The notes beneath the pieces are model-generated. The model searched no databases. It saw nothing but the letters and a program-made list of their open reading frames with translations, and had not been told where the DNA came from. From the IMG/VR virus record IMGVR_UViG_3300044833_000105: DNA of 20,000 nt; one strand, written 5' to 3'. Position numbers and translations under genes: made by a program. The first letter of the stretch is position 1; the number at the start of each line of letters is the position of its first letter. The stretch comes from an uncultured virus (IMG/VR IMGVR_UViG_3300044833_000105) (lineage: Duplodnaviria > Heunggongvirae > Uroviricota > Caudoviricetes). This document shows, piece by piece, positions 1 through 20,000 of this stretch.

Positions 1-1
1 T

Positions 2-1012
2 CCATCCTCTCGTCAGGTCACGGCGCCGCTATCCGAGCAGGGATGGGCAATCGACGGACATCCTTATGCAGGGGGTACGGTTAACGGGTCGTTCACGCCC
101 CTCTGCACACTGGGAGCAATAACTTTGCAGGGCGGCACCTCCACGGTTTATAAACTCACGTTGGCCGGAGGAAGCTGTCCGGCAACGCTCGACATGAAGA
201 ATTTTCCACTGGAGGTCACGGCCGGCCGATTCCTTATGGGCGACATTAGCAGCGCGGCTACCGGCAACCAAGTTACCGATTCGACTCCTTACCGATGGTG
301 CTACACGGCAGCGGTAAACGAATGCCGCACAGGATCCGCGATTGGAGACGTTTACGCAGCGATTCCATTCGGAGAAACTGGTACCGCCTGCTCATACGTC
401 AACTTCGACATCAATTCCCCCTGTGTGTTCGCGAAATACGGACTCGTCGGTAACATCGTCCAGTGGGATGTAAGCAATACGGACTCGACAGGGGCGGGAG
501 CGCGAAAGCTTGGCCACGGACTTACAGTTCCCACTCACGCCGGAGGATTCTGGAGCGGGACTTCGGATCCAGACGGTAAGTGGGCGTTCTTTGGACCGGT
601 ACTAGCCGACAACATGGTGGTGGCACAGTATTTCGCATATAAGCTTCCACCCCAGCCAGCACGCGACAGCAACTCACGCAACCAGTACACCGACGTGCCG
701 ATGCAGTTATCAGGGATCTCCGGCGACACCATCCGCGTTCGCTACGGCTACCAGGAATTGGGCGCGGTGGACGGCTCGGCAAATTCCCTCTACTGCACAT
801 CGCGGACCGAGAGTTGCTATTCGACGGCCGCGCCGAGCACGTCGACGCCGTTCCTGTATGCAGGTGAAACGCAGTCGTATGTAAGCTGTAACGGCCCGTG
901 CGTAGTTCACGTTCAGGCGATTCCTAACCGGATGATGTTTTACACCGTCGAGCGCAAGAATGGCTCAAACGTCAAGATCTCAACCGTACAGCCGCCTATA
1001 GCCGTCAACTAG
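2..1012 (+). CDS. C-terminal part of a large beta-rich, Cys/Gly/Ser/Thr-rich protein, probably virion or secreted (5' truncated by window)
   Basis: The frame of ORF 125..1012 is open from position 2 (PSSRQVTAPLSEQGWAIDGHPY...). The composition resembles extracellular or tail proteins, and it lies just upstream of a TM protein. Confidence 0.6.
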   Translation, partial: PSSRQVTAPLSEQGWAIDGHPYAGGTVNGSFTPLCTLGAITLQGGTSTVYKLTLAGGSCPATLDMKNFPLEVTAGRFLMGDISSAATGNQVTDSTPYRWCYTAAVNECRTGSAIGDVYAAIPFGETGTACSYVNFDINSPCVFAKYGLVGNIVQWDVSNTDSTGAGARKLGHGLTVPTHAGGFWSGTSDPDGKWAFFGPVLADNMVVAQYFAYKLPPQPARDSNSRNQYTDVPMQLSGISGDTIRVRYGYQELGAVDGSANSLYCTSRTESCYSTAAPSTSTPFLYAGETQSYVSCNGPCVVHVQAIPNRMMFYTVERKNGSNVKISTVQPPIAVN

Positions 1013-1063
1013 CTAAACCCGTTCCGCTTGCAACTAAAATCTAAATCCGAGAAAAGGGGCTTA

Positions 1064-1453
1064 ATGCCGCAAGGACAAGACGTTGAGGGGGTTCGTGTGC
1101 TCCTCGACAAGCTGCAATTTGCCATCGGCAGCGAACTCCGCGATATTTTCGAGTCTCAATTTTCGTCCCTCCGCAGTCAAATGGAAGGGACGCTCAGGGG
1201 GCAGGGATTGGATCACGACAACATCATTCGCCTACAAGAGACGAGCTCCCAGGTGTTGCGAGCTATTGAGGTATTGACCCAAGACCTGAATCGTAAGCAT
1301 ATCGAGAACCAGACTAAAATGGATGCGCTAGCTATACGCGTCGAAATCCTGGAGAGCACCAAGTGGAAACTCGTCGGCGCTCTTTTGGTCATGTCTTTCG
1401 CTATCCCCTTGGCGGTTTCCCTCGCCGTGCGGTTCTGGCCGACGAGACCCTAG
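1064..1453 (+). CDS. Coiled-coil protein with C-terminal TM helix (XhlA/holin-like lysis-region protein)
   Basis: AAGGGG RBS before ATG 1064. A helical heptad region is followed by KWKLVGALLVMSFAIPLAVSLAVRFW. Confidence 0.6.
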   Translation: MPQGQDVEGVRVLLDKLQFAIGSELRDIFESQFSSLRSQMEGTLRGQGLDHDNIIRLQETSSQVLRAIEVLTQDLNRKHIENQTKMDALAIRVEILESTKWKLVGALLVMSFAIPLAVSLAVRFWPTRP

Positions 1454-1572
1454 ATCTGGTTTGCTTGGTCCCAAGCAGCGTTATCCCCGACAGCATCTCT
1501 TGTTGCCGGTCGCCTCTTCGGAAACAACAGGTAGAACGCTTCACATACTAGCCACGCGATGATTGAAAACAT
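1450..1572 (-). CDS. 40-aa small membrane peptide
   Basis: Read manually: AAGAGGAG-TAT-ATG, MFSIIAWLVCEAFYLLFPKRRPATRDAVGDNAAWDQANQI*. Its stop overlaps the convergent gene's stop in CTAG. Confidence 0.6.
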   Translation of the reverse strand: MFSIIAWLVCEAFYLLFPKRRPATRDAVGDNAAWDQANQI

Positions 1573-1605
1573 ATACTCCTCTTGATTAACTACTAATCGT
1601 CAATA

Positions 1606-1761
1606 TCACTTCACCCGCCATCGTTTCTCTCTATCCCTGCCCTCGCGATACACGCCGAACACTCCACCAAACACAAATCCGATGAAAAATAGCATTCCCA
1701 CTAACGCTATAATCTGAGTCCACTCCACCTCAAACCTGAGGGTCGCTATGACGCTGGTCAT
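1606..1761 (-). CDS. 51-aa single-pass membrane peptide
   Basis: Read manually: MTSVIATLRFEVEWTQIIALVGMLFFIGFVFGGVFGVYREGRDREKRWRVK*. A hydrophobic core is followed by a basic tail. Confidence 0.6.
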   Translation of the reverse strand: MTSVIATLRFEVEWTQIIALVGMLFFIGFVFGGVFGVYREGRDREKRWRVK

Positions 1762-1786
1762 TTTTGTACCGGACCTTCCGCTATCA

Positions 1787-2008
1787 TCACTTCACCCGCA
1801 GAAACTTACGCCACCGCCCGCCCCGCCACCTGACGATCAGCTCCACGCTGTGCCGTCCCTTCTCAAGATCAGCGCCATTTTCAAGCAGTTCGATCAGCCT
1901 GGCCCCCTCTTCCTCGACCGCGATTTTTGCTTGGACGTACAGGTCCAAGTCCTTTTGCAATATCTTCGAGCGTGAGCTTTGGGGAAACGTCAGCGTGGGT
2001 TGCGCCAT
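1787..2008 (-). CDS. Hypothetical protein, 73 aa
   Basis: Protein-like composition, in the leftward operon. It overlaps the low-complexity tail of the upstream ORF. Confidence 0.6.
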   Translation of the reverse strand: MAQPTLTFPQSSRSKILQKDLDLYVQAKIAVEEEGARLIELLENGADLEKGRHSVELIVRWRGGRWRKFLRVK

Positions 2009-2384
2009 TGTCGGTCACGAGGCTTTCCAGGGCCGATAACGCACGCGCTGCCGCTTCTATCCTCCACGGCGCAGCATGGGGCCAGCGATCCCGAAGCAAT
2101 GAATCCCACTCTCCGATGTGGGATGAGTCATTATCGACGGATTTGCCCGAATGGGCAAGTATTTTTTCTCGTTTACTATCTTGGTCGTGTGTGCATACCT
2201 CTTTCGAGGTATGCGGGATATCGCGGAGCCACAACTCCAGCGCTTCGTGAACGGCGGATTGAAAGCTGACTCGCGACTCGCCATACTTGCGCGTTAGCAC
2301 TTTCTGTTCAACCCTCAACCTCAAATCCGGGTCAAGACGCACCGACGTCTCAATTTTTTTGCTTTTTATTTCCTTGCCGCTCAT
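1881..2384 (-). CDS. Putative repressor with N-terminal ribbon-helix-helix (CopG/Arc-like) domain
   Basis: ETSVRLDPDLRLRVEQKV...SFQSAVHEALELWL fits the RHH strand-helix-helix pattern. It is divergent from the early operon; ATG at 2384 assumed. Confidence 0.55.
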   Translation of the reverse strand: MSGKEIKSKKIETSVRLDPDLRLRVEQKVLTRKYGESRVSFQSAVHEALELWLRDIPHTSKEVCTHDQDSKREKILAHSGKSVDNDSSHIGEWDSLLRDRWPHAAPWRIEAAARALSALESLVTDNGATHADVSPKLTLEDIAKGLGPVRPSKNRGRGRGGQADRTA

Positions 2385-2402
2385 ACGCTTGCCTGCTTTC
2401 AA

Positions 2403-2437
2403 GCGTTCTAAAGCGCATTGACCTATTGCGTTCTAAA
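2403..2437. repeat. Direct repeat GCGTTCTAAA x2, candidate operator
   Basis: Exact 10-mer at 2403-2412 and 2428-2437. The second copy overlaps the -35 element. Confidence 0.5.
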
Positions 2438-2454
2438 ACACATGGTGGTATTCT
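2426..2454 (+). promoter_or_regulatory. sigma70-type early promoter
   Basis: TTGCGT (2426-2431), 17 bp spacer, extended -10 TGG-TATTCT (2446-2454), upstream of ATG 2471. Confidence 0.6.
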
Positions 2455-2470
2455 TCCTCTACCATTACGT

Positions 2471-2650
2471 ATGAGCATTAAAACAGTTCAGATAGTGAAA
2501 TGCAAGCGATGCGGCCATTCGTGGCTACCGCGTGGGTTCGGAAGACCTACGCTTTGCCCGGTTTGCAAACGCACTAATTGGGATACCGCGAAAGAGACTA
2601 AAGCGTCGCCTCCTCTCGACAAGGAACGACGCAGCGTGAGCGCGGTATGA
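2471..2650 (+). CDS. Small zinc-ribbon protein
   Basis: CKRCGHSWLPR...PTLCPVCKRTNW, two CxxC pairs. First gene of the rightward operon. Confidence 0.75.
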   Translation: MSIKTVQIVKCKRCGHSWLPRGFGRPTLCPVCKRTNWDTAKETKASPPLDKERRSVSAV

Positions 2651-2922
2651 CCAATAACGATTTCAAAGAACGCAAGACCGTGGTTTCCATCCGGTCTCGA
2701 ATCAAATCTGAAGCTAGTTTGCCCGAACCTCCAACGCCGTGCAATACCCGCAAACCACAACGAATTGAAAAGACTAACGCGATTTGCTTTTGCGACACCG
2801 TGTATGCCCGCGTTCATGGCCATCGACTCGTGCGCGACTTCGTGAGTGGCGATTCAATAGCCCTCGTCGCGCTGAAAAAACGCGTTCATCAGGCCACCGT
2901 AGAGCTTGCGCTCCGGGACTAA
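2647..2922 (+). CDS. Hypothetical protein
   Basis: ATGA overlap with the upstream gene. Confidence 0.55.
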   Translation: MTNNDFKERKTVVSIRSRIKSEASLPEPPTPCNTRKPQRIEKTNAICFCDTVYARVHGHRLVRDFVSGDSIALVALKKRVHQATVELALRD

Positions 2923-2942
2923 TTGTTAAACAAGAGGGCCGC

Positions 2943-3404
2943 ATGACGGTAGAGCGATCCATTTATTACGGCATGCTTCAGCGTTGCTATAACCAAAAAT
3001 CTCCCAGCTATAAGAACTACGGAGGCAGGGGCATTACGGTCTGCGAAGAATGGCGCAAGAGCCCAGAGGCGTTTATGCGTGACATAGGCCAGCGTCCTTC
3101 TCCACTACACTCCATCGGCATAATCTACAACGACGGGCCGTATTCGCCAATGAACTGTGAATGGCAGACACAAAGGCAGCAGATGCGGAACACGCGGCTG
3201 ACGAAGTATCTAACATACAAGGGCCGCACCGCACCGTGTATTGAGTGGGCTGAGGAATCGGGAATCAAGCAGTGCACTATAGAGTCCCGCATTAGGTCTG
3301 GATGGACCCCATCGCAAGTGCTGAATATGCCCGTGATTCGCACGGTTAACTATTGCATGCGCGATGCGTGGGAACGCACCCTTGACAGTCTGGAGCGCGC
3401 ATGA
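2943..3404 (+). CDS. Phage HNH-like endonuclease family protein (YGGRGI type), possibly degenerate
   Basis: MLQRCYN...YKNYGGRGITVCEEW...YSPMNCEW...QMRN and a C-terminal EWAEESGI...TIESRIRSGW HTH-like tail. AGAGGG RBS before ATG 2943. Confidence 0.8.
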   Translation: MTVERSIYYGMLQRCYNQKSPSYKNYGGRGITVCEEWRKSPEAFMRDIGQRPSPLHSIGIIYNDGPYSPMNCEWQTQRQQMRNTRLTKYLTYKGRTAPCIEWAEESGIKQCTIESRIRSGWTPSQVLNMPVIRTVNYCMRDAWERTLDSLERA

Positions 3405-4084
3405 ATAGAACTTGGATCACCGACGGAAACGGAAATCGCAACTCCGTAGAATATTGGGGATCACGAGAAGCAGCAGAGCGAGCGCTAGCGAGCTTAAAAA
3501 ATTGCTCCGACTGCTCCGACTGCTCCCGCTGCTCCGGCTGCTCCGACTGCTCCCGCTGCTCCGGCTGCTCCGTCTGCTCCGACTGCTCCGACTGCTCCGA
3601 CTGCTCCGACTGCTCCGACTGCTCCGACTGCTCCCGCTGCTCCGGCTGCTCCGACTGCTCCCGCTGCTCCGGCTGCTCCGACTGCTCCCGCTGCTCCGAC
3701 TGCTCCGACTGCTCCGGCTGCTCCCGCTGCTCCGACTTAGAGAAAGCCAAGCCGATCAATAGCGACAATCCATACGTCGCGCCTGTAGTTCCCGTTGTGC
3801 CAGATTTACACGCCAAAATATACGCCGCTGTTTCTCAGCCCGGAGCACTAGACATGGGCCACTGGCACAAATGTGAGAAGACGCATTGCCGTGGCGGATG
3901 GGTGGTCGCGCTAGCTGGTGAGGCCGGTTACAAACTAGAGCAGTTCCACGGCGACACATTGATGGCGGCGATGCTGATCTACGACGCAAGCTGCCCGGGA
4001 TTCAAGATCAATCCAGCGCGGTTCTTCGATAGCAATGAAGCGGCAATAGCAGATATGAAGGCCCTAGCCGAGGCCAACGCATGA
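3401..4084 (+). CDS. Cys-rich (CSx)26 repeat protein with C-terminal LDMGHWH-C-THCRGGW domain
   Basis: ATGA coupling at both ends; internal 9-bp tandem repeat. Confidence 0.85.
   Translation: MNRTWITDGNGNRNSVEYWGSREAAERALASLKNCSDCSDCSRCSGCSDCSRCSGCSVCSDCSDCSDCSDCSDCSDCSRCSGCSDCSRCSGCSDCSRCSDCSDCSGCSRCSDLEKAKPINSDNPYVAPVVPVVPDLHAKIYAAVSQPGALDMGHWHKCEKTHCRGGWVVALAGEAGYKLEQFHGDTLMAAMLIYDASCPGFKINPARFFDSNEAAIADMKALAEANA
3503..3736 (+). repeat. 26 x 9-bp tandem repeat TGCTCC(GAC/CGC/GGC/GTC)
   Basis: Directly visible: 14 GAC, 6 CGC, 5 GGC and 1 GTC units. Confidence 0.97.
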
Positions 4085-4236
4085 AGCCACGCCACTGCCT
4101 CATCTTCGCCGCCATCGCGTTCCTTAGCGGCATGCTCGACGAATCGCAGGGCGACTCCGCCGCGTGGGTGTGGTACGGTCTCAGCCTCGTGGCGTTTGCT
4201 GCATTCGTGCGCGTGCTGGGCGGGAGGAAGGCGTGA
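4081..4236 (+). CDS. 51-aa two-TM membrane peptide
   Basis: Read manually: MKPRHCLIFAAIAFLSGMLDESQGDSAAWVWYGLSLVAFAAFVRVLGGRKA*; ATGA/GTGA coupling. Confidence 0.7.
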   Translation: MKPRHCLIFAAIAFLSGMLDESQGDSAAWVWYGLSLVAFAAFVRVLGGRKA

Positions 4237-4682
4237 ACGTGAAGAGCGCGCTGAAGGGAAAAACAAAGGCACAACACATGCAACCAGATCCGAAATTCGT
4301 GGGAGTCACTAAAGAGGGAAAGGTCGTGGACTCACTTCCCGTCCTTGACGAAGTAGCTTACGACCCAACCCAAATGACGGTGGATTTAACTAAGAGCGAG
4401 AAGAGGCGCACCACCGCTCTGATGTTAGCAATTCAAGCATACGAAAAACTCATCATCAAAGACGCTGAGATGTACGAGGCGATCAGCAGAGACCGGGAGC
4501 GTAAAAACGGACCTGTAATTCAACCAGCCACAATTAACGCAATGGTCGAAGCCGCAATGGATTTTGATGATTTTATCGCTGGCAGGTTTGATGAGATTGG
4601 GACCACGAAGCAAATTTACGATGATCCTCCGTCGGTTAATCACGAACCGGAGGAGGCAACAGAGGTTACCACGAATGCTTGA
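4233..4682 (+). CDS. Hypothetical protein
   Basis: GGAGG RBS, with the GTG start overlapping the upstream stop. Confidence 0.75.
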   Translation: MNVKSALKGKTKAQHMQPDPKFVGVTKEGKVVDSLPVLDEVAYDPTQMTVDLTKSEKRRTTALMLAIQAYEKLIIKDAEMYEAISRDRERKNGPVIQPATINAMVEAAMDFDDFIAGRFDEIGTTKQIYDDPPSVNHEPEEATEVTTNA

Positions 4683-4860
4683 GAACCACCGTGTTTTCCC
4701 CGAGCTTCCCAGCAGCATCGACCATCGACGCGCCGAGGATCTGCGGATAGATCGGGAGTGGGCGCAAGCCGGCGCAGGGCAGCAGCCGAAGCGGTGTTTG
4801 GAATGCGATGAGAAACCGTGTGTCTGCCTTGTTGATGGACAGATTGGAGACCTAGCGTGA
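4675..4860 (+). CDS. Hypothetical protein with CxxC...CxC
   Basis: GAGG upstream of ATG 4675; coupled to neighbours. Confidence 0.6.
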   Translation: MLENHRVFPELPSSIDHRRAEDLRIDREWAQAGAGQQPKRCLECDEKPCVCLVDGQIGDLA

Positions 4861-5063
4861 TGGCGAACGAAGCGAAGCAAAGCGCGAGCAACGAAGAGAT
4901 GCAGAAATGCAGGTATTGTGGCGAGCCGATTGAGCCTAACGATTTGGAGATGCGCCAAATAATATCGCGCAACTGGAAAGATTCTGGCTACAAATCTCCT
5001 CCTCGTTCATACCACAAGTCCAAGCATTGCGGCGGCTATGACCAGATGGCGCACGAAGGATGA
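4857..5063 (+). CDS. Small Zn-binding hypothetical protein
   Basis: CRYCGE...HKSKHCGGYDQMAHEG; GGAGA RBS and GTGA overlap. Confidence 0.7.
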   Translation: MMANEAKQSASNEEMQKCRYCGEPIEPNDLEMRQIISRNWKDSGYKSPPRSYHKSKHCGGYDQMAHEG

Positions 5064-5218
5064 CAACCATGCTCACATACGAAACCGAGTACTACATTGT
5101 GATCGACGGCGTGTCGTGGTCTTATGGCGAGGCCATCCATCTGGCGCTGGCCGACATGGATATCGAGGCGAGGTACCCAAGTCTGTATTCGCATCTGTAC
5201 GGAGGGCCGAAGCAATGA
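5060..5218 (+). CDS. Hypothetical protein, 52 aa
   Basis: Read manually: MTTMLTYETEYYIVIDGVSWSYGEAIHLALAD...; ATGA overlaps at both ends. Confidence 0.6.
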   Translation: MTTMLTYETEYYIVIDGVSWSYGEAIHLALADMDIEARYPSLYSHLYGGPKQ

Positions 5219-5418
5219 GCGGCTCTTATCCATTTGGGCTCGATCAGCAGGGATTCGACTCCGCCCACGACCAGATGGACAGCGAGCGCACAATCCACGC
5301 GGTGAAGCCCAACGACGACAGCGCGTTTGTGGAGTTGCGGAAATCGGTCGAGGAAGCACGCAAGCAAGTTGAGTTGCGGCTGATTCGCGCGAAAGTTTTG
5401 CTGCCGAGGAAACCGTGA
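5215..5418 (+). CDS. Hypothetical protein
   Basis: GGAGGG RBS, MSGSYPFGLDQQ... Confidence 0.6.
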   Translation: MSGSYPFGLDQQGFDSAHDQMDSERTIHAVKPNDDSAFVELRKSVEEARKQVELRLIRAKVLLPRKP

Positions 5419-5534
5419 ACATCCTCCGCATCCTCGCCACGGTCGTCGCCCTGCTAGTAGCAGCGGCGTACGTGATGGCTAATTACGACGAGCGGCCGGC
5501 GGATCGCAGCGCTACGGAGGTACGGGGGCTGTGA
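5415..5534 (+). CDS. 39-aa membrane or signal peptide-like protein
   Basis: MNILRILATVVALLVAAAYVMANYDERPADRSATEVRGL*; GAGG RBS and GTGA overlaps. Confidence 0.6.
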   Translation: MNILRILATVVALLVAAAYVMANYDERPADRSATEVRGL

Positions 5535-5743
5535 GCGCTCAATCGGTGCCGAACACGTATGAACAGGCGGCTCGTGAAAAGAAGTGTCGCTTGCTGGCTC
5601 GGTTCCTAGTTGACGAGCTCGCGAACGTGTTGAGCAAGCCGGAGAACGAAGCGATGTGGATCGACGCGGCGCGTGAGGCTGGAGTCAATGAGCCTTCGCC
5701 AGAATCGCGGAAAATTATTTTGCAAATGTCGAGGGAAAAGTAA
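5531..5743 (+). CDS. Hypothetical protein
   Basis: Coupled ORF of 70 aa. Confidence 0.75.
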   Translation: MSAQSVPNTYEQAAREKKCRLLARFLVDELANVLSKPENEAMWIDAAREAGVNEPSPESRKIILQMSREK

Positions 5744-5943
5744 TGGCAAAACGAACAACCGAAATACAGCGCATACAGACTTATTTTGAGACCGCTGAAC
5801 CGGCTGCGATCCAGGTGGCCTACGAGGTCATTCAGGGGATCGTTAAGCGCAGGAATGGCGCGAGTACGCCAGCACGTAAGGTTAGAGCCGATAAGGGCAC
5901 CAAGCGTCAGGATGCATTGCCACTTAGTGAGGCGACCGCGTGA
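5743..5943 (+). CDS. Small basic protein, possibly DNA-binding
   Basis: TAATG coupling; RKVRADKG basic motif. Confidence 0.7.
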   Translation: MAKRTTEIQRIQTYFETAEPAAIQVAYEVIQGIVKRRNGASTPARKVRADKGTKRQDALPLSEATA

Positions 5944-6683
5944 GCACCCAGCAGCAACTTGCAGTAGTTGATGAGCCCGGCGCGATTCAGCGTGCTCCCA
6001 GTGTATACGAGATATTCGCGCAGCTCGCCCGTGATCCAAATATTGATCCGGCCCGCATTCAGCAGTTGATGGAATTGCAGGAACGAGCGGAAGCCCGCCA
6101 AGCGGAGCGTGACTTCATTGCGGCCATGAACAGGCTTCAGCCGCGATTACCACGTATCGGCAAAGACGGCAGCATCGACCTCGGACGCGGCAAGCCGATG
6201 AAGTTCGCCAAGTACGAGAGCATAGACGCCGTGATTCGTCCCCTTCTGACACAAGAGGGGTTCTCTATTGCCTTCGGGACGACTGCCAACGACAAGGGCA
6301 TAACGATCACGGCAACGTTGTCGCACGCGGCCGGGCATTCCCGCACGGAGAGCATGCCGTTGCCATTCGATACCGGTCCTGGGCGTAATAACTTGCAAGC
6401 GGTGGGCAGCACGCTGAGCTACGGCAAGAGGTACTTAATTTGCGCGATGCTTAACCTCGTCACTGTAGGCGAAGATGACGATGGGAATGCCTCTGGTGCA
6501 ATCAGCAAAGTTCAGGAGGAAAACATTCAGGCGCTAATGTCCGAATGCGCGTTGAGCCCCGAGGGCATCTCAAAGTTCATGGAGTTCATGGGCGTAAAGG
6601 CTCTGAGTGACATTCAGCAGGGCGGCTACAAAGCGGCGATAAATTTCCTGGTAGCTAAGAGGCGCAAGGTAGGCGAAAAATGA
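5940..6683 (+). CDS. erf: Erf-family single-strand annealing recombinase
   Basis: QAVGSTLSYGKRYLICAMLNLVTVGEDDDGN matches the Erf G-S-x-x-S/T-Y-x-x-R-Y...D-x-D motif. Confidence 0.9.
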   Translation: MSTQQQLAVVDEPGAIQRAPSVYEIFAQLARDPNIDPARIQQLMELQERAEARQAERDFIAAMNRLQPRLPRIGKDGSIDLGRGKPMKFAKYESIDAVIRPLLTQEGFSIAFGTTANDKGITITATLSHAAGHSRTESMPLPFDTGPGRNNLQAVGSTLSYGKRYLICAMLNLVTVGEDDDGNASGAISKVQEENIQALMSECALSPEGISKFMEFMGVKALSDIQQGGYKAAINFLVAKRRKVGEK

Positions 6684-7396
6684 TTTTTCACGACTGCGAA
6701 CAGAACTCGGTCGAGTGGTACACGATGCGCCTTGGGATTCCAACGTCGAGTGAATTCCATAGGATTATCACGCCCAAGACCTTGAAGATTTCTAGTCAGG
6801 CTCCCGGCTACATGTACCGGCTGCTGGCGGAGTGGATTACCGGCGAGCAGATCGAGAACGCGCAAACCGAGTGGATGGTCCGTGGCACTGAGCTTGAGGA
6901 CAAGGCGGTCCTTGCCTATGAAATGCTGACTGAGCAAGAAACTTCGCGTGGCGGATTTATCACTAGCGACGACGGAATGCTGGGATGCTCGCCAGATCGC
7001 CTTATCGGTGAAGAGGGTGACTTAGAAATAAAATGCCCACTTATTCAAACACAGGTAGAGTATGCGCTGACCGGCAAGGTTGGAGAAGATTACGCTTGCC
7101 AGTTACAGGGGCGTATGCTCATTCACGGTCGTCAGTGGATTGATATTTTCAGTTATCATCCTCGCCTGTCGATTCCGGCGATACGTGTCCGTCGCGACGA
7201 TAAGTTCATCGCCGCAATGGGTCCAGTTCTGACGGCTTTCACGGAAACCATGTTTAAGGCTCGGGAGGAACTTGAGCGGCGCTTTGGTCCGTTCATCAGA
7301 GAGACACCTCCGTCTGTCGCAGACGACTGCGGAGGACTGGGCATAAGCGATGAAGACCTGGAGCAGATTCTAGCAGCGCAGCATATGGCGCACTAG
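6680..7396 (+). CDS. YqaJ/lambda-exonuclease-like viral recombination nuclease
   Basis: EQNSVEWYTMRLGIPTSS, RGTELE, GCSPDRLI, LEIKCP, YACQLQG motifs. Confidence 0.9.
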   Translation: MIFHDCEQNSVEWYTMRLGIPTSSEFHRIITPKTLKISSQAPGYMYRLLAEWITGEQIENAQTEWMVRGTELEDKAVLAYEMLTEQETSRGGFITSDDGMLGCSPDRLIGEEGDLEIKCPLIQTQVEYALTGKVGEDYACQLQGRMLIHGRQWIDIFSYHPRLSIPAIRVRRDDKFIAAMGPVLTAFTETMFKAREELERRFGPFIRETPPSVADDCGGLGISDEDLEQILAAQHMAH

Positions 7397-7412
7397 CGAC
7401 CTTGTGACGTTA

Positions 7413-7442
7413 GCGGGGTCGCCAGCGGCCCCGCACTTTTTG
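7413..7442 (+). terminator. Intrinsic terminator candidate
   Basis: GCGGGGTCG-CCAG-CGGCCCCGC stem followed by ACTTTTTT. Confidence 0.65.
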
Positions 7443-7461
7443 AAAAAAGGAGAAATATTAA

Positions 7462-7977
7462 ATGTCCGACTCAGGAGTAACGTTCGCGGATACCTCAATC
7501 GAGGTGCTTACGCAAAAGATGATCGCGATGCTGAAGTCGTACGCGGCATCGCAGAACAAACAGGCGGTGGACGCATTCAAGGGAAAGATGGACGCCTGGC
7601 ATAAAGACGTGGCCTTCCGCCAAGCGAACAATCAGCCGTTACAGCCCCAGCCCGTTCCTCCGATGATCATGTTTCTCAACGAGGAAGTAGTAAGACAGAA
7701 CGAGCAAGGTACCGGAGAGAAAGACTGGTCAAGCGTATTTTCATCCGTACCGTACGTCTACATCGCTCCGCCATCGGCCGCGACTCACCCTCCAGTGGTC
7801 ATCGGGCAAGAGGACGTGAGCTACCCCGGGTTCTACGACACGGTTTCTGGTGACGGTCCCTGGGTGCCGGTTGGCTATAAGCAACCGCAAGATGGCCACG
7901 AGTACACGAAGACCGTGGTATCGCACTCTCCATTCGCTCCGGGCGGATTGGTGACGTTGTTTCAGTTGACAGCTTAA
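7462..7977 (+). CDS. Hypothetical protein, 171 aa
   Basis: Strong AAGGAGA RBS; not coupled to neighbours. Confidence 0.8.
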   Translation: MSDSGVTFADTSIEVLTQKMIAMLKSYAASQNKQAVDAFKGKMDAWHKDVAFRQANNQPLQPQPVPPMIMFLNEEVVRQNEQGTGEKDWSSVFSSVPYVYIAPPSAATHPPVVIGQEDVSYPGFYDTVSGDGPWVPVGYKQPQDGHEYTKTVVSHSPFAPGGLVTLFQLTA

Positions 7978-8014
7978 ATCCATAGAAAGGAGAACAGGGG
8001 ACAACTCAAGAAGC

Positions 8015-8216
8015 GCGGCCTTGGTGGGTACTGAGGCCGCTAATTCGGGAGCCTGCCGGTTTAACTATGCGTCGCCAATCCAGCAATGGATTGTCATGGT
8101 AGATCGCTGGTTTCCGAATTAGCGCAGGTTTGCTGGCTCGTCGAACTGAACACGGCCTTAGTAACAGTAGGGCTGAGATGGGCCAGCAATTCAGATCGGC
8201 GCGCCACTGGGGCGCG
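8015..8216 (+). ncRNA. Putative structured RNA element (four stem-loops)
   Basis: Stems at 8015-8040, 8038-8124 (GCAA-capped), 8130-8189 and 8200-8216, with many G.U pairs on the + strand. No credible ORF. Confidence 0.55.
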
Positions 8217-8241
8217 GAGGGGAGAGAGGGGAAACAAATAA

Positions 8242-8406
8242 ATGAAGGACAAGCAATACATTGGAGACGGAGTATACGCGGAGTTTGATAACTTCGGTGA
8301 TCTTGTTCTAACAACCGAGGATGGCGTCCTCGTCACAAACAGGATTGTGCTAGAGCCAGAAACGCTGTCCACTCTTCAGCAATTCCTTAAGACGGTGCCA
8401 GCATGA
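8242..8406 (+). CDS. 54-aa phage hypothetical protein (YIGDGVY motif)
   Basis: Read manually: MKDKQYIGDGVYAEFDNFGDLVLTTEDGVLVTNRIVLEPETLSTLQQFLKTVPA*; purine-rich RBS and ATGA overlap downstream. Confidence 0.8.
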   Translation: MKDKQYIGDGVYAEFDNFGDLVLTTEDGVLVTNRIVLEPETLSTLQQFLKTVPA

Positions 8407-8900
8407 ATCCCAGCCCAAACAAAACCGAAGTGTCCAGCGTGCTGTGCAACCTGACGCTCCAGAACGCGGGCGAAGCGCCGATTCCGGAGTTCCTCCGCAA
8501 CATGACCGAAGTGGAGCGCCAGAAGTTCGTTAAGCGCTTCAACGAATATGAACCAACTCCTGAGCTACTACGCAGCGCGGGCGACGTGCAGCGCCAAGCG
8601 CATCAGTACTCGGACGACGAGACGCTCATTCCCGCCGACTATGACGAGTACCACAAGGCCAAGGAGCAAGCCTATTGCGATGTGATCAACCGAATGGCGG
8701 CGGATCATCAGAAGGTGCTCTATCAGGTTGAGATACGCGACAAGGCTATCTCTGGATTGATTGCGCGCCACTCGGAGGAATGCAAGCAGTTCGAGGCTGA
8801 AGCTGAGGACTTACGCGCCTACGTACGGCGGCGCACGATAGGCATGGCGATATTCTGCGCGGCGGCTGTGGCGATTGGTGTAGGTGGCCTGCTTAAATGA
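8403..8900 (+). CDS. Coiled-coil protein with C-terminal TM helix
   Basis: Ends TIGMAIFCAAAVAIGVGGLLK. Confidence 0.75.
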   Translation: MNPSPNKTEVSSVLCNLTLQNAGEAPIPEFLRNMTEVERQKFVKRFNEYEPTPELLRSAGDVQRQAHQYSDDETLIPADYDEYHKAKEQAYCDVINRMAADHQKVLYQVEIRDKAISGLIARHSEECKQFEAEAEDLRAYVRRRTIGMAIFCAAAVAIGVGGLLK

Positions 8901-9223
8901 AGCGCTGGATCGAGCAAGCTTTGTTGCGGGTGCTGAATAGCCGCGTCATTAACAACACTCCGTGCAAGTACGGATTCGTGGGTAATATTGATGCCTTCAG
9001 CTACGAGCACCTAGCTAGCGAGGAACGCTCGCGACCAGGAATAACGGTCAAGACGATCCTTGAGGAAGCCGACCGCTTCAAATCGTGCGCCGCGAGCAAG
9101 GATGGCGTAACGGTTATCGAACCAGATGGCACCACCCACGAAGCAACCGTTTGGGATATGCACGAATTACGACTCGCTTTCGCCCCCAAGGAAGTAGACA
9201 AAAATGATGGAGCTAACCAGTGA
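8897..9223 (+). CDS. Hypothetical protein
   Basis: Coupled ORF. Confidence 0.7.
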   Translation: MKRWIEQALLRVLNSRVINNTPCKYGFVGNIDAFSYEHLASEERSRPGITVKTILEEADRFKSCAASKDGVTVIEPDGTTHEATVWDMHELRLAFAPKEVDKNDGANQ

Positions 9224-10008
9224 GTGAACCACGTATCGTAAGCCAGTTCTCCTGCGGTGCTGCTTCGGCGGTGGCGACGAAGATAATCCTCTCCGGGTAT
9301 ACAGCCGGGCGCATTGTGATATTGAACGCCTTCATCGAAGAGGAGCACAAAGACAACCGACGTTTCTTGGCCGATTGCGAGAAGTGGTTTGATCATCCGA
9401 TCACCGTCATTAGGAACGAAAAGTTTGGCGCTTCAACGCACGAGACATGGCGACGTGAGCGTTATATCAAGGGTATCCACGGAGCATCTTGCTCGCGTGC
9501 GCTAAAGCGTGACCTGCTTGATTCAGTATCGCTTCCATCCGACATTTACGTCCTTGGGTACACCGCCGAGGAACCAGACAGGCTAGACCGGTTCCTGGAC
9601 GCCAACAACGGACGAACGGTGCTGACTCCGCTAATTGAAAGAGGGCTGACTAAGGCAGACTGTCTTGCGATCATCGATCGCGCCGGTATCGAACTTCCGA
9701 TGATGTATCGGCTTGGGTTCCACAACGCCAATTGTATCGGCTGTCCTAAGGGCGGCGCTGGCTACTGGAACAAGATCCGCGAGGTATTTCCCACGCAGTT
9801 TTACCAGATAGCGGACATCCAGGAAGCGATTGGCCCAGCAGCAAAGTTTCTACGGAATCGCCGGACTAACGAACGTATCTATCTTCGTGAACTTGATCCG
9901 ACGCACGGGAGAATTGAAGAGGAGCCGGAGATATCGTGCTCGTTCTTCTGCGAGATGGCAGAGCAGGACATCGCGGTCGGCATCGGCATTGCGGGGTGGA
10001 TGAAGTGA
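9220..10008 (+). CDS. Phage PAPS reductase-like (adenine nucleotide alpha-hydrolase, PP-loop) protein
   Basis: FSCGAASAVA PP-loop-like start; SCSRALK, GYTAEE, NANCIGCPKGGAGYW and SCSFFCE Cys motifs. Confidence 0.8.
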   Translation: MSEPRIVSQFSCGAASAVATKIILSGYTAGRIVILNAFIEEEHKDNRRFLADCEKWFDHPITVIRNEKFGASTHETWRRERYIKGIHGASCSRALKRDLLDSVSLPSDIYVLGYTAEEPDRLDRFLDANNGRTVLTPLIERGLTKADCLAIIDRAGIELPMMYRLGFHNANCIGCPKGGAGYWNKIREVFPTQFYQIADIQEAIGPAAKFLRNRRTNERIYLRELDPTHGRIEEEPEISCSFFCEMAEQDIAVGIGIAGWMK

Positions 10009-10205
10009 AAGCTGAAGACGCAATATCAGAAGTAGCTACACCGTGGGCGGTGATCTGCCCGCGTCATGGGCAGGTGTTCATGAATGCCGATGGCTATTTC
10101 CGGCAGATGGATTTTACGGATTCGAAGTGGATCTGTCCTAAGTGCGGCGCGAATGCTGAATGGGATGACGAAAACTTTGAAGCGCGGGACGGAGACGGAT
10201 CGTAA
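10005..10205 (+). CDS. Small Zn-finger protein
   Basis: CPRHG...WICPKCG; GTGA overlap. Confidence 0.7.
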   Translation: MKAEDAISEVATPWAVICPRHGQVFMNADGYFRQMDFTDSKWICPKCGANAEWDDENFEARDGDGS

Positions 10206-11038
10206 TGAGCGACCAATTCTGGAAACTGCTGACCAGCGACCTGCGCCCGCCGATTCAGGGCGGAGGGCCGCTGTTCGATGGCCAGCTACCGTACCTGTTG
10301 CCAGAGGTAGATGTGAATTCGACCGACGCCGAATGTGGCCGTGGCTGGAACTTCGTCCGCAACATCGAAACGGGATTTAGCATCGCGGGCATGTGGCGAA
10401 CCCGCAGACCGAACGCAGTGCTGCTGGTAGAGCCGTCCGATGGATGGGTTGAGCGCGGCAACAAGTGTAGGGCTGCGCAGTTGAACCTTGTGCGGCATGC
10501 TACAGACGAAGAGATTAAATCCGGCTTGCTCGCGTTTTCGAAATCATTCGGTGCTCATCATAATCAGATGGCCGAAGAGCAGTGGCAATGGTGGACGGCG
10601 CTCAAGCGACCTTGCCGCGACCGCGATAAGGTTATCACTGGCTTGCAACTAGCGCTAAAGCGGCGCGGCCTTGACTGGTTCTTGAAGGAATATCCGGCCG
10701 CCAGGGACGCCTGGAACTACAGGGACTCATGGAACGCCAGGGACGCCTTGAACGCCATGGACTCCAGGGACGCCTGGAACGCCATGGACGCCTGGTACAC
10801 CTGGCACTCCAGTGCCTACAATGACCACTGGGCCGCCAGGGACGTCTGGGACTCCTGCGCCGACAGTGTCACCTGGGACGCCAGTGCCGCCCTCACGGTC
10901 AGCTTCGCTGCCCGCTCTGGCTGGATCAAGAAAGATTCCGATTTTCTGACCGCTGGAATCCGTGATGCGTATTTCAACGGTCTAGATATAGCCGTGCCCA
11001 CAGGTACCAAGGAACTCGGGTGGAGCATGTGCGAATGA
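10205..11038 (+). CDS. Hypothetical protein with degenerate A(W/R)D tripeptide repeats
   Basis: TAATG coupling; 21 tripeptide units at 10700-10888. Confidence 0.8.
   Translation: MSDQFWKLLTSDLRPPIQGGGPLFDGQLPYLLPEVDVNSTDAECGRGWNFVRNIETGFSIAGMWRTRRPNAVLLVEPSDGWVERGNKCRAAQLNLVRHATDEEIKSGLLAFSKSFGAHHNQMAEEQWQWWTALKRPCRDRDKVITGLQLALKRRGLDWFLKEYPAARDAWNYRDSWNARDALNAMDSRDAWNAMDAWYTWHSSAYNDHWAARDVWDSCADSVTWDASAALTVSFAARSGWIKKDSDFLTAGIRDAYFNGLDIAVPTGTKELGWSMCE
10700..10888 (+). repeat. 21 x 9-bp degenerate tandem repeat, consensus GCC WGG GAC
   Basis: Units read directly: gccagggac, gcctggaac, tacagggac, tcatggaac... Confidence 0.85.
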
Positions 11039-11108
11039 CGCCCCTCGCCCTCCTCGCCGTCGCCGCGCTGTGCCTGTGCCGACGGCATCGCTGCACGCGG
11101 AGGTGCGT

Positions 11109-11456
11109 ATGAAAGATCCGAATCCTTGGAAGTGCGACCAATGCGACACCAGGAAGGGTAAGGCCAACCATTGGTGGCAAGCTTTTGGGCAAGAGGGGGC
11201 GATACCAGCTTTTCTTATTTTCCCATGGAATGAAGAAATGGCCGAGGAGTCAGGCAGGCAGCATCTTTGTAGTGAATCGTGCGTAGCTAAGGCCGCTTCG
11301 CAGTGGATGGGAAAGATTAAGGAGGCCAATAACACACAAACAAAGACGACCACGTTCGCTGCTGCTGTCGCCGAGGCCATTACGGCATTTGCGGACACGT
11401 GCTACTGCGGAGAAATATTAATGGCTGACGGACGATGCCCAGAGGGTCACGAATGA
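11109..11456 (+). CDS. Zn-binding hypothetical protein
   Basis: GGAGG RBS; CDQC...NHWW...HLCSESC plus a C-terminal CYCG...CPEGH. Confidence 0.75.
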   Translation: MKDPNPWKCDQCDTRKGKANHWWQAFGQEGAIPAFLIFPWNEEMAEESGRQHLCSESCVAKAASQWMGKIKEANNTQTKTTTFAAAVAEAITAFADTCYCGEILMADGRCPEGHE

Positions 11457-11536
11457 CGCAGGAGCGGAAGCCCAAAACGGCAATCGCGGACGCTCTGAAG
11501 TTGACACTGATTAATGGAGCGCTAGAAGAATAGCCG

Positions 11537-11950
11537 ATGACCCTGCCCCACAACATCACGGCCGAGCAGTCGATAAAGCTTGGTTGGCACACACTGACCA
11601 AGAAGGGCTACCTGGAGTTGCGTGGAAGCGTTCCCGGAAAAAAGAATGCCTACAAGCGTTCGTTCAATGGCCGGATGCACGTGCCAGCCGAGATTCGCGC
11701 TCAACTAGACGCGCTTCAGCTTCAGGCGCAGGCACAGTGGAATCGACCTCCGATGGATGACGCGCATATCAAGGCGCGCTTCTTTGTGCGGAATCGGAAA
11801 TCCGATTTGGACAATAAATACGTCGCACTTCAGGATGTGCTGGTAAAGGCTGGCGTGCTGGTTAACGACTCGATAGCGCACGTTCGCAGCTTCGAGGCTA
11901 GCGCGGTGGTGACGATATTAGACGAGTACGTACAGGTGACCATCGAATGA
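11537..11950 (+). CDS. rusA: RusA-family Holliday junction resolvase
   Basis: GSVPGKKN and SDLDNKYVALQDVLVKAGVLVNDS (DxDN...D...ND catalytic pattern). Confidence 0.85.
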   Translation: MTLPHNITAEQSIKLGWHTLTKKGYLELRGSVPGKKNAYKRSFNGRMHVPAEIRAQLDALQLQAQAQWNRPPMDDAHIKARFFVRNRKSDLDNKYVALQDVLVKAGVLVNDSIAHVRSFEASAVVTILDEYVQVTIE

Positions 11951-12011
11951 CACTCCAGACCACCGTGCAACACAAGCTGAAGGCGCTGCTGGGGCGGCGG
12001 AGGGCGGCGGC

Positions 12012-12284
12012 GTGAAACCGAGACGCTCATACATCGATGTAATCTCAGCGCATTCAGGAGAGGTCCTGTGCTCCACGTCCCAGCGCATGGATTTACATGC
12101 AGCGGAAATGAAGGTCGAGAACGACAAGCGCATAGGCTACGCATCTCAAGTGAGGGTTCATGGAAAGGATTGCAAAAAGGCTCCGCACGTTGGCGGCGGC
12201 TACCTTCATGACGCGAGCGACGACCGACCGTACGATGTTGACGGAGTGGTGTACTGCGGTCGATGCCACGAGTATTTGACATGA
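12012..12284 (+). CDS. Hypothetical protein (YCGRCH motif)
   Basis: GGAGGG RBS; coupled. Confidence 0.7.
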   Translation: MKPRRSYIDVISAHSGEVLCSTSQRMDLHAAEMKVENDKRIGYASQVRVHGKDCKKAPHVGGGYLHDASDDRPYDVDGVVYCGRCHEYLT

Positions 12285-12454
12285 CCAACCTCCAAACCAT
12301 CTGCACTTGTGGCGCTACCGCTTCCCGCCACTGGATCACCTACGATGAGCGCGGAAAGCTGATTGTGCGCGATTCGGCTATCGAGGGCAGTCGGTGTCTG
12401 AGGTTTACGCCCGCGCCCGTGGTCGATAAGGCGTGCGAGGCGATTGCCAAATGA
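12281..12454 (+). CDS. Small Cys/His hypothetical protein
   Basis: MTNLQTICTCGATASRH...; ATGA overlaps. Confidence 0.65.
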   Translation: MTNLQTICTCGATASRHWITYDERGKLIVRDSAIEGSRCLRFTPAPVVDKACEAIAK

Positions 12455-12534
12455 AGTATAGAAGCGTATGCAGCGGTATCGAGGCCGACGACGTACCAGC
12501 GGCCTCTGTCGGCCCACGAGCGGCGGAGCGGTGA
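12451..12534 (+). pseudogene. Relic of a C5-cytosine methyltransferase N-terminus (27 aa)
   Basis: MKYRSVCSGIEA resembles the motif I start (M-x-Y-x-S-V-C-S-G-I-E-A) of phage Dcm enzymes, then diverges and stops. Confidence 0.6.
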
Positions 12535-13568
12535 GTATGCTCAAGGCCCCATTCCCGTGGTTCGGCGGCAAGTCGCGAGTGGCGCAGTTGGTATGGGACC
12601 GCTTTGGAAATGTACCGAATTACGTGGAGCCGTTATTTGGCAGTGGGGCGGTGTTGCTGGCGCGTCCATCGACGCCTGGGACTGAAACCATTAACGACTT
12701 GGATTGTATGGTCGCCAACTTCTGGCGTGCGCTGCAACGTGATCCCGAAGCGGTCGCCATGCACGCCGACAATCCGGTCAACGAAGCAGATCAGCACGCG
12801 CGTCATTTATGGCTCGTTCACCAGGAAGAATTTCGAGAGCGGATGAAAACGGAGCCGGAGTATTTCGATGCAAAAATCGCGGGGTGGTGGGTATGGGGAC
12901 AGTGTATCTGGATCGGCTCGGGATGGTGTTCGGTACAGCGACCGCACCTCGGGAACGCGGGCAAGGGCGTGAACCGGCAGCGACCGCACCTCGGGGACGC
13001 GGGCAAGGGCGTGCATCGTAAGCGACCGCACCTCGGGAACGCGGGCACGGGCGTGGAGGATGTCTCGTGCATCGTAAGCGACCGCACCTCGGGAACGCTT
13101 ACAGGCAAAAACATCCTGCGCTACATGGAAGATTTAGCGCACAGGCTGCGCCGAGTGCGTGTGTGTTGCGGCGACTGGTCCCGCGTCTGCGGACCTTCGC
13201 CAACGGTCAAGCTTGGCACTACGGGTGTCTTCCTCGATCCACCTTACGCGGCGGAAGCAGAACGCCAGGACGGACTATACGCCAGCGACAGCACTACGGT
13301 GGCTCACGACGTCCGTGAATGGGCCATTGAGTGGGGACAAGATCCACGGATGCGTATCGCGCTCTGTGGCTATCAGGGCGAGCATGACATGCCGTCCAGT
13401 TGGGAAGAGGTTGCCTGGAAAGCACGTGGCGGCTACGGGTCACAGGGAAGTGGATCTGGACGCGAAAACTCCAAGAAGGAAACCATTTGGTTTAGTCCAC
13501 ACTGTTTGCGGAACACGCTATTTGCCTACGCGGAATCGGCTGGTGAACTAACGGAGGCTTCGCTTTGA
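12531..13568 (+). CDS. D12-class N6-adenine DNA methyltransferase with internal 14-aa repeats
   Basis: PFPWFGGKSRVA, YVEPLFGSGAV, ETINDLD and FLDPPY motifs; start at GTG 12531 or ATG 12537. Confidence 0.9.
   Translation: MSMLKAPFPWFGGKSRVAQLVWDRFGNVPNYVEPLFGSGAVLLARPSTPGTETINDLDCMVANFWRALQRDPEAVAMHADNPVNEADQHARHLWLVHQEEFRERMKTEPEYFDAKIAGWWVWGQCIWIGSGWCSVQRPHLGNAGKGVNRQRPHLGDAGKGVHRKRPHLGNAGTGVEDVSCIVSDRTSGTLTGKNILRYMEDLAHRLRRVRVCCGDWSRVCGPSPTVKLGTTGVFLDPPYAAEAERQDGLYASDSTTVAHDVREWAIEWGQDPRMRIALCGYQGEHDMPSSWEEVAWKARGGYGSQGSGSGRENSKKETIWFSPHCLRNTLFAYAESAGELTEASL
12936..13098 (+). repeat. 3 x 42-bp tandem repeat plus a fourth, out-of-frame partial copy
   Basis: AGCGACCGCACCTCGGG(A/G)ACGC in units starting 12936, 12978 and 13020. 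Positions 13066-13098 duplicate 13010-13042. Confidence 0.95.
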
Positions 13569-13840
13569 CCTGGCTCTACGTGGTAGACGAGCACACGAAC
13601 CAGATACGCCGCAAAACGGCCATGGCGGCCAACGAGCAGCACCTGGGCGTAGATCGCAACCCGCATAAGTTCGCCACCCAGCAGGAGGCGCGGGCGTTCG
13701 TCCTGGAGCGGGCGAAGCAGCAACTGGCGGCTACGCGCAGGAAAATTGTGGTCCACAACTTACCTTGGCCTGTGGAAAGTGCCAACGTGAAGCGGCTGGA
13801 GCGCAAGCTCGCGGATCTGGAGCGGAAGTGGGGAAAGTAG
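13565..13840 (+). CDS. Hypothetical protein
   Basis: GGAGG RBS; TTG start overlaps the upstream stop. Confidence 0.7.
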   Translation: MTWLYVVDEHTNQIRRKTAMAANEQHLGVDRNPHKFATQQEARAFVLERAKQQLAATRRKIVVHNLPWPVESANVKRLERKLADLERKWGK

Positions 13841-13864
13841 TATGGCGAGAGCCAAGAAAAGAGA

Positions 13865-14263
13865 GTGAATGAAAAAACAGCGGTGCATTTCAGTTCGGCG
13901 ACAGATAGGTGGGCAACTCCTGCCGCTGTCTATGCCGCGCTGAATGAAGAGTTCCGGTTCGACTACGATCCTTGTCCGCTTGACGGCTTGGAAGACGGCC
14001 TAGCGACGCTATTTAACCCTTGGTCGGGCCGCAGGGTGTTCTGCAACCCTCCATATGGTCCTGGTTTGGCTGAGTGGCTAAGACGCGGCCTGGAGGCGGA
14101 GTTAGCCGTGTTCCTGATTCCATCTAGGACGGATACGCGGTGGTTCCATGACATCGTGTTGCCTAGAGCCAAAGAGATTAGATTTATTCGTGGACGCTTG
14201 AGATTCGGAGATGCGGTAAACAACGCGCCATTCCCGAGCATGATCGTTATTTTCGAGCGGTAG
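13865..14263 (+). CDS. Phage N6-adenine methyltransferase (small T1-Dam-like family)
   Basis: WATP, FDYDPC, FCNPPYG, LIPSRTDTRWFH, FIRGRLRFG and APFPS motifs. Confidence 0.9.
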   Translation: MNEKTAVHFSSATDRWATPAAVYAALNEEFRFDYDPCPLDGLEDGLATLFNPWSGRRVFCNPPYGPGLAEWLRRGLEAELAVFLIPSRTDTRWFHDIVLPRAKEIRFIRGRLRFGDAVNNAPFPSMIVIFER

Positions 14264-14364
14264 CCTTCACCCGGCACAGATCGGGGAAGCGCAGTGGAGC
14301 AGCCGGGGATTCTCGGCGGTGGAGTTGGTCAGAAAGAGTAACGACAAGAAGTGCGTATTTTGTT

Positions 14365-14393
14365 TTGCAATACGACGAATGGTAGCGTAGAAT
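14365..14393 (+). promoter_or_regulatory. sigma70-type promoter upstream of the replication genes
   Basis: TTGCAA (14365-14370), 17 bp spacer, TAGAAT (14388-14393). Confidence 0.65.
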
Positions 14394-14512
14394 TGAATCA
14401 GCAAGTTGTGTTCCCGACTGATCATTGGGTACTTGCGCGATTCTGCGGATCAACAGGCAAGGGTGCCTCTTCACCTTTGCCTGCCGCAACCCCAAAAGAG
14501 GTGGGGCACAAA

Positions 14513-14680
14513 ATGACCAATTCTACAGGCGCAGAGCGCGCCAACCAAGAACCAATAGACAGATCGGTTCCGGCGATAAACGGGCGACCTTGGACATTTA
14601 ACAGGTTCGATAACTACATCCGATATGTCAGTGGAGTGCTACGCGGACAGCGCGAACAAGAGGAGTACCGACTCGCATGA
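14513..14680 (+). CDS. Hypothetical protein, 55 aa
   Basis: GAGGTGGGG upstream of ATG 14513; ATGA overlap with the initiator gene. Confidence 0.55.
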   Translation: MTNSTGAERANQEPIDRSVPAINGRPWTFNRFDNYIRYVSGVLRGQREQEEYRLA

Positions 14681-15438
14681 AAAGGGGTGCTCCTCGCCAT
14701 CCAAAAATGAAGGAACTGGCGCGCCTTCTAAAGATCGAAGTTCACGCAGCGGTCGGAATTCTTGAGATGCTCTGGCACTTCACGGGCGAGTTTGCCCCGT
14801 GCGGTGACATCGGACGCATCAAAGACCCTGCCATTGCCGACGGCGTCTCTTGGCGCAAAGATCCAGACACCCTTATTAGGGCGCTGGTTGGTTCAGGCTG
14901 GCTAGACCGAAACGAAAAGTACCGCCTTATAGTTCACGATTGGGATCAACATGCCGACGAGTCAGTGAAAAAGAAACTAAACCGAATGCATGTTTGGTTT
15001 CTTCCGGAATATGCAGCGTGTCGAGATGCCGTAGAGACGGAGGAGAGACGTAATCCTCCTGCAAGTACAGACATGTCTAGCACTAAGGTAGATACATGTC
15101 TTCCCTCGCGAGAGGAAGGGCAAGGCAAGGCAAGGAAGGGCAAGGCGTTGTTGAATGATTTTGATGAATTTCGCAAAGCTTGCGTTGAGTGCGATTTGCC
15201 GTTCTCGGAAAAGGACATGGACCTAGCCGAATCGAAGTGGGCGTTTCTGGACTTCGAGGCTAAGTTGGCAGCGGTCAAGGGGTTGACTGACAGGAAGCAG
15301 TGCGGCGAGTTCGATGAGCAATCATTTCGGCCACTTCCACAGAACTATCTCGGGAAGCGCGCATGGGAGCGGCCGTTGCGAGTAAAGCAAACCAAACAGT
15401 CCAAGATCGACAAGTACTGGGAGGACATGAGCGTATGA
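14677..15438 (+). CDS. Phage replication initiator (replisome organizer-like, N-terminal winged HTH)
   Basis: HPKMKELARLL...AVGILEMLWH...ALVGSGWLD...VHDWDQH N-domain, a low-complexity linker, and a PQNYL..RAWE C-domain. Confidence 0.75.
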   Translation: MKRGAPRHPKMKELARLLKIEVHAAVGILEMLWHFTGEFAPCGDIGRIKDPAIADGVSWRKDPDTLIRALVGSGWLDRNEKYRLIVHDWDQHADESVKKKLNRMHVWFLPEYAACRDAVETEERRNPPASTDMSSTKVDTCLPSREEGQGKARKGKALLNDFDEFRKACVECDLPFSEKDMDLAESKWAFLDFEAKLAAVKGLTDRKQCGEFDEQSFRPLPQNYLGKRAWERPLRVKQTKQSKIDKYWEDMSV

Positions 15439-15938
15439 TCAGCGAAAAATTCGCTACGGAACAGGTCCGAAGATTGCAATCTTTGAAGTTTTTTCCGACT
15501 GATAAAGTGGCCGTAAAGGAACTGGCTTCCGCGCTCCGCTCCGCAGCCGACACCGAACTAATCGCCAGCAACGCCATCGACGAACTCACCAGCACCCTGA
15601 CCGATTGCCCCGTACCGGCCGACATCCGACGCGCTGTATTCGCCAAGGCCGACGACGAAGAATACAAACTGCCGTATGACCCCCCGGCACCCGGAACCCT
15701 CTGCCCCATCTGCCGCTCGAACGGAACCATCCAGGAAGGAACCCAGCGCGTCCGCTGTACCTGTCGCAACGGGCAGGAGTTCCCGCAAGGATTGCTAGAC
15801 ATGATGAACGCGCCAAATAAGGGATCTTGTCAGGGACCGATCGGACCACGGCCGAAGCGTAGTTTCGTTGGGCGGTCCGATGCAAAGCCGATCACGCAAG
15901 CCGAGATCGACGCGGCGTTGAAAGCGAGAGGGCGATGA
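15435..15938 (+). CDS. Putative helicase-loader-like replication accessory protein with Zn finger
   Basis: Follows the initiator; CPVPADIR and CPICRSNG...RCTC motifs. Confidence 0.55.
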   Translation: MISEKFATEQVRRLQSLKFFPTDKVAVKELASALRSAADTELIASNAIDELTSTLTDCPVPADIRRAVFAKADDEEYKLPYDPPAPGTLCPICRSNGTIQEGTQRVRCTCRNGQEFPQGLLDMMNAPNKGSCQGPIGPRPKRSFVGRSDAKPITQAEIDAALKARGR

Positions 15939-16261
15939 TTGTCGGCTTCCGCTACGATTCGCTCGGCCGGCGGCGCTGGATCAGGGCAGATGAGCCACGC
16001 TCTATTCGTCCCGCGGTCATCACGCCGCGGATGCGCAGAGGAAAGATATTTCGCTGTGGTGCCGAGGCTCGTTGCCAAGGGAAGCTACCGCGTCCAGACA
16101 GACACAGCAGCGATTTCACGGTGATGATGTTCGTGCTTGGCTGGAAAGAAGCGGACTCGAAGATCAGGGAATTGGAAATGGTTGATTATCTGGTCCGTCT
16201 GCACCGGGACGGCCGCGTGGACAAGCTCACGGGAGGCACATACTATGCGGTCAACGGATAG
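15935..16261 (+). CDS. Hypothetical protein
   Basis: GAGGG RBS; ATGA overlap. Confidence 0.6.
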   Translation: MIVGFRYDSLGRRRWIRADEPRSIRPAVITPRMRRGKIFRCGAEARCQGKLPRPDRHSSDFTVMMFVLGWKEADSKIRELEMVDYLVRLHRDGRVDKLTGGTYYAVNG

Positions 16262-16267
16262 GGCTAT

Positions 16268-16693
16268 ATGACCGAGAAGCAATTAGTCGCGATAACCAAT
16301 CCGTGCGTAGAGGCTGAGGAGTGCGCGCATCCTAAATACAAAAGCTACGTGCGTCCTCGATGGTCTGTGATCCTGACAGTAAACAGCGGCTTTGAATGAA
16401 TCGATAATTTTGAAGGCATGCCCGTGTGGCATGTTTCGGTGGCAAGGATCAATCGAGATATGAGTCGAATATTGCCAGTTGCGCAGTGGACGCCGAATGT
16501 ACGGCGTGCCGCGAGGTTGATCCAGTTGAATACCTTGCTGCACGTCGGTGGCGATTGGGAAATGGAAGAAGAAGGGGAATCGGCGGTGCATCTAAGGCGA
16601 AGGCTGTCCAAGGTTGAAATGCAAATACTACACGACATTAGCCCTGCTTGCCCAGTATTTACTCACGGGAAGGCTCTAGGGGTTATCGCATGA
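16268..16693 (+). pseudogene. Possible single gene interrupted by in-frame TGA (16397-16399), or two small genes
   Basis: ORF 16268-16399 and ORF 16418-16693 share a frame and are separated only by one TGA. Confidence 0.45.
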
Positions 16694-16739
16694 ACCCCCG
16701 CGTCCAGCGGCCGCGACGGGCGAGGGCGGAAGGAGCGGC

Positions 16740-16931
16740 GTGGTGAAAAGAGCAAGATGGTTGATTGGAATGGCGATGCAGTTAGCCTTGATTTTCACTG
16801 TTCTTGGATTGGTCTATTGGAACGATGGGTTTCGCGGGGTAGTCGCAGTCCTTAGCTTGACGATCTTCGCATTATTAGTAATGGTGTATTTATATTTGGC
16901 GTTTAAGCTGAAGAACGGTGGTAGCAAATGA
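16740..16931 (+). CDS. Two-TM membrane protein
   Basis: AAGGAG RBS; two hydrophobic stretches. Confidence 0.75.
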   Translation: MVKRARWLIGMAMQLALIFTVLGLVYWNDGFRGVVAVLSLTIFALLVMVYLYLAFKLKNGGSK

Positions 16932-17221
16932 CTAACCTCACCACATTCCTCCGCTCCAGCGAACTAATTGCCGCATGTGACCGACTGCTGGAGACCGAGC
17001 GCGAGATTATGGAGATGCCGCAAGAGGAGCGCAAATGGTTCATGGGCAAGGCTGGGCACAAAGACTGCTTCGTGGTGGCGCGAGCACTTAAAGAATTGCT
17101 GCAATCTCCCGAGGCTGCGGAGATGCGGAAGTTTAACAACGACCCTGAATGGCTACGGCGTAAGGCTGACGCCGAGGACGGCTGTGATGTTGGAGTCGGC
17201 GGGAGCCTGAAAGCGGAGTGA
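16928..17221 (+). CDS. Hypothetical protein
   Basis: Coupled ORF. Confidence 0.7.
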   Translation: MTNLTTFLRSSELIAACDRLLETEREIMEMPQEERKWFMGKAGHKDCFVVARALKELLQSPEAAEMRKFNNDPEWLRRKADAEDGCDVGVGGSLKAE

Positions 17222-17601
17222 GGGTTATGCCCCTAACTTTGGCGCAAGCGAACGAGTTGATACTCGTATGGCATCGGCATCAAGTGGCATTCGCGTCCCG
17301 GTCGTCGGACAGACCAACCAAGCAAAAGCAACGTTGGTCGAAGGAGTTGTGTAAATTACAGGGAATAGGTTACAGGAATAACACTGGAGAGCGCGTGAGC
17401 AAGCCGGAAGCCGCTGGATTGCTTCCAACGAAGGCGGCAACCGCAGAACTGCTCGACCGCGCCGAGAGGCTGCTGGATGAGTATCGCTACTCGCTGTCTG
17501 ATGACGAGTTCCTGATTTGGGCTGAAATGAAACGTTCCGCCATCGACGCCTGGAAGCGCGACAAGGCGGCGATTAAAACCGAAAAGGAGATGCCCTCGTG
17601 A
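17218..17601 (+). CDS. XF1762-like relic fused in frame to a downstream hypothetical gene (own GTG at 17395)
   Basis: MRVMPLTLAQANELILVWHRH is joined to SRSSDRPTKQKQRWSKEL; internal GGAGA-GTG start. Confidence 0.5.
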   Translation: MRVMPLTLAQANELILVWHRHQVAFASRSSDRPTKQKQRWSKELCKLQGIGYRNNTGERVSKPEAAGLLPTKAATAELLDRAERLLDEYRYSLSDDEFLIWAEMKRSAIDAWKRDKAAIKTEKEMPS

Positions 17602-18011
17602 CGTGTTCTAGCTGTTCTGAGCCGATGTTCATAATATTAGGAGACCGCGCGTTTTGTGAAGGGTGCTATGCAAAACTGCAAGCCAGACAAAACACAGCAT
17701 CTAATTGGTTGACCATCGAGCAACGTGATTTGTTTACAGTGTCTTCCCATCCACACGTGCCCCCGCTTCTCGCCCACGCAGCAGCCGCCGACGTGATAAT
17801 CCAGGATCACGAGGATACTATAGCGGAACTGACCGGCAAACTGTCCGGGGCTAATTTTTTGCTGGCCGAGAAGGATCGGCGCATCGCGGAGATGGAGAAG
17901 CAAATAAGAGAAGCTCCAGATATTATCAACGATGCGCGGCGTTGCACCGAGCGTATAGAGCAACTAAAAGCGCGCATCGCCGAACTAGAAGCCACGGAGC
18001 CCCGCCCGTGA
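17598..18011 (+). CDS. Zn-finger plus coiled-coil hypothetical protein
   Basis: AAGGAG RBS; CSSC...CEGC and KARIAELEA. Confidence 0.75.
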   Translation: MTCSSCSEPMFIILGDRAFCEGCYAKLQARQNTASNWLTIEQRDLFTVSSHPHVPPLLAHAAAADVIIQDHEDTIAELTGKLSGANFLLAEKDRRIAEMEKQIREAPDIINDARRCTERIEQLKARIAELEATEPRP

Positions 18012-18319
18012 GCAACCCCAAGGAGGTTCTTATGATGGCCGATCCATTGCCGTCTGATAGTTTCATGCGTGCCATTCTGGGCGAAGTCTTTATGGTGCAG
18101 CCGAATGGGATGTACGCCAACAATCAGAAAATAAGTAATCAACTGACCAGAGAATCCGTAGCGTCGGAACCATGCAAATGCGTTCGCTGCTCGACGAGAC
18201 GGAAGAACATACGCTGGTTTACCGGGTACGACACTGAGCCATGCGAAGACTGCAATAACGGCATCGTCGAACCGTGCTCTCGCTGTGAGTATCTAGAAGA
18301 ATTGGACCGTGAGCCATGA
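18008..18319 (+). CDS. Cys-rich hypothetical protein
   Basis: CVRC, CEDC and CSRC motifs; GTGA overlap. Confidence 0.6.
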   Translation: MSNPKEVLMMADPLPSDSFMRAILGEVFMVQPNGMYANNQKISNQLTRESVASEPCKCVRCSTRRKNIRWFTGYDTEPCEDCNNGIVEPCSRCEYLEELDREP

Positions 18320-18588
18320 AGAAAAAAAAGGCAGTTCAGTTGGATGCCAATAAAGTCATGCCCTTACTGAAGCGGTTCCGATGGAAACTACCAAACAATG
18401 TTGATCGGCGCGTCCTGGATCGTTTTCATTTCGGCAAGTACTACGGCTACGGCGCAAAGGATCTGTGGATTCCGATCACAGTGCACGGCGGGATAGCCAC
18501 TAAAGCCTTTCATACTAAGACCGTAAAATTCCCGAAGCCTATTGAAAAACTCCTGCAGGCGATGTTGGAGACAGAAGATGCCTTCTAA
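18316..18588 (+). CDS. Hypothetical protein, paralog A
   Basis: Similar to 19087-19383. Confidence 0.8.
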   Translation: MKKKKAVQLDANKVMPLLKRFRWKLPNNVDRRVLDRFHFGKYYGYGAKDLWIPITVHGGIATKAFHTKTVKFPKPIEKLLQAMLETEDAF

Positions 18589-18835
18589 AACCGAATTGGA
18601 TGCCCTGCTGGAGCGCGTTCGCGAAGATCGGCGCGAGAGCGTGTGGGCTGTCCTGAAACGTGGCGTGTACGGTGTTTACCACCAAGTTTCCGCCAAACAC
18701 CTTGGCCGATACGTGAATGAGTTCGCCTTTCGGTTGAATGAGGGCAACGTGGCCCGTCACAGTCTGGAGCGCCTTGATTCGTTCATCGACGCCATTGCCG
18801 GTAAGCGTCTGACCTATGCGAGGTTGATCGCATGA
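18578..18835 (+). mobile_element. Chimeric ORF: phage N-terminus plus IS1595-family transposase C-terminal fragment
   Basis: ESVWAVLKRGVYGVYHQVSAKHLGRYVNEFAFRLN...GKRLTYARLI is the characteristic IS1595 (ISXO2-like) C-terminus. The first ~20 aa duplicate the ORF at 19843. Confidence 0.8.
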
Positions 18836-19083
18836 GCGCCGCCCCTTGCCCTCACTGCGGTTCTTCGTCCAAGCTGCATCCAGTGGACGCGAAGGCGTGC
18901 GCTCGATTCGGGGCGGAAGTACGCGCGCCACAGAGCATCGAATATCTTGCGCGAATTGAGTATGAAGCGCAGATGAAATCCGCGGATGTTCCGGCAATGC
19001 CGTGGGCCGAACTCTCGGCAACGCACAAGGAAATTTCCAAGGCCGGCATTCGCGCGGTGCTCGAAGCGCTGGAGGGAATGTAA
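18832..19083 (+). CDS. Hypothetical protein
   Basis: GAGG RBS; ATGA overlap. Confidence 0.7.
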   Translation: MSAAPCPHCGSSSKLHPVDAKACARFGAEVRAPQSIEYLARIEYEAQMKSADVPAMPWAELSATHKEISKAGIRAVLEALEGM

Positions 19084-19086
19084 CCA

Positions 19087-19383
19087 ATGGACCCACATCA
19101 AGCGGCCATCGAAAAGCACCTGAAGCGCCTGCATAGCTGGCAGGTTCCGGCGAGTGACGTAAAGCCAATTCTGAAACGGTTCGGTTGGAAGTTGCCGTCC
19201 AACGTGGAGACTCGCCAAGTAGCGCGGTGGCACTATGGATCGTACTACGGGTACGGCGAGCGCGGTTTATGGATTCCGTTAAATTCATTGGGTGGGATGG
19301 CTACCAAAGCCTTTCACTCGAAAACCGTTAAATTCCCAAAGCGCATCCAATCGGCACTTTGCAAACTCCTGGAGAAAGCATGA
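19087..19383 (+). CDS. Hypothetical protein, paralog A'
   Basis: Shares LKRFxWKLP, YYGYG, LWIP and GGxATKAFHxKTVKFPK with 18316-18588. Confidence 0.8.
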   Translation: MDPHQAAIEKHLKRLHSWQVPASDVKPILKRFGWKLPSNVETRQVARWHYGSYYGYGERGLWIPLNSLGGMATKAFHSKTVKFPKRIQSALCKLLEKA

Positions 19384-19586
19384 ACGAGGAAATTCCAATT
19401 GCCGAGCCAATGCGGACCAAGCGCCAATGCCAGCAGTGCGGTAGCTGGGAGCGCTGCGTTTACGTGAAGGTGAAGAATCAAGGCTTCCGGCGTGTCTGCG
19501 TTCCGTGCGCTCACAAAATGCGCGACAAGGGATATCTGGCGATGCCTGATAGAGTTTGGCCGATGCAGACGAAAGAGGTTTTTTAA
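19380..19586 (+). CDS. Small Zn-finger protein
   Basis: GGAGA RBS; CQQC...CVPC. Confidence 0.7.
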   Translation: MNEEIPIAEPMRTKRQCQQCGSWERCVYVKVKNQGFRRVCVPCAHKMRDKGYLAMPDRVWPMQTKEVF

Positions 19587-19846
19587 TGGCGCGCAAACTT
19601 ACCGGGCTTGACGATGGCCCTCCGCTGCCACATCCGCGAGTTCTGGAGCGCGTGTATCGCGAGATTGAGGAGAAATACCCAAAGCCCATGCCAACCGAAG
19701 ACCAAAAGCAGAAATACTTTGAGGAAGGATACGACCAATGCTTCCGCGAAGTGATTGACGAAATCAAGACCTGGAACCATCCCGACACCAAGTCTTTCAT
19801 CATGTGGCTATCGAAAACCTTCAAATCTTCGGCGGCCAAATTATGA
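19586..19846 (+). CDS. Hypothetical protein
   Basis: AGAGG RBS; TAATG coupling. Confidence 0.7.
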   Translation: MARKLTGLDDGPPLPHPRVLERVYREIEEKYPKPMPTEDQKQKYFEEGYDQCFREVIDEIKTWNHPDTKSFIMWLSKTFKSSAAKL

Positions 19847-20000
19847 CAGTGCTCCGCACGGAACTGGATACCCTGCTGGAGCGCGTTCGCGAAGATCGGC
19901 GCGATACGACCGGCAAGAATCGCAACGCGGTCGCCTATGACTGTTGGCGCATGTTCGAGGATCTCGCCACGCGCTACAAAGAAGAATGCGCCATGCGCGG
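19843..20000 (+). CDS. Hypothetical protein (3' truncated by window)
   Basis: MTVLRTELDTLLERVREDRRDTTGKNRNAVAYDCWRMFEDL...; ATGA overlap. Confidence 0.7.
   Translation, partial: MTVLRTELDTLLERVREDRRDTTGKNRNAVAYDCWRMFEDLATRYKEECAMR

Follow-up and report, generated by a model that had tools for sequence, protein, structure and literature searches.

A candidate RNA-level structured element with no known family, located among the early genes of an uncultured soil phage

The DNA analyzed here, a stretch of 20,000 nucleotides referred to below as the window, is part of a 66-kb contig from an uncultured soil phage, and judged by its genes it appears to represent the early region of a tailed phage. 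At approximately 2300 to 2450 there is a divergent control region, where a leftward open reading frame of 173 aa (1881 to 2402) and a rightward run of genes starting at about 2426 face away from each other. The features of this region that could be assigned are listed in Table 1; for most of the other genes of the window, Pfam and PHROG provided no family assignment. The element that is the subject of this study has the recombination module (the Erf-type annealing protein and the YqaJ-type exonuclease) on one side and the replication genes on the other. A blastn search of 7000 to 9500 against 50,697 phage records returned no matches. No more than 2 of the 36 window proteins were shared with any one of the loci fetched for comparison (see below), so that no syntenic relative was found among the loci compared. 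A single sequencing run was found to contain the locus; it is a soil metagenome of DNA, possibly the one from which the contig derives, and no RNA run was listed. When the contigs of that soil DNA run were searched at 80% likeness, only the source contig was recovered, with no variants.

Table 1. Genes, signals, and helices of the early region that are referred to in the text
Feature	Position	Strand	Description
HNH endonuclease	2784-3404	+	
Erf-type annealing protein	5940-6683	+	
YqaJ-type exonuclease	6680-7396	+	
Intrinsic-terminator-like hairpin	7413-7434	+	9 bp (8 G-C), then ACTTTTT
Orphan gene, 171 aa	7462-7977	+	Strong ribosome site (AAAGGAG); TAA at 7975-7977
Spacer	7978-8014	+	Purine-rich, partly unpaired; mean P(unpaired), 0.46
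P1	8015-8040	+	G+C-rich hairpin, 9 to 11 bp, 2 G.U, 4-nt loop
P2	8038-8124	+	Irregular rod of 87 nt, 35 to 36 bp, 5 G.U
P3	8127-8192	+	Hairpin of 66 nt, 2 + 13 bp and then 8 bp, 7-nt loop, 5 G.U
P4	8199-8216	+	Short G+C hairpin just before the ribosome site, two alternative registers
Shine-Dalgarno tract and spacer of the next gene	8217-8241	+	Purine-rich, single-stranded in the fold
54-aa gene	8242-8406	+	Widespread small phage protein family, phrog_11545
PAPS-reductase-like protein	9220-10008	+	
RusA	11537-11950	+	
Adenine methyltransferases (two)	12468-13568, 13865-14263	+	
Replication-initiator-like protein	14677-15438	+	

Between the stop codon of the 171-aa gene (7977) and the ATG at 8242 lies a gene-free gap of 264 nt (7978 to 8241), which is indeed among the largest noncoding gaps of the window, as the original prediction had stated. 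Both boundaries of the gap are supported: the sole relative of the upstream protein aligns to the end of that protein, and the starts of the downstream protein's relatives differ from the ATG at 8242 by only a few residues. The upstream gene has a coding score of 0.32, and its product belongs to no Pfam or PHROG family. When this protein was searched against 5.8 billion proteins, 2 of 22 candidates passed at an E value of ≤0.001, and these were the protein itself and P0002 (45% identity), which is encoded on a contig of 1,110 nt. A protein of 165 aa encoded further downstream had no relative in the same collection of 5.8 billion.

The product of the downstream gene, in contrast to this orphan neighbor, belongs to a family with 1,509 representative clusters at an E value of ≤0.001. 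Its structural model (pLDDT, 92.2) consists of four beta strands and a helix. Foldseek alone gave no matches to this model at an E value of ≤0.001. Structure comparison against representatives placed PC4, MoSub1 (two entries), and a Burkholderia PC4 homologue in the top four positions, with Z scores of 6.4 to 5.8, root mean square deviations of 2.1 to 2.3, and 52 to 54 residues; PC4 was the best match (Z, 6.4; deviation, 2.1; 52 residues aligned), and the PC4-like protein of phage T5 scored a Z of 4.6. The model thus suggests that the 54-aa protein is closest to PC4-like single-stranded-DNA-binding domains, an assignment that is made at the level of the fold, since the Z scores lie below 8. 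A PC4-like single-strand binder would suit a place beside the recombination module.

The gap was inspected for coding capacity. An open reading frame of 51 codons (8086 to 8241) had a codon score of −0.10, compared with 0.28 ± 0.14 for the genes and approximately −0.41 ± 0.2 for off-frame reading; its ATG is not preceded by a Shine-Dalgarno sequence, it is without homologues, and the protein collection in which both neighbors occur does not contain it. A TTG-initiated open reading frame of 33 codons (8021 to 8122) scored 0.22 but is short and has no well-placed ribosome site. None of the four open reading frames that overlap the gap matched a PHROG family. A small protein-coding gene in the gap was rejected on these grounds (codon score, ribosome site, homologues, and PHROG).

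In order to assess the significance of the fold, the region from 8015 to 8216 was compared with dinucleotide shuffles (200 for the whole element and 100 for each helix), a comparison that the original prediction had proposed. As + strand RNA, the region folded at −99.6 kcal/mol, well beyond the −72.9 ± 4.2 kcal/mol of the shuffles (z, −6.33), and none of the 200 was as good. In this fold, 146 of 202 nt are engaged in 73 pairs, of which 12 are G.U. The − strand folded as RNA at −69.2 kcal/mol (z, −2.47; 4 of 200 shuffles as good). The strands were equal when DNA parameters were used, with z scores of −3.02 for the + strand (0 of 200 shuffles as good) and −3.15 for the − strand.

No comparable fold was found in the 10 other gaps of the window, the + strand z scores of which ranged from −2.35 to +2.03. 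The lower extreme belongs to the + strand of the terminator gap (7397 to 7461), whose − strand has a z score of −0.48. A sliding z scan of the first 14 kb of the window, a rough one with only 15 shuffles for each of 282 windows, ranked 8001 to 8200 on the + strand third at −5.2, behind both strands of 2101 to 2300; the latter region headed the scan at −8.1 but reached only −3.08 when 200 shuffles were used.

All four of the helices described in the original prediction, P1 to P4, were found at the positions claimed for them. The core of P1 pairs 8017 to 8025 with 8030 to 8038 and can be extended to 8015 to 8040; the sequence that follows it (UAAUUC) is not a U tract. By itself, P1 has z scores of −4.40 on the + strand and −4.83 on the − strand. 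P2 spans 8039 to 8123, or 8038 to 8124 when a C-G pair is counted. It is built from a base of 15 to 16 bp followed by segments of 2, 6, 5, and 7 bp, the last of which forms the tip, and it is interrupted by a U.U mismatch, two 1-nt bulges, and a 6-by-1 internal loop. The predicted GNRA tetraloop caps this rod as GCAA at 8083 to 8086. P2 alone folds at −44.2 kcal/mol, with a z score of −6.52 on the + strand (0 of 100 shuffles) and −4.82 on the − strand. P3 contains an A-rich internal loop of 10 by 1 (GAACUGAACA) and folds alone at −30.1 kcal/mol, with z scores of −4.44 (+) and −1.30 (−). P4 starts at 8199 or 8200 and ends at 8215 or 8216, and its two registers have probabilities of 0.81 and 0.19 in context. 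Its energy is reached by 6 of 100 shuffles (z, −1.84 on the + strand and −1.96 on the − strand). P1, P2, and P3 are therefore individually significant and P4 is not; for P4, the predicted hairpin is present, at a stability that is expected by chance.

P1 and P2 compete for 8038 to 8040, as had been noted. An alternative helix, in which 8015 to 8034 pairs with 8196 to 8215 and so closes the whole element, had not been noted in the original prediction; when 8015 to 8216 is folded alone, it is isoenergetic with the combination of local P1 and P4 (−99.6 versus −99.4 kcal/mol). In the context of 7940 to 8320, the probability of this closing helix fell to 0.001, and that of the local P1 was 0.997. 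In the same context, pair probabilities exceeded 0.998 for P2 and 0.999 for P3. Outside the hairpins, an AAGGAG sequence in the upstream spacer (7987 to 7992) has no start codon 5 to 12 nt downstream of it. The region that leads to the next gene was largely open, with a probability of being unpaired of 0.75 for 8217 to 8232 and 0.91 for 8233 to 8244, which includes the AUG of gene 8242. The ribosome site and the AUG of this gene are open, which indicates that the structure insulates the gene rather than sequesters its translation start. The purine-rich flanks of the element were also compared as a possible duplication, and their similarity was at chance level (173 of 500 shuffles reached the score). 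Complementarity between the unpaired loops and the rest of the window was limited to 8- and 9-mers (≤9 nt), about what is expected by chance.

The original prediction held that the non-Watson-Crick positions of the stems are consistently G.U on the + strand and that this points to structure at the RNA level. Since helices defined on one strand would favor that strand, each arm was aligned with the reverse complement of its partner, a strand-neutral procedure. The alignment contained 65 matches, 10 G.T and 0 A.C positions (both read on the + strand), 9 transversions, and 17 gap columns. For a DNA palindrome that decays on both strands alike, the two-sided binomial probability of a 10:0 split is approximately 0.002. 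The transition mismatches are thus all G.U on the sense strand, as expected from selection on a transcript and not from a DNA palindrome. The 12 G.U pairs of the fold are in keeping with this, and the polarity, taken together with a strand difference that appears with RNA parameters only, leaves the argument for a sense-strand RNA intact. Insofar as one sequence permits, we conclude that the early operon carries on its sense strand an element that is structured at the RNA level and belongs to no known family.

The assignment to no known family follows from a search of the whole 20-kb window with Rfam 15, which gave no matches at the gathering score. Even when the threshold was relaxed to an E value of ≤10 over 7900 to 8350, only three rows were obtained, all of them far below threshold and at chance level: MIR9481 (20.4 of 130 bits), snoR4 (18.6 of 60 bits), and the CPEB3 ribozyme (14.1 of 35 bits). 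By covariance model, the element thus belongs to none of the Rfam families, among them riboswitches, ribozymes, small RNAs, 6S RNA, Y RNA-like RNAs, HEARO/omega RNA, and large ornate RNAs; the original prediction had likewise recognized no riboswitch, ribozyme, or tRNA. ARAGORN found no tRNA or tmRNA gene in the window. Inspection by eye matched no hammerhead-like core motif.

Homologues of the element were sought both directly and through its neighbors. The gap alone gave nothing by blastn at an E value of ≤1 against phage and plasmid collections. No relative was confirmed when IMG/VR was scanned with the 171-aa protein, with the 165-aa protein, with the exonuclease, or with P0002, and a metagenome scan with an alignment of the upstream protein produced 281 pattern hits, none of which was confirmed. 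For comparison of whole loci, 80 loci surrounding PAPS-reductase relatives and 98 surrounding those of the 54-aa protein were assembled, amounting to 1.16 Mb; of the 98, 18 came from genomes and the others were 80 retained out of 161 in IMG/VR. The best E values obtained with the gap by blastn and nhmmer were 0.48 and 0.66 for the PAPS-reductase loci, and nothing was obtained for the 54-aa loci. A covariance model of P2 and P3, designated R1, was then built from the single sequence. Over the fetched loci, R1 recovered only the element (186 bits) and the antisense of the element (19 bits), and the best foreign matches had E values of 0.13 and 0.31. R1 matched upstream of none of the 98 relatives of the 54-aa gene and detected no second copy of the element in the window. 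An exact pattern of 18 nt occurred 0 times in IMG/VR and 9 times in metagenomes, and 0 of these 9 matched R1. R1 also had no matches in the five genomes reached through the loci (E ≤ 1) or in 151-genome samples of two phyla (E ≤ 0.1), 307 genome searches in total; these samples were small, and the host may lie outside them. By sequence and by covariance model, the element is an orphan in these collections.

The transcriptional setting of the element was examined next to its structure. The terminator-like hairpin listed in Table 1 lies between the YqaJ-type exonuclease gene and the 171-aa orphan gene, 0.58 kb upstream of the element, and is the only convincing intergenic terminator on the + strand of the window. 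Downstream of the element, the terminator scan listed weak sites only, all of them inside genes, and none was convincing over 12 kb. The + strand contains no promoter-like site between 7000 and 9000, and the gap contains no U-tract terminator. With neither a promoter nor a terminator of its own, RNA from the element would arise only within the operon transcript.

We also asked whether the element accompanies the 54-aa gene in other phages. Among the 97 relatives whose upstream gap was measurable, this gap is ≤19 nt in 81 and at least 150 nt in 4, and the commonest value is −4, a stop/start overlap. The four long gaps have no common structure: one contains a terminator-like hairpin, one has a z score of +0.85, and two have z scores of about −2.5. 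The predominance of short gaps indicates that the module is dispensable for the 54-aa gene family and is not a leader that travels with the gene. It is specific to the present phage lineage or to the present junction.

The leading explanation, which we hold tentatively and on the anatomy of the element, is that it forms a module of double-stranded RNA between cistrons that serves RNase III-type processing or the stability of the mRNA. Of the three kinds of function raised in the original prediction (antitermination RNA, tandem RNase III processing sites, and a small RNA or decoy), tandem RNase III-type sites are the best fit to this anatomy. The module would act in cis within a polycistronic early transcript and would consist of three independently stable hairpins, namely, P1, the 36-bp rod of P2, and the 23-bp rod of P3, which we infer to be cotranscribed with the operon mRNA. 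The long, near-continuous rods may be substrates for a host double-strand-specific endonuclease of the RNase III type and may also stop exonucleases. If the message were cut or blocked at this point, two parts would result: the upstream one, carrying the orphan gene, would terminate in a protective 3' hairpin, and the downstream one would have a hairpin at its 5' end, next to the open ribosome site of gene 8242. In this way, the stability and the dosage of each half of the operon would be fixed relative to the other.

In phage T7, an R site lies between most early genes, and the R sites are single hairpins of approximately 50 to 70 nt. The element resembles the early R sites of T7 and T3, the lambda N leader, and sib in its intercistronic or untranslated place in a long phage transcript, in its long irregular hairpins with bulges and internal loops that form a strand-specific structure at the RNA level, and in the lack of a promoter or terminator of its own. 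It differs from them in that it has no sequence relationship to any of these sites, consists of three hairpins over approximately 180 nt, and is the only such site in 20 kb, unlike the situation in the T7 early region. None of the 10 other gaps tested is structured, which indicates that this phage makes no general use of such sites between its genes. Processing sites for RNase III are described as established in phages lambda, T7, and T3 in PMC5371410, which also gives a minimum of approximately 22 nt of double-stranded RNA, or about two turns of coaxial helix, for the targets of the enzyme. The dimensions of P2 (35 to 36 bp, with an uninterrupted base of 16 bp) and P3 (13 + 8 bp) agree with this minimum. 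The same paper reports that structured ompA RNA was not cut in vitro, so that stability of a fold is not sufficient for cleavage by RNase III (PMC5371410). The size of the module, with three hairpins in 200 nt, also counts against a processing site, being larger than a simple site needs, as do the failure to find a homologue and the dispensability of the module for the 54-aa gene family.

The evidence from folding applies equally to a stable noncoding RNA that is excised from the operon transcript and acts in trans, as a small RNA, a protein scaffold, or a double-stranded decoy. We rank this as the main rival but consider it unlikely. Something beyond a nuclease site is suggested by the rod with its GNRA cap, by the A-rich internal loop of 10 nt, and by the possible closing helix, which would delimit a discrete domain of approximately 200 nt; the element also lies among early genes of unassigned function. 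There is a precedent in DicF (Rfam RF00039), which is cut from the dicBF prophage operon. According to PMC5069750, RNase E and RNase III release DicF from a polycistronic transcript of the prophage. DicF of the Qin prophage is a noncoding segment between operon genes with ends that derive from processing of the transcript, as those of the element would, but it is 53 to 72 nt long and may end at a Rho-independent terminator, whereas the element is approximately 200 nt and has neither a terminator nor an Rfam match. Against excision stand the absence of a promoter or terminator belonging to the element, the very low probability of the closing helix in context (0.001), the chance-level complementarity of the unpaired segments within the window, and the failure to find a homologue or an Rfam match above chance even at an E value of ≤10. 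It is more doubtful still that the element is the first-seen member of a new class of phage structured RNA, a domain of approximately 180 to 200 nt that is released from the early transcript and acts in trans in host takeover. Such a domain would possibly comprise the GNRA-capped 36-bp rod, the rod with the A-rich loop, and either a flanking hairpin or the closing helix, and it could possibly be a double-stranded decoy for a host nuclease or sensor or the RNA subunit of a particle formed together with one of the neighboring orphan proteins. Action in cis on the neighboring gene would be of another kind, a leader or operator through which a protein controls the downstream small gene or that half of the operon, for example by autoregulation by the PC4-like product; T4 gene 32 is the model for such autoregulation. 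The element does lie immediately 5' of gene 8242, and single-strand binders of the PC4 type are the nearest structural matches of the 54-aa product (Z, 6.4 to 5.8 for the top four), but with Z scores below 8 they are matches at the fold level only. Control of this kind appears improbable, because the ribosome site is left open, the upstream gap measures ≤19 nt in 81 of 97 members of the family, the four long gaps lack a common structure, and R1 matches upstream of 0 of 98 relatives.

Upstream gaps of at least 150 nt are found in only 4 of 97 relatives of the downstream gene, both genes that flank the element are orphans, so that the segment from 7462 to 8241 resembles an inserted block, and the ends of the element can pair in the manner of terminal inverted repeats. 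These features would be expected of a structure without function, whether left behind by a rearrangement or recently inserted as a hairpin-bearing mobile element or repeat of the MITE, REP, or ERIC type, and transcribed only passively. ERIC, Correia, and REP elements are intergenic, cotranscribed imperfect palindromes that can be nuclease targets and can alter mRNA stability. However, ERIC/IRU, Correia/NEMIS, and REP/BIME elements are multicopy and have terminal inverted repeats, whereas a single copy of the element was found in the window and the genome samples searched, with no flank duplication, and ERIC, Correia, and REP each form one palindrome where the element has three different hairpins. 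The strict polarity of the G.U positions (10 versus 0) argues for selection on the transcript, there is no second copy in the window, R1 had 0 matches in the small genome samples, blastn against the phage and plasmid collections returned nothing, and the similarity of the flanks is at chance (173 of 500 shuffles); an origin of this kind is quite unlikely. A hairpin signal in single-stranded DNA, for priming of replication or for recombination, would accord with the place of the element between the recombination module and the replication genes and with the z score of the + strand as DNA (−3.02; 0 of 200). Yet the − strand is equally good as DNA (−3.15), the strands differ with RNA parameters only, and iteron-like repeats are located elsewhere, at 15113 and 15133 inside the replication-initiator gene, and we regard this signal as very improbable. 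A similarly low probability is given to an RNA that modifies RNA polymerase for processive antitermination or antipausing, such as the put RNAs of phage HK022, a function that the original prediction had raised and that fits the element worst. The put RNA binds the beta-prime zinc-binding domain and suppresses termination at terminators that lie downstream of it. Like putL and putR, P2 and P3 are two adjacent bulged stem-loops on a nascent early transcript, and put RNAs are described in PMC9378689 as two stem-loops that act over more than 10 kb. The same paper gives their size as approximately 70 nt and places putL just downstream of PL and putR approximately 270 nt from the PR start (PMC9378689). 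In contrast, P2 and P3 together occupy 155 nt, double the length of put, and the element reaches 202 nt when P1 and P4 are included; HK022 put sites lie 0 to 270 nt from the transcription start, whereas the candidate early control region at approximately 2300 to 2450 is about 5.6 kb upstream of the element, with no promoter-like site nearby. Moreover, the only good terminator (7413 to 7434) precedes the element, leaving no target terminator in view. The original interpretation is supported, as far as one sequence goes, as regards an orphan structure at the RNA level, given the fold statistics, the G.U polarity, and the absence of a family and of a coding signal, and is disfavored as regards a put-like function.

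At present the element is one well-folded orphan sequence and a testable candidate, not yet a biological finding, and R1 is ready for wider searches. By its likely mode of action, it would be a phage intercistronic double-stranded RNA element, an element of a known kind that demonstrates no new principle. If it is a processing or stability element, a soil phage with almost no sequenced relatives would use the RNA-level partitioning of an operon that is characteristic of T7 and lambda, and the module would constitute a compact, portable double-stranded RNA insulator. Functions in host takeover and counterdefense tend to reside among the early genes of phages. If the RNA instead acts in trans, it would represent a new class of phage noncoding RNA among the early genes.

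The rightward operon, the long early run of plus-strand genes that starts at about 2426, carries a strong hairpin of the intrinsic-terminator type in its midst, directly 3' of the module that encodes the Erf-type annealing protein and the YqaJ-type exonuclease. No promoter-like site was found between this hairpin and the following gene, and antitermination or read-through would be needed for the genes beyond it. An orphan Shine-Dalgarno-like tract lies at the 5' border of the gap, the gene-free stretch that holds the structured RNA candidate; no ATG, GTG or TTG start lies 5 to 12 nt 3' of this tract.

At the start of the operon, the divergent control region contains two terminator-like hairpins (2141-2160 and 2335-2350) and an operator-like 25-nt direct repeat beginning GCGTTCTAAA, with copies at 2403 and 2428. 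The folding z score of 2101-2300 was -3.08 (200 shuffles). The leftward ORF that borders this region was assigned to no family.

Repeats of 9-nt periodicity were located inside two genes. The first array encodes C-S-[DGR] triplets in a Cys-rich stretch (CSDCSDCSRCSGCS...), and its gene matches phrog_31265 and phrog_15341, both PHROGs of unknown function. The second encodes triplet-like repeats rich in Trp, Asp and Ala (ARDAWNYRDSWNARDALNAMDSRDAWNAMDAW...) in a protein without a family. The gene that hosts the 42-nt tandem units encodes a D12-class adenine methyltransferase. Both exact copies of AGGAAGGGCAAGGC lie in a replication-initiator-like gene, and a third copy (93%) is found at 11151. 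These iteron-like copies may indicate an origin within the initiator gene, as is the case for lambda O. Towards the window's right end, direct repeats pair 18487 with 19291 and 18590 with 19858, which suggests a duplicated gene or module.

Coordinates of the features in the window
Feature	Coordinates	Strand	Details
Divergent control region	2100-2460		flanked by leftward 173-aa ORF (1881-2402) and first rightward gene
9-nt tandem repeat array	3467-3781	+	inside gene 3401-4084; ~24 registers
Terminator-like hairpin	7413-7434	+	9 bp, 8 G-C, then T5
AAGGAG, perfect	7987-7992	+	10 nt past stop of gene 7462-7977
54-aa protein gene	8242-8406	+	phrog_11545
Second 9-nt-periodicity array	10696-10891	+	inside gene 10205-11038
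42-nt unit (14 codons)	12936-13117	+	3-4 tandem copies; inside gene 12468-13568
AGGAAGGGCAAGGC, two exact copies	15113-15146	+	20 nt apart; inside gene 14677-15438
Two direct-repeat pairs	18487-18636 and 19291-19904		47-52 nt; 81-94% identity

The 54-aa protein encoded immediately downstream of the gap belongs to a family of at least 1509 representative clusters, with the conserved motif K-x-Y-[LI]-G-D-[GA]-V-Y ... L-T-T-E-[DN]-G ... T-N-R-I-V-L-E-P. Relatives were also found in metagenome-assembled genomes of many phyla. Its predicted fold comprises a helix and four strands; in structure comparison the best matches (Z, 6.4 to 5.8) were to PC4, to MoSub1 and to a PC4 homologue of bacterial origin. 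The family phrog_11545 may be a so far unannotated phage family of PC4-like single-stranded DNA-binding proteins.
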